Below, piece after piece: positions 1 through 64,000 of a stretch of 64,000 bases of DNA (position 1 is the stretch's first letter; every line of letters begins with the position of its first letter). The notes under the pieces are model-generated. The model did no database searches, was not told the DNA's origin, and saw only the letters and a program-made list of their open reading frames with translations. Both the position numbers and the translations under genes were made by a program. Source of the stretch: Scyliorhinus canicula (Eukaryota). The stretch covers positions 248,001 through 312,000 of the forward strand of contig NW_024055820.1 in the NCBI RefSeq assembly GCF_902713615.1. Direction: 5' to 3'.

Positions 1-13
1 TTATTAGAAACAT
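1..13 (-). CDS. Start of the leader exon of a TCR V gene that continues off the left edge (partial)
   Basis: Reverse strand reads cagacATG TTT CTA ATA A; the ATG context and the upstream ~150 nt are clearly paralogous to the leader/promoter of the intact V gene at 10912-11100 (cagacATG TTT ATG TTA ATA). Confidence 0.55.
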
Positions 14-128
14 GTCTGATTAAATTTCTCAGTGAATGGGAATGAAATCAGTCAGAGAATGAGAAAGAGAGAGGGATCCCGGGCTCTGTTCAACACATTG
101 TTCCAGCCACAGGGGGTCAGGCCTATTG

Positions 129-138
129 TGACATCACT
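129..138 (-). promoter_or_regulatory. TCR V-promoter decamer/CRE-like element AGTGATGTCA
   Basis: Exact match to the mammalian Vbeta decamer consensus AGTGA(T/C)(G/A)TCA on the V-gene sense strand, ~116 nt upstream of the ATG at 13, with CCAAT boxes nearby. Confidence 0.55.
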
Positions 139-476
139 CAGGACACCATCACGATTGGACTTTAACCAGGTGTTGTCAGACTTCTTACTGCTCGCCCAGG
201 CCGACGCCGGCATCTCCACGTCACTATTGGCTTTGGCATTGATCTCACGTGACTTTCTAATTAGCATACTGCTGCCTGCCTCCCTCTGCTGACGGATTCT
301 CTTCAATCCAATGTATAACTACTGAGTGGGTTTATTGAAATACACATCAAAACACAAATGTCAAATATTGTCTCCCAAAAACCTAAATAGATGACGAAAC
401 GCAATCTTCATTTTTCTGCACAAAGAATCAGCTGTCCCACCCACTGAGTTAAAGCGCACGCAAAAGCTCTGAACTG

Positions 477-541
477 TAAACCAACCAGGAGTGGAACCTG
501 GAATTCGTAGTCAGAAGCGTTATTCATTGGGCCACTGGGCC
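477..541 (-). pseudogene. tRNA-Arg(ACG) pseudogene
   Basis: GGCCCAGTGGCCCAATGAATAACGCTTCTGACTACG--AATTCCAGGTTCCACTCCTGGTTGG aligns to vertebrate tRNA-Arg(ACG), with a deletion 3' of the anticodon and B-box changes. Confidence 0.8.
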
Positions 542-635
542 ACAGCGATGCACGTCATTGGCTATTCCTCGTTGATTGAGACCAATTACGAGATTGAGGT
601 AATATTCAGCAAAATGCAAACTTGGAAGCACGAGA

Positions 636-703
636 TGTTTCTGCCTGGTTTTGAAAAGGGGACCTTTTCAAGGCGAATGTGATAAGCACTACACTACAGA
701 AAC
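636..703 (-). pseudogene. tRNA-Val pseudogene (anticodon arm deleted)
   Basis: GTTTCTGTAGTGTAGTGCTTATCACATTCGCCT--TGAAAAGGTCCCCTTTTCAAAACCAGGCAGAAACA; the anticodon loop is lost and the B box is damaged. Confidence 0.85.
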
Positions 704-1932
704 AGCTGGCAGGCAACGGAAGTGTACAATGTACAACGTCACTGTGTTGCTGCAGATTGTAACAGTGAGGCTGAGAGGCCACGTCACTCATTCCAAGACG
801 ACAGCTGTTTCTTTAAAAAAACAGATGTTTCAACATATAAAACCACGAGTTGCAGAAATTATATCGAAATTAACATAAGTTATATTTTGCTTAATGTCGG
901 TCTTAAATTTGTGCTCTTTGGTCTCGAGGTCTGGTTCTCGTTTAGGGATTTTCAATAAATGCCTATGGGAGCGGTCGTGGGTTTAAATCCAGGACAAGCC
1001 CTTTAGTCCAGGTCAGAGATTATGAATTGTTTGCCATGCTGACGGCGGGGTTGATTTACATTGCCGCACTCTGAAAAAGATTTCTCAGGACTCGGAATGT
1101 TTACGTCGTTTCTCTCCCCACAGATGATGCTCGAGAAAGAGAGACAGTGTCTGAGTTGGAGTGCGTTTGGATAAAATTGATGCTCCAGATCTGTGTTAAC
1201 CACAGGGACGTGACCCATCTAATCCACAGAGCCAAAGTGGAGAATTGAACTGACTGGGGAGCTGGATCTTAACGCTGACCTCCCGGACCTCGGCGTCGTG
1301 AAATGTTCCAAAGAAGCTCAACTGCCACTCGAGGAACAGCAGCGCATCTTTCCCCTGGGCTCAATACAGCTTTCACACTCAGTGTGTGTTCAGCAGTTTC
1401 ACACTGTAAATGCTGCACCCATTGTGTGTGTCCTTACACCGCAGATTTGGGTTTCAATCTTGTTCCACTTGTTCTTTGTGTCCGGGCGGTAGTTGTTGAT
1501 CAATATGCCATCGATAGCTCCTCCAGACATATCTTTTGTTTCTTTGTTTCTTCCATTGCGCTAACAGAGAGCTGGCACAGACACGGCGGCCGGAATGGCC
1601 TCATACTGTGGTGTCATTATTCTCTGATATGATGCTAACCTAACTCGGTGGCCAGGGTCCCAAGGCCTCTTCTCATTTAATCTCTCCTGACTTGCCCCCT
1701 ATTAGAGCCCTTTCCTGTTCTGTTTCCTCCCCCGGTCATTCACTTGGTTAAGACGTCCTACATTTCTAACCTGTCCCGGTTTTAATGAAAGGTGATGGTG
1801 AAAGGCGAACTTTGTTGTCCTGTCGACAAATGCCGCCTGACTACCTGAGATGTTGCAGTACTTTTGGCGTTCTCCGCAGATGTTAGATTGATTTTCGATG
1901 GCAATGACAGTATGGTTTGACTCTTTCCGCAG

Positions 1933-2022
1933 GGCTCGTTGGTCGAGGGGTATGACTCTCGCTTTGGGTGTGTCGTTGTCAGAATTTGCGAAAGGTCCCG
2001 GGTTCAAATCCCAGACGAGCCC
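1933..2022 (+). tRNA. tRNA-Pro(TGG) with 18-nt intron (1969-1986); about 4 substitutions, possibly a pseudogene
   Basis: GGCTCGTTGGTCGAGGGGTATGACTCTCGCTT-TGG-G-[tgtgtcgttgtcagaatt]-TGCGAAAGGTCCCGGGTTCAAATCCCAGACGAGCCC; the insertion sits at canonical 37/38; TTTT ~10 nt downstream. Confidence 0.85.
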
Positions 2023-3043
2023 TTCGATGAGGTTTTCCGTTGGTCAAGCCGCATGATTTCTTTGCGGCGGAGACGGCAGGATTCATTCACATTGGGTTTG
2101 CTTTGAGAAGCTCAGCTCAAACTGCATGGAATAAATACATTCCCGAGAAGCTTGTCTATGTGTGGGCATTCACATTTCTATTGACTAATTCTGGTGGACT
2201 CAGACAGCTCTCTGTCCCTTTCATTTTATCAGTTCAACAACTTCAGACTGTGAACTCTCACTTCCCCCTCCACCACATGTTTTTTCCATCAATTTATCAT
2301 CCCTCAGTATTGCCCCCCTCCCCCCAGCCCATACCATCCTACTTCAGCAATCTGATCCCTGTTTGTAATTGTTCTCTGACGCACTGCTTACCTTTGTTCT
2401 GCCATTAACACATTCTGACCGCTTGATGCAACATCAGCACCTTTCATAGCCTTGAATAGCCTCATTTACATTCCCTTTTTCTTTCTGCCCGAGACACTTT
2501 CGTCATTTCCCACCTATTGCTAGCCCTCTATCGAGGCCCAATACAGCACTCCACCACCCCCACCCCCCACCCACAATCGTCTGAATCCCCAGTTCCAGTT
2601 CTCCAGCTTTGACAAAGAGTCCACTTGACTGGAAACGACAGCTGCCATTTCGCTCCCCAGAGGCTGTCAGACCTGCTGAGATTATCCAGTATTTTCTGTT
2701 TTTGTTTCCGTTTGAAGCATCCGCAGTAAGTTGCATTTGTCATACATTTAGACATGTTTGAGATGGTGATTAAATATGTTCATTTGTAAATCGCTGAAAC
2801 TCTGTTGTGGATGAACTAGCTGCTAATATCCGAGCTGTGCCAAGATATGAAAATTCTTCACCTCTCATTGCCTGCCGAAAATTCAGTGCTTGGGCCTTAA
2901 TGTTCAATTCAGTGTAGTGGCTCGTGTGAGACGAAATTTCATAGTCCTGGAACACACGAGATTCCGGCAACGTTCAGGAAACAGAATTATTTTGTGCCCA
3001 ATAATTGTGCAAACTTTTCTCACACGAAATGCTAAATGTTCGA

Positions 3044-3116
3044 TGTTTCTGCCCGGTTTCGAACCGGGGACTTTCCGCGTGTGAGGCGAATGTGATAACC
3101 ACTACACTACAGAAAC
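3044..3116 (-). tRNA. tRNA-Val(CAC), intact 73 nt
   Basis: GTTTCTGTAGTGTAGTGGTTATCACATTCGCCT-CAC-ACGCGGAAAGTCCCCGGTTCGAAACCGGGCAGAAACA; full cloverleaf with intact A and B boxes. Confidence 0.93.
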
Positions 3117-3542
3117 CGCTGGCAATCAGTGGACGTGCGGAATGTACAACCTCACTGTGTTGCTGCAGATTCTGATGGTCTGTTTGAGAGGCCAGGTCCC
3201 TTGTTGCAAGCGACAGCTGTTTCTTAAATTAACAGATGTCTCAACATATAAAGCCGTGAGATGTAGAAATTATATCGAAATTAACATAAGTTATATTTTG
3301 CTGAATGTCGGTCTCAAATTTGTGCTCTTTGGTCTCGAGGTCTGGTTCTCGTTTAAGGATTTTCAAGCAATGCCTATGGGAGTGGTCGTGGGTTTAAATC
3401 CAGGACAGGCTCTTTACTCCAGGTCAGGGATTACGAATTGTTTGCGATGCTGACGGCGGGGTTGATTTACATTGGCCCACTCTGAAAAAGATTTCTCAGG
3501 ACTCGGAATGTTTACGTCGTTTCTCTCCCCACAGATGATGCT

Positions 3543-3580
<38 letters not shown>

Positions 3581-4369
3581 TGTCTGAGCTGGAGTGCGTT
3601 TGGATAAAATTGATGCTCCAGATCTGTGTTAACCACAGGGACGTGACCCATCTAATCCACAGAGCCAAAGTGGAGAATTGAACTGACTGGGGAGCTGGAT
3701 CTTAACGCTGACCTCCCGGACCTCGGCGTCGTGAAATGTTCCAAAGAAGCTCAACAGCCACTCGAGGAACAGCAGCGCATCTTTCCACTGTGCTCAATAC
3801 AGCTTTCACACTCAGTGTGTGTTCAGTAGTTTCACACTGTAAATGCTGCACGCATTTTGTGTGTCCTTCCATCGCAGTTTGGGTTTCAATCTTGTTTCCA
3901 CTTGTTCTTTGTGTCCGGGCGGTAGTTGTTGATCAATATGCCATCGATAGCTCGTCCAGACATATCTTTTGTTTCTTTGTTTCTTCCATTACGCTGACAG
4001 AGAGCTGGCACAGACACGGCGGCCGGAATGGCCTCATACTGTGGTGTCATTATTCTCTGATTTGATGCCATCCTAACTCTGTGGCCAGGGTCCCAATGCC
4101 TCTTCTCATTTAATCTCTCCTGACTTGCCCCCCATTAGAGCCCTTTCCTGTTGTTCTGTTTCCTCCCTCCGGGAGTTCACTTGGTTAAGACGTACCACAT
4201 TTCTAACCTGTCCCGGTTTTAATGAAAGGTGATGGTGAAAGACGAACTTTGCTGTCCTGTCGAAAAATGCCGCCTGAGTCCCTGAGATGTTGCAGTACTT
4301 TTGGCGTTCTCCGCAGATGTTAGATTGATTTTCGATGGCAATGACAGTATGCTTTGACTCTTTTTGCGG

Positions 4370-4459
4370 GGCTCGTTGGTCTAGGGGTATGATTCTCGCT
4401 TTGGTTGTGTCGCTGTTGGAATTTGCGAGAGGTCCCGGGTTCAAATGCCGGACAAGCCC
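4370..4459 (+). tRNA. tRNA-Pro(TGG) with 18-nt intron (4406-4423); G37T plus T-stem and acceptor-stem mismatches
   Basis: GGCTCGTTGGTCTAGGGGTATGATTCTCGCTT-TGG-T-[tgtgtcgctgttggaatt]-TGCGAGAGGTCCCGGGTTCAAATGCCGGACAAGCCC. Confidence 0.85.
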
Positions 4460-5510
4460 TTCGATGAGGTTTTCCGTTGGTCAAACCGCATGTTTTCTTC
4501 ATTTCTTTGCGGCGCAGACAACGGGATTCATTCACATTGGGTTTGCTTTGAGAAGCTGAGCTCAAACTGCATGGAACCAATACGTTCCCGAGAAGTTTGT
4601 CTATGTGTGGGCGATCACATTTCTATTGACTAATTCTGGTGGACTCAGACAGCTCTTTGTCCCTTTCATTTTATCAGTTCAACAACTTCAGACTGTGAAC
4701 TCTCACTTCCCCCTCCACCACATGTTTTTTCCATCAATTTATCATCCCTTCCATTGATATGTTTTACCCTCAGCATTGCCCCCCTCCCCCCCTCCCCATA
4801 CCATCCTACTTCAGCAATCTGATCCCTGTTTGTAATTGTTCTCTGACGCACTGCTTACCTTTGTTCTGCCATTAACACATTCTGACCGCTTGATGCGCCA
4901 TCAGCACCTTTCATAGCCTTGATTAGCCTCATTTACATTCCCTTTTTCTTTCTGCCCGAGACACTTTCGTCATTTCCCACCTATTGCTAGCCCTCTATCG
5001 AGGCCCAATACAGCACTCCACCACCCCCACCCCCCACCCCCAATCGTCTGAATCTCCAATTCCAGTTCTCCAGCTTTGACAAAGAGTCCACTTGACTGGA
5101 AACGACAGCTGCCATTTCGCTCCCCAGAGGCTGTCAGACCTGCTGAGATTGTCCAGTATTTTCTGTTTTTGTTTCCGTTTGAAGCATCCGCAGTCAGTTG
5201 CATTTGTCACACATTTAGACAGGATTGAGATGGTGATTAAATATGTTCATTTGTAAATCGCTGAAACTCTGTTGTGGATGAACTAGCTGCTAATATCCGA
5301 GGTGTGCCACGATATGAAAATTCTTCACCACTCATTGCCTGCCGAAAATTCAGTGCTTGGGCCTTAATGTTCAATTCAGTGTAGTGGCTAATGTGAGACG
5401 AAATTTCATAGTCCTGGAACACACGAGATTCCGGCAACGTTCAGGAAAGAGAATTATTTTGTGCCCAATAATTGTGCAAACTTTTCTCACACGAAATGCT
5501 AAATGTTCGA

Positions 5511-5578
5511 TGTTTCTGCCCGGTTTCGAACCGGGGACTTTCCGCGTGCGAATGTGATAACCACTACACTACAGAAAC
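5511..5578 (-). pseudogene. tRNA-Val pseudogene (5-nt deletion in the anticodon loop)
   Basis: Same as 3044-3116 except ...ATTCGC-----ACGCGGAAAG...; 68 nt. Confidence 0.9.
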
Positions 5579-6810
5579 CGCTGGCAATCAATGGACGTGC
5601 GGAATGTACAACCTCACTGTGTTGCTGCAGATTCTGATGGTCTGTTTGAGAGGCCAGGTCCCTTGTTGCAAGCGACAGCTGTTTCTTAAATTAACAGATG
5701 TCTCAACATATAAAGCCGTGAGATGTAGAAATTATATCGAAATTAACATAAATTATATTTTGCTGAATGTCGGTCTCAAATTTGTGCTCCTTGGTCTCGA
5801 GGTCTGGTTCTCGTTTAGGGATTTTCAATCAATGCCTATGGGAGTGGTCGTGGGTTTAAATCCAGGACAAGCTCTTTACTCCAGGTCAGAGATTATGAAT
5901 TGTTTGCGATGCTGACGGCGGGGTTGATTTACATTGGCCCACTCTGAAAAAGATTTCTCAGGACTCGGAATGTTTACGTCGTTTGTCTCCCCACAGATGA
6001 TGCTCGAGAGAGAGAGACAGTGTCTGAGCTGGAGTGCGTTTGGATAAAATTGATGCTCCAGATCTGTGTTAACCACAGGGACGTGACCCATCTAATCCAC
6101 AGAGCCAAAGTGGAGAATTGAACTGACTGGGGAGCTGGATCTTAACGCTGACCTCCCGGACCTCGGCGTCGTGAAATGTTCCAAAGAAGCTCAACAGCCA
6201 CTCGAGGAACAGCAGCGCATATTTCCACTGGGCTCAATACAGCTTTCACACTCAGTGTGTGTTCAGTCGTTTCACACTGTAAATGCTGCACCCATTTTGT
6301 GTGTCCTTCCATCGCAGATTTGGGTTTCAATCTTGTTTCCACTTGTTCTTTGTGTCCGGGCGGTAGTTGTTGATCAATATGCCATCGATAGCTCGTCCAG
6401 ACATATCTTTTGTTTCTTTGTTTCTTCCATTACGCTGACAGAGAGCTGGCACAGACACGGCGGTCGGAATGGCCTCATACTGTGGTGTCATTATTCTCTG
6501 ATTTGATGCCATCCTAACTCTGTGGCCAGGGTCCCAAGGCCTCTTCTCATTTAATCTCTCCTGACTTGCCCCCCATTAGAGCCCTTTCCTGTTGTTCTGT
6601 TTCCTCCCTCCGGGAGTTCACTTGGTTAAGACGTACCACATTTCTAACCTGTCCCGGTTTTAATGAAAGGTGATGGTGAAAGACGAACTTTGCTGTCCTG
6701 TCGACAAATGCCGCCTGACTACCTGAGATGTTGCAGTACTTTTGGCGTTCTCCGCAGATGTTAGATTGATTTTCGATGGCAATGACAGTATGCTTTGACT
6801 CTTTTTGCGG

Positions 6811-6900
6811 GGCTCGTTGGTCTAGGGGTATGATTCTCGCTTTGGGTGTGTCACTGTTGGAATTTGCGAGAGGTCGCAGGTTCAAATCCCGGACCAGCCC
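6811..6900 (+). tRNA. tRNA-Pro(TGG) with 18-nt intron (6847-6864); T-stem and acceptor-stem mismatches
   Basis: GGCTCGTTGGTCTAGGGGTATGATTCTCGCTT-TGG-G-[tgtgtcactgttggaatt]-TGCGAGAGGTCGCAGGTTCAAATCCCGGACCAGCCC. Confidence 0.85.
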
Positions 6901-7412
6901 TTCGATGAGGTTTTCCGTTGGTCAAACCGCTGTTTTCTTCATTTCTTTGCGGCGCAGACAACGGGATTCATTCACATTGGGTTTGCTTTGAGAAGCTGAG
7001 CTCAAACTGCATGGAACCAATACGTTCCCCAGAAGCTTGTCTATGTGTGGGCGATCACATTTCTATTGACTAATTCTGGTGGACTCAGACAGCTCTTTGT
7101 CCCTTTCATTTTATTCATCGACAAATTCAGACTGTGAACTCTCACTTCCCCCTCCACCACATGTTTTTTCCATCAACTTATTTCATTTCTTCCATTGGTA
7201 TGTTTTACCCTCAGCACTGCCCACCTCCCCCAGCCTATCCCATCCTACTTCAGCAATCTGATCCCTGTTGCCAATTGTTCTCTGACACACTGCTTACCTT
7301 TGTTCTGCCATTAACACATTCTGACCTCTTAATACGCCACCACCAGCACCTTTAGCCTTGATTAGCCTCATTTACATTTCCTTTTTCATACTGTCCGAGA
7401 TATTTCCGTCAT

Positions 7413-7452
7413 TTTCGCGTGTGTGGCGTATGTGATAATCACTGCACTACAG
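7413..7452 (-). pseudogene. 5' half remnant of tRNA-Val at the deletion junction of the 4th array unit
   Basis: ttttcgcgtgtgtggcgtatgtgataatcactgcactacag matches the Val gene, followed by the same flank as the other copies. Confidence 0.7.
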
Positions 7453-7566
7453 CAATCAGCGGACGTGTGAAATGTGCAACCTGACTGTGTTGCTGCAGAT
7501 TCTAATGGTCTGGTTGAGAGGCCAGGTCACTTATTACAAGACAGCAGCTGTTCCTTGAAAATTAAC

Positions 7567-7654
7567 TGTAAGAAGTCTGTCAACACCAGGTTAAAGTCCA
7601 ACATGTTTGTTTCAAACACTAGCTTTCGGAGCACTGCTCCTTCCTCAGGTGAAT
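7567..7654 (-). mobile_element. Penelope-like pLTR fragment with a minimal hammerhead-like motif (7617-7654)
   Basis: Reverse strand ATTCAC-CTGAGGA-A-GGAGC-AGT-GCTCC-GAAA-GCTA-GTG...; homologous to the 3' end of the Penelope element at 58730-58812. Confidence 0.7.
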
Positions 7655-7947
7655 TTAAAAAACAGATGTCTCAACATAAAAAAACGTGAGCTGTAGAACT
7701 GATATCGAAGTTAACATAAGTTATATTTTGCTTCGGCTCGATCTTAAAATTGGGCTTCTTGGTCCGGAGGTATTGTTCACGCTTGGTGCCCAACTGTCAA
7801 CAGTTTCAACAGTTTAGCCAATCATGTCTCTGGGAAATGCCCTTTCTTTTCCCAGTAACTGAAGCATTCATTAATCTGAATTTTCGCTTTAATACCAGAA
7901 CATATTCAAAATCTGATTGATTCCTGTCGGACTCTAATCCAGACACC

Positions 7948-8370
7948 ATGTATTTCCCATGTTGGTGACTGATAATGAGGTTAAGTTGCCTGGTGAGTCG
8001 ATGTTCTAATGTTCACTGTGTGCTATCTTCACTCCCAGATATTGAAAACATTTTGTGTTTCGTTCCAGGAAGAAATGGTGAAGACTCAGTGTCCCAGGAT
8101 CGATCTGAGATAACGGTTCTGGAAGGACAGAGTATTAAGCTGGACTGTAGATACACAGCTGTTTTGGAAACTATTTTCTGGTACATTCAGTATCACGGGA
8201 ATCCTCCGAGGAATGTAATGAGAATCTATATTTAGGGTAGTCCGGGTAAGTCTCCAGATTTCCAGGCCAGGTTCTTCGGCTGCTTTGCACAAAGAAAACC
8301 AAACGATTCCTTTAAATATCGCCGTGGCTGATCTCTCCGACAGTGCCGTGTATTTCTGCGCCATGGAGCC
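7948..8370 (+). pseudogene. TCR alpha/delta-type V pseudogene (leader 7948-7992, V exon 8069-8370)
   Basis: The leader has an in-frame TGA and the wrong splice phase. V exon ..DSVSQDRSEITVLEGQSIKLDCRY..IFWYIQY.. has TAG at 8233-8235 and a frameshift before ..DSAVYFCAME. Confidence 0.9.
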
Positions 8371-8409
8371 CACACTGCTGCAGAGTTATGAGGGTCCCGT
8401 ACAAACACT
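8371..8409 (+). promoter_or_regulatory. 23-RSS of the V pseudogene
   Basis: CACACTG-23 nt-ACAAACACT. Confidence 0.85.
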
Positions 8410-9943
8410 CACACTGGGAGTTCCAGTCGTTTCTCGGCAGAGGGCGCTCTCACATTGATAGACAGACACAATTAGGCTTGTTCCTGATATGAATTTACTC
8501 TTTAATATCAGAAGAGAAGGGCCACAATCCATTTAAGTTCAATTATTTTCTGTAGAAGTCTCAACGGGACAGTATGTCTCCATGGTGCTTTGAGATAATA
8601 ATCATCATGTTGTTCAGTGAGTCAATATACAAAAAGCCTACAGGCAGAAGGATACCATTCGGTCCATCGAGTCGCCGCTGACCCTCTGAAAGAGCACTCC
8701 TATTTTAATCACTCACCATCGCTGGCCGTGCCTTCAGCTGCCTGGACACAAAGCTCTGTAATTTCCTCCCTAGACCTCTTCACCCTCCCACTTAGAGTCA
8801 TAGAACTATATCGCTTTACAGTTCAAAAGAGGCCCTTCAGCCCAGCGCGCATGGGCTGGCCATCAAAAACTCATCGATTCTAATTGAATTTTCCATCAGT
8901 TGGCCCATAGCCTTGTGTTCAATGCCGTTTGAAGTGCTTATCTAAATGCTTTATAAATGGTGTGAGGGCTACAGCCTTTATCACCCTTTCACGCAGTGAG
9001 TTCCAGGTTCGCATCACCCTCTGGGTAAAAGTGGTTTCCTCAAATCCCCTCTAACCTCCTGCCCCTTAAGTTACGTGTATTCCCACTGGTTATTAGCCCA
9101 TCTACTCAGCGGAAAAGTTCCTTCCTGCTACCCTATCTATGCCCCTCATCGTTTTCTGACATAAACATCAAGAATAACGAAGACAATGTCTAAACCGCTG
9201 CAATTTAGATTTCTGGGACGCATTTGTGGCTTGGTATGTATTTCGGTAAACCCTTAATCAACTCAACATCCACATTCTCAGCTTTGACAAAGGGCCGTCC
9301 ACAATCGAAACGTGAGCTCTCTTTTCGCTTCACAGATGCTGTCAGACCTGCTGAGATTGTCCAGTTATTCCTGGTTTTGTTTCACATTCCAGCGTCCACA
9401 GTAATTAATTTGCTTTTATTTGCACTTAAAACATTATCGATCAATAAATCGATTTTCTATTCTACGCTAAACCCGGCATCATGTACTTCCCACGGCATAG
9501 GCTGATAATATTAGTCGTCTTGTTTGGCGAGTCTCTGTGGCAGTTATTTTACATTTCATGTATTAAGTTCCGCAACAATTGATTTTCTTTTAGAATTTGC
9601 TCATGCTTTTATTGCCAATCATTGCCCTTGCGGGCAATTAAGGTTCAACCACATTGCTTTTATCTGAGATAGGTTTTCAAATCTCCCAGTTACACATCAT
9701 AAGGATATTTCCGATCGTTAATTATATTGCCATCAATGTGTATTAATCTCTTTTATTTTCACATCAAGTATTATCGATCGAGAAGTCGATTTTCTATTTA
9801 AGCCGAGCGCCCGGGGTTTGAGAGCCCTCACCGTGATCCATGCTGTTCGGGAGCACGTCCCTTATCGGAGGAACCTAGCAGCAGGCAAGAGATGCGTTTT
9901 CGATCGAAAATTCGATTTTCTACTGCAGCCTAAAGTAGACACA

Positions 9944-10190
9944 ATGACCCTGCATGATATTAGCAATCGTGTTAGACCGTGAGGCTCTGTTGAAATTCTT
10001 ATTCTCAAATTCATGTCTTAAATACAACAGGAAAGTTTGACACACTCTCTGTTTTGTTACAGGAACGTACGGGACAGACTCAGCGGCCTTGGGCTCACCT
10101 GAGTTAACGGTTCTGGAAGAGCAAACTATAATTTCTGGCAACATTATCTCCACATCTGAGAGTTTTCATTACCCTTGCTAGTACGCGGGT
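9944..10190 (+). pseudogene. Degenerate, 3'-truncated V relic
   Basis: Acceptor ttgttacag|GA ACG TAC GGG ACA GAC TCA..CCT GAG TTA ACG GTT CTG GAA resembles the start of the V exon at 8069; a frameshifted leader-like segment starts at 9944. Confidence 0.5.
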
Positions 10191-10400
10191 ATTCCAAGTT
10201 TTAATTTACCATGTACATCACGTCATGGAGATGATTCTCGTGATTTCCCAAATTGCTCCTCTGTTCACCCGCAGAAGAGCGGAGACACCAATATAACTGT
10301 CTGATAAATAGACCTGACTGTGCTGGTGAATCCAGGATCAAACAATTCCCGCGGACAAGGGCAGGGAAGCAGACTTAATGGAGCTGTGAATACTCGCTGA

Positions 10401-10439
10401 GGTTTTTGTACGGTGCTCTATCTGCTTTCTAACGCTGTG
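10401..10439 (-). promoter_or_regulatory. 23-RSS
   Basis: CACAGCG-23 nt-ACAAAAACC on the reverse strand. Confidence 0.92.
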
Positions 10440-10732
10440 CCTCACTGCACAGTAATAGACCGCCCCGTCATTCACACTGAGAGCGCTTATATTGAGGTAA
10501 CCGTTCTGTTTAGACTTGTCAGCAGCCGCCAGGTATCGTCCTGAAACTTTCTCTTCCTTCAGAGCTAATGCATTGCTAATAATCCGGATTGGTGGTTGTG
10601 CCGTTTTCTGCTGATACCATTGCATGTAGTCCATATTGGGGTCTGTGTATTCACAATCTAACCGCGCTGATTCCCCTTCTGACGCAGTTTCTGTCACCGG
10701 TGACTGAGTGACTGGATTTGCACTTTGACCGC
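10440..10732 (-). CDS. TCR alpha/delta-type V exon (intact)
   Basis: ..NPVTQSPVTETASEGESARLDCEY..MQWYQQKTAQPP..LNISALSVNDGAVYYCAVR; conserved C, W and YYC; acceptor ttcacag|GC; RSS immediately downstream. Confidence 0.93.
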
Positions 10733-10911
10733 CTGTGAAGGTAGAGAAATGAAGCATGAAGAGTTTAATCTTAATTGATCTAAATGTGTTTGTATATGTG
10801 TAATGTGTGGAAACTCAACTGTACTTATCATTTCTGATCGTAAATTACATTGTATGTTATTGCAATCTATAACCTGCTAATCTGGCATGGTGAGTAGTGA
10901 TAATTACTTAC

Positions 10912-10945
10912 CGCACAATAGCGTCGCCAGTATTAACATAAACAT
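10912..10945 (-). CDS. Leader exon of the V gene at 10440-10732
   Basis: ATG..MFMLILATLLC G|gtaagt; phase 1 matches the V-exon acceptor. Confidence 0.88.
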
Positions 10946-11068
10946 GTCTGACTGCATCTCTCTGAGTGAATGGGAATGGAATGAGGCAGAGATTGAGAGG
11001 AGAGAGGGAACCTGGTCTCTGTAAAGCTGATTGGTCCTTCGGCATATTGCAGCGGCCCAGGCCCTTTG

Positions 11069-11078
11069 TGACCTCACT
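11069..11078 (-). promoter_or_regulatory. Decamer/CRE-like promoter element AGTGAGGTCA
   Basis: 9/10 match to the Vbeta decamer, ~124 nt upstream of the ATG, at the same position as the element at 129-138. Confidence 0.5.
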
Positions 11079-11136
11079 GAGACTACGACGCTTATTGGCT
11101 ACAACGGTCCGTCGCAGAACTTCATCATCCCCATGA

Positions 11137-11436
11137 AAGAATAAAGAAAAGTACAGCACAGGAACAGGCCTGTCGGCCCTCCAATCCTGCGCCGACCATG
11201 CTGCCTGTCTAAACTAAAATCTTCTACACTTCCGGGGTCCGTATCCCTCTATTCCCATCCTATTCATGAAAAGTAATCGCATATTGTCACAAGTAAGCTT
11301 AAATGAAGTTACTGTGAAAAGCCCCGAGTCGCCACATTTCGGCGCCTGTTCGGGGAGACCGGTCCGGGAATTGAACCCTCGCTGCTGCCTTGTTCTGCAT
11401 TACAAGCCAGCTGTTTAGCCCAGTGTGCTAAACCAG
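11137..11436 (-). mobile_element. CR1/HER1-type 3' tail fragment plus SINE 3' fragment
   Basis: aagtacagcacaggaacaggcc.. tail and gtgaaaagccccgagtcgccac.. segment, both recurring across the window (15363-15712, 13432-13535, 63255-63432). Confidence 0.7.
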
Positions 11437-13728
11437 GGAAGTCGACGCAATGATGTTTGAACGTGGCCCCTCTGGTGCCGGATTGGTTTGATTCCTGTCA
11501 GAACCACAGAATCATAGAATGCGACCAATTTAACTGATTTAGGGTGTATTGAAATACACAAGACGACACGAATGCTCCGAGAAATCTACACTGGATCTGC
11601 TTAGAAATAGTTTTTGCTATTGTTGATGTTTATGTCAAAAAGTGATGCTAAATCGATTAAATCTTTGCTAGCCGTCACTATCCAAATCATGTGCACGGCA
11701 AAGGAGATATAGTGTTTGGGCTTTCGAGGGGCGTTTATGCAAAATATCAGAGAACTTTGCTTGTAAAAATGGAGGTAGAAGGAAGACTCAAATGTTGTGC
11801 CGAATAACATACCTTTTCGAGAGAGTAGACCATCTGTAATTGTTTCCATTAACAGCAGAAGCAATAAACAAATCATCCCGATTTAATAGAAAACGTGATA
11901 GAGAATGATGTATTTATTAATAATATGCTATCTGCTAATATATAGAGTACGACACACAAAATGATGAAAGAAGATTCAATAGCCAATTTCAAAAGATAAT
12001 TTCATAATCTGAAAAGGGAAGGCAGTATGGAATTTGTGGGGTGTGAAAGACGATTTGGATAGCATTTTCAAGTAGTCACAGATACGGCAAGCCGAATTCT
12101 CATTCCATTCCATAATGCTCCCTGATTTTTGGACCTTCATGCCTCTCTCACTATTCGTTCTCAGTCACTTGAGTAGTGAAAAGGTGCAGGATAGACGCAA
12201 AGTTCTGGAGATTCGACCGTTGTTATTTCCGCTCCAACAGTTGCAACTGCAGCTGACAACAGCCGCACAGTTTGACTAGTTTTGAGTCTGCGGTGTTCTC
12301 TTCCGTTTGCTGCTCTCGCTCTGAAATGATTGTGCTGTTGGAGATATTGCTGTACACGGCCCAGGAACTGGCATTGGATAGATCAGCAACGGAGTGGTCT
12401 GGCAATCTGTATTTCTGCTCTAGCTGATCACTGCCTCCATTGAAGAGGGGCTGATTCAGGAACGGTTATGAGGATACAATGGTTCCGATCCTCATCGTTA
12501 CCTTAATTCTCAGAAAATAGCTCCTTCACTTTAAAGCTCAATTCTCCCTTCTGTTCTGTTCTCCCAAATATCACTCATTCTACTTGTTTGCCCAACAATA
12601 ATTTTCTCAAACCTTTTGGGCAGTCCCCATTTCATTTCTATTTGTGTAATTTACCATATTGTTCTGTTCAGGTCCCTCATCTGCCTGCCTATTACGCTTC
12701 CTATTTAGGCTGTAGACAGTTAGCGTGTCCAATCAGAAGGTCTGAAGAAACTCTGGAATTGGCACCACAACAACATTGTTTTTTTTTCATCACCCCTTCC
12801 ACGTCATAGACTGACCCCACAAACATAATTTCTATCGCTTTGGCTTGAAAACACATCAACGGTCCTGTTAATAGCAGGGGAAGGAGCAACCGACTATTTG
12901 GTCTCAAGTCACGGCACTTAGATTTAAAAGCTGGACCTCATGTCTCAGATGCAACAGCGTTCCAACTATGCCAAACAAGAACAGTTACTCTCGACCTGCT
13001 GCTGCTAATCACAATGCCCATCTACCATTAATTGTAATATTTCCATGTTACCCATGGAAGAATGCAGCTGAATGCCATAAATTCCGTTAGAGAGGTACGC
13101 TTCTGATGAGGCAGAGACTGATGGACAGGGGCTGTCTGGGCCCTGCGCAGGAAGATGTTTTTAAGTTTACTTTGCTCACTGTCACCATCAGAACGAGGTC
13201 ATTGGCGCGGGGTGAAATCGAATTTTCTGCCACTCACGAGGGAAAAATATTAAATTGGTCTCTATGGAAACCTTCTCTGAGAATTGTTCTGGTCTTTTAC
13301 GGTAGATGATTCCTAAGGATTAAGAACGGGAAGAAATCCACAGCAGAGTATGGACACTTTAAAAGCAAACATGAAACTTACAGTAGAATTTTATTAACAT
13401 TGACGGTGAGCCGTCACACACGAAAATTTAAAAAATGAAATGAAAATCGCTTATTGTCACAAGTAGGCTTCAAATGAAGTTACTGTGAGAAGTCTCTAGT
13501 CGCTACACTCCGGCGCCTGTTCGGGGAGGCTGGCTCATTGAGAGTCCGTTTCTTCAATCGGACACTTTATACCTTGGCCATCAGTATCTCTGGTCAAAGC
13601 CGCTTCGTAAGGGAATGATCAAGCCCCGCTCAGAGCCTCCCTTTCTTGCTCTCATTCTCACCCACCTTTCCAGCCCTGTGTTAGTGGGGACATTGCTGCA
13701 GCTGCTACGGAATGGTAACCAGGCGTGA

Positions 13729-13766
13729 GGTTTTTGTACAGTGACTGCGCCTTTCCTCTCAGTGTG
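13729..13766 (-). promoter_or_regulatory. 23-type RSS with a 22-nt spacer
   Basis: CACACTG-22 nt-ACAAAAACC. Confidence 0.88.
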
Positions 13767-14055
13767 GGCTCTATCGCACAGTAATACACAGCGGCGTCCG
13801 CGCTCTCCGTGTCTTCAATCACCAATTGGCCCCGTTTATCCACAGTGGAAAGTTCCAATTCGAATCGGTTCTTTCTCTCTTTACCAGCCGTGAATCTGCT
13901 TATTATCCACTCCGGTCCCTGACCGGTTTTCTGTCTGTACCAATACATTCCGTTAAATCTGGACATGTCATAGCTGCAGTTTATTTGCACTGGATCTCCG
14001 CTCTGGGTTGTTGTCGCAATGGGAGATTGGGACACTTGGTCCGAGCCACACCGGC
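13767..14055 (-). CDS. TCR alpha/delta-type V exon (intact)
   Basis: ..DQVSQSPIATTTQSGDPVQINCSY..MYWYRQKTGQGPEWI..LVIEDTESADAAVYYCAIE; acceptor tttatag|GC. Confidence 0.93.
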
Positions 14056-14302
14056 CTATAAATTAAAGAGAAATTGGAGCAAGGTGAATATAAATACATT
14101 ATAGATGTTCGTGTGGAGTTTGCACATTCTCTCGGTGTTTGCGTGGGTTTCGCCCCCACTACCCAAAGATGTGCAGGGTAGATGGATTAGCCACGCTAAA
14201 TTGCCCCTGAATTGGAAAAAATAAATTGGATACGCTAAATTTATTTTTAAAATAATAAATACACGATATCCACATATTATTGAGTAAGTCCTCTGTACTT
14301 AC

Positions 14303-14360
14303 AGGTCAGCAGTACGAGAACGACAGGGATCAGCTGAATTTGCACCGTGTAATATATCAT
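14303..14360 (-). CDS. Leader exon of the V gene at 13767-14055
   Basis: MIYYTVQIQLIPVVLVLLT T|gtaagt; phase 1; the intron contains a SINE fragment (~14105-14240). Confidence 0.85.
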
Positions 14361-15149
14361 TTTTATTAAAATGTGAAAAGGAGAGGAGCAGAGCTCACAT
14401 CAGAAGAACTCAGAGCGTCTGCGCACAGCCGCCAGTCGGTTCGTGTTGCCGTCAGTAGTGAAGATTTCTGTCACGTGGTTTTGCCGCTATTTGATTGGCT
14501 GCAATTGGACTTTGTTCGCTCCACAAAACGACCTGGGCTGTTGATCGACCGCTGTCTTCTGCAGCTGGTCACATCTGAACTTATGAATTGTCTATAAAGC
14601 TGAAATTCTCTTTACTCCTGGTGGCGAGAAGTGTGGAGAAGGCAATATCGTTGTGAAAATGTTCCCGAAAGAGACACACTTGGGGTTTGGTGTTGTAACC
14701 AATTCAAACGCTGCATAGAGATTGTCTTAATCATTAAGACATTAATACTTAATGAATATAGTTCATATCTGACGTTAATATTCTATCTTTTTTAAAATCC
14801 TGTTGCAAAGATATATTTAAACATCTGGAACCATAAGATGTATTATAAATAGGCACAGTGTGAAACGGCTTCACCTGATGAAGGATCAGCACATTGGCAC
14901 CTTGCAGCGCAAGTTGTCACACTGCTGTGTATTATAGTTCTCCGGAAGGAGGCTGGCGAAGCTGCTTCAAAGCCCATGGGTAACAGGGACTGAACAAAAC
15001 TGTGCATGAAAATCTGCCCACATCGGTATTACTCACATTAGAAAAGGATGTGATCCCTGGAAATAAAGCAAATACTGGGAGGGGTCAGTTTGTCGTTTGC
15101 CCAGTTACCTCTTAAAGCATGCTCACTTTCATCGGCTGGTGCATTGAGT

Positions 15150-15712
15150 ATAAGAATTGGCAAGTCATGTTGAAGCTGTATAAAACCTTAGTTATGCCCC
15201 ACTTGGAATAAAGTGAAAAAATTCTATTCTGGACGCCACACTATCTGAAGGATGTGGGGGCTTTGGAGAGTATAGAAAAGTGGTTTACTGGGATGTTGCC
15301 TGGTATGGAGGGTATTCGTTATGAGCAGAGGTTGGATAAACTCTGTTTGTTCTCACTGGACCAATCAACAAAGAACAAAGAAAAGTACAGCACAAGAAAC
15401 TCCAAGCCTGCGCCGACTATGCTGCCCGTCTAAACTAAAATCTTCTACACTTCCGGGAACGATATCCATTCATTCCAATCCTACTCATGTATTTGTCAAG
15501 ATTCCCCTTAAATGTTACTATCGTCCCTGCTTCCACCACCTCCACCAGCAGCGAGTTCCAGGCACCCACTACCCTCTGTCTAAAAAACTTGTCTCGTACA
15601 TCTCCTCTAAACATTGCCCCTCGCACCTTAAACCAAAGCCCCCTAGTAATTGACCCCTCTTACCTGGTAAAAGGCCTCTGAATATACACTCTGTCTATGC
15701 CCCTCATAACTA
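15150..15712. mobile_element. Two CR1-type LINE 3' fragments in opposite orientation
   Basis: RT C-terminal-like segment (+, to ~15362) abutting an inverted 3' end ..[13 protein letters not shown].. with tail (-). Confidence 0.7.
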
Positions 15713-16043
15713 GTGTGGTGACCAGAATTGAACACTATCCTCCAAGTGTGGAATCAGGGAATCAGATGGAGCCATGAAGCATGGAAATCCAATGGACAGA
15801 AATAAGATGAGCTAAGAGGCCAGAGATGAACTTGTGAATAGAATTTATCTCTGAACAGGAGATGAAATTATGAAGGAATGTTTTTGTCTCAGTAAACAAG
15901 GCTTGTTCTGGTCGAGTACTCTGTTTTATGGCCCAAATAAGGAGGATCCTGTGACTCTAACTTTAGAGGCTGAATAGAAAGTAGCCCTCTTTATCATTGT
16001 GAAAACTAACCGGCACACTCATTTTTTAGAAATTCATTTACGG

Positions 16044-16818
16044 CAGTGGTTCTCAAACGGGGTCCACATGGACCCTGGGGGTCCATGTAACATTACTGGG
16101 GGTCCACACAAAAGAAATGCCGAATCGGAGTCCACGGTGATATTTTAGTGGTCCATAGAGCAATTCTACTTCAGAACAATTGTTATTACTGAGAAGTAAA
16201 TTTTTACAGTAATCTACGCCATATTAAAATACTAAAAGTAGAAATATTCATGTAGCTATGAATTTTTTATGGCAATCAAGTAGAAGAAAAAAACTTTACA
16301 TTTGACAGTGTCGTAAATTTAAAGTTACCTAGAACAAACGGAGGTGAAAATCACCCATCTTTTCTCAGGTAGCAGGCAGCGACCTTAGATGTTTGTTTTC
16401 ATGATGAATATTCACCTTTCTCTCTAGTGACCTACTCATGATGGATATACCAACTTGGGTGGCAATTCCTTTTGAAGTTAATGCTGCCGATGTAGACATA
16501 TCTTTACAGGAGACCCTCATTGAATTACAAAGTGATGAAATATTGCACGCAAAATTCAAAGATGGGAAGCATAATATATGGAAAACAAATGACACTGCTA
16601 AAAAGTACCCACTACTCTGGGATAAAGCACAGCTCTACGTTATAGCTTTTCCATCATCTTACCTTGTTGAATCAGAATTTAGTCGTGTTTTTCACTTATT
16701 AGCAAAAGCTCGTAAAAATATAAGAAGCTTTTTTTTCTGTGGAATGGCTATGGGGGTCCACAAAAAAAAAATTAAGAGGAAAAGGGATCCATGGGTTAAA
16801 AAAGGTTGAGGATCCTTG
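16044..16818 (+). mobile_element. Non-autonomous hAT (Buster/Charlie-type) deletion derivative
   Basis: TIR CAGTGGTTCTCAAAC and degenerate GGTTGAGGATCCTTG; perfect 8-bp TSD ATTTACGG on both sides (nnnTAnnn); subterminal GGGGTCCAC repeats; hAT dimerisation-domain remnant ..KYPLLWDKAQLYVIAFPSSYLVESEFS.. (16438-16740). Confidence 0.9.
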
Positions 16819-16826
16819 ATTTACGG

Positions 16827-19660
16827 GATGTGGGCGTCGCTGATTAGACCAGCATTTATTGCCCATCCGTAGTTGCCTCTGAGAAGGTGGTGGTGAGCTA
16901 CCTACTTGACAGGGAGCGAGTTCCAGGCTGTTGCCCCAGCGGCCGTGAGCGTGGCGAGTGACTTGGAGGGAAACCTCCATGTGTTGGGGTACCCAGGTAT
17001 CTGCTGACCTTGTCCTTCTAGGTAGCAGTGGTCGTAGGTTTGGAAGGTGTTTCCTGAGGCAACCTAGCGGATTCCTGCAGTGCATCTTGTAGATTGTACA
17101 CATGACTGCCACTGTTAATCGGTGATGGGGGAATTTAATGTTTGTGGACAGGGGTAACAATGAAGCGGGCTTCTTTGTACTGAACAGTGTCGAGCTTCTT
17201 GAGTGTTGTTAGAGCTGCACTTATCCAGGGAAGTGTGGAGTATTCCATTACACTCCTGACTTACATACTGTGCATGGTAGACAAACGTTGGGCAGTCAGG
17301 GGGTGAGTTACTCGCCTTAAAACGCCTGACCTTTGACCCGTTCTGCTAGCCACAGTATTAATATGACTGATCCAGTTCAATGTCTGATCAATGTAACCAC
17401 CAAAATGTTAATTGTGGGAATTGAGCGTTGGTAATACCATTGGATGTCATGGGACGATGGTTAAATCCTCTCTTGTAGGAGATGGTCATTGCCTGACATT
17501 TGTCTGGCGCGACTGTAATTCGCCATTGTCAGCCTCAAGTCTGGATATTGTCCAGGTCTTGCTGCATTTGGACATGGACTGCTTTATTATCTGTGGTTTT
17601 GCGAATGGTGCTGAACATTATGCAGTCATCTTCGAACAACCCCTAATTCTGACTTTACCATGGTAGGGAGGTCATTGATGAAGCAGCTGAAGATGGTTGG
17701 GCCGAGGACACTACACTGAGGAACTCCTGCTATGATGTTCAGGACCTGAGATGATTGACCTCCAACGCCACATCTAACTTCATTTGTTCAAGGCATGACT
17801 CCATCCAGTGGAGAGTTTCCTCCCTGATTTCGCTCAGGCTCCTGGATGCCATCCTCGGTAAAATGTTGCCTTGACTTCAAGGGAAGTCACTCTCACGTCA
17901 CCTATGGCATTTAGGTTTTTTGTCCATATTTTAATCAAGGTCAGGAGCTGAGTGACCCTGACGGACCCCAAGCTGAGCATCCGTGAACAGGTTATTGCTG
18001 ATTAAGTGCCGCTTGATAGCATTGTTGATTATTCCTTACACCACTTTGCTGATGATGGAGGGTAGATTGATAGGGTGGTGATTGGCTGGCTTGGATTTGT
18101 CCTGTTTCTTGTGCACAGGACACTCCTGGGCAATTTTCCACATTGTCAGGTAGATGCCAGTGTTATAACTGCATCAGACAGCTTGGCTAGGGGCGTGGAA
18201 CGTTTTGGAGCACAGTTTCATGATACCAAGTGGAGGGAATCGTATTGGCTGAAGACTTACATCTGTGATGCTGGGGACCTCCGGAGGAGACCGAGATGGA
18301 TCACCCACTCGGCACTTCTGGCTGAAGATTATTGTGAATCCCTCAGCCTTGTCTTTTGCACATATGTGCTGGGCCCCTCCATCATTGAGGATGGGGATAT
18401 TTGTGGAGCCTCCTCCTCCAGAGAGTTGTTTAACTGTCCACGACCATTCACGGCTGGATGTGGCAGGACAGCAGAGTTTAGATCTGATGCGTCTGTTGTG
18501 GAATCGCTGAGCTCTGTCTATTACTTGCTGCTTATGCTGTTTGGCACACAAGTAGTCCTGTGTTGTAGCTTCAACAGTTTGACACCTGATATCTGGTGTT
18601 GCTCTGGCATTCTTTCCTATACCCTTCATTGAACAGTGCTGATCTCCTGGCTTGATGGTAATGGTAGAGTGGGAGATATAGAATTAGTATAGAACAGTAC
18701 AGCACAAAACAGGCCCTTCGGCCCTCGATGTTGTGCCGAACAATGATCACCCTACTCAAACCCACGTATCCACCCTATACCCGTAACCCAACAACCCCCC
18801 CTTAACCTTACTTTTTAGGACACTACGGGCAAGTTATCATCGCCAATCCACCTAACCCGCACATCTTTGGACTGTGGGAGGAAACCGGAGCACCCGGAGG
18901 AAACCCACGCACACACGGGGAGGACGTGCAGACTCCGCACAGACAGTGACCCAGCCGTGAACCGAACCTGGGACCCTGGAGCTGTGAAGCATTTATGCTA
19001 ACCACCATGCTACCGTGCTGCCCCGTGCTGTAGGGCAATGAGGTTGCAGATTGTGGTTGAATACAATTCTGCTGCTGCTGATGGCTCACAGAGTCTCATG
19101 GATTCCCAGTCTTGGGTTGCGACATCTGTTCGAAGCCGATCCCATTTAACACGTGGTAGTGCCACAGAACACGATGGAGGGTATCCTAAATGTGAAGACG
19201 GTTATTTATCCCCACAATGACTGTGCATTCATCAATGTTACCATATTGGACGGATGCATGTGCAGCAGGCAGGGTGGTGAGGATTATGTCAAGTATGTTT
19301 TCCCTCTTGTTGGTTCCCTCAACACCTGCTGCAGTCCTGTCTAGCAGCTGTGTCCTTCAGGACCCGGCCAGTTCGGTCTTTGGTGGTACTATCGAGCCAC
19401 TCTTGGTGATAGCCATTGAAGTCCCGCCCCTCCCCAGAGTATATTCTGTGCCCTTGCCACCCTCAGTGCTTCCTCCAAGTGATGATCAACATGGAGGCGT
19501 CCTGGTTCGTCAGCTGATGATCTACGGTACATGTAAATCAACATGAGGTGTCCTTTCCCATGTTTAAACTGAAACCATAAGACTCCATGACATCCAGAGT
19601 CGATGTTCAGGACTTCCATAACAACTCCCTCGCTGTATACCACTATACGCCAGATCTACA
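16827..19660 (-). mobile_element. Degraded long CR1/L2-clade LINE (endonuclease to 3' UTR), interrupted by a SINE
   Basis: ORF2-like fragments (HGVLWFQFKHGKGHLML.., ..SREWSWTVKQL..IFSQKCRV..); related pieces recur at 19960-20570, 22520-23110, 49690-50960 and 60740-61420. Confidence 0.7.
18690..19024 (-). mobile_element. HE1-like tRNA-derived SINE (full length)
   Basis: tRNA-like head ..ggtagcatggtggttagc..ggttcg.., conserved body, and CR1/HER1-type tail ..gggcctgttttgtgctgtactgttcta. Confidence 0.85.
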
Positions 19661-21055
19661 GGATTCCCGTTATCCAAGTGGCTTGGTACATCTCCGAAGA
19701 CATCTAGCAAATTAGTCAAATACGCTTTACCCTTCATAAAACCATGCTGACTCTGATATATTGCGTTTTGACTCTTCAAATGTCTTGTTTTTACTCCCTT
19801 AACAATGTATTCTAACAATTTCCCAACGACAGATATTAAGCTAACTTGTCTATAGTTTTCTCCTTTCTGTAACCCACCTTTTTGAATATCTACGTTATAT
19901 CAGCATTTTTACAATCCACCAGAACCATTCCTGCATCCAGGGACTTTCGGTACATCATAAAAGTCCGAAGTGGGCATGGTCGCTGATGATTGCATTATTT
20001 TCAGACCATTCGAGACTCCTTCGACACTGAAAACGTCACGTGCAAATACAGAAAGACATAGACAATATCCATGCTTGGGTTCACAAATGGCAAGTAAATT
20101 TCGATTCATAAAATTGCCAGGCAATCACCATCTCAAATATAAGAGAAGCGAACCATCGCCCCATGATATTCAATGGCGCTACCAGCACTGAATTATCCAT
20201 TATCAACATCCTGGGTTTACCATAGACCAAAAGCTGAACTGCACTTGCTATTTAAATACTATTGCTATAGTGAATGCTCTGGCTAAAAGAGAAAACCAAA
20301 GGCTCGGACTCCAGCAGTTAGTAACCCTGATGTAAAACGAAGGCGAGGAGAAATTACTTCTCTCACAGGGTCGTTAATCTGTGGAATTCACAGTTTCTTC
20401 ACTGACTCTGGGTCAAATTCCCGGAAATCCCACCGTAAGAGCACAGTGGGTGTACATACACCACATGGACTGCAGCTGTTCAAGAACGCAGCCACCACCA
20501 CCTTCTCAAGGGCAATTATGGATGAGTAACAAATGTTGGCCTAGACAACAAAACTGACATCCTGGAAAAATCATTTTAAAAAACGATAAAAATCGTGTCT
20601 CCACAATTGTGATGATATTGAGTATTTGTCGGGGAACGGTATTTGCTTTCTAATTGGAAGTTGTCCCTTGCACTGTTCTAAGTTGGTTCTGTGCCTCTCT
20701 CCATTGTACACGGGGCAAGGTTGATGGTCACACATGGGTCATATCACTTTCATTGCATGTACAAGTCAAGAATTTAATAATTTATTTATTATTGTCAGTC
20801 CTCGGCAGTGGAGTACAATGAATAGCAAACTTTGAGATTGTAATAACATAAACTAATGTTTTCTGTCAAAGTGTTCACAGTATGAAGTTTGGCGGGGTGC
20901 GCACAACTCGCTCTGTATTGATATTGTGACAACAATTTGGAGAGTGTATGACACTGCTGGGTTAGCATTAAACTGTTTCAGTGACACTCTAAGGGATACT
21001 GAGTTGGACAAAAATAAATTGAGTTGTGATGCGGGAAACACTTCAAGTGTGCTTT

Positions 21056-21957
21056 TCATCTTTTAATTGATTTTACAAACACTGCGATGGGATATTTCAC
21101 CACAAGCATCAACTGCTCTCTGAATCTCGTCTGCGTCACAGCATAAATACAAGTGTTTGTGCAGCAACTAAGGAGCTGCAGCATGAAGCCCATTTCCAGA
21201 ACAAAGTCAGGAAATCGTACAGATTCATATCCCAGAACCCACATTCGCCACCATATAGAGTAAACCATAAACATTGTCCATAAGAGCATGAAATTCGCCG
21301 AGATAACAAATAGCAAAATGATGGATTTCCTTCGGCTTTCCATCTCTGGGTCTCTCATACTCTCTCCACTGCTGTGATTCCGGAGTCTCCGCCGGGCTCT
21401 GCTGGACACTAATACGTGTCTGATGGTTAAACTGTTGAGAAACAATATCAGAATAAACGGGACACACGGGGTAACGATATTATGAAGAAATTCGATTGTG
21501 GCCCAGAATTGAGACTCCATAACACCGCTTCTCACCTCACAAAACCAAGGGAAATTGATAAGCCAATATCTTGGTGATAGCATGTAATACCAGAAAACAT
21601 TCTTTAAGCAACTCAGCACGGTCACTGTACCCAGGACAACAAGTGTGATTTTCACAGTGCAATATTTATCTTTCCATTTCTGGCAACAAATGGCTACAAA
21701 TCTATCAAACGTGAAACTGACAGTGAACCAGACCGAGCAGTCTGTGGTTGCATAAAGCACAACGGCGTGAATATTACACACATGAATGTCATACACAAAA
21801 GAAAACTGTTTCCAATAAAGAACAGGAATGTGCCTCAATATCAGGTCAATGATAACGACCAGTAGATCCGCTGCTGCCATGGCCACCAGATAGTAAGTGA
21901 CACATTTAGAGAGACCACATTTACCACGACACAGGATCACAATTGTTACCAAGTTAA
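21056..21957 (-). CDS. Exon 2 of a class A orphan GPCR (GPR139/GPR142-like, elasmobranch type)
   Basis: Open 7TM-type exon: NLVTIVILCRGKCGLSK..YLVAMAAADLL..TFDRFVAICC..FMLLW..SCCTNTCIY; acceptor ttccatacag|TT; with exon 1 it gives a 332-aa ORF. Confidence 0.9.
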
Positions 21958-23905
21958 CTGTATGGAAGAGAAAAAGAACAGAACATTACAAATCACGCAT
22001 TTTTATTCTTTCACAGGGTTTGGGCGCCGACGACTTATTCAGCATTAGTGTTCATCCCTAATTGCCCTTGTGAAGGTGGCGACGAATTACCTCATTGAAC
22101 TGTTACAGTCTCTGTGGTGTAATTACACCCAAAATGCTATTATCAATTCCACTGAGCAATTCCTAAAGTTTGTAAACGTGCAATTCGATGGAGTGATGAA
22201 TGGAAATTAACAGAACAATAATTGTCTTCTTTTCGCTGACACTGCGGCATACAATTTTCTCAAAACAGCCGTAAAACAGAAATGATCTTTTGGGATAAAA
22301 TACCAAATTGTTGGCTTTCTGCTTTCTCAAACAGCTATCAATTGGATTGCTTATTGAAATTAAAATTAAGAAAACTCATTATTTTGTAACTGGGTGTGAT
22401 ACCTAATGTCAGCTGATTACACACATTTTCTATCGGAACGTTTCGAGATTGCTAATGGTATGGATACATTTCGCTGAAATCTAGAAACCATTTCAATGAA
22501 AGTAACAAAGTTCACGTAGTTTTTAAAACATCCAGGGGCTTGGAAATTTGCAACGAGTAACTCAGCTCTTGACGCTCAAAGCCTGTCCACTGACAACAAG
22601 GCACATGTCAGAAATGGGATTGCATACTCCCCAATAACCTCGATGATTGCAGCTCCAACATCACTGAAGAAACTTTACACCACCAGGTCAAAGCTGCACG
22701 CTTGATTGGCACCCCTTCATAAGCACCCATTCACTCCAGCACCGCCGCATACTAGCAGCAGTGTGTACCATCTCCAGCATACTCTGCACGACTCACCAAG
22801 GCTCCTGTGGCAGCAGCTTTCAAACCCACGGCTACGACCATCTAGAAAGTCAACGGCAACAGATATGTGGGAACACGGCCACCTGAAGGTTCCCCTTCAA
22901 GTCACTCACCATCTTGACTTGCAAATGTATTTCAGTTCCTTCACTGTAGCTGGGTCAAAGTCCTGGAACTCCCTCCCTAATCGCAGAGTGAGAATACCTG
23001 CATCACGTGCACTGCAGCGTTTCAAGAAGCAGCTCAACACGAGATTCTGATGGACAATTAGAGATGGGCAACACATACTGGCCTAGTCAGCGAAGCCTCA
23101 CATCCAATAAAAATAATTTTGAAACTTCATGAGTTTCCTAACTTGGAGACTCAGGCAGAATGCCAAAGTTCTCTATAAATCATATAATGGCATGCTAACC
23201 AGATACAAGCATTCAGTGAGGAAGACACAAAACATTTAAGCACTAAAATAATTGGGAGATCCCTTCAGCAGCTGCCAGGAAATTCAATTATTTCAAATAA
23301 CACTTGGAAGTACGTAAATTGAAAAGTCAAAGAAAAATAATCCACTTAACTGTGGGTGATAATTCAAGATTATTACAACATTAAAACATATAGAAAAATG
23401 AATCGCGATTTGAGTTTGAAGGTTGAAAAAGGAATTTGCGATGTGTCATACTGAACCATACAGCTATTAGAGCGTGATTTTCCAACAACTACATGTAATC
23501 TATTAGCCCGGAGTGTTTTCTCAAATTCGGGACACATATTTATATTTATCCAAATAGAGTTCCGATTTCTAAATGGTTGACGCTCCAAGCATACTTTAAT
23601 CTAAAACCGAAAAACATGTAGCAGTAAGAACGTACCATTCATTGTTCTCATTTCAACAAATTGTTTCCAGAGCAATAATTAAACAAACGGCAATTGATAC
23701 AAAGGGAAACCAGTGCGAAAAATGGCAGCAGTGTATAGATCGACTTCTTAAAAAAGCCGAGAACAGCAATGATGTGATAGATTATACATGGAATTGATAG
23801 TTGTACCTGCGAGAAACACGAATCAATAAGGAGATAATAATCGTCAAAAATATTAATAGAGTTAAGCATAGCTTATCGAATTAATAGCTGAATAGAGAGA
23901 CTCAC

Positions 23906-24002
23906 TTGGAACACCAATAACAGCCAGGGTGGGATAGAGCACCTCCTGAAATTCAATGAGAAAATTTGTTATCTGCCCGTTTAGTGAAAGACTCTTTGCC
24001 AT
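23906..24002 (-). CDS. Coding exon 1 of the GPR139-like GPCR
   Basis: MAKSLSLNGQITNFLIEFQEVLYPTLAVIGVP A|gtgagt; phase 1 joins exon 2 in frame (..GVP-I-NLVT..). Confidence 0.85.
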
Positions 24003-24244
24003 TTTCAGCCTCTCTGTCGAGTGTTCGATCCCTGTTCGTGCCGGAGGTGATGCCCTCACCCACATTGTGGAATGACACATCGCAAGTTTTCCTTATTAAT
24101 AGAGAAGGAAAACCCTCTGTGGACACAAGCGTGGTCTATCGAGACCGACTTTAGTACAGTCACTGAACAAACATTGTCTATTAACCATACTGAAGCCAAC
24201 AGCATTATTTTTACTTTATGTGGAATTAAGCTCTATTATTTCAT

Positions 24245-24548
24245 AGAATTTACAGTGCAGAGAAAGGTCATTCGGCCCATCGCGTCTGCACCGGCTCTTG
24301 GAAAGAGCACCCTGCTTAAGCCCACACCTACACCCTGTCCCCGTAACGCAGTAACCCTATCTAACTAAGGGCAATTTAGCATGGCCAATCCACCTAACCA
24401 GCACAACTTTGGACTGTGGGAAGAAACCGGAGCACACAGAGGAAACCCACGTAGACACGGGGAGACTCCGCACAGACAGTTACCCAAACAGGAATCGAAC
24501 CTGGGATCCTGGCGCTGTGAAGCTAACCACTATGCTACCCTGCTGCCC
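24245..24548 (-). mobile_element. HE1-like SINE
   Basis: Same body as 18690-19024. Confidence 0.8.
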
Positions 24549-26374
24549 AAAACACAATGTTCACAATCCTCCAGTTGAACACATAAAACGGCTTGCAGAC
24601 TATCTATGTACTTGCAAAGAGCACACGGAGGCAAATGGTCAAAGATAGCAAGAGAAAAGAAAGAAACGTATCAATAAGGAACGACATTTTATCGATACGA
24701 AACGAAATCGGCTTTATTTGCCCTATCAAACAGTTTCAGGGCAGGGACTATACATATATTACACAACAAAATATCTCCCTCCTCACTGCCCAATCAGTAG
24801 CGCACACGTCTTAGTTACCTAATAAAGTTCCACTGCACTGTCCCATAAAATACTTCAATGGCAGATAGAGCAGGAAACAGCTGCAGGGAAATTCTGCCTC
24901 TGCATTCAGCGGCAAAAACTGCCAGGGCAGCTACAAGGAGGCCGAATACTGTTTCGACGAGCTCTGATTTTGTGTGAAATTGAGAGAAATGTAATTGCAA
25001 TTTTTAAAAAAACTGTGAAATTATATTTGATTCTATTAAATAACACGGTTCACATTTAATTATGTTTGTTGAAGATTTTTACTTGCTCGGTTAATTCAGC
25101 GGGCAGTGAAAAACCACATGTTGAGTCAGATTTAAGTCAGCCCAGTTCAGAGTGACAGATTTCCTTCCATAAAGGGCACAAATGAATCAGTTAGGCGTTT
25201 ATGGACATAAAGGTGACAGTTTCACGATTGCAATCACTGAATTTAGCTTCCTATTTCAAATTTCATTCGACTAACTTAGTGGCATGATTACTACGGCACC
25301 AAAACCACAGACTGGGTGGCTTTTTCCCTTGTCTTACTGCATTGTAGTACACAGCAACATCTGACTATTAAACCAATAAGAATGCTGGAGCTTTGTCCAG
25401 GTGCACACATACTTCAAACCACTGAATGTTATCTCTGAATGACAGGAGGGACAATCGGGAACTCATTTGGAGACCTGTCTGTTTCAGAATACAGATTTTG
25501 TAAAGGCGATCGAGATGTGGTGATAAAGTGAAATGCTTTGTCCAAAAGGTCCCCGACAACACGAAATCCGAAATCCCTCTAGCTCACAACGCAAAACTGC
25601 CAAATCAGGAACAAAACAAATATAATTATATATGGAAGGATAATTAAATAAAGTATTCGTGGATAAGGGAATAATAAATTAATTCACTTATCTCGGTGTC
25701 GTTCTATTATTTGTCCATTTGCTAATCTGTCTATCTGGATATTGTCAGTGTATCTATCTCCCGCTGCCCAGTCAGGTTAATCATCAGAACCACATATACC
25801 TATCACTACTACTGGTGTTTTCATCCGTCAAGATTTAAACCGCTTGTTCCTCCACCGCAGTCACCAGCTCGATTTAGGACAGTCTTTCTTACAAAGGGCC
25901 ACAGTTAACATATGAGAAACGTGGGAGAGTCTCAAAGATACGTCCTCCTAAGCTCACGAGAAGCAGATGATAATAAAAGAGGAACATCCCAATTGAATGA
26001 ATTATATCTCGGGATATTTATTTGAAATGGCAATAAAACCAGTTGTCCAGAACTCCATCTGCATTCTTACTTAATTCGCTAATGAGGTTTAAATTAAAAG
26101 ATCGCCTCACATTTGCCTTTTAACAGCCAACATTGATGTTTCACTCCGACTTGCCTGGTGTTGTTGCTGGTTAGACGTTTTCAAACTCAAAGACGATTGG
26201 TGTCTTTATATGCTGGTGGGTTTGGGTATTTTGCCTCTGTCCTCCAACCATTAGAACTCTCTTTTCCTTTGTTCCATGACATCTTTGTCATTTAATCTCT
26301 CCTATTCTCGAACCATCGCAGACCTTCCTTTTTGTTCCCGCACCCTTTTGACAGCATATAACCCATGATATGGG

Positions 26375-26700
26375 CGGCACGGTGGCGCAGTGGCGGCGTC
26401 GGGGGGCCGGGTTCGATTCCGCCTTGGGTGACTGTGCAGGGTCTGCGCGTTCTCTCCGTGTCTGCGTCGGTTTCCTCCGGGTGCTCAGTTTTCCTCCCGC
26501 CGTCCGGGGATGTGCAGGTCGGGTGGATTGGCCGTGCTAAATTGCCCCTTAGTGGTTAAAGGTTAGATGGGGTTATTGGGTTTCGGGGATGGTGTGGTGG
26601 CATGGGACTTGATGGTGTGCTCTTTCAGGTGGTCGGTGCAGACGCGATGGGCCAATTGGCCTCCTTCTCCGCTGTAGGAATTCTGTTCTATAATTTTTAC
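26375..26700 (+). mobile_element. HE1-like SINE
   Basis: gggcggcacggtggcgcagtgg..gggttcgattcc..gtttcctcc..aaattgcccct.. Confidence 0.8.
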
Positions 26701-27519
26701 CTTCCTTCATTTCTGAAGAAAAGTCGTATTCAATGTGAAATGTTATCAGTTTCTCCCTCCACAGATGCTGTCAGACCTGCTAAGTATTTCCAGCTTTCTG
26801 TTTTTATTTCAGACTTCCAGCATTCACGATATTTTGCTTTTATTAATTGCACTTTACTCTGCTTCTGTACTTGTTACAGCAATCTTTACTGTGGGTCAAC
26901 GGCATCAGTAATTCTTCTCTCCCAGCAAAGATAACAATGGCCCTCCAGTCAGCTATGACTCAGTAGGTAGCACTTTTACTTCTGAATTAGCAGGTCATGG
27001 GTTTATACTCCAGTCTATAGACATGAGCACAAAATTAACCATTGGAGGCATCATCGTTCAGATGATATGGTAAAATAAACTTGCAGGTGGATGTAAAGCT
27101 GCTCATAGCCTTCTCGCCCTCTCACCTCTGGTGTATTACAGGAGGCTCACCGTATTCATTCCAAGTCCACTCAGTCAACAGCAGCAGCTTTGCCAATGAT
27201 TGATGCCGTAACCTGCGTGCAGATTCATCCTGTGTCTGTTGCATTACAGAGCCATTCACTGACAGACATGGAGAGACTGAGAAATGTTCAATTGCTTCCC
27301 GTAACAGCTGATTGTACAGTTGACATATGCTCAGCTCAGTGGTATTCCCTGAAATTAGAATTTGCACCAGCAGACCACATACCAACTGTATAAGTATTGG
27401 TTACAGCAACCGGATGGGAATTTTTATCATTTATTGACAAGTTGAGATAAGCCAAACATTGCTGTTTGGTTGAGAAGAAGGTGAATTTTCAATCAGCTTT
27501 AAACAAAGGTTCTACTTGT

Positions 27520-28713
27520 AGCTACTTGCAGCTGGAGCTTGTTAATTAGTTAATTGGATTAGGTCAGTTTTCAGAGGCTCGAGTCACAGTATAAATCTGA
27601 GCTAGTTACAGTGCAGACGAGGGCTGAATTTGGGTGCATTTGAGTGCTCTCGTGAGAGTTTGATAACTAAGGGAGTTAGGTGAGGAGGTAGTCAGCTGCT
27701 CCTTTCATTTAATTTCCTACATTTTCTCAGAACGTGAAGGGAGCCCGGAGTTTACAGAGAGTGTAGCTGACTGGAGACAGAGTCGGAGGGCGGAGTTCCA
27801 GTTGGTCCACAGTGCAGCTGTATTCTGTAAGGTAAGAGGGGATGGAGGCTAGGGCAGTTGCGTGCTCCCCCTGTAGGATGTGGGTGGTGAGGGATACCAC
27901 CGGTGTCCCCGATGACTAAACGTGCGGGAAGTGCACCCAACTCCAGCTCCTCAGACGCTGTGTTAGGGAACTGGAGCTGGAGCTGGATGAACTTCGGATC
28001 ATCTGGGGTGTCTAGGGGGTAATAGAGAAGAGTTAGAACATAGAACATAGAACATAGAACAGTACAGCACAGAACAGGCCCTTCGGCCCTCAATGTTGTG
28101 CCGAGCCATGATCACCCTACTCAAACTCACGTATCCACCCTATACCCGTAACCCAACAACCCCCCCCCCCCCCCCCTTAACCTTACTTTTTTATTAGGAC
28201 ACTACGGGCAATTTAGGATGGCCAATCCACCTAACCCGCACATCTTTGGACTGTGGGAGGAAACCGGAGCACCCGGAGGAAACCCACGCACACAGGGGGA
28301 GGACGTGCAGACTCCACATAGACAGTGACCCAGCCGGGAATCGAACCTGGGACCCTGGAGCTGTGAAGCATTTGTGCTAACCACCATGCTACCCTGCTGC
28401 CCTTACAGGGATGTAGCCACACCCAAGGTACAGGATAAGAGTAGCTGGGTTACAGTCAGGGGAAAGGAAACAAACGGGCAGACAGTGCAGGGATCCCTCG
28501 TGGCTGTTCCCCTTCAAATCAAGTATAACGTTTTGGATGCTGTTTGGGGTGGATGGCCTACCGGGGGAAGGCCCTAGCGGCCAGGTCTCTGGCACTGAGT
28601 CTGGCTCAGGGGCTCAGAAGGGAAGGTGGGAGAATACAAAAGCAATAGTGACAGGAGACTCAATGGGTAGGGGAACAGGAGATTCTGCGGTCGCGAGCGA
28701 GACTCCCGGAAGG
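27520..28713 (+). mobile_element. 5' part of a CR1-type LINE (5' UTR, ORF1 zinc finger/leucine zipper, start of the esterase domain); host of the provirus
   Basis: MEARAVACSPCRMW..TCGKCTQLQLL..ELELELDELRII; ..AIVTGDSMGRGT.. breaks off at the LTR. Confidence 0.85.
28034..28402 (-). mobile_element. HE1-like SINE with (TAGAACA)n tail nested in CR1 ORF1
   Basis: Near-identical to the SINE at 18690-19024. Confidence 0.88.
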
Positions 28714-29667
28714 TGTTGCACGTTTTGCTATGAGTGTAAAACGCGTTTATTGGGGTGTATTAACTTCCAAGTGCTTAACACCACTAGGCTCTGTCTTATG
28801 TATTTTTCAGCTTAGGAGTCGCCAGTTGCCATATAGACAACTCACATATATTCCAAGGTCAAGTTCAAAGTAATAAAACGATACACCGATTAGTAAGTTC
28901 CAAACGATCAGTATTTATTATACAATTATAATAAATACGCATACACACACTAAGGGACTAAGCTATGACTAGACTAAGCAAACAGAATACTTATCTAACA
29001 GGAACAGGCAAGGTCAGGGAGCGAGGCCTTCGTCCCGGTCTTGGGCTGCAACCTTCAGAAAGCGTGCTGGTCACTGGGGGTCTAGCGGGCTTGGTTCACG
29101 TAGCGAGCGTCGTACTGGCACTTACGGTTCGGCGGCTGGTGCTCAACGGCTGGAGTCAGGATACAGCTTCAAGGTCTTGGTCAGGGCCGGAGCACGAAAC
29201 AACAGACAGGACCATGTGTGGGGGTCTATATTTAAAGGGGTCCTCAATGTCCTTCCCTCTTCTTGGGCGGACTTTACCTCTGGTTATCTATTGGGTCAAT
29301 TCCTCATCGATACTGTTTGAATTCCCCAATGCGAGGGGGTCTCCGTGATGGGGGGGGCGTTTCTTATGCCCTTTTGTTTGGAGGTTTCTGGTGCCTCGAT
29401 GTCTGGGCCTTGGTTCAAAATGTGTCCATTCAGAGTCAAATGTTTCTATTGTGTGGGTGTTCAGGTCTGATTGCCTCATTAGTATGCAAAGCGTTTTGCC
29501 ATTTGCACCTAACTAAGGTCTTCTCACCTGAGCCCAAACTGGTTTCTGCTACTTGCAGAATGCAAAATGCTCTCTTTGCAGACTGCTGTTTTGGCCAAAC
29601 TGCCTTTTTCCCTGCAGTCTTAGCGCTTGCTTACTTTGCAGCTCAGCGTCCATTTTAGGTGGCTACA
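28714..29667 (-). repeat. 3' LTR (954 bp)
   Basis: TGTAGCC..TGCAACA; about a dozen substitutions and 2 single-base indels versus the 5' LTR by eye; AATAAA at 28746-28751. Confidence 0.95.
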
Positions 29668-29800
29668 TTCCCTCCTTGTGATCCTCACAATCAAAATATT
29701 GTGAAGGATCACCTATGTACGTTGCCTTGAGTGCATCTGGGTTGCCTTCTTTGTGTTCCCTGACCTCGGCAAGCTCCTGAGCGTCTACTCTGTCCTTAAA
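29663..29800 (-). CDS. Putative spliced terminal exon of an accessory protein (45 codons, no ATG at its start)
   Basis: Acceptor aattttcttcccatag|TTT AAG GAC..; FKDRVDAQELAEVREHKEGNPDALKATYIGDPSQYFDCEDHKEGM*; the stop falls within the first LTR bases. Confidence 0.35.
   Translation of the reverse strand, partial: FKDRVDAQELAEVREHKEGNPDALKATYIGDPSQYFDCEDHKEGM
29668..29677 (-). promoter_or_regulatory. Polypurine tract
   Basis: AAGGAGGGAA directly abutting the 3' LTR on the sense strand. Confidence 0.8.
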
Positions 29801-30038
29801 CTATGGGAAGAAAATTTTTTAACTGACATCTCTACTTGGCGCTATGTCAAAGGGGACATGCATTACCACAAACTGGGAACCTCTACCTATCACAATTATC
29901 CTTAACTTAACTTAAACATTTCCTTACAGACTAAACCTCATCCATTCATACCACATCACATAACATTTCCTGACTCGGCAGTCGAGTTCAGGACAATATA
30001 ATACATGGGTATAATTTTTCATTTTATTGCACAGTACT

Positions 30039-30380
30039 TTATTCATCATGGGGCAAAGGGGATTGATGAAATCGGAAAATAGGAGATCGAACTCCATAGA
30101 CGGAGGGGCAGGAACGGGAGGCTCTCCTCTTCCACTTCCTCAACCTGAGGGTCTGTACAAGTATGGCGAGGATCGCAATCACTAGCAGTGATTCAATCAC
30201 GTATGACATGGAGTACCATGTCATAAATTTTGTGCACCAGGTCTGAACCTCACTGATCAGAGCTGAGCACTGGGGAGTTGCTGTAAGGGAAACATTTACG
30301 GTGGGGGTTGTGGGGGAAACGTGTCTTGCTTCCACACATACAAATATAACATGTAAAAGCAATAGGTGAGCTTTCATCAT
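30039..30380 (-). CDS. 113-aa type-I membrane microprotein in the env position
   Basis: Signal peptide MMKAHLLLLHVIFVCVEA, N-glycosylation sequon NVS, TM YVIESLLVIAILAILVQTL, basic RLRKWKRR; upstream acceptor gtccatacag| at 30411/30410 followed by a GAAGAA-rich stretch. Confidence 0.65.
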   Translation of the reverse strand: MMKAHLLLLHVIFVCVEARHVSPTTPTVNVSLTATPQCSALISEVQTWCTKFMTWYSMSYVIESLLVIAILAILVQTLRLRKWKRRASRSCPSVYGVRSPIFRFHQSPLPHDE

Positions 30381-31373
30381 CTTCAACTTGTTCTTCCTTC
30401 TTTCTTCCTCCTGTATGGACAATCCTTGCTTCGATCCCTGTCTCGTCCTTCGAAAGCTATGGGATCAAGCACAGTATCTGTCAATACACAGTTTAAGATC
30501 TTTACCTGTTAGTGCATCTGTCTTTTAAATTCCAATTGACCCTTTAAAAATGACTGGCCAAGTCACACCCTGTGACTCCCCTCATTTTTTTTTTTTCAAA
30601 AGCGAATTTGAAGACCAGAATACACCTAACAATCCTTCTCCTGCGAGCCGTCTCGCAGGCTTAGCTAGTTTACCATCCGAATGTTCCCGGATGTAAATAG
30701 CATGTGGGATGGCGGCCTAAGGGCTGCCTAACGAAAAATGAAAACAAAATTTTGAAAGAAACGTCCGAATGAGTTGCGTATGGGCCGCGACGGGTACGAG
30801 TTGGATGGGATCCCCGGGTAGGGCGTGCTGTGCCATACCCGAGCTTGGCTGACCAAAGTGGGTTCTCAGACAGGGCGGGTCCTCAGTGCCGTTTGTCCAC
30901 TGCCTGAGTAACCTGGAGTAAACGGGTAAAAATGTGGTCACCGTGACTTGCAGCCTCTATTCGCCGAATAGAGGGGCACCTAAAAACAAGGGAGCCAAGA
31001 TGCTCCTTCATCTGAAAACAGGGAACAAGTCGTGAACCATGTCGGTTCACCAGAGGATACAACTGAAGTCCTCAGAGGTTTCGGCAGAGAAACTAAAGTG
31101 CGTGTAAGGTGGTCACAAGCCTTACAACTTGAAAAGATCTCCAATCAAACGGGTTTGGGAACTGAAGTTCTCAAAGGTATCGGCGGACAAGCTAACGTGT
31201 GTGTGAGGTGGTCACAATCTTTTCAGCTGAAAAGAAGATGTCCATCCTCCAGCTGAACCATTTACAGTACTGAGACAAAACAAACATAAAACGAAGACAA
31301 ACAAACGTGCAGGTTCCATCAGAAAGGACATCGTTTCCCTCAAACGATTCCTATTTTACATCATCTGGACACC

Positions 31374-33143
31374 TCACTTTTCCTCTGTCTCTGTGAACAG
31401 GGTCACAAAGGGGTTGCCGTATCGGGATTCAGACACCGTGTCGTCCTGCTCTCCCGGATCCCACACCCTTGTGTGGATCAGGCATGATATCTTGGAATTG
31501 TGTGACCGGGGGTCACTTTCATCGTTGCGGACAAGTCGGTACGAATTGTCCCTGTGCCATAGTGTTGGGTCCAAAAGTGAATGGGTATTGTCGGGGTCGT
31601 CGGGGTCGGGTGGTGGGTCTGGGTTTTTAATGTAAGTGACTTCCATGGGGTCACTGTAGTCGGGGTCATAGTCGCTGCTATGTGGGCTGTAGTGTGGTGT
31701 GCTGTGGCTGTCCTCAGAGTCAGTGTCTGCATCGCTGTCTCTGCCGCGGCAGCTTGTGGGCGTTTCGGGGCGTGGTCTGTTGTGGTCGGTGGGCGGAGTC
31801 GTAGGCGAGTCCGATGAAGAACTGGTCTGTGAGGGGGATGGTGGAAACGTGTCTCTCGTGGGTGGGGGAAGGTGTTCTGCTGCATCTAGCAGGACATGGT
31901 GTGCATGGTTGGCCTGTGTTCCATATGCCTTTAACTGGTTGATATGGAACCACGCGGTCTTACCATTAGGATATTTTATCCTATAAACTGAGGGGCTAAT
32001 TTTATCCGAAATTGAGTATGGGCCGGAATATTTTGGAGCCAAAAAACTGCTGGGGTTGTAAACAGATAACATTACCTGTTGCCCAACCTGGAATTCTGTG
32101 GGGTGTACGGTCTTATTAAAACAAGCTGTGCGTTGTTTACGGCGTTTCCCTCGCTGAACTGCGGCTGCAATCTGTGCAGACCTCACAGTCTCAACCAAGT
32201 CTTTAACCGTCTTTTCGTGTGTGAGGGCCGTCACTTCGGGGCTGGTCATGTCCAGTCCTAAAAGGAATTCTGTACCTTTCATAGGGCGTCCGGTCATGAG
32301 TGTGTGTGGTGTGTATCCTGTGGAAGTGGAAACAGTGTTCCTTATGAACATGAGTGCAAATGGGAGCACTGAATCCCATGTCGAATTGTTCTCCTGTACC
32401 ATTTTCCTAAGGGTAGTTTTTAGGGTCCGATTCATGCGCTCCACAATCCCGCTGGACTGTGGATGATACGCAATGTGGAAATTTTGTTTTATGCCGAATA
32501 TTGTCAGGACGTTCTTCATGACCCGTCCTGTGAAGTGAGATCCCTGGTCCGAATCAATACTTCGGGGTAAACCCCATCTCGTGAAGATGTGGTGGGTCAG
32601 GATCTTTGCAGCTGTCTTAGCTGTATTTGTTCTAGAGGGGAAGGCCTCTACCCATTTGGTAAAGGTATCGATGACCACCAGAACGTATTTATAGCCATTC
32701 CTACAAGGGGGCAATGGTCCTATAAAATCGATCTGGAGGTTTGTCCAGGGGCCGTTAACTGGTCGAGTATGCCGAAGTTGTGCCTTTTTAGAATACCTCT
32801 CCGGGTTATTCTGAGCACAAATAAGGCAATTCTCAATATAATGCGTTACATCAGTCCTGAGATTAGGCCACCAACAGAGCTGCCTGAGGTGCCTCGTGGT
32901 TGCATCAATTCCCTGGTGCCCGTGGTTATCATGAAATAAAGCAATCATTGCATTCCTGTCCTGCTGCGGGACCACATAAAGTTGTTCCTTTATGATCACA
33001 CCCTCATGTGTGGTCAGTGCGTGTTTAAATCTCTCGTACTCTGGCACAAAGTTGCCTTTGAAAACCTCCCTGAGATCCTCATCCTGCTTCTGTGCTGCTA
33101 CAAGATCTTTAATATCTGTCTGTGAGATTTGGACTGCGCTCAC
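31374..33143 (-). CDS. pol: Integrase region of pol with a long S/P/D-rich C-terminal tail
   Basis: HHCC (FHDNHGH..CLIC), D-D-E core (QIDFIG, SDQG, ERMN), GPY/F motif (KYSGPY). Confidence 0.92.
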   Translation of the reverse strand: MSAVQISQTDIKDLVAAQKQDEDLREVFKGNFVPEYERFKHALTTHEGVIIKEQLYVVPQQDRNAMIALFHDNHGHQGIDATTRHLRQLCWWPNLRTDVTHYIENCLICAQNNPERYSKKAQLRHTRPVNGPWTNLQIDFIGPLPPCRNGYKYVLVVIDTFTKWVEAFPSRTNTAKTAAKILTHHIFTRWGLPRSIDSDQGSHFTGRVMKNVLTIFGIKQNFHIAYHPQSSGIVERMNRTLKTTLRKMVQENNSTWDSVLPFALMFIRNTVSTSTGYTPHTLMTGRPMKGTEFLLGLDMTSPEVTALTHEKTVKDLVETVRSAQIAAAVQRGKRRKQRTACFNKTVHPTEFQVGQQVMLSVYNPSSFLAPKYSGPYSISDKISPSVYRIKYPNGKTAWFHINQLKAYGTQANHAHHVLLDAAEHLPPPTRDTFPPSPSQTSSSSDSPTTPPTDHNRPRPETPTSCRGRDSDADTDSEDSHSTPHYSPHSSDYDPDYSDPMEVTYIKNPDPPPDPDDPDNTHSLLDPTLWHRDNSYRLVRNDESDPRSHNSKISCLIHTRVWDPGEQDDTVSESRYGNPFVTLFTETEEK

Positions 33144-33912
33144 AGGGGCGCTAGCTGGTGCGCTAGCTGGGGGGGTCCATAAGTGTCCTCGCCTGGAACC
33201 TGCCTTAGCCAGTGCGTCGGCTTTTACATTCCCAGGGGGGGGATGACCTATGGTGACTTCTTACCTTTATTATTCCGAAGGTCCTGTCCTTCGCTTTTTC
33301 TAAAATATGCTGGAGTAGAGGGGCTGATGGAAGGGGTTTCCCGTCTGCGGAGACAAAACCTCGTGTCCTCTACAGGGGCAGAAAATCGGTTAAACTGTTA
33401 CAGACATATAAGCTGTCTGAATATATGTCTGCTGGGCTGGGGAAAGAATCGGGGTGGTCCACTATATACGCTATGGCCGCGAGCTCTGCTGCCTGCGCAC
33501 CTAAGTGTCCAGGTAGTTTTAAAGCTATCTCTTCGAGAGCGCGCCCCTGCGCGTCCTCTACATAGATGCCGCATCCTGTGATACGCTCACCTTCTAAAAC
33601 TGTGGATGAACCGTCTACGTAAATCCTCAGTGGTCCACACGTGTCGGTGGGTTGGGGACTTTGTCTTGGGTTCCCTATCTTCCTGGGGGGTGTCTTTGCT
33701 ATAAAGGGTCCTGTGTTATGTAGGGGGGCTACAATTTCACATTCATGGGGCTGTCCTGGGTATTGGAGGTTGTCGGCTAAAAATGTGTGTGTGCGGGTCC
33801 GTTTTACTGTAATGTCCCGTCCTTGTAAAAGTAGTGTCCACCTCGCTGCCCTAATCTGGCTAACTGAACCGTCCTTCAGTCGACCGTCTAGGAGTAACTG
33901 TGTGGGGGTGTG
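33144..33912 (-). pseudogene. pol: End of the tether domain plus a retroviral-type RNase H of pol (1 nonsense codon, 1 frameshift)
   Basis: HTPTQLLLDGRL..RWTLLLQG..IYVDGS..AQAAELAAI..IYSDSLYV..L*R(33372-33370)..KVRSH..GNVKADALAK; extra C in the homopolymer at 33235-33242. Confidence 0.88.
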
Positions 33913-35610
33913 CTAGGTCAAAATGGTGGTGGGGTTGAGTCCGGTAATGTATGAGAAGTATTGTACTGCCCAGAAGACAGCAAGGAGGTGCCTCTCACAG
34001 GCAGAGAATCCTTGTTCTACCGGGTCTAACAGTCGGGAGGCATAAGCCACTGGTCTTAGCTGCTCGTGCCGTTCCTGAAGCAACATGGCCGAGAGGGTCA
34101 GATCGGTGCTCGCTACCTCTATTGCATAGGGGGAAAGTTGGTCTGGGACTAGCAGCGCGGGTGCTGCGCTAAGGGCTTTCTTTAACTCCTCCACAGCCTC
34201 TGTATGCTGCGGAAGCCATTCCCAGGGGGCTCCTTTCTTAAGGAGGTCTGAGAGTGGGGCGGCTTTTGTCGCGAATCCGTCGATGTGGTTCCGACAATAG
34301 CCAACCAGTCCTAAAAACGACCGGAGGGCCGAAACATTTTGGAGAAGGGGCAATTTGACAATCGAATCAATTCTTTTGAATTCGATCTCGCGTTTGCCGT
34401 GTGTGATGACTGTTCCCAAATACATCACTTTATTTTCCAAAATCTGGGCCTTTCTTGGGTTAACTTTACATCCAATTGAAGTCAACAGTTCCAGGAGTTC
34501 GGCCAGAAGCGTAACGTGCTCTGCCTTTGTGTCTGTCTGCAGTAGTAGGTCGTCTACATACTGTACCAGACATTCGGGGCGGGAGAATTTCTCTAAACCA
34601 CTTGCCAGCTGTCGGTGGAAAATGGAGGGGGAATTGTGGAATCCTTGTGGGAGGCATGTCCACGTATACTGCTGTGATTTGAAGGTGAAGGCAAATTTGT
34701 ACTGGCACGCTTTTGCCAATGGTATTGACCAGAATCCGTTACTGATGTCCAATACCGTGAAGTATTTGGAGTTGAGTCCCTGCTTGAGCATGGTCTCGGG
34801 ACTAGTAGCTACCGTTGGGGCTACTGCGGGGGTTACTTTGTTGAGTTCCCGATAATCGATGGTCAGACGCCATGATCCATCGGGCTTCCTCACTGGCCAA
34901 ATAGGGGCATTATTGGTCGAGGCTACCGTTCTGAGCACACCTTGCTCCAATAAGCTTCCTATCACCTTTTCTATTTCCACCTCTGCTTCCAGGGGAAATC
35001 TATACTGTTTCTGTGGTCGGGGGTCCTGTCCGGTAACGTGAACTGGTCCAGTCATTCTGCCACAGTCATGACGGTGACTGGCAAATGCTGTCCTGTGTTT
35101 GTTCAGTAGGGCTTTTATTTGTCTGTCGGTGTGGAGTGTAGTCAGGTCAAATGAGTACTCTCCCACTGCGCTAATCCGATTAGCGTAGTCTCCTACTGTG
35201 AGCGTGGCGGGTGCTCTGTCTGATCTAGCCATTCGCCAGACACACTGGTTCACTGGGTCGAATGACAAGCTATGAGCGTTCATAAAATCTATCCCCAGGA
35301 TGTGTTCTGCTGTCCGGGGAAGATTTACTAAAACTACGGGGTGTCTTGTGGAAATGTTCCCTAGCTGGATTGCTACGGGTGCCGTAATGTGTCCCTGCTG
35401 CGAGTGTCCTGTGAACCCGCTAAGTGTAATGGTGGATGTGGTCGGCCACGTGTCTGCGTGTGCCGTGGTCGTAGAGTTAATGGTGGTGCGGGACCCTCCT
35501 GTGTCCCAAAGTAACTCTATGGGCTTCCCTTTTACTCTCGCTGTGACTACGGGTCTCCCTGATGGATCCCATAGTGTGTCACAGACCCAAGTGGGGGAGC
35601 CCGAACACCG
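33913..35610 (-). CDS. pol: Protease, RT and degenerate RNase H (tether) of pol; ends at a premature TAG (likely GAG>TAG)
   Basis: LLWDTGGS (aspartic protease), LDISNGFW, LPQGFHNSP, YVDD; tether IEVAS..RPVAYASR..ERHLLAV..; in frame with gag across a single TGA. Confidence 0.92.
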   Translation of the reverse strand, partial: RCSGSPTWVCDTLWDPSGRPVVTARVKGKPIELLWDTGGSRTTINSTTTAHADTWPTTSTITLSGFTGHSQQGHITAPVAIQLGNISTRHPVVLVNLPRTAEHILGIDFMNAHSLSFDPVNQCVWRMARSDRAPATLTVGDYANRISAVGEYSFDLTTLHTDRQIKALLNKHRTAFASHRHDCGRMTGPVHVTGQDPRPQKQYRFPLEAEVEIEKVIGSLLEQGVLRTVASTNNAPIWPVRKPDGSWRLTIDYRELNKVTPAVAPTVATSPETMLKQGLNSKYFTVLDISNGFWSIPLAKACQYKFAFTFKSQQYTWTCLPQGFHNSPSIFHRQLASGLEKFSRPECLVQYVDDLLLQTDTKAEHVTLLAELLELLTSIGCKVNPRKAQILENKVMYLGTVITHGKREIEFKRIDSIVKLPLLQNVSALRSFLGLVGYCRNHIDGFATKAAPLSDLLKKGAPWEWLPQHTEAVEELKKALSAAPALLVPDQLSPYAIEVASTDLTLSAMLLQERHEQLRPVAYASRLLDPVEQGFSACERHLLAVFWAVQYFSYITGLNPTTILT

Positions 35611-37359
35611 TCAGTTCGTCTCGTCCACATTGGTGGGTCCTGACTGTACTGCTATATTGTGGATGGGTTTTGCCTTACTGCGGTTCAGAGTGCCTGTCTG
35701 CTGGCCTCTCTGAGATCGCTGGGGTGCATTGCATTCCTTTGCCCAATGCCCTAACTGTCCACAGTTATAGCATTCCTGTCCTTTCTGCTGTGGGCTGCTC
35801 TTCCCTTCATTTACCCATGCGGGTTTCTGGTGCTCTCTCACTGCCTGAATATCTGCTGCAGCCTGAGCCTCTTCTGGGGATTGAACCTTACTCTTTCCCT
35901 GAATTGATTGCTCCCAAGCGCGGGACAACCTTTTCAGGACCCATTTCTCATTATGGGCCTCTTCTGAGGGGTCATAACTGTTGCAAGCGCTCTGTCCTGC
36001 CTCTGTCGCGTGTGAGATTATGGTGCGCGTCCATTTGACCATATTTTCACGGTTCAAATGCGCTCTATTTAAATCGCCGAAAACTGCGTTGAAATGAATC
36101 CACAGCCTTCCTGCGAATGCTGTGGGGTGTTCGGATCTTTTCTGCCGGCACTTATTAAGTCCTTCTACGGGGTCACCTCGATTATACCCTATGGCATCTA
36201 AAATGGAGGTGTGCATCTCCTCTAGGGTGCCTCCGGCAACGTTCTGTGGGTCGGGGAGGGCTGCTACCACGGACTGGTCTAAGCTCAGCACTGTGAGTTT
36301 GACCTGCTCTCTCTCGTCCAGGCCGTACATGGTAGCCTGCTGTTTTACCTTAGCGAAAAATTGGTGGGGGTCTGCGGTGGGGAGAAACGGAGTGATCTTC
36401 TCACATGCGTCCCTGAGCTGGGTTACAGTTAAGGGGGTGGTGTAGGTTATATCTGGTGCGCCTTCTGTTGTAGCTTTTCTCTGCGTGGTTACGGGATTCA
36501 TGGGTGCGGTTATGATCTGATCTGTAGGGGGTTGGGGTGCTTGCCTTTTCTGCTGCGCTGCTGGCGCACATGTTCCCTGAACATAACGCTGCGCTGTCTC
36601 ACTTAATTCTTGCCAATCTGGGGCATTTTCTCCATCTAGCTGTGTTCCAAAGGTGCTTTGAAACCCATTTTGCACCGAAAGCAGCGATTGCAGCTCTGCA
36701 ATCTGTTTCCTGCATTTCGCGTGGTCTACTGTACTTTGCCTTTGTTCTGTGGTTGCAGCATGGAGTGCTCTCAAAGCTGCTTTAAGGTCAGAGCATTGCC
36801 TCTGCAAAGCCTCTACCTGCTTGTCAGATTCTTCTCTTATCAGGACGGCACGTTGCACGTCCTGATAAGCCTTTTCGTACTGGGTCTTGGAACTGCTGAG
36901 ATGGGCTAGACAAGACTGATGTGCCCTCTTGGCATCATCCACCTCTCTACCTTTCTCTGCCAACTTCCCTCTTAGATCCATATTTTCCTTTTCAATGTCC
37001 CTGACATCGACCTTACTCATTCGGTTCCTTTCTTCTAATTCTGCCCGGAGCGTCCTGACGACCTCCTCTGTGCCTCGCAATTGTGCCAAACAGGACACAA
37101 TCGCCATCGCCTTACGTGCTTTACTCATGTTCTTTTTATGAATTTGAGAGAGGTTCTCCCACCAAGTATGACCTATACTTCCGGGACCTGTCTCCTCATT
37201 TGAACAAAACTCTTTCCAAAGGGGCCATCCCTTTCCTTGCAGATACTTGCGGAGTTCCAGCTCCCACGTGGGACACTGACCTACCCTGCTACTGCTGCTG
37301 GTCGCTGCGACCACAAACCTTTCTGGATCCATCAGACGTTCCATTGCCTGCATGGCCAT
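35611..37359 (-). CDS. gag: Gag (582 aa) with coiled-coil N-terminal half and one CCHC knuckle
   Basis: Intact ORF; CYNCGQLGHWAKEC; ends TGA CGG. Confidence 0.9.
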   Translation of the reverse strand: MAMQAMERLMDPERFVVAATSSSSRVGQCPTWELELRKYLQGKGWPLWKEFCSNEETGPGSIGHTWWENLSQIHKKNMSKARKAMAIVSCLAQLRGTEEVVRTLRAELEERNRMSKVDVRDIEKENMDLRGKLAEKGREVDDAKRAHQSCLAHLSSSKTQYEKAYQDVQRAVLIREESDKQVEALQRQCSDLKAALRALHAATTEQRQSTVDHAKCRKQIAELQSLLSVQNGFQSTFGTQLDGENAPDWQELSETAQRYVQGTCAPAAQQKRQAPQPPTDQIITAPMNPVTTQRKATTEGAPDITYTTPLTVTQLRDACEKITPFLPTADPHQFFAKVKQQATMYGLDEREQVKLTVLSLDQSVVAALPDPQNVAGGTLEEMHTSILDAIGYNRGDPVEGLNKCRQKRSEHPTAFAGRLWIHFNAVFGDLNRAHLNRENMVKWTRTIISHATEAGQSACNSYDPSEEAHNEKWVLKRLSRAWEQSIQGKSKVQSPEEAQAAADIQAVREHQKPAWVNEGKSSPQQKGQECYNCGQLGHWAKECNAPQRSQRGQQTGTLNRSKAKPIHNIAVQSGPTNVDETN

Positions 37360-37671
37360 TTCCTCTGACTCTCTTTTAGTTAATTTGGAACAGGGGGTTG
37401 CTGGGGTTGTGTTTCAAGAAACGGGTACGGCTTACGCTATGTTCCGTTCACAAAACTACCGAAAGTTTGTCGCAACAAAAAAAAAATGCTTTCAGTTTTA
37501 CCTTGCAGCCCTGTTAGTACGCATGCACTAAACACACTTCCGAATTACGCTTATTAGTTTGAACACCTTGAATACTTGTGATTTTCTTTACTTTCTTACT
37601 TTCTCTGTAATTTGGAGTTCTAATTCAAATTTCAGGGTCCTGGACGGTGTGGGGTTTCCACTTACAACCGT

Positions 37672-37689
37672 GTCCCGGCGGAGTCGCCG
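37672..37689 (-). promoter_or_regulatory. Primer-binding site complementary to tRNA-Arg(TCT)
   Basis: CGGCGACTCCGCCGGGAC versus the expected TGGCGACTCCGCCGGGAC (17/18), 5 nt from the 5' LTR; candidate major splice donor AAG|GTAAAA at 37502/37501. Confidence 0.8.
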
Positions 37690-37694
37690 CTAAA

Positions 37695-38650
37695 TGTTGC
37701 ACGTTTTGCTATGAGTGTAAAACGCATTTATTGGGGTGTATTAACTTCCAAGTGCTTAACACCACTAGGCTCTGTCTTATGTATTTTTCAGCTTAGGAGT
37801 CGCCAGTTGCCATATAGACAACTCACATATATTCCAAGGTCAAGTTCAAAGTAATAAAACGATACACCGATTAGTAAGTTCCAAACGATCAGTTTTTATT
37901 ATAAAATTATAATAAATACGCATACACACACTAAGGGACAAAGCTATGACTAGACTAAGCAAACAGAATACTTATCTAACAGGAACAGGCAAGGTCAGGG
38001 AGCGAGGCCTTTGTCCCGGTCTTGGGCTGCAACCTTCAGAAAGCGTGCTGGTCACTGGGGGTCTAGCGGGCTTGGTTCGCGTAGCGAGCGTCGTACTGGC
38101 ACTTACGATTCGGCGGCTGGAGCTCAACGGCTGGAGTCAGGATACAGCTTCAAGGTCTTGGTCAGGGCCGGAGCACGAAACAACAGACAGGACCATGTGT
38201 GGGGGGTCTATATTTATAGGGGTCCCCAATGTCCTTCCCTCTTCTTGGGCGGGCTTTACCTCTGGTTATCTATTGGGTCAATTCCTCATCGATACTGTTT
38301 GAATTCCCCAATGCGAGGGGGTCTCCGTGATGGGGGGGGCGTTTCTTATGCCCTTTTGTTTGGAGGTTTCTGGTGCCTCGATGTCTGGGCCTTGGTTCAA
38401 AATGTGTCCATTCAGAGTCAAATGTTTCTATTGTGTGGGTGTTCAGGTCTGATTGCCTCATTAGTATGCAAAGCGTTTTGCCATTTGCACCTAACTAAGG
38501 TCTTCTCACCTGAGCCCAAACTGGTTTCTGCTACTTGCAGAATGCAAAATGCTCTCTTTGCAGACTGCTGTTTTGGCCAAACTGCCTTTTTCCCTGCAGT
38601 CTTAGCGCTTGGCTTACTTTGCAGCTCAGCGTCCATTTTAGGTGGCTACA
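37695..38650 (-). repeat. 5' LTR (956 bp)
   Basis: TG..CA termini; TATAAATA at 38218-38211 (TTTAAATA in the 3' LTR). Confidence 0.95.
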
Positions 38651-40570
38651 TTGGTATGTTGCCTCCCGGGTGCCAGGGCCAGGGATGTTTCGGATCATGT
38701 CTTCAGGATCCTTAAGGGGGAGGGGGAGCAGCCAGACGGCGTGGTGCAAATTGGTATCAACGACGGAGGTAGGAAAAGGCGTGTGAAGGTAATAAACGAG
38801 TTTAGGGAGTTAGGCTGGAAGTTAAAAGCCAGGACAGACAGAGTTGACATCTCTGGTTTGTTGCTGGTGCCACGTGATAGCGACGCTAGGAATAGGGAGA
38901 TAGTGCAGTTGAACACCTGGCTGCAGGAATGGTGGAGGAGGGAGGGCTTCAGATACTTTGATAATTGGAGCGCATTCTGGGGAAGGTGGGATCTGTACAA
39001 GCAGGAGGGGTTGCATCAGAACCAGAGGGGTACCAATATCCTGGGACGGAGGTTTTCTAGCACTCTTCGGGAGGGTTTAAACTAATTTGGCAGGGGAATG
39101 GGAACTGTCGTCCAGCAACTAAGGTAGCCGATGTTGAGGATGTCAAAGCATGTAGTGACGCAGTGGGGAAGGTAACACTGACAAAGGAGAGTACTTTCAG
39201 GCACGGAGATGAGTTGAAGCGTGTATACTTCAACTCAAGAAGCATCAGGAATAAGGTGGGTGTACTTAAGGCATGGGTCGGTACTTGGGACTACGATGTG
39301 GTGGCCATCACGGAAACCTGGATAGATGAGCGGCAGAAATGGTTGATGAAGGTTCCAGGTTATTGATGTTTCAATAAGATTAGGGAGGATGGTAACAGAG
39401 GTGGGGGTTGCATTGTTAATTAGAGATAGTATAACAGCTGCAGAAAGGCAGTTTGAGGAGGATCTGCCTACTGAGGTAGTATGGGTAGAAGTCAGAAATA
39501 GGAAAAGAGCAGTCACCTTGTTCAGAGAGTGGTGGTGGATGGCAAATATTCAGCCTCAAGCCTAGTTACCAGTGGCGTACTGCAGGCATCAGTTCTGGGC
39601 CCTCTGCTGCTTCTGATTTTCATTAATGACTTGGATGAGGGAGTTGAAGGGTGGGTCAGTAAATTTGCAGACGATACGTAGATTGGTGGTGTTCTGGATA
39701 GTGAGGAGGGCTGTTGTTGGCTGCAAAGAGACATAGATAGGATGCAGAGCAGGGCTGAGAAGTGGCAGACGGAGTTTAACCCTGAAAAGTGTGAGGTTGT
39801 CCATTTAGAAGGACAAATATGAATGTGGAATACAGTGTTAATGGAAGGGTTCTTGGCAAAGTGGAGGAGCAGAGAGATCTTGGGGTCTATGTTCATAGAT
39901 CTTTGAAAGTTGCCACTCAAGTGGGTAGAGCTGTGAAGAAGGCCTATGTTGTGCTAGCGTTCATTAGCAGAGGGATTGAATTTAAGAGCCGTGAGGTGAT
40001 GATGCAGCTGTACAAAACCTTGGTAAGGCCACATCTGGAGTACTCTGTGTAGTTCTGGTCGCCTCATTTTAGGAAGGTCGTGGAAGCCTTGGAAAAGGTG
40101 CAAAGGAGATTTACCAGGATGTTGCCTGGAATGGAGAGTAGGTCTTACGAGGAAAGGTTGAGGATGCTAGGCCTTTTCTCATTAGAACGGAGAAGGATGA
40201 GGGACGACCTGATAGAGGTTTATAAGGTGATCAGGGGAAGAGATAGAGTAGACAGGCAGAGACTTTTTCCCGGGTGGAACAAACGATTACATGGGGACAT
40301 AAACTTAAGGTGAATGGTGGAAGGTTTTGGGGGGGGGATGTCAGATGTAGGTTATTTACCCAGAGAGTAGTGGGGGCATGGAATGCACTGGCTGTGGATG
40401 TAGTTGAGTCATAAACATTAGGGACCTTCAAGCGGCTATTGGATAGGTTCGTGCATTAGAATGATGGGGTGTAGATTAATTTGTTCGTAATCCAGGAGCA
40501 AAAGTTTGGCACAACATTGTGGGCCGAAGGGCCTGTTCTGTGCTGTATTTCTCTGTGTTCTATGTTCTAT
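38651..40570 (+). mobile_element. 3' part of the host CR1 LINE (ORF1 esterase, ORF2 endonuclease start, internal deletion, RT end, 3' tail)
   Basis: ..CCLPGARARDVSD..VVQIGIND.. continues the ORF1 cut at 28713; YFNSRSIRNK..VVAITETW; ..FADD..; tail ..tgttctgtgctgt..ctatgttctatgt. Confidence 0.88.
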
Positions 40571-40849
40571 GTCTTTGCAATGGGTACAGGAAATTATTGT
40601 AACCTCTGTTACTTAGTGTTCTGTGCAGAGACAAATGGTGGGGATACCGAGGATGAGCAGTGTTTCAGTCCGATTTCCCTGGGCCACCGAACACAATACA
40701 GAATTAAGCGCGAACTGTATCGTTGAATAGACTAAATTTTCGCACTCTGTGCTGTTTATACCAAGGTGGTCAAAACAGGTGGTCGTTCACACCATCTGAG
40801 CCAATTTCCGAAATTTTAAAAATAAATTCAGAATGCCCGATTATTTTTT

Positions 40850-41037
40850 CCAATTCAGGGGCAATTTAGCGTGGCCTCTCCACCTAACCTGCACATCTTT
40901 GAGCTGTGAGATGAAATCCAGGCAGACACGGGGAGAATGTGCAACTCCACACAAACAGTGACCCGGGGCCGGGATCGAATCCGGGTCCTCAGCGGCGAAG
41001 GCATCAGTGCCAACCATTGCACCACCATGCCGCCTGC
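40850..41037 (-). mobile_element. HE1-like SINE (5' part)
   Basis: Same head and body as the other copies. Confidence 0.75.
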
Positions 41038-41631
41038 CAATCCAAATTCTAATTGTTCAATAAATGTATTAAATTCAAAATACCAAATTTGCGCGAATTA
41101 AGCTAATTGGGATTTAAGTGATAAAAATATATGTGAACGACACAATACTAATCGTGAATCTTAAGTGGAAATTATTTAGCTTTGGCAATTTATGTTGAAA
41201 TCTGTGTCAAAGTTCATTGGTTGCTGCAAGAGGCATTGGAAAGACAATCTGCCGGTGCACCGGGGAAACCACTGAATTTTCAAATTACCCTGGCTGTTGT
41301 ACCAAAAGTTCGGTTATTATTCACAAGTGTATTTATTCGGATAATTAGATAAATAGTATACTGAGTGAGACATGCTGACAAAGGCAAAGAGAAAAAGAGG
41401 AAAATCCAAAAAGTAATTGTTTAGAGCTCTCACTGATTGGTACCAAAATGTCGACAGCAACAACAAATCAGCCAACGCTGTCCCTGAGGAAGGTCCCCCG
41501 GTTTCTCAATAAGTGAAGTGAAGCCTGATCCTGATGCGAGCTACATTTTAATTTCATACGAGAACGATCAGCATATTTAGAATATTCTATTATTTTCTGC
41601 CGAACTGTCAACCAAACACAACATACTCCCC

Positions 41632-42035
41632 ATGTCCCTTATTGGTACTATTGGTCTTGCTGTGTAGTGAGTCTATGTTGAAACAGTTAGTGTGCCATCT
41701 AGATCTTGTATCTACTCTTTCCATTCAATACACTGAACGATTCTGCGCTTGTGTTACAGGAACGGGGCTCGAGGAGGGGGCAAGAACCAGGGGAGTTCTG
41801 CATCCCAGAATTAACCTGAATTAACGGTTCGTGATGGACAGAGGATAACCATTGACTGCCATTTCTCGACAACCTACAAGAACTCAGATCTGTTCTTGTA
41901 CATCGAATATTCTGGGGGAATTTCGAATTTTACTGAATATTGATATCGGTCGTGGGTCACACGTAACTCTGCAGATTTCCAAAACAGGTTAAGTGCTATT
42001 TTGCACCAAGGAAGGGAGACATTTTCAATTTGAAG
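41632..42035 (+). pseudogene. TCR V relic truncated by a gag fragment
   Basis: Frameshifted leader ..LLVLLVLLC A|gtgagt; acceptor gtgttacag|GA; PELTVRDGQRITIDCHF..LFLYIEY..ADFQNRLSAIL. Confidence 0.6.
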
Positions 42036-42094
42036 TGTAGGAAGGGAAGGAAGAGACACTAGAGGTTGAGGAAGGTATTAATTGCAGACATGAA

Positions 42095-42500
42095 CTTTAT
42101 GGGGAAATGCTTACATTTAAACACACTCTTCCACTATTTGAGGAAAAGGATGTGGACGCTTTCAGTATTTCATTTGAAAAGGTAACCGAACAGATGAAAT
42201 GGCCAAACGAAATGTGGACATTACATTTACAAAGTAGATTGTTAGGTCAACCTAGTGAGCCGTATGCATCATTGTCAGAAGAGGTATCTGTAGATTGTGA
42301 TGTAGTAAATAAAGCTATCCTTTAGTGCATATGTGTTGGTTCCTGAGGGAGATCGGCAGAAATTTCGAAAAGCAAGAAACAGGACAAACCCATCTGCAAT
42401 TCGAGAGGGTGAAGCAAAATAAATTTGATCATTGGATACGGGTGTTAAAGACAGAGAAAATATATGAAGCCCTGAGAGAGGTGATTCTTTTAGAATAATT
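42095..42500 (+). mobile_element. Gypsy (Gmr1/SCAN-type) gag relic
   Basis: LPLFEEKDVDAFSISFEKVTEQMKWPNEMWTLHLQSRL..YASLSEEVSVDCDVVNKAIL..AYVLVPEGDRQKFR. Confidence 0.65.
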
Positions 42501-44249
42501 TCAAGACTCATTTCATTTGGATCCAAATCTAGACTCGTCCCTTCGAGGTATGACATCAACTGGGATTGTAACATATGGCTGAGTGACCTCTATGTGTCAA
42601 CATCATCTTTCTCAGGGATAATGTAAATGACTACTCGAAAAATGCAAGGATAAACTGCTGAACAGCAGCAAGATCGTTCAGCAGTTCAACCTTTCGATTA
42701 TTGATCTATCAATGTGTGGATTCTCCAGTTTTTTTTCTTTGCCGCTTTGGAAAATGTTCGGTGCAAATGACAAGGGCGAATGGGATTTTGAGCAATATAT
42801 AGGTTTGAATGAACAGGCAGATTGAATGCCGTGTAACAAAGTGTGGCGTTATTGACCATGGAAGGAAAACTCATGACAGCATTAGGTCTTGAATGATGGG
42901 AGAAGGGAAAACATTTTCATTCAGTTGGACCTGTGTAACCTTATTATTGAATCACAGCAAGTTAACAGGCAGAGAGATGAATTAATTGGGAAGGCAAATT
43001 GTCAATTAGTTTTAATAACGAATGCATTAATGGATAAGATAAAGACGTGTTATTCAAATTAGGCAGAGAATCGGTGAGCTAATATCTGAGTTGTGTATGC
43101 AGTTTTATCCTCCTGAGGTAATGTAGTCTTATTTGGCGTCCAACGAGCGCAACAATGGTTCACTGGGTGTTTTCCTTGCATGAAACAATTTTTCTATGAG
43201 GAGGGATTGAGTGGACTAGATTTGGTTTTCCAGAACTTCGAAGAATTGCGGGTTATCTAATGTTCTTCCTGGCCAGGAAAGCATACACAAAATAAATAAC
43301 TTGCGATTTACGGCTGTAATGAGACGACATTTTTTCAAATCATTGCGTAACTTCTGCATTCTCGCCAACAGAGAACAGAGGAAATTCAGAAATTTCTAAA
43401 GTGACGAGAAGGGATCTTCCCATTTAGGTTCCTCGCAGAATGTTCGCAAAGGCACCTTCCTGTCAACTCCCTCAGTCTGATTACTGACGGTGACAGAAGT
43501 ACACTGAACATTTTCATTTAAATTCATATTGTAATATTGTCAGTTAGATGTGATATTTTCCGCCATCGTAGCAACCTCGGGGCCTTATCGGGGGTGAATA
43601 TGGGCCCCATTCCCAAATATAAAATGAAACCCGTCGATTAATGTTTGTCTGAAACCGGACATTTCATGATCATCATTAGATAACACCATTTCTATTGAAT
43701 TCAAATTTCACCATAGAATAGATCTATTCTGCATAGATTCCCATAGATCACATCTGCAGTGGCGGGATTAGAATCTGGGTTCACAAGTAGGCAGGTGACT
43801 ATTTTGGGTCTCTGTTCATTGACAATACCACGACGCCACCGCCTCCCCGAAAGCAGCTCTGAAATATTCATCAGGTTAACTGGAACAAGGCAGAACATGG
43901 CGTTGAGTCCCAACTGAGTAACGAGAAAGACGATAAAAGGCGGGTATGATGGGAAATCGTGGTTCGAGGAGTAAATAAGAAGGGAAACGGGAAAAGCCGT
44001 TTCCCTTGGTACTTGTTTGAAAACTCATAGTCACTAACTCGTGAAATGTATTAACGGTGTGTAACTGTCTCCAACCCATGACCACTGATCAAATAAACTC
44101 TCCAAACATTCCGCCGTCAAAGGTTCCCTGAAACTAATACAGATGGGGAGGGGGTGGGGGGGGGGGGGGCAGCTGGGAAGGAAGATCAATATTACAGCCA
44201 GGCTTGGAGAACAGGAAAGGGCAATTGAAAACGAGAGAACATTACCAAA

Positions 44250-46946
44250 CACGGCCAACTATGCGTCACCCAAACATGGCGAATTGTATGTCTATCAGGT
44301 ATGGCCGACTGCACGTCGCACACACATGGCAGACTGTACATCACAGAAACATGGCAGACTGTACATCACACAAACATGGCAGACAGTATATCACACAAAT
44401 CTGGCTGACTGTACATCACACAAAAATGGGAGGCTGTACATCACATAAACCTGGCTGACTGTACATCACACAAACATGGCCGACTACATCACACAAACAT
44501 GGCAGAGTGTACATCACACAAACATGGCAGACTACATCACACAAACATGGCAGACAGTATATCATACAAACATGGTAGACTGTACATCACAAAAACATGG
44601 CAGACAGTATATCACACAAACATGATAGACTGTACATCACACAAACATGGCTGACTCTACATCACACAAACATGGCAGACTGTACATCACACAAACATGG
44701 CAGACTACATCACACAAACATGGCAGACAGTATATCATACAAACATGGCTGACTCTACATCACACAAACATGGCAGACTGTACATCACACAAACATGCCA
44801 GACTGTGCATCACAGAAACGTGTTAGACTGTACATCACACAAACATGGCAGACTGTACATCACACAAACATGGCAGACTGTACATCACACAAACATGGCA
44901 GACAGTATAATCACACAAACATGGCAGACTGTACATCACACAAACATGGCAGACAGTATAATCACACAAACATAGCAGACTGTACATCACACAAACGTGG
45001 CAGACTGTACATCACACAAACATGGCAGACTGTATATCACACAAACCTGGCTGACTGCACATCACACAAAAATGGGAGGCTGTACATCACATAAACCTGG
45101 CTGACTGTACATCACACAAACATGGCAGACTACATCACACAAACATGGCAGACTGAACATCACACAAACATGGCAGACTACATCACACAAACATGGCAGA
45201 CAGTATATCATACAAACATGGTAGCCTGTACATCACACAAACATGGCTGACTCTACATCACACAAACATGGCAGACTGTACATCACACAAACATGGCAGA
45301 CTGTACATCACACAAACGTGGCAGACTGTATATCACACAAACGTGGCACACTGCACATCACACAAACATGGCAGACTGTACATCACACAAACATGGCAGA
45401 CTGTACATCACACATACATGGCAGACTGTACATCATACAAGCATGGCAGACAGTATAATCACACAAAAATGGAAGACTGTACATCACAGAAACGTGTTAT
45501 ACTGTACATCACACAAACGTGGCAGACTCTACATCACACAAACATGGCAGACTGTACATCACACAAACATGGCAGACTACATCACACAAACATGGCAGAC
45601 AGTATATCATACAAACATGGCTGACTCTACATCACACAAACATGGCAGACTGTACATCACACAAACATGCCAGACTGTGCATCACAGAAACGTGTTAGAC
45701 TGTACATCACACAAACATGGCAGACTGTACATCACACAAACATGGCAGACTGTACATCACACAAACATGGCAGACAGTATAATCACACAAACATGGCAGA
45801 CTGTACATCACACAAACATGGCAGACAGTATAATCACACAAACATAGCAGACTGTACATCACACAAACGTGGCAGACTGTACATCACACAAACATGGCAG
45901 ACTGTATATCACACAAATCTGGCTGACTGCACATCACACAAAAATGGGAGGCTGTACATCACATAAACCTGGCTGACTGTACATCACACAAACATGGCAG
46001 ACTACATCACACAAACATGGCAGACTGAACATCACACAAACATGGCAGACTACGTCACACAAACATGGCAGACAGTATATCATACAAACATGGTAGCCTG
46101 TACATCACACAAACATGGCTGACTCTACATCACACAAACATGGCAGACTGTACATCACACAAACATGGCAGACTGCACATCACACAAACGTGGCAGACTG
46201 TATATCACACAAACGTGGCACACTGCACATCACACAAACATGGCAGACTGTACATCACACAAACATGGCAGACTGTACATCACACATACATGGCAGACTG
46301 TACATCATACAAGCATGGCAGACAGTATAATCACACAAAAATGGAAGACTGTACATCACAGAAACGTGTTATACTGTACATCACACAAACGTGGCAGACT
46401 GTACATCGCACAAACATGGCAGACTGTACATCACACAAACATGGCAGACTGTACATCACACAAACATGGCAGACAGTATAATCACACAAACATGGCAGAC
46501 TGTACATCACACAAACATGGCTGACTGTACATCACACAAACGTGGCAGACTGTACATCACAGAAACGTGTTATACTGTACATCACACAAACGTGGCAGAC
46601 TGTACATCACACAAACATGGCAGACCGTACATCACACAAATATGTCAGACTGTACATCACACAAATGTGGCAGACTGTACATCACACAAACATGTCAGAC
46701 TGTACATCACACAAATGTGGCAGACTGTACATCACACAAACATGTCAGACTGTACATCACACAAATGTGGCAGATTGTACATCACACAAACATGTCAGAC
46801 TGTACATCACACAAACATGTCAGACTGTACATCACACAAATGCGGCAGACTGTACATCACACATAAATGGCAGACTGTACATCACAGAAACGTTTTAGAC
46901 TGTTCGTCACACAAAGATGGCAGACTGTACGTCGCACAAACATGGT
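44250..46946. repeat. Satellite of 25-bp monomers (CATCACACAAACATGGCAGACTGTA; 23- and 27-bp variants) with higher-order blocks
   Basis: Direct tandem monomers; the diagnostic variant CAAAAATGGGAGG recurs at 44421, 45067 and 45939 (646, 872 nt). Confidence 0.97.
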
Positions 46947-47311
46947 GAACGTCCTTTTGTTGTATGTCTGACGCTTGTGGCCCACATTTGAGGGATATTT
47001 CGTGTGAACAACCACTTTCTCGGGAAAATCGTAAAATACAGCCCTGATTTTAAAAGAAGTCTGAGTTGATCAGTAGGTAGAACAGTTCAACTGTCTCATT
47101 GATTCTGTGACGGATCTCTCCGCCTAATTCTATTCTGTAGTTTGTTTTGTTGGCCGCTTCTGGAAAAATGTTGATGACAGTTTGATTCGAGGTTAATGTG
47201 GGTTCTGCCATCGATTTGAGTTTGAGCGCCTGACAGCGCCGGTGATAAGTGTGGCTGCGTCTGCTCTAGATTCTACACACGAAGAGGAGCTCTCACTTAC
47301 AATGTAAAAAC

Positions 47312-47350
47312 AGTTTTTGTACAGGGGTGAGGCTGCTTTGCATCACTGTG
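47312..47350 (-). promoter_or_regulatory. 23-RSS
   Basis: CACAGTG-23 nt-ACAAAAACT. Confidence 0.95.
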
Positions 47351-47657
47351 AGGCTGAAAGCGCAGTAATACACGGCAGCATCACGCAGCTGCAGATCCCC
47401 GATAGTCAAACTGAGGAATTTCTTCGAGGTCTGGAGGTCAGTTGAGAAACGGACTTTAGCAAAGTCTGCTTTATCTTCATAACCCTCCGAGTACTTCCTC
47501 AGTATATACTCGGGCTGTGAGTCTGGGTGTTGGCGGTACCAGAATAAATTATAGCTGTTTTCTGCAGTATCATAGGTACAGTTCAAAGTCACCGCTTTTC
47601 CTTCCGTCTGAACATTTGAGGACAGCGGCTGAGAGACAGAATCTCCATGACTCTGAT
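47351..47657 (-). CDS. TCR alpha/delta-type V exon (intact)
   Basis: ..GDSVSQPLSSNVQTEGKAVTLNCTY..LFWYRQHPDSQPEYIL..DFAKVRFS..LTIGDLQLRDAAVYYCAFS; acceptor ttttgcag|AT. Confidence 0.95.
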
Positions 47658-47763
47658 CTGCAAAACATGTTCAAACAATTAAAGATCAGACGGACATGTG
47701 CTCAAAATTCAGATCCGACCCATGTTTTAGAAATGAAAGAAAATATGATGTATCCACAAATAC

Positions 47764-47809
47764 CTGTTAGAAATGCTCCCCACACAACCCAGATGCTGAG
47801 GAGCCGCAT
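47764..47809 (-). CDS. Leader exon of the V gene at 47351-47657
   Basis: MRLLSIWVVWGAFLT G|gtattt; phase 1. Confidence 0.88.
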
Positions 47810-48629
47810 TGCCGCTGACCGCTCTGTAAAAGGGGGAATCGGATATCTGAAACCGTCCGTCCTCATCCCCACCCTCAATAATCTGATGACGTATTTCAGA
47901 ATGCTCAGACGTCAGTTCCGTATTTCGCCAGTGGCACCGTGTGATTGGTTGATGCTGAACTGGCTGTCACTGAATGGAAGCTCACCAACCTGTGCACCAG
48001 TCGGTTCCTTATAGGACAAATTGTTCCGCTTTAGGAACGGCGAGTGGATGGAAGCTTCATCTGGTTATTGTAACCGATGAGCAAAGATTGTTCTGAAGAA
48101 GAATCATATGGACTCGAAATATTAATTAAGATTCTCTCCTCGTCGCTGCCAGACCTGCTGAGGTTATCCAGCATTTTGTGTTTTTATTTCAGACTTCTCC
48201 CATCCACAGTATTTTGCTTTTATATGAGCAAGGACTGATGAGAGATTGGGTGTATTAGCAGCCAATGTTCTGCTTTCCTGTCCTACCGTTAATACCTGTG
48301 ACACCAGTGAGACTCCCCTCACTCTCAGTTAACCAACAACACCAAATGAAAAGATTCACATGTTAATGGAAGACATTGTGATCACCCTGGTGCGAGTTAC
48401 AACATGTTAAACAGGTGGAGGTAAGAGAGGCAGCGCTGATTGGGTTGCAATATTGCCTCGGTTGATACAATCACTGGACACTGCTTATTCCTCAAGAACA
48501 CGACCTGCGAGGAAATTCTGAAAATGAAGTTGGTATTGAGCAAAATTCAGAGACCGTTCACCGGATTGATACCTGGGATGAAGGTGTTTGTCTTATGAGG
48601 ACAGGTTGAGCAGCGGGACCTATACATTA

Positions 48630-48961
48630 GGGGGCCTCACGGTAGCATGGTGGTTAGCATCAATGCTTCACAGCTCCAGGGTCCCAGGTTCGATTCCCGG
48701 CTGGGTCACTGTCTGTGTGGAGTCTACACATCCTCCCCGTGTGTGCGTGGGTTTCCTCCGGGTGCTCCGGTTTCCTCCCACAGTCCAAAGATGTGCAGGT
48801 TAGGTGGATTGGCCATGCTAAATTGCCCGTAGTGTAAGGTTAATGGGGGGATTGTTGGGTTACGGGTATACGGGTTACGTGGGTTTAAGTAGGATGATCA
48901 TTGCTCGGCACAACATCGAGGGCCGAAGGGCCTGTTCTGTGCTGTACTGTTCTATGTTCTA
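48630..48961 (+). mobile_element. HE1-like SINE (full length) nested in a CR1 3' fragment
   Basis: Same sequence family as 18690-19024. Confidence 0.88.
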
Positions 48962-49689
48962 TATTGGAGTTTGAAGAATTAAAGTTAATCATAGTGAAAC
49001 ACAGTAGATTCTGAGAGATTTGACAGGATAGATGCTGGAAGGATGTTTCCCCTTTTGCGGGGAATCTATAACCAGGGGATGCAGCTTACAATATGAAGTC
49101 TCCCAATAATGCTGGAGATGGAAGGAATTCGTTTTCTCAGAGGGACATTAAACTTTGGGATTCTCTTTCCCAGAGAACACTGGAGGCCGGGTCATTGAAT
49201 AATTTTGGCGGAGTTCTACAGGTCTTTGAATTATAATGGGTGTCAATGTGTCATAGGGATCAGGCGGAAATGTGGAGTAAAGACAAAGATCAGATCAGCT
49301 CTGGTCTGACTGAACGTCAGGACAGATTCGAGAGCAGAGTGCTCGATTGGAACTCTTTGTTCTTACATTTGTCCGTACATATCGGTGAATTGGCTGCCCA
49401 AAACATTGCTATGTTGGTTTTATTAAAGGCGCAAGAAAGTCAGTGAAGTCTAGTTTCCTGCTTATTATTCCTGAAATAATACAGACATGTACTGTGGGTA
49501 CTGCCCTAAATGATGGCATAACAGAAGAACACATCAGGATATCATGTTTTCATTGTGCAGTTAATTTTGACATTGCTGACTTCTTCAAAGGACCATTCAG
49601 GAATAAATAGTTACAGTTTTCGTTTGTAGTTATTTCGAACGCAACATAGACGGGAAAGTAAGCATCAATAACACCCTCTTCTCATTCAT

Positions 49690-50960
49690 CACCCCATGGG
49701 GTGGTGGTGGTGTAGTGATAATATCACTGGAAAGGTAATTCAGGGATCCATGTTAACGGCTTGGGGAAAGTGTTGCAAATCCTGCCATGGCAGCGAGATA
49801 AATGTAAATTCAATTAATATGAAAAGCCATGTCGGTGGAAATCTACCTGGTTCGTTCATGTACTTTATGGGAGGAAATCTGCCTCCCATACCTGCCGAGG
49901 CTGTGTGTTACTCCAAACCAAAGGTAAAAAAATATATTTCATGGAATGTGGGATTCGCCGGCTAGGGGAGCATTTGTTGCCCCTGCCTAATTGCCCTTGG
50001 CAAGGTGGCAATGAGCTGCCTTCTTTAACCGCTGCAGTCAATGCGATGTAGTCACGCCCACTGTGGTATTGGGGAGAGAGTTCCAGGATTTTTACCCAGC
50101 GACAGTGAAGGAACAGCAATAGATTTGCAAATCAGGATAGCGGGTGACTTGGAGGGGAACGTCTAAGTGGGGGTGGGGGGGTGGGGGGGGGGCCTTCCCA
50201 GATATCTGCTGCTCTTGTCCATCTCGATTGCAGTGGTCGTGAGTTTGGAAGGTGTTGCCAAAAGAGACTTGGTAAGTTCCTGCAGTGCATCTTGCAGTTG
50301 GTACACATTGCTGCTACTGTGCATCAGTAGTGGAAGGAGTGAATGTTTGTAAAGGGCCTGCCAATCAAGCGGCTGTTTTGCCCTGGATATTGTTGCGCAC
50401 GTCTTGAGTGTTGTTGGAGATGCACAAATCCAGGCAGGTGGAAGTACTCTATCACACTCCTCAGTTGTGCTCAGTAGATGTTGGACAGGCTTTGGGGAGT
50501 CAGAAGGTGAGTTACTCGCCCCTGGTTTCCGAGCTTCTGACCTGCTCCTGTAGCCACAGTATTTAAATGGCTAGTCCGGTTCAGTTTCCAGTCAATGGTA
50601 ACGCCTAGGATTTTGATAGTGGGGATTTAGTGATGGCAATGTTATTGAATCGCAATGGGGAGCGATTTGAATCTCTCTTATTTGAAATGGTAATTGCCTG
50701 GAAATTTTGTGGCGCTTGAATGTTACTTGCCACGTGTTAGCCTTATCGTGGATGTCTGGGTCTTGCTGCTTTTGCACGCGCACTTTTTCAGTGTCTGAGG
50801 ATTCAGGAATGATTGTCCAATCATCAGCGAACATCCCCACGTCTGATCGTATGTTGGACGGAAGGTCACTGATGAAGCATCTGAAGATATTTGGGCCTTG
50901 GACACAACCCTGAGTTACTCCTGCAGTGATGCCCTGGAGCTGAGATGACTGACCTCCAAC
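49690..50960 (-). mobile_element. CR1/L2-clade LINE 3' portion (RT end plus 3' UTR)
   Basis: ..GITAGVTQG..GPNIFRCFISDL..MFADD..; homologous to 16827-17760. Confidence 0.7.
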
Positions 50961-51029
50961 AAACACAATCATCAATAATCTTCCTTTGTGCTAGGTATTA
51001 CTCCGACCAGTGGATGTCTCTCTCTCTCT

Positions 51030-51030
<1 letters not shown>

Positions 51031-51063
<33 letters not shown>

Positions 51064-51910
51064 ACCCCTCCACCATGGACTTCAGTTTGGCTAGGGCTCC
51101 ATGACAGAGTGGAGAAGCCGACCGCCGCCCCAGCAGGACCCACCTCCGAGCAGTCAGCGAGGCGAAGACGGAAACGTCTGCCCCCACACCCACCTGAAGC
51201 TCGGGCCAGTCCGACATCCCGAAAATGGCCACTAGGGGACCCGGCTCCAAATCCACATACAACACACCTGACATGATTTCAAAATATGTCCCTCCAATAC
51301 CTCTCCAGGTTGGGCAGGATCCAAAAACATGTACATGCTTTGCGGGGCCCATCCCATAGGGCACGCAAACATCGTCTCCCCTTCAAAGAATCGACTCATC
51401 CTTATCTTTGTGAGGTGAGACTTTACAAGACTTTCAATTGTATCAGCACCAACCTCGCTCAGGAGGTTGGGGCATTCACCCTCACACTACAGACCTTCTT
51501 CCATTAGCTCCCCCAACTCTTCTTCCCATTTGGATTTAATTCCTTCCATGGACACCCTACCTTTCTCCAAAATCTTCCCATAAATCGCCAACACAACCCC
51601 CTTCTCCAACCCTGTCCACCAACAGCGAGGGTGCTGGCGCTATCGGGATGCTCGGAAACTCCTTACTTACAAAGTCTCGCACTTGCAGATACGTAAACTT
51701 TTCCTCTTGTGCCAATCCGATCTTCCGCCCTAACTTCTCAAAACGTCCTCCCGGGAACAGATCTTTTCAGACCTTAATCCCCCTCTCCTTCCATTTCCGA
51801 AACCACCTATCCAGCCTCCCCTGCTCGAATCTATGATTCCCCCGAATCGGCATCCCCCTGACCCAGCCCCCAACTTAAAGTTCTGCCTCAACAGCCTCCA
51901 GATCTTCAAC
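51031..51910 (-). mobile_element. L1/Tx1-type ORF2 C-terminal fragment ending at a poly(C/G) run
   Basis: ..HVHVFGSCP..IMSGVLYVDLEPGPLVAIFG..ARRWVLLG.. resembles L1 C-terminal regions; C-run of >30 nt from 51031. Confidence 0.55.
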
Positions 51911-52844
51911 GTTGTCACCATCACAGATTCCCAGACGCTGGAATGTTGCATTAGTTCATTTATTTTGCTGTCGAGCGTAAATTTGCAACAACCATTTCAC
52001 CCTAAAACGTTTGTAGATATTGTGGACATGGCTTATAATAAAACAAGAAAAGTGATGCCTAATTAACAAGAAACAGAAGCACAGCTTGCCTGGCACTTTC
52101 GGTGTTTATTGTCCCTCTGTAAGTGAACTTCCCAACGTTTGAACCTTCCTAAGTGTCACTTCAGTAATGTGGTCTAGAATATTGTGAATCTCCCTGAAGC
52201 CATGATCCATCTGGACAGAGAATGCAGACAGGACGTTAATAACAACAAAGGATTTTTTAACATTGACCAACAAGGGCATAAATTAGAGACGGTCTTGGCT
52301 GAAACGTACGGAGCTGTAGTCAACCAATAACAGAGACACTATCTTCGTTGCTGAGGACCGTCATGCATCGGGGTACTGCACAAGCGATCCAAAAGCTTCG
52401 TTATTCAGTTTTAACTGTTTTGGTTGAAAGGAAAATCTAAAAATAATCTGTTAGAACTTCATCAACTAATCCTTGGTCACACAGAAATTGAAGGATAGTT
52501 GGACCAATCTTCGCAAAACGTGAGAGAATCAAAATAAACTGAAGTTTCCGACTGAACAACTGAGACCAATTGCAGCCGGTGGGGCTTTCTGAAAGGACAA
52601 TCTAAACTGCATCCACATCCATCAATACCTTATGACTTTAAATTGTTCTGTGCAATGAACACAGAAACATGATGACTGAGCCTCCAGTGGCAATGCAAGG
52701 TAAATTGTTCTCTCACAGTTTCGGTTATTTGACCAGTTTTTTTTTTTAAATCGGCATGGCCATCGACTGTGTCTACCTGTCTGTGAGGGTGTGTGTGTCC
52801 CTGTGTGTTTATTTGCTGAGAGTCTGTGCGGATTTCCAATGTTC

Positions 52845-53030
52845 TCCGTGAGGTTTGTGCTGTACAGCGGAGGGCGCTCTCTGATCACTTGACAGTGAGC
52901 ATGATCCCCAGTTGTTCTTTAGAGATATGTAAATAGACAGGAAATTCCCGCTGAGCTGCTGAAACCTCAGCGCCTTTTCAATTCTATACCGCCTCCCTCC
53001 CCAGTCCCAGCATCAACAAGTTCACTCTTA
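52845..53030 (-). pseudogene. Possible decayed V 3' end with a degenerate RSS
   Basis: Reverse strand ..YLHISKEQLG(D)..CAC TGT, then CAAGTG-22 nt-ACAGCACAA. Confidence 0.35.
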
Positions 53031-53051
53031 TTAACCGTGTCGATGGTGGCT

Positions 53052-53328
53052 ATGATGTGGAGTTGCCGGCGTTCGTTTGGGGTGAGCACAACAAGAAGTC
53101 TTACAAAACCAGGTTAAAGTCCAACAGGTGTGTTTCGCATCACTAGCTTTCGGAGCACTGCTCCTTCCTCAGGTGAATCCAGGTTAAAGTCCAACAGCTT
53201 TGTTTCGAATCACTAGCTTTCGGAGCTCTGCTCCTTCCTCAGGTGAATTTGAGGAAGGTGCAGCGCTCCGATAGCTAGTGATTCGAAGCAAACCTGTTGG
53301 ACTTTAACCTGGTGTTGTAAGACTTCTT
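53052..53328. mobile_element. Penelope pLTR cluster: two direct 70-bp units plus one inverted unit, with hammerhead-like motifs
   Basis: Units 53109-53178 and 53179-53248 (motif on the - strand), inverted copy 53249-53328. Confidence 0.8.
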
Positions 53329-53757
53329 GCTATATTCTTATTAACGATAGCGGATGAAATAAACTGAACATTTCCATCTACATTCAATATTTATTAATTC
53401 GAGACGAGCTATTTCGGATCAATTACATATCAAACGATCACTCTGACCAATTATGAATCGCCTCTCAGATCAAGTGGCGATCAATCCGTCGCTCGATCAA
53501 TCAAGGATCAAATTGTTTACATGGTCTCCTCATTCTCTCTAATCCGCACAATGTCAGATTAATGTCTCCTTGGCCTGCAGCGAACGGAGTTGCGGTTGCA
53601 GATTGACATCAGACCAATCAGACCCAGCGTCCTCAGCTCCGCCTATGGAATGTTGTGAAGAAAGTGACATTAGGCCACTATCAGCCAATCGCCTGTTCTT
53701 GTTCGATATTCTGCTCTGTGGGATGCAAAAAGTCCCTGCATTTTCTGAGAAGCAGCG

Positions 53758-53803
53758 ATGCGGTTCCCCACTCTCGCTCTGGCCTGGGTGATAGTCATTG
53801 CTG
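53758..53803 (+). CDS. Leader exon of the V gene at 54485-54788
   Basis: MRFPTLALAWVIVIA G|gtaaga; phase 1; CCAAT boxes and TGACATCA-like motifs upstream. Confidence 0.88.
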
Positions 53804-54484
53804 GTAAGAAGTTTGAAACTTTACAAATGTTTAAATTCAGGAGGGATACATTGGAAAGTCAGGGAATTCATATTAAACTTGTACCTGAATTCGGCCTTGG
53901 TTTGCATTAAGCGTTTCTTGGATGTATTTTGCAAGATGAATATAGGGCACAGAATACCACACAGAATATAATTTCATAAGTGCGGCATATTGTCATATAA
54001 CACTACAACTCGGATATTGTTCTCCAGTAAACGGCGTTGCGAAGGATAACCTAATAGAGTAATAATGACGGAGTTAGATGGGAAATACAAGAAGATGTTT
54101 GCCCTTATGGAGAATTCCAAAACTGTGAGTTACAACAAACGTCATTAAAACATCTAATGGGGAATTCAGCAGAAACTCGTCACACAAAGAACGGCGTGAG
54201 TGTGGAATTCACCACCACATGGAGTAGTTGAGGAAATGGTATTGATGCATTGGAGCAATGTAGAGAAACAGAAGATGAATAAAATAATGGGTTAATTTAC
54301 TGATAGAGTGAGATGGAGAGGGAGGGGGTGGTTAACGCTGATATAGCCAGTGAGGTCGAATTACTATCTTACATTCTCACTTCTATTTATTTTTCTGTAA
54401 CTCTGATTGCAAATTTTGACCGTCGGCTCAGTTTAGTGTAACGTTTAATCGATGACTAACACTTTCTATAATCGTGTGTTGCAG

Positions 54485-54788
54485 GTCTGAGCGATGGAGA
54501 CTCTGTTACTCAGCGGGAATCCTCACTCACACAGACAGAGGGAGAAGATGTCACTTTAACCTGCACGTATACCGATGATGCTTATTATTTATTCTGGTAC
54601 CGTCAATACCCAGATAGAGAGCCCGAGTTTGCGGTCCGAATATACAAGAGCGGAGGTGATCCAGCGAAAGCGGATTTCGCTCAGGAACGGTTTTCCGTTA
54701 CCCTCCAACAATCAGAGAAGTTGTACCGATTGGCCATCTCGGAGCTGCGGCTGTCTGACACCGCGGTCTATTACTGTGCACAGCGTCT
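54485..54788 (+). CDS. TCR alpha/delta-type V exon (intact; missed by the ORF track because it has no start codon)
   Basis: GLSDGDSVTQRESSLTQTEGEDVTLTCTYTDDAYYLFWYRQYPDREPEF..DFAQERFSV..LAISELRLSDTAVYYCAQR. Confidence 0.95.
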
Positions 54789-54827
54789 CACAGTGATGGC
54801 AACGAGTGAGATCCTCGTACAAAAACT
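54789..54827 (+). promoter_or_regulatory. 23-RSS
   Basis: CACAGTG-23 nt-ACAAAAACT. Confidence 0.95.
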
Positions 54828-56551
54828 GCCGCTGCTTTCTGGGTCACAGCTGCTGTCTGTTTGGGGCTGACACGTGAATCCTTTCCTGTGCGCGGAGACC
54901 GCGAGCACAATCCACAGAAACAATTTTAATATAGTTCACATCGAATATAGATTCCGCCCAATTAATGCAGTAACACTGGGAGGGCAGAATTGGCTGGCGT
55001 TTATTTCGGTATATCAGTGAACTTGACACTGTCATTGAGAATGCAAAAACCAGCCGGTGGCCTGGGGAACTACTTAAATCGCCGAATCACAATGAACCCG
55101 TGGAAAATACACACATCATTATTGGTTTACAATTTCATTATGTATCAGATGATGGACCCAGGTGAGAAAAACCCTAATAATTTTAATAGTCTGACTGAGC
55201 ACTTCGCAATATTAATATCTCTTAAAGCTAAGAATCTAGAGCGTAAACAAGTTCTTTGAGTTTATTTTCAGGGCATGATTTGATCTTATGATCAATGTAT
55301 AATTGAGGAAAGACATGCCTGCTGGGTTCCAAGCATTGGAACAAATGGTCAGGAACTGACTGAATACAGAAGCTTGTTTGCGAAGTCAATCAGAAAGATT
55401 GCTGTAGTGAGTTACAACCCCTGAAAAGGACTGCACAAAGGCTAGAATAGAGCGACTAAAACTTAATGGATACGACACACATCTCAGAATGTGAATAATG
55501 CGAGTTTCAGGCAGTCAAGAAATATCAAGGACACTTTCAAGGATGGAATTCACGGCCGAGGGCCAGATGTGATGTTTCGTCATCCTTGCAAGTGCCAGAG
55601 AAAGACTGGGATGTTCATTTCAGCTGAAGACATCTTTTAGATCGAAGTTGCTCCCACTGCCAACCTGTACGCGCTGATCAAACATTATGTATTAGGGCAA
55701 TCTGAATGGTTTGCTGCGCTTTGTCATGCACTAAATGTAACTACTGAATTACCACAACCGCTTTCCCTTCAAAATGTATTGTAAATGAAACTCGAAAACA
55801 ATAATTCCCTGTACTGAATAAAATATTGGTGGAAGAACCTCTAACACCAGATCCCAGATCTCTATCAGCAAATCCCAGGAACCACGATTCAGCGACTGCC
55901 TGGAAGTTCCAATCTTTGCCCGTATTCTGCAGGGCACACATGGAATCAGCCAATAACTGCCAAACTAATGTTCCTGGAGGGAACTACAATCATGCTGCCC
56001 TAGGCCTTGTGAAAGAATCTCTGTGATTTCAAATCTTCCAGCGCTCCTGGAACCTACTTGGATTGTTCAGCTTATTTTTCTTTGTCACATTCGAAAGCGC
56101 ACAGATAAAATAAATACTGGTTTCGCTGATTTCAATAAATGTTAATACCCATTTTGTCAACAATGTTACAATCAAGTTTGAGTTGATATCCATTCAGATC
56201 ACAAAACCGATATTTTACGGAAGTACATTTCACATTTCAATCAGTCTCAGTTATTACCCCACTAATCTCTGTTTGTGTTATATTAGAGCCTGATTCATAC
56301 TGTCTTATACTCACAGAACACATGACCTGCACAGAGTTTCATAGGTGGACAATCATACCTGCTAGTGAATGATCGCCGAATAAGTTACTGAACTTAATCA
56401 TTTCCATGCTTGTATCATGACAAATCCCATCTCTGCTTATATTGCACTGTACAATCCTCATGAATTACTGGACAACGCTCGGCCTGTGTTAATATTACTC
56501 TGGGCTCTGTATTTGCTCCCACTACACAAGACAGTGTCACTGTTTATTGTC

Positions 56552-58812
56552 ATGATGTGGAGATGCCGGCGTTGGACTGGGGTGACCCCTCCGGAAGGCC
56601 GCTGCCCTAGACTCGACATGTATGCTCAAGCCGTCAGAAGTCGTGTCAATGCCAGATTCATCACTCGCAATCACAAGGCAGCCTCAAACGTCACCCAAGC
56701 ACAACGCAACGCCATCCGCACTCTCAAGACCAACCGCAACATCGTCATCAAACCAGCAGACAAAGGAGGGGCCACCGTCATACTGAACAGAACAGACTAC
56801 TGCAAAGAAGTATACCGACAACTCGACAACCAGGAACACTACAGGCAGTTACCCGCAGATCCAACCAAGGAACACATCCGCCAACTCAGCAGACTGATCA
56901 AGACCTTAGATCCAGACCTTCAGAACACCCTACGTGCTCTCATCCCACGTAATCCCCGCATTGGAGATCTCTACTGCCTCCCGAAAATACACAAGGCCAA
57001 CACACCAGGCCGTCCTATCGTTTCAGGCAATGGGACCCTGTGTGAGAACCTCTCTGGCCACATCGAGGGCATCTTGAAACCCATCGTACAAGGTACACCC
57101 AGCTTCTGTCGCGACACGACGGACTTCCTACAGAAACTCAGCACCCATGGACCAGTTGAACCAGGAACATTCCTCGTCACAATGGATGTCTCGGCACTCT
57201 ACACCAGCATCCCCCATGACGACGGCATTGCTGCAACAGCCTCAGTCCTCAACACCGACAACTGCCAATCTCCAGACGCAATTCTGCAACTCATCCGTTT
57301 CATTCTAGACCACAACGTCTTCACCTTCGACAACAAATTCTTCATCCAGACGCACGAAACAGCCATGGGGACCAAATTTGCACCTCAATATGCTAACATC
57401 TTCATGCACAAGTTTGAACAGGACTTCCTCACCACACAGGACTTTCAACCGATGCTATACACCAGATACATCGATGACATTTTTTTCCTTTGGACCCACG
57501 GCGAGACATCACTGAAACGACTACACGATGACATCAATAAGTTCCATCCCACCATCAAACTCACCATGGACTATTCTCCAAATTCAGTTCCATTCTTGGA
57601 CACACTCGTCTCCATCAAGGACGGTCACCTCAGCACCTCGCTTTACCGCAAGCCCACAGATAATCTCACGATGCTCCACTTCTCCAGCTTTCACCCGAAA
57701 CACATTAAAGAAGCCATCCCCTATGGACAAGCCCTCCGTATACACAGGATCTGCTCAGACAAGGAGGAGCGCAACAGACACCTACAGATGCTGAAAGATG
57801 CCCTCGTACGAACGGGATATGGCGCTCGACTCATTGATTGACAGTTCCACCGCGCCACAGCAAAAAACCGCACCGACCTCCTCAGAAGACAAACACGGGA
57901 CACCACTGACAGAGTACCCTTCGTCGTCCAGTACTTTCCTGGGGCGGAGAAACTACGACATCTTCTTCGCAGCCTCCAACACATCATCAGCGAGGATGGA
58001 CATCTTGCCAAGGTCATCCCCACACCCCCACTACTGGCCTTCAAACAACCACGCAACCTCAAACAAACCATTGTTTGCAGCAAATTACCCAGCCTTCAGA
58101 ACAGCAACCACAACACCACAAAACCCTGCCAGGGTAATCTCTGCAAGACATGCCAGATCATCGACATGGACACCACCATTACACGTGGAAACACCACCCA
58201 CCAGGTACGCGGCGCATACTCGTGCGACTCGACCAATGTAGTCTACCTCATACGCTGCAGGAAAGGATGTCCCGAAGCGTGGTACATTGGCGAAACCATG
58301 CAGACACTGCGACAACGAATAAACGGGCATCGTGCGACTATCAACAGGCAGGACTGTTCCCTTCCAGTTGGGGAACACTTCAGCAGTCAAGGACATTCAG
58401 CCTCTGATCTCCGGGTCAGCATTCTACAAGGAGGCCTTCAGGAGACGCGACAACGCAAAATTGCTGAGCAAAAACTTATAGCTAAGTTCCGCACGCATGA
58501 ATGCGGACTCAACCGGGATCTGGGATTCATGTCGCATTACATTCGGCCCCCACCAACAAGCCTGGACTTGCAGAGGCCTACCAACTGAACTGGCTTGGGA
58601 CAATTCACACCTCTTTAACCTGGAGTTACCTCTCTCTCTGCATCTTTGATGATTTGATTGCCTGCAGGTGCTCGCATTCCGGGGCATCTCTGACTGTGTC
58701 TATATAAACATTTCTGGAACAAGCCTTTCCATTCACCTGAAGAAGGAGCCGTGCTCCGAAAGCTCGTGTTTGAAACAAACCTGTTGGACTTTAACCTGGT
58801 GTTGTAAGACTT
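56552..58812 (+). mobile_element. Penelope-like retroelement, 5'-truncated (RT plus GIY-YIG endonuclease plus pLTR), one nonsense codon
   Basis: DKGG..RPIVS..MDVSALYT..AMG..YIDDIF; TGA at 57839-57841, then in-frame continuation to CxxxxCxxC and VYLIRC..YIGET (58166-58588); pLTR at the 3' end. Confidence 0.92.
58734..58768 (+). ncRNA. Minimal type-I hammerhead-like motif in the Penelope pLTR
   Basis: CAC-CTGAAGA-A-GGAGC-CGT-GCTCC-GAAA-GCTC-GTG; palindromic AGCT stem III; CAC/GTG stem I. Confidence 0.6.
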
Positions 58813-59624
58813 ACACTGTTTATTGTGCACGTTTCCTGCCTCCCTGGACCCTGTTTCATTGTAATGCATTGGGTAAATCATTTGGTTATATTACACTATC
58901 CACTGATTGAGTTGTCAATACAATATCTTATGCCTCTGTTTATAATGTGCAAGGAAATATTTTAGCTATTGCTCTACTGAACCTTGTATTCTATGCAGTG
59001 TATATCATGATAAACTCTACCCCAAACAATTGTGTAAAACACCACCTTTATCTTTGTATTAGACTCGGGTTTGCCTGAATTATTTTTGTACAGTTCTAAT
59101 ACTTTTCTCACTTATTCCTACATTATCAGGTGTCTTGGTTTCTATTCCACTGGGACTGCCGCAGTTTTTACTGGCACTACGTCAGTCTCCTGTTTACCTT
59201 ACAATCTGCATGCCTGCTGTATGACGCTGGGCCGTACCTCTGTTTCAGTTATTACTGCAGTAAACCTCTTCCTTGTTTATAATCCTCTGAGTTTATACTC
59301 CTCCCTACCGAGCCATTGCTTCATTCACTTGAGCATATCGCCTATGAATAGAATACAGAGGAAAGGAAGTTATGTTAAATTCTGATTCGGACTGAAATGA
59401 AGGATTGTGGGCAACGCACGTTGGGGAGGATGTGAAGTCAGAAAGATGGATGCAGAAAATATTCACGCAAATGATTCCAGAGATGAGCAACTTGAGTTAC
59501 CAAGAGAGATTGGAGACATTGCGACTGTTTCCCTTGACGAGCAGGTTGAGAAGCCATCTGGCAGATGTATTCGAAATCATGAGAGTTCGAGACAGAGTAG
59601 ATATGGAGGAAGTGAACTCATTCG

Positions 59625-59935
59625 GCGGCGCGGTAGCACAGTGGTTAGCACTGTTGATTCATAGCGCCAGGATCCCAGGTTCGATTCCCGGCTTGGGGTC
59701 ACTGTAAGTGCGGAGTCTGCATGTTCTCACCGTGTCTGCATGTGTTTCCTCCGGGTGTTCCGGTTTCCTCCCACAAGTCACCAAAGACGTGCTGTTAGGT
59801 GAATTGGACAGTCTGAATTCTCCCTGTGTACCCAAACAGGCGCTGGATTGTGGCGACAAGGGGAGTTTTACAGTAACTTAATTGCAGTGTTAATGTAAGC
59901 CTACTTGTGACAATAATAACGATTATTATTATTAG
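59625..59935 (+). mobile_element. tRNA-derived SINE (second family, ..cacagtaactt..gcctacttgtgacaataa.. tail)
   Basis: HE1-like head with a different 3' tail, shared with 11275-11436, 13432-13535 and 63255-63432. Confidence 0.75.
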
Positions 59936-62029
59936 TGGGCGATCGTGTACCAGAGGATACAGATTGAAGGGAATTGGGAAAAGAATCATGGGGACATGAG
60001 AGAAGCGTTTTCACCCAGTGAGTGGTGAGGATGTGGACTGGACTGTTTGATTGTGTGGTGGTGGCCGGGTCAATTGATGCTGACAAATGTTCAACCTAAC
60101 TCATTGAGGCCCTGTATTCAAATCTTACCGAGCTGACAGTGGGATTGAATGTAAATAAAATGACCCAATAAGTTAATCAGTTCATGGGGTTAGAGAAGGT
60201 CACCAAATGTTGGCCTTTCCATTGAGGCCCACACCCCATGAAATAATTATTAAAAAATCAGAAACCGCCATAGCAAAGTTTGGCCAGTTGATGGCAGTGC
60301 AACCATGATTGCTGACATTACACCAAGCAGAAATTGTTACTGCAACGGACCCTCTGTGTTCATATTAAATTAGACTCTGTCTCTGTCTATATGAGACAAG
60401 GTCATGTTGCTGATTTTATGACAGCAGATGTCGGTTGTTTCTGTACTCGGTTAAATCCAAGTTTTTGATATTCTGAAGCAAGGCCCTCTTCTTATAACAA
60501 TGGAAACTCTGGACGTTACAACTGCACTGAATCATATCACGGCTAATGTTATAAAAATCCATGTCTCAGTTGTTACTTCGTTAGACACAGCTTTAATTGA
60601 TACAAAACCAAAATATACACCTGTTTGTGTTACACGAGGCTCTGTCTCAGTTATTACGTTATGCGAACCAGCCACGTTCCTTAGTGTAGTGTCCTAAGTC
60701 CAACTATCTTCAGCTGCTCAACAATGACCTTCCTTGCATCATAGGGTCACAGGTGGGGATTTTCGCTGATGAATGCACAATGTTCATCACCATTCTAAAC
60801 TCCTCAGCCGTCCATGTTCCAAGAGAGCAACACCCGGGCAATATCCAGGCCAGTCTGATAAGTAACAAGTTACATTCGCGCCAACCAAGTGCCAGGCAAC
60901 AACTATCTCCAACAAGAGAGGATCCAATTATTGCCCCATGAGATACGCTGACATTGCCATCGTTGAAACACCACTATCAACATCCTGGGCGTTACCATTG
61001 ACCAGGAACCGAACTGGACTAGCCATATAAATACTAGAGCTACCAGATCAGATCAAATGGAAGGAATCCTCACTACAAGGTAAGGGGTATGATTGAATCC
61101 TCTCCACTTGCCTTGATGCGTGAAGCTGAAACGGCACTCAAGAAGATTGACACCGTCCAGGACAAAACAGGGCTTGTTTGGCAACCCTTCCACAAACTTC
61201 CAATTCCTCAACCACCGACGAACACAGGCAGCAGGGTGTACCATTTAGAAGATGCACTGTAGCAACTCTCGAAGGATTCCTAGGCAGCACCTTTAAATCC
61301 CACGACTTCTACCATCAAGAGGGACTAGAGCAACAGATACATGGAATCCACTAACTGGAAATTTCCCGCCACATCGCTCTCTACCATGCCTTGGAAATAT
61401 ATCGTTATCCCTTCACTGCTTATATTCCTGTAGCACCTATCTCAGTTTATATGACATTAGAACCTGTCCCAATTTATATTATATTAGCAATGTCTCTGTT
61501 TATAATAGAACAGATTTTGTCTTTGTTATTACTACGTACATCATGTCTTTGTTTATAGTCCAAAAACCACACTGATTATTAATACACAAGAGTCTCTCTC
61601 AATAATGACTTAACTGGGCCCAGTCTCCGTTCACATTGTTATTGTGACCGATTATTCCCGTTGACAGGAAGAATTCAAACACCCGCAGCTTGAGAGTAAT
61701 ATAAACCGATATATGGACTATTTAGGCATAAGAGAGACAGGACCTGAGGTAACATTGGAAAGACATGTTTTTGTGTGATCATAATCGTAGAAAGACATGT
61801 AAATGAATAACCGAAAACATCAAAAATGACAATATGGGAAACAAACTCTTACTCAGAACCTACAGGGATGCGTTTCCCTGAACGAATAATAGAGAATCAG
61901 AGCATTAAAATTGGAATGGTAGGCAGGCTATTTGTACAGATTTTACCGAGGCAGTATGCTTGTCCACTCTTATTCTATATGATGCAATGAAAATAGCAAA
62001 GTCATTGCTTACTTTGAGAGGAAAAATGT

Positions 62030-62345
62030 ACAGCAGCGCTGTAGTACAGTGGTTAGCACAGCTGCTTCACAGCTCCAGGGTCCCAGCTTCGATTCCCGGC
62101 TTGGGGCACTGTCTATGCGGAGTCTGCACGTTCTCCCCGTATCTGCATGGGTTTCCTCCCAAAGTCCAAAGATGTGCATATTAGGTGGATTGGCCATGAT
62201 AAAATTGTCCTTAGTGTCCAAAAAAGGTTATTTGGGGTAACTGTGTTACGGGGATAGGGTGGAGGCGTGGCTTTAAGTATGGTGCTCTTTCCAAGAGCGG
62301 GTGCAGACACGATGGGCTGAATGGCCTCTTCTGCACTGTAAATTT
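62030..62345 (+). mobile_element. HE1-like SINE
   Basis: Same family as the other copies. Confidence 0.8.
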
Positions 62346-63597
62346 ATTTTATGATGATAATGATAACAGTTGCAATCTGCAGTTGCATCACTGAACACAT
62401 CTCTGGATCGAGTCACATGAGGACACTGTGAGTATCTGGTGCAGCCAATTAACGTTGGGTCTGAAATCATCGTGAGTGAGAGAGAAGTCAGCGTTTAATG
62501 TTGTAATAGAAAAAGCTAATGCTTAATTTGACTCAAGCACCGTTGCACTGTGAATTGGATGAAGTTTGTGTCAGGCAGATAAAATTGCTGAAATTTCTCT
62601 GTATGTCAGGCAGAATCTGAGGAGAGAAACGGAGTTCAGTTTCATGTCACTGACAGGTCATCAGCACCAGGTTCATTGCCCTGAAACTAACTGTATTTGT
62701 CCCTGAAAATGCGACCCGCCAGAGTAACACTTCTGTTTCTGAGCTGTTTGACTTGGGTTCAAATTCCACCCCAGGATTTGTTGACCATTGAAGGAGTGTT
62801 TGTACAACTGAAACAGAATATTTATCAGCCTCCAAAATGCTTCATCATCTCCGCACCTTCCTGTGAGACTGGGAATAATGTGAATGGACAAAAAACAAAC
62901 AGATTTTCCATCCGCTTTTTGACCTTTGGGTCTTTCCAGCAGCTTCCGTGGTTATTGTAGATTTCTAGTCTATGTGGGTGGTGCATTCCCTTTGCATTAA
63001 TGTAATGGGAACTGCGAACAGGTCTTGTCGGCATCGATTCATTGGTGGTACGCTTATGCCCTCAGTCAGAAAGTTGTGGGTGCAAGTTCCAGTCCGGAGC
63101 CGCGACACAAAATATAGATCAATTCCTAACATGATAGCTTAGATTAAAATCCTTGGTGTCCATTATCCATTATTTCAGAAACTCAGATAGAGGGAGTAAA
63201 GGAGATAAAAAAATCTGGCCAGTCACTCCATTCAGCGGAACACGGGTTACTGAAATGAAATGAAATGAAAATCGCTTATTGTCACGAGTAGGCTTCAAAT
63301 GAAGTTACTGTGAAAAGCCCCTAGTCGCCACATTCCGGCGCCTGTTCGGGGAGGCTGTTACGGGAATCGAAACGTGCTGCTGGCCTGCTTTGGTCTGCTT
63401 TCAAAGCCAGCGATTTAGCCCTGTGCTAAACTGGCACATCATTGATGCTTTGAGCTCTCCCCCCCCCCCCCCCCCAATATACTCACCGCCCCCCACCTCC
63501 CTCACACACACATACACTCACACACACACGCACACCTCACCGCTTCTTCTGAGAAAACAAACAGCTTTTCGCCTTGGATTTGCGAAGTGGATTGCAA

Positions 63598-63915
63598 CTG
63601 CCGGGCCCGGGGTCAGACTGGGGCCTGGTATAATAATAATAATCACAGAGATTAATAATCCAGTGTATCAATAACAGAGATGCCGGGCCTTGTGTCAGAC
63701 TGGGGTCTGGTATAATAAGAATCACAGAGACCGGCTCCAGTCTATCAATAACAGAGACTGCCGGGCCCGGGGTCAGACTGGGGTCAGGTATAATAATGAT
63801 CACAGAGACCGGCTCCAGTGTATCAATAACAGAGAGTGCGCGCCGGGGTCAGACTGGGATCTGGTATAATAATAATCACAGAGACCGGCTCCAGTGTATC
63901 AATAACAGAGACTGG
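63598..63915. repeat. ~78-bp minisatellite, ~4 copies
   Basis: CTGCCGGGCCCGGGGTCAGACTGGGG..GGTATAATAAT..CACAGAGACCGGCTCCAGTGTATCAATAACAGAGA; periods 82, 78, 78. Confidence 0.9.
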
Positions 63916-64000
63916 TGATAACCTTCGGTGAAGGGAGGCAGGGGATCTCTTGAGCAGCTGATTTTAAGAGGAAGTGAAACTATAAGAAAGCAATGATGCT

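Follow-up and report, generated by a model that had tools for sequence, protein, structure and literature searches.

A membrane microprotein under purifying selection occupies the env position of a catshark endogenous retrovirus

The window analysed here, a stretch of 64,000 nucleotides from Scyliorhinus canicula (contig NW_024055820.1, positions 248,001 to 312,000), harbours on its minus strand an LTR endogenous retrovirus (ERV) of about 9.9 kb; all features of the element given below are on that strand, in window coordinates. The 5' LTR (37695..38650), of 956 bp and bounded by TG...CA, and the 3' LTR (28714..29667) are 98.6% identical over 958 alignment columns. No clear target-site duplication was seen for the window copy, and its flanks differ. 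The primer-binding site (37672..37689) is complementary to tRNA-Arg(TCT), with the first base mismatched in the window copy; a tRNA-Arg(tct) gene of the host (L141:1431-1521) pairs with it, and the match is full in four further copies of the element. A candidate leader splice donor, placed at 37502 by the first-pass annotation, lies at 37497..37508. The gag frame (35611..37413) is rich in coiled coils, has one CCHC knuckle and does not start with Met-Gly. Its stop codon, TGA (window 35611-35613), is in frame with pol and directly followed by CGG, a context that is leaky for read-through, and gag-pol would be expressed by read-through of this stop. The pol region (31374..35610) has the layout PR-RT-tether-RNase H-IN: protease and RT are followed by two RNase H domains, the first of the tether type, and integrase comes last. 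In the window copy pol is split by lesions into three frames.

Between the integrase stop (31374) and the polypurine tract (PPT, 29668..29679) that precedes the 3' LTR (29679/29667) lies the subject of this work, an open reading frame (ORF) of 113 aa plus stop (30380-30039), present as described earlier. It is preceded by a non-coding segment found conserved in the family alignment (30560..30945) and by a conserved splice acceptor (30457..30466), identified from an alignment and from chimeric gene models, whose AG at 30458-30457 opens the ORF exon at 30456. The purine-rich stretch noted earlier upstream of the ORF is indeed present as the leader of this exon (30381..30456); it contains no ATG between acceptor and start, and it carries a family-restricted AG at 30412-30411. 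Directly past the integrase stop, two direct repeats of 74 nt lie 99 bp apart (31061-31233), and the length of this stretch varies among transcripts. Elsewhere in the window are a 309-codon open frame matching rhodopsin-family 7TM receptors (Pfam 7tm_1; 21056-21985, minus strand, about 6.7 kb past the 3' LTR), a tandem array of about 106 copies of a 25-bp unit (44301-46945), and a Penelope-like element with RT and a weak GIY-YIG match in two consecutive frames (56384-58588, plus strand).

As for its lineage, the element likely belongs to the clade of snakehead retrovirus (SnRV), as judged from the RT comparison and the tRNA-Arg primer site rather than from a tree. SnRV has a tRNA-Arg primer and a Gag of the coiled-coil type, and our literature search found no paper on tRNA-Arg priming by SnRV. 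The RT scores 205-210 bits against foamy/MLV enzymes and 126 against Ty3. Among the rows of the PMC7947760 supplement compared here it is closest to SnRV, with about 80 of 141 positions shared as compared with about 56 for the lokiretrovirus row, an affinity established by hand comparison of printed alignment rows and not by a tree. In an integrase quick tree of 65 rows, rooted at midpoint and without SnRV, the window copy falls within a 32-row vertebrate retroviral clade (99) with no resolution of sub-clades; among named integrases, that of Scyliorhinus torazame comes closest (81%). The placement is no firmer than likely because the RT was compared by hand and the integrase tree does not resolve the sub-clade. 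SnRV itself, when sought among viral contigs, yielded two loci at 27-31% only. The elephant shark is reported to hold an SnRV-related lineage (PMC4977317).

The first-pass annotation had attributed to the ORF product a signal peptide, a Thr/Pro-rich ectodomain with a sequon, one transmembrane (TM) helix, a basic patch and a tail with Tyr and Pro, and we recognise each of these in the sequence. Residues 1-18 (30327..30380) form a predicted signal peptide, a hydrophobic N-terminal segment of variable sequence whose cleavage was judged by hydropathy and a small-x-small pattern; a clear h-region is found in 74 of 80 distinct proteins of the family. Residues 19-46 (30243..30326) make up a Thr/Pro/Ser stalk with an invariant N-glycosylation sequon (N29, S31), and residues 47-58 (30207..30242) an aromatic amphipathic juxtamembrane helix in which W48, C49, F52 and W55 are invariant. 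Of the two Cys residues claimed for the ectodomain, both are present in the window protein, but C49 alone is invariant, the second being found in 40 of the 80 proteins. The TM helix (residues 59-78, 30147..30206) contains the invariant Glu63, and its hydropathy peaks at 2.18 (KD-19, residues 58-76); the hydrophobic moments flanking it in the window protein are 0.59 and 0.59. Residues 79-113 and the stop (30039..30146) correspond to a basic amphipathic patch and a conserved cytoplasmic tail.

All 80 distinct proteins have the sequon, the Glu in the TM and the polybasic patch, with at least three K/R within 15 aa past the TM; a YxxPhi sorting motif is found in the tail of 8 of them, and none starts with a Met-Gly myristoylation signal. 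Across 40 representatives the invariant positions are N29, S31, W48, C49, F52, W55, E63, L66, A69, K82, W83, R85, R86, P100 and F102, the invariance of the Cys, of Trp55 and of tail positions being partly built in by the ORF filter. The predicted structure comprises a helix at 2-19, a disordered stalk, a single helix at 38-90 and a short tail helix, with a mean pLDDT of 70.8 (about 50 in the stalk, about 94 in the TM) and a pTM of 0.35. From the signal peptide, the sequon and the positive-inside rule, the protein would be oriented N-out. The predicted product is a type I membrane glycoprotein: a signal peptide is followed by a glycosylated stalk of about 28 aa and by an aromatic amphipathic helix that would lie on the outer leaflet, and the TM, in which a Glu is buried, leads into a basic tail.

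How the ORF is expressed was addressed through its acceptor and through RNA reads. A conserved acceptor does precede the ORF, as proposed before, but at 30457/30456 and not at 30410: with a loose pattern, the AG at 30458-30457 is found in 87 of 92 open-ORF loci and the 30410 motif in 43 of 92. The alignment of 20 loci supports the former, and the host-chimeric models P0081 and P0080, both automated and traced here to the DNA, depart from the genomic translation at the same AG. Among the 15 joints listed, of 16 in three raw RNA runs and one contig set, none linked 37502 to 30410, the joint previously suggested, and none entered at 30456. This absence carries little weight because the reads were partial (1-34% of each run), the copies divergent (most reads being 90-95% like the window copy) and the coverage of the purine-rich leader thin (depth 6-13). 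In two oligo-dT runs, the depth over the ORF is 34 and 55 on the strand expected to be sense, assuming a stranded library, versus 0.1 and 2.4 on the opposite one. The corresponding values for pol are about 4-11 and 21-49, and the segment between pol and the ORF is deeper still. The microprotein probably arises from a spliced mRNA that joins at 30456.

The depth maximum falls within the conserved segment 30560-30945, which is about 75-80% conserved across families, better in DNA than the microprotein ORF itself. Several hairpins are retained in the segment, which also has a strong polypyrimidine-AG at 30728, an A/G-rich tract and a site resembling a splice donor at 30679-30668; its folding has a z of -1.66, with 6 of 100 shuffles equally good, and it has no match in Rfam. 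The segment might serve in export or packaging, act as an IRES or be a mini-exon. In ten annotated Scyliorhinus proteins the microprotein ORF, whole or in part, follows an unrelated N-terminus; seven of the ten bear a host-gene name or domain. In S. torazame, the isoform models P0083 and P0086-P0091, which belong to HEPACAM2-like, KIAA1958, a gene with a galectin domain, SUGCT, B3GAT1-like and CFAP36, terminate in the ORF. Such chimeric isoforms, if produced, would gain a TM tail for host proteins via the acceptor of the element.

At least six families have, in the same slot past pol and ahead of the 3' LTR, a gene of 112-119 aa with 43-91% identity to the window protein (both ranges taken from 40 aligned representatives). 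Among 30 loci chosen by their integrase 3' end, a set that contains the window copy and tandem duplicates, all 30 have the ORF in this slot, full-length and open in 25, broken in 4 and truncated by the locus edge in 1. Sixteen of 20 regions reached via diverged integrase have the ORF (11 open), and the other four belong to an older lineage without it; further searches added families B to F. Disruption of the ORF in most copies, a possibility raised beforehand, is not what we found, as the majority are open. The distance from the end of integrase to the ORF start is 758-1059 bp (81 loci measured) and that from the ORF stop to the PPT 258-695 bp (75 measured), of 92 distinct open-ORF loci, so that the slot leaves no space for env. 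A longer env is absent from every locus read, and the full env gene expected of an SnRV-clade retrovirus is missing in the catshark element.

Of the 6321 first-look candidates of a protein search, 150 were scored and none contains a stop, a set that is skewed toward intact copies and is no measure of copy number. The pol frames reach 1408-1415 codons in 38 of 79 rows. With its high LTR identity (98.6%) and long pol frames, the family is young and partly coding-competent. A second catshark species also has the ORF family. The element forms head-to-tail arrays, with a spacing of 8969 bp, in two places (G000:C12 near 82.92-82.94 Mb and 78.94-78.96 Mb; L032, L033, L038-L041). An older degraded lineage (L061-L064), whose integrase is about 40-45% like that of the window, has neither the microprotein ORF nor a detectable env. 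In separate ERV families (L166-L195) the env is of the conventional type, and several of these have an env frame that is open over about 560 codons.

It had been pointed out that the ORF stayed open while pol acquired stops. This is true of the window copy, but openness in one copy is no evidence: with about three lesions over 4.2 kb of pol, simple arithmetic indicates that a 342-bp ORF is spared about 80% of the time by chance. The evidence for a real gene therefore comes from the comparison of the family. The dN/dS check suggested at the outset gave values far below 1, indicating purifying selection and not neutrality. Among nine representatives, dN/dS is 0.18-0.47 in 36/36 pairs, with dS of 0.18-1.93; in a codon bootstrap, dN equalled or exceeded dS in 0/500 replicates for 34 pairs and in 1/500 and 11/500 for the remaining two. 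Nei-Gojobori dN/dS values between natural copies are 0.21 within A1, 0.19 for A1-A2, 0.22 for A1-B, 0.36 for A2-B and 0.54 among copies of B. Along the protein, the pN/pS values are 0.69 for the signal peptide, 0.59 for the stalk, 0.22 for the juxtamembrane helix, 0.30 for the TM, 0.23 for the basic patch and 0.33 for the tail. Shifted sense frames give 0.77-3.99, as against 0.24-0.57 for the true frame, and one antisense frame echoes the signal, as shared third positions predict. Frame-breaking indels relative to the window copy amount to 0.41/kb in the ORF versus 9.9 and 10.8/kb in its flanks (44 of 45 loci aligned), counts that share ancestry and are not independent.

By these comparative measures the gene is real, under frame-specific purifying selection over deep divergence. 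A chance ORF or a passive relic would accord with there being no spliced mRNA seen among the reads, but the restriction of purifying selection to the true frame, the indel pattern and the presence of the family in a second catshark species make this reading, barring alignment artefacts, extremely improbable. Since selection acted on replicating lineages, the protein serves the element. The data thus support an element-encoded type I membrane microprotein under selection, in the position of env.

Searches for relatives drew a blank beyond the catsharks. A word-indexed search of near-length proteins confirmed none of 18 candidates, and phmmer against 1.84 billion representatives gave five matches, four catshark gene models and one repetitive spurious protein. 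There was no match among PDB sequences, none of 25 pattern matches in viral contigs was confirmed, and Foldseek on BFVD, run with a low-information helical model, gave none at E<=0.001 (best 3.5). Sequence, profile and fold searches found no similarity to known accessory proteins. In the literature covered, largely outside subscription journals, we found neither an account of the microprotein nor one of an SnRV-like family that is env-less and encodes a small TM protein. The protein family is apparently undescribed and unannotated.

Its origin is a matter of conjecture. An Env whose middle was deleted in frame had been put forward, and a recent event of this kind is disfavoured, given that there is no long env and that the profile search was blank; no copy aligns to a long env. 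Trimming might instead have occurred before the families split, leaving the signal peptide, membrane-proximal region, TM and tail of an ancient Env. The env position, the dedicated acceptor and the order of an aromatic helix followed by a TM, which recalls env C-termini in the catshark genome, speak for such an origin. The microprotein, however, has neither an SU nor a furin site, lacks a fusion peptide and heptad repeats, and shows no sequence likeness to the TM subunit of an env; the family profile found nothing in 30 conventional env loci of the catshark genome and four loci of the older SnRV-like lineage (best iE 0.93). All nine matches of the profile among longer proteins are Scyliorhinus host-gene splice chimeras, with no long form, the length of the protein is constant across families, and the SnRV Env tail measures 136 aa (PMC12193657). 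We regard ancient trimming as rather unlikely, yet keep it in view.

Alternatively, the element may have captured a C-terminal membrane module from a TMEM156-like gene of the host. Thirty of 40 members match the Pfam family TMEM156 (PF15106) along the juxtamembrane, TM and basic stretch, with a best E of 5e-4, but every score is under the curated gathering cut-off (14 bits for the window protein vs 27) and the 30 members are related, hence not independent. In the genome, a profile search gave 45 sub-cut-off matches, and the 12 inspected comprised 11 element copies and no host gene. The sub-cut-off scores and the absence of a host gene among the inspected matches make this a weak lead, and we consider the capture very doubtful.

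What the protein does for the element, beyond being a selected type I membrane protein, is interpretation. It is tempting to think that the microprotein takes over the membrane role of Env, at short range. Its cytoplasmic tail would collect non-myristoylated Gag capsids at the plasma membrane, its juxtamembrane helix and TM would destabilise or bridge membranes at cell-cell contacts, and capsids would enter the neighbouring cell directly, for instance from soma to germ cell, as proposed for sORF2 of Drosophila MDG1. This Env substitute, anchoring capsids and helping contact-dependent transfer, is the reading that we tentatively favour, at clearly less than even confidence. We do so because the peaks of constraint (outer helix, TM and basic tail) coincide with the modules of FAST and sORF2 proteins and the Gag has no myristoylation start, and because an outer juxtamembrane helix with a pN/pS of 0.22 would be of no evident use to an intracellular retrotransposon. 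The env-less slot, the young and partly competent family and the sense RNA argue in the same direction. There is a precedent in the env-less MDG1 elements, which encode sORF2 and pass from soma to oocyte (10.1101/2025.03.14.642691). For MDG1 itself, neither a need for sORF2 nor the fusion of cultured cells is proven.

Several observations weaken the transfer reading. None of the 80 proteins has a Met-Gly start, the signal peptide comes with a glycosylated stalk, which might keep two membranes from approaching closely, and a TM followed by a basic patch is a generic layout; in feature-level comparisons, M2, TMIE, TMEM52 and CoV E all reach an Atlas likeness of 0.83-0.87, to be taken as leads only. 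No spliced element mRNA was seen, and the open env frames of about 560 codons in other ERVs could supply entry in trans. Env-less ERVs can, moreover, amplify within germ cells without any transfer. The more specific proposal that this lineage swapped Env for an unrelated, signal-peptide-bearing micro-fusogen and spreads into the germ line by direct cell-to-cell transfer is a possibility that we find doubtful.

A related set of observations could be read in favour of an accessory or counter-defence protein with a Vpu- or adenovirus-E3-like logic. The TM Glu and the juxtamembrane helix would then engage a membrane protein of the host, which the tail would re-route, entry being provided by the Env of another ERV or not needed. 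The invariant charged TM residue and the conserved tail fit this idea, the signal peptide and sequon suit an ordinary secretory-pathway protein, helper-type env frames exist elsewhere in the genome, and the small accessory ORFs of SnRV come from subgenomic mRNAs (PMC12193657). Against it, YxxPhi motifs occur in 8/80 tails only, no likeness to known accessory proteins was found, and it is not evident to us why a germ-line-amplifying element would retain such a gene through a dS above 1.5. We deem it rather unlikely.

The tail is conserved as strongly as the TM, and this together with the lack of a myristoylation start in Gag could also indicate an internal assembly anchor, by which the tail would recruit Gag on ER or endosomal membranes in a cell-autonomous replication that requires no entry function. 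Because this would not account for the sequon being invariant or for constraint being strongest in the aromatic helix on the lumenal side, we find it quite improbable. The amphipathic helices on both sides of the TM are, for their part, compatible with a viroporin or a budding/scission factor similar to M2, whose oligomers would line a pore with the polar TM residue or whose helices would bend the membrane at release. In the Atlas, the named clusters closest to residues 40-105 are those of influenza M2, at 0.85-0.86 and below the 0.9 lead line. There is, however, no sequence or fold match, and the M2 gate depends on a TM His that the microprotein does not have. A signal peptide, predicted here, is not known from M2. 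This last function is decidedly improbable in our estimation.

The loss of env is commonly taken to mean that a retrovirus has turned to single-cell life. Here, an env-less and highly successful ERV radiation retains a selected surface-type membrane protein in two catshark species. If cell-to-cell transfer were confirmed, envelope-free infection would reach from insect retrotransposons to vertebrate retroviruses, with a new minimal fusogen. A micro-fusogen would be the Retroviridae counterpart of insect sORF2, of a new design made up of a glycosylated stalk, an aromatic helix and a TM, with no lipid anchor. If the protein were instead accessory, it would flag a host defence of sharks worth seeking. 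Either way, it represents an unannotated protein family, and through its acceptor alternative exons have entered the automated models of several host genes.

Among known systems, SnRV resembles the catshark element by the closest RT among the rows compared, dual RNase H, a tRNA-Arg primer and a coiled-coil Gag. Small ORFs are expressed from subgenomic mRNAs in SnRV, which in contrast has a full env with a 136-aa tail and ORFs of 52, 94, 76 and 205 aa (PMC12193657); the catshark element is env-less and has one 113-aa membrane ORF. Lokiretroviruses share the dual RNase H and the NYNRIN-like integrase annotation (PMC7947760). A first reading of the element as a lokiretrovirus, from such integrase labels, was dropped as its RT rows are nearer to SnRV; by hand comparison a loki-type RT is absent, and the slot has no space for a paramyxovirus-F-like env, the type found in that group. 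A PF00523 search of the genome gave no match, but neither did the control. The Chondrichthyes row of the lokiretrovirus survey reads 0/3 (PMC7947760). ERV-Spuma.0-Sca is likewise a class III-like ERV of the small-spotted catshark, but its LTR start and length (866 bp) differ and it has a 1.3-kb env CDS (PMC10699275); identity was rejected, and it forms a separate family. The TM region shows a weak likeness to influenza M2 at the level of features and to TMEM156 at the level of profiles, both below threshold and to be used as leads only.

The FAST proteins and sORF2 offer the most instructive parallel. They share with the microprotein a size range of 60-210 aa, a single TM, a predicted N-out orientation, a polybasic patch and amphipathic motifs on both sides of the TM. 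The N-terminal myristoylation motif of FAST and sORF2 proteins is missing from the catshark protein (0/80), and FAST TMs serve as reverse signal anchors (PMC7830690), whereas the catshark protein has a predicted signal peptide (h-region in 74/80) and a glycosylated stalk. MDG1 belongs to insect Metaviridae and not to vertebrate Retroviridae, and we found no sequence similarity between its sORF2 and the catshark protein, but it too is an env-less element encoding a protein of about 100 aa. The microprotein may thus act like FAST and sORF2 proteins without belonging to their family.
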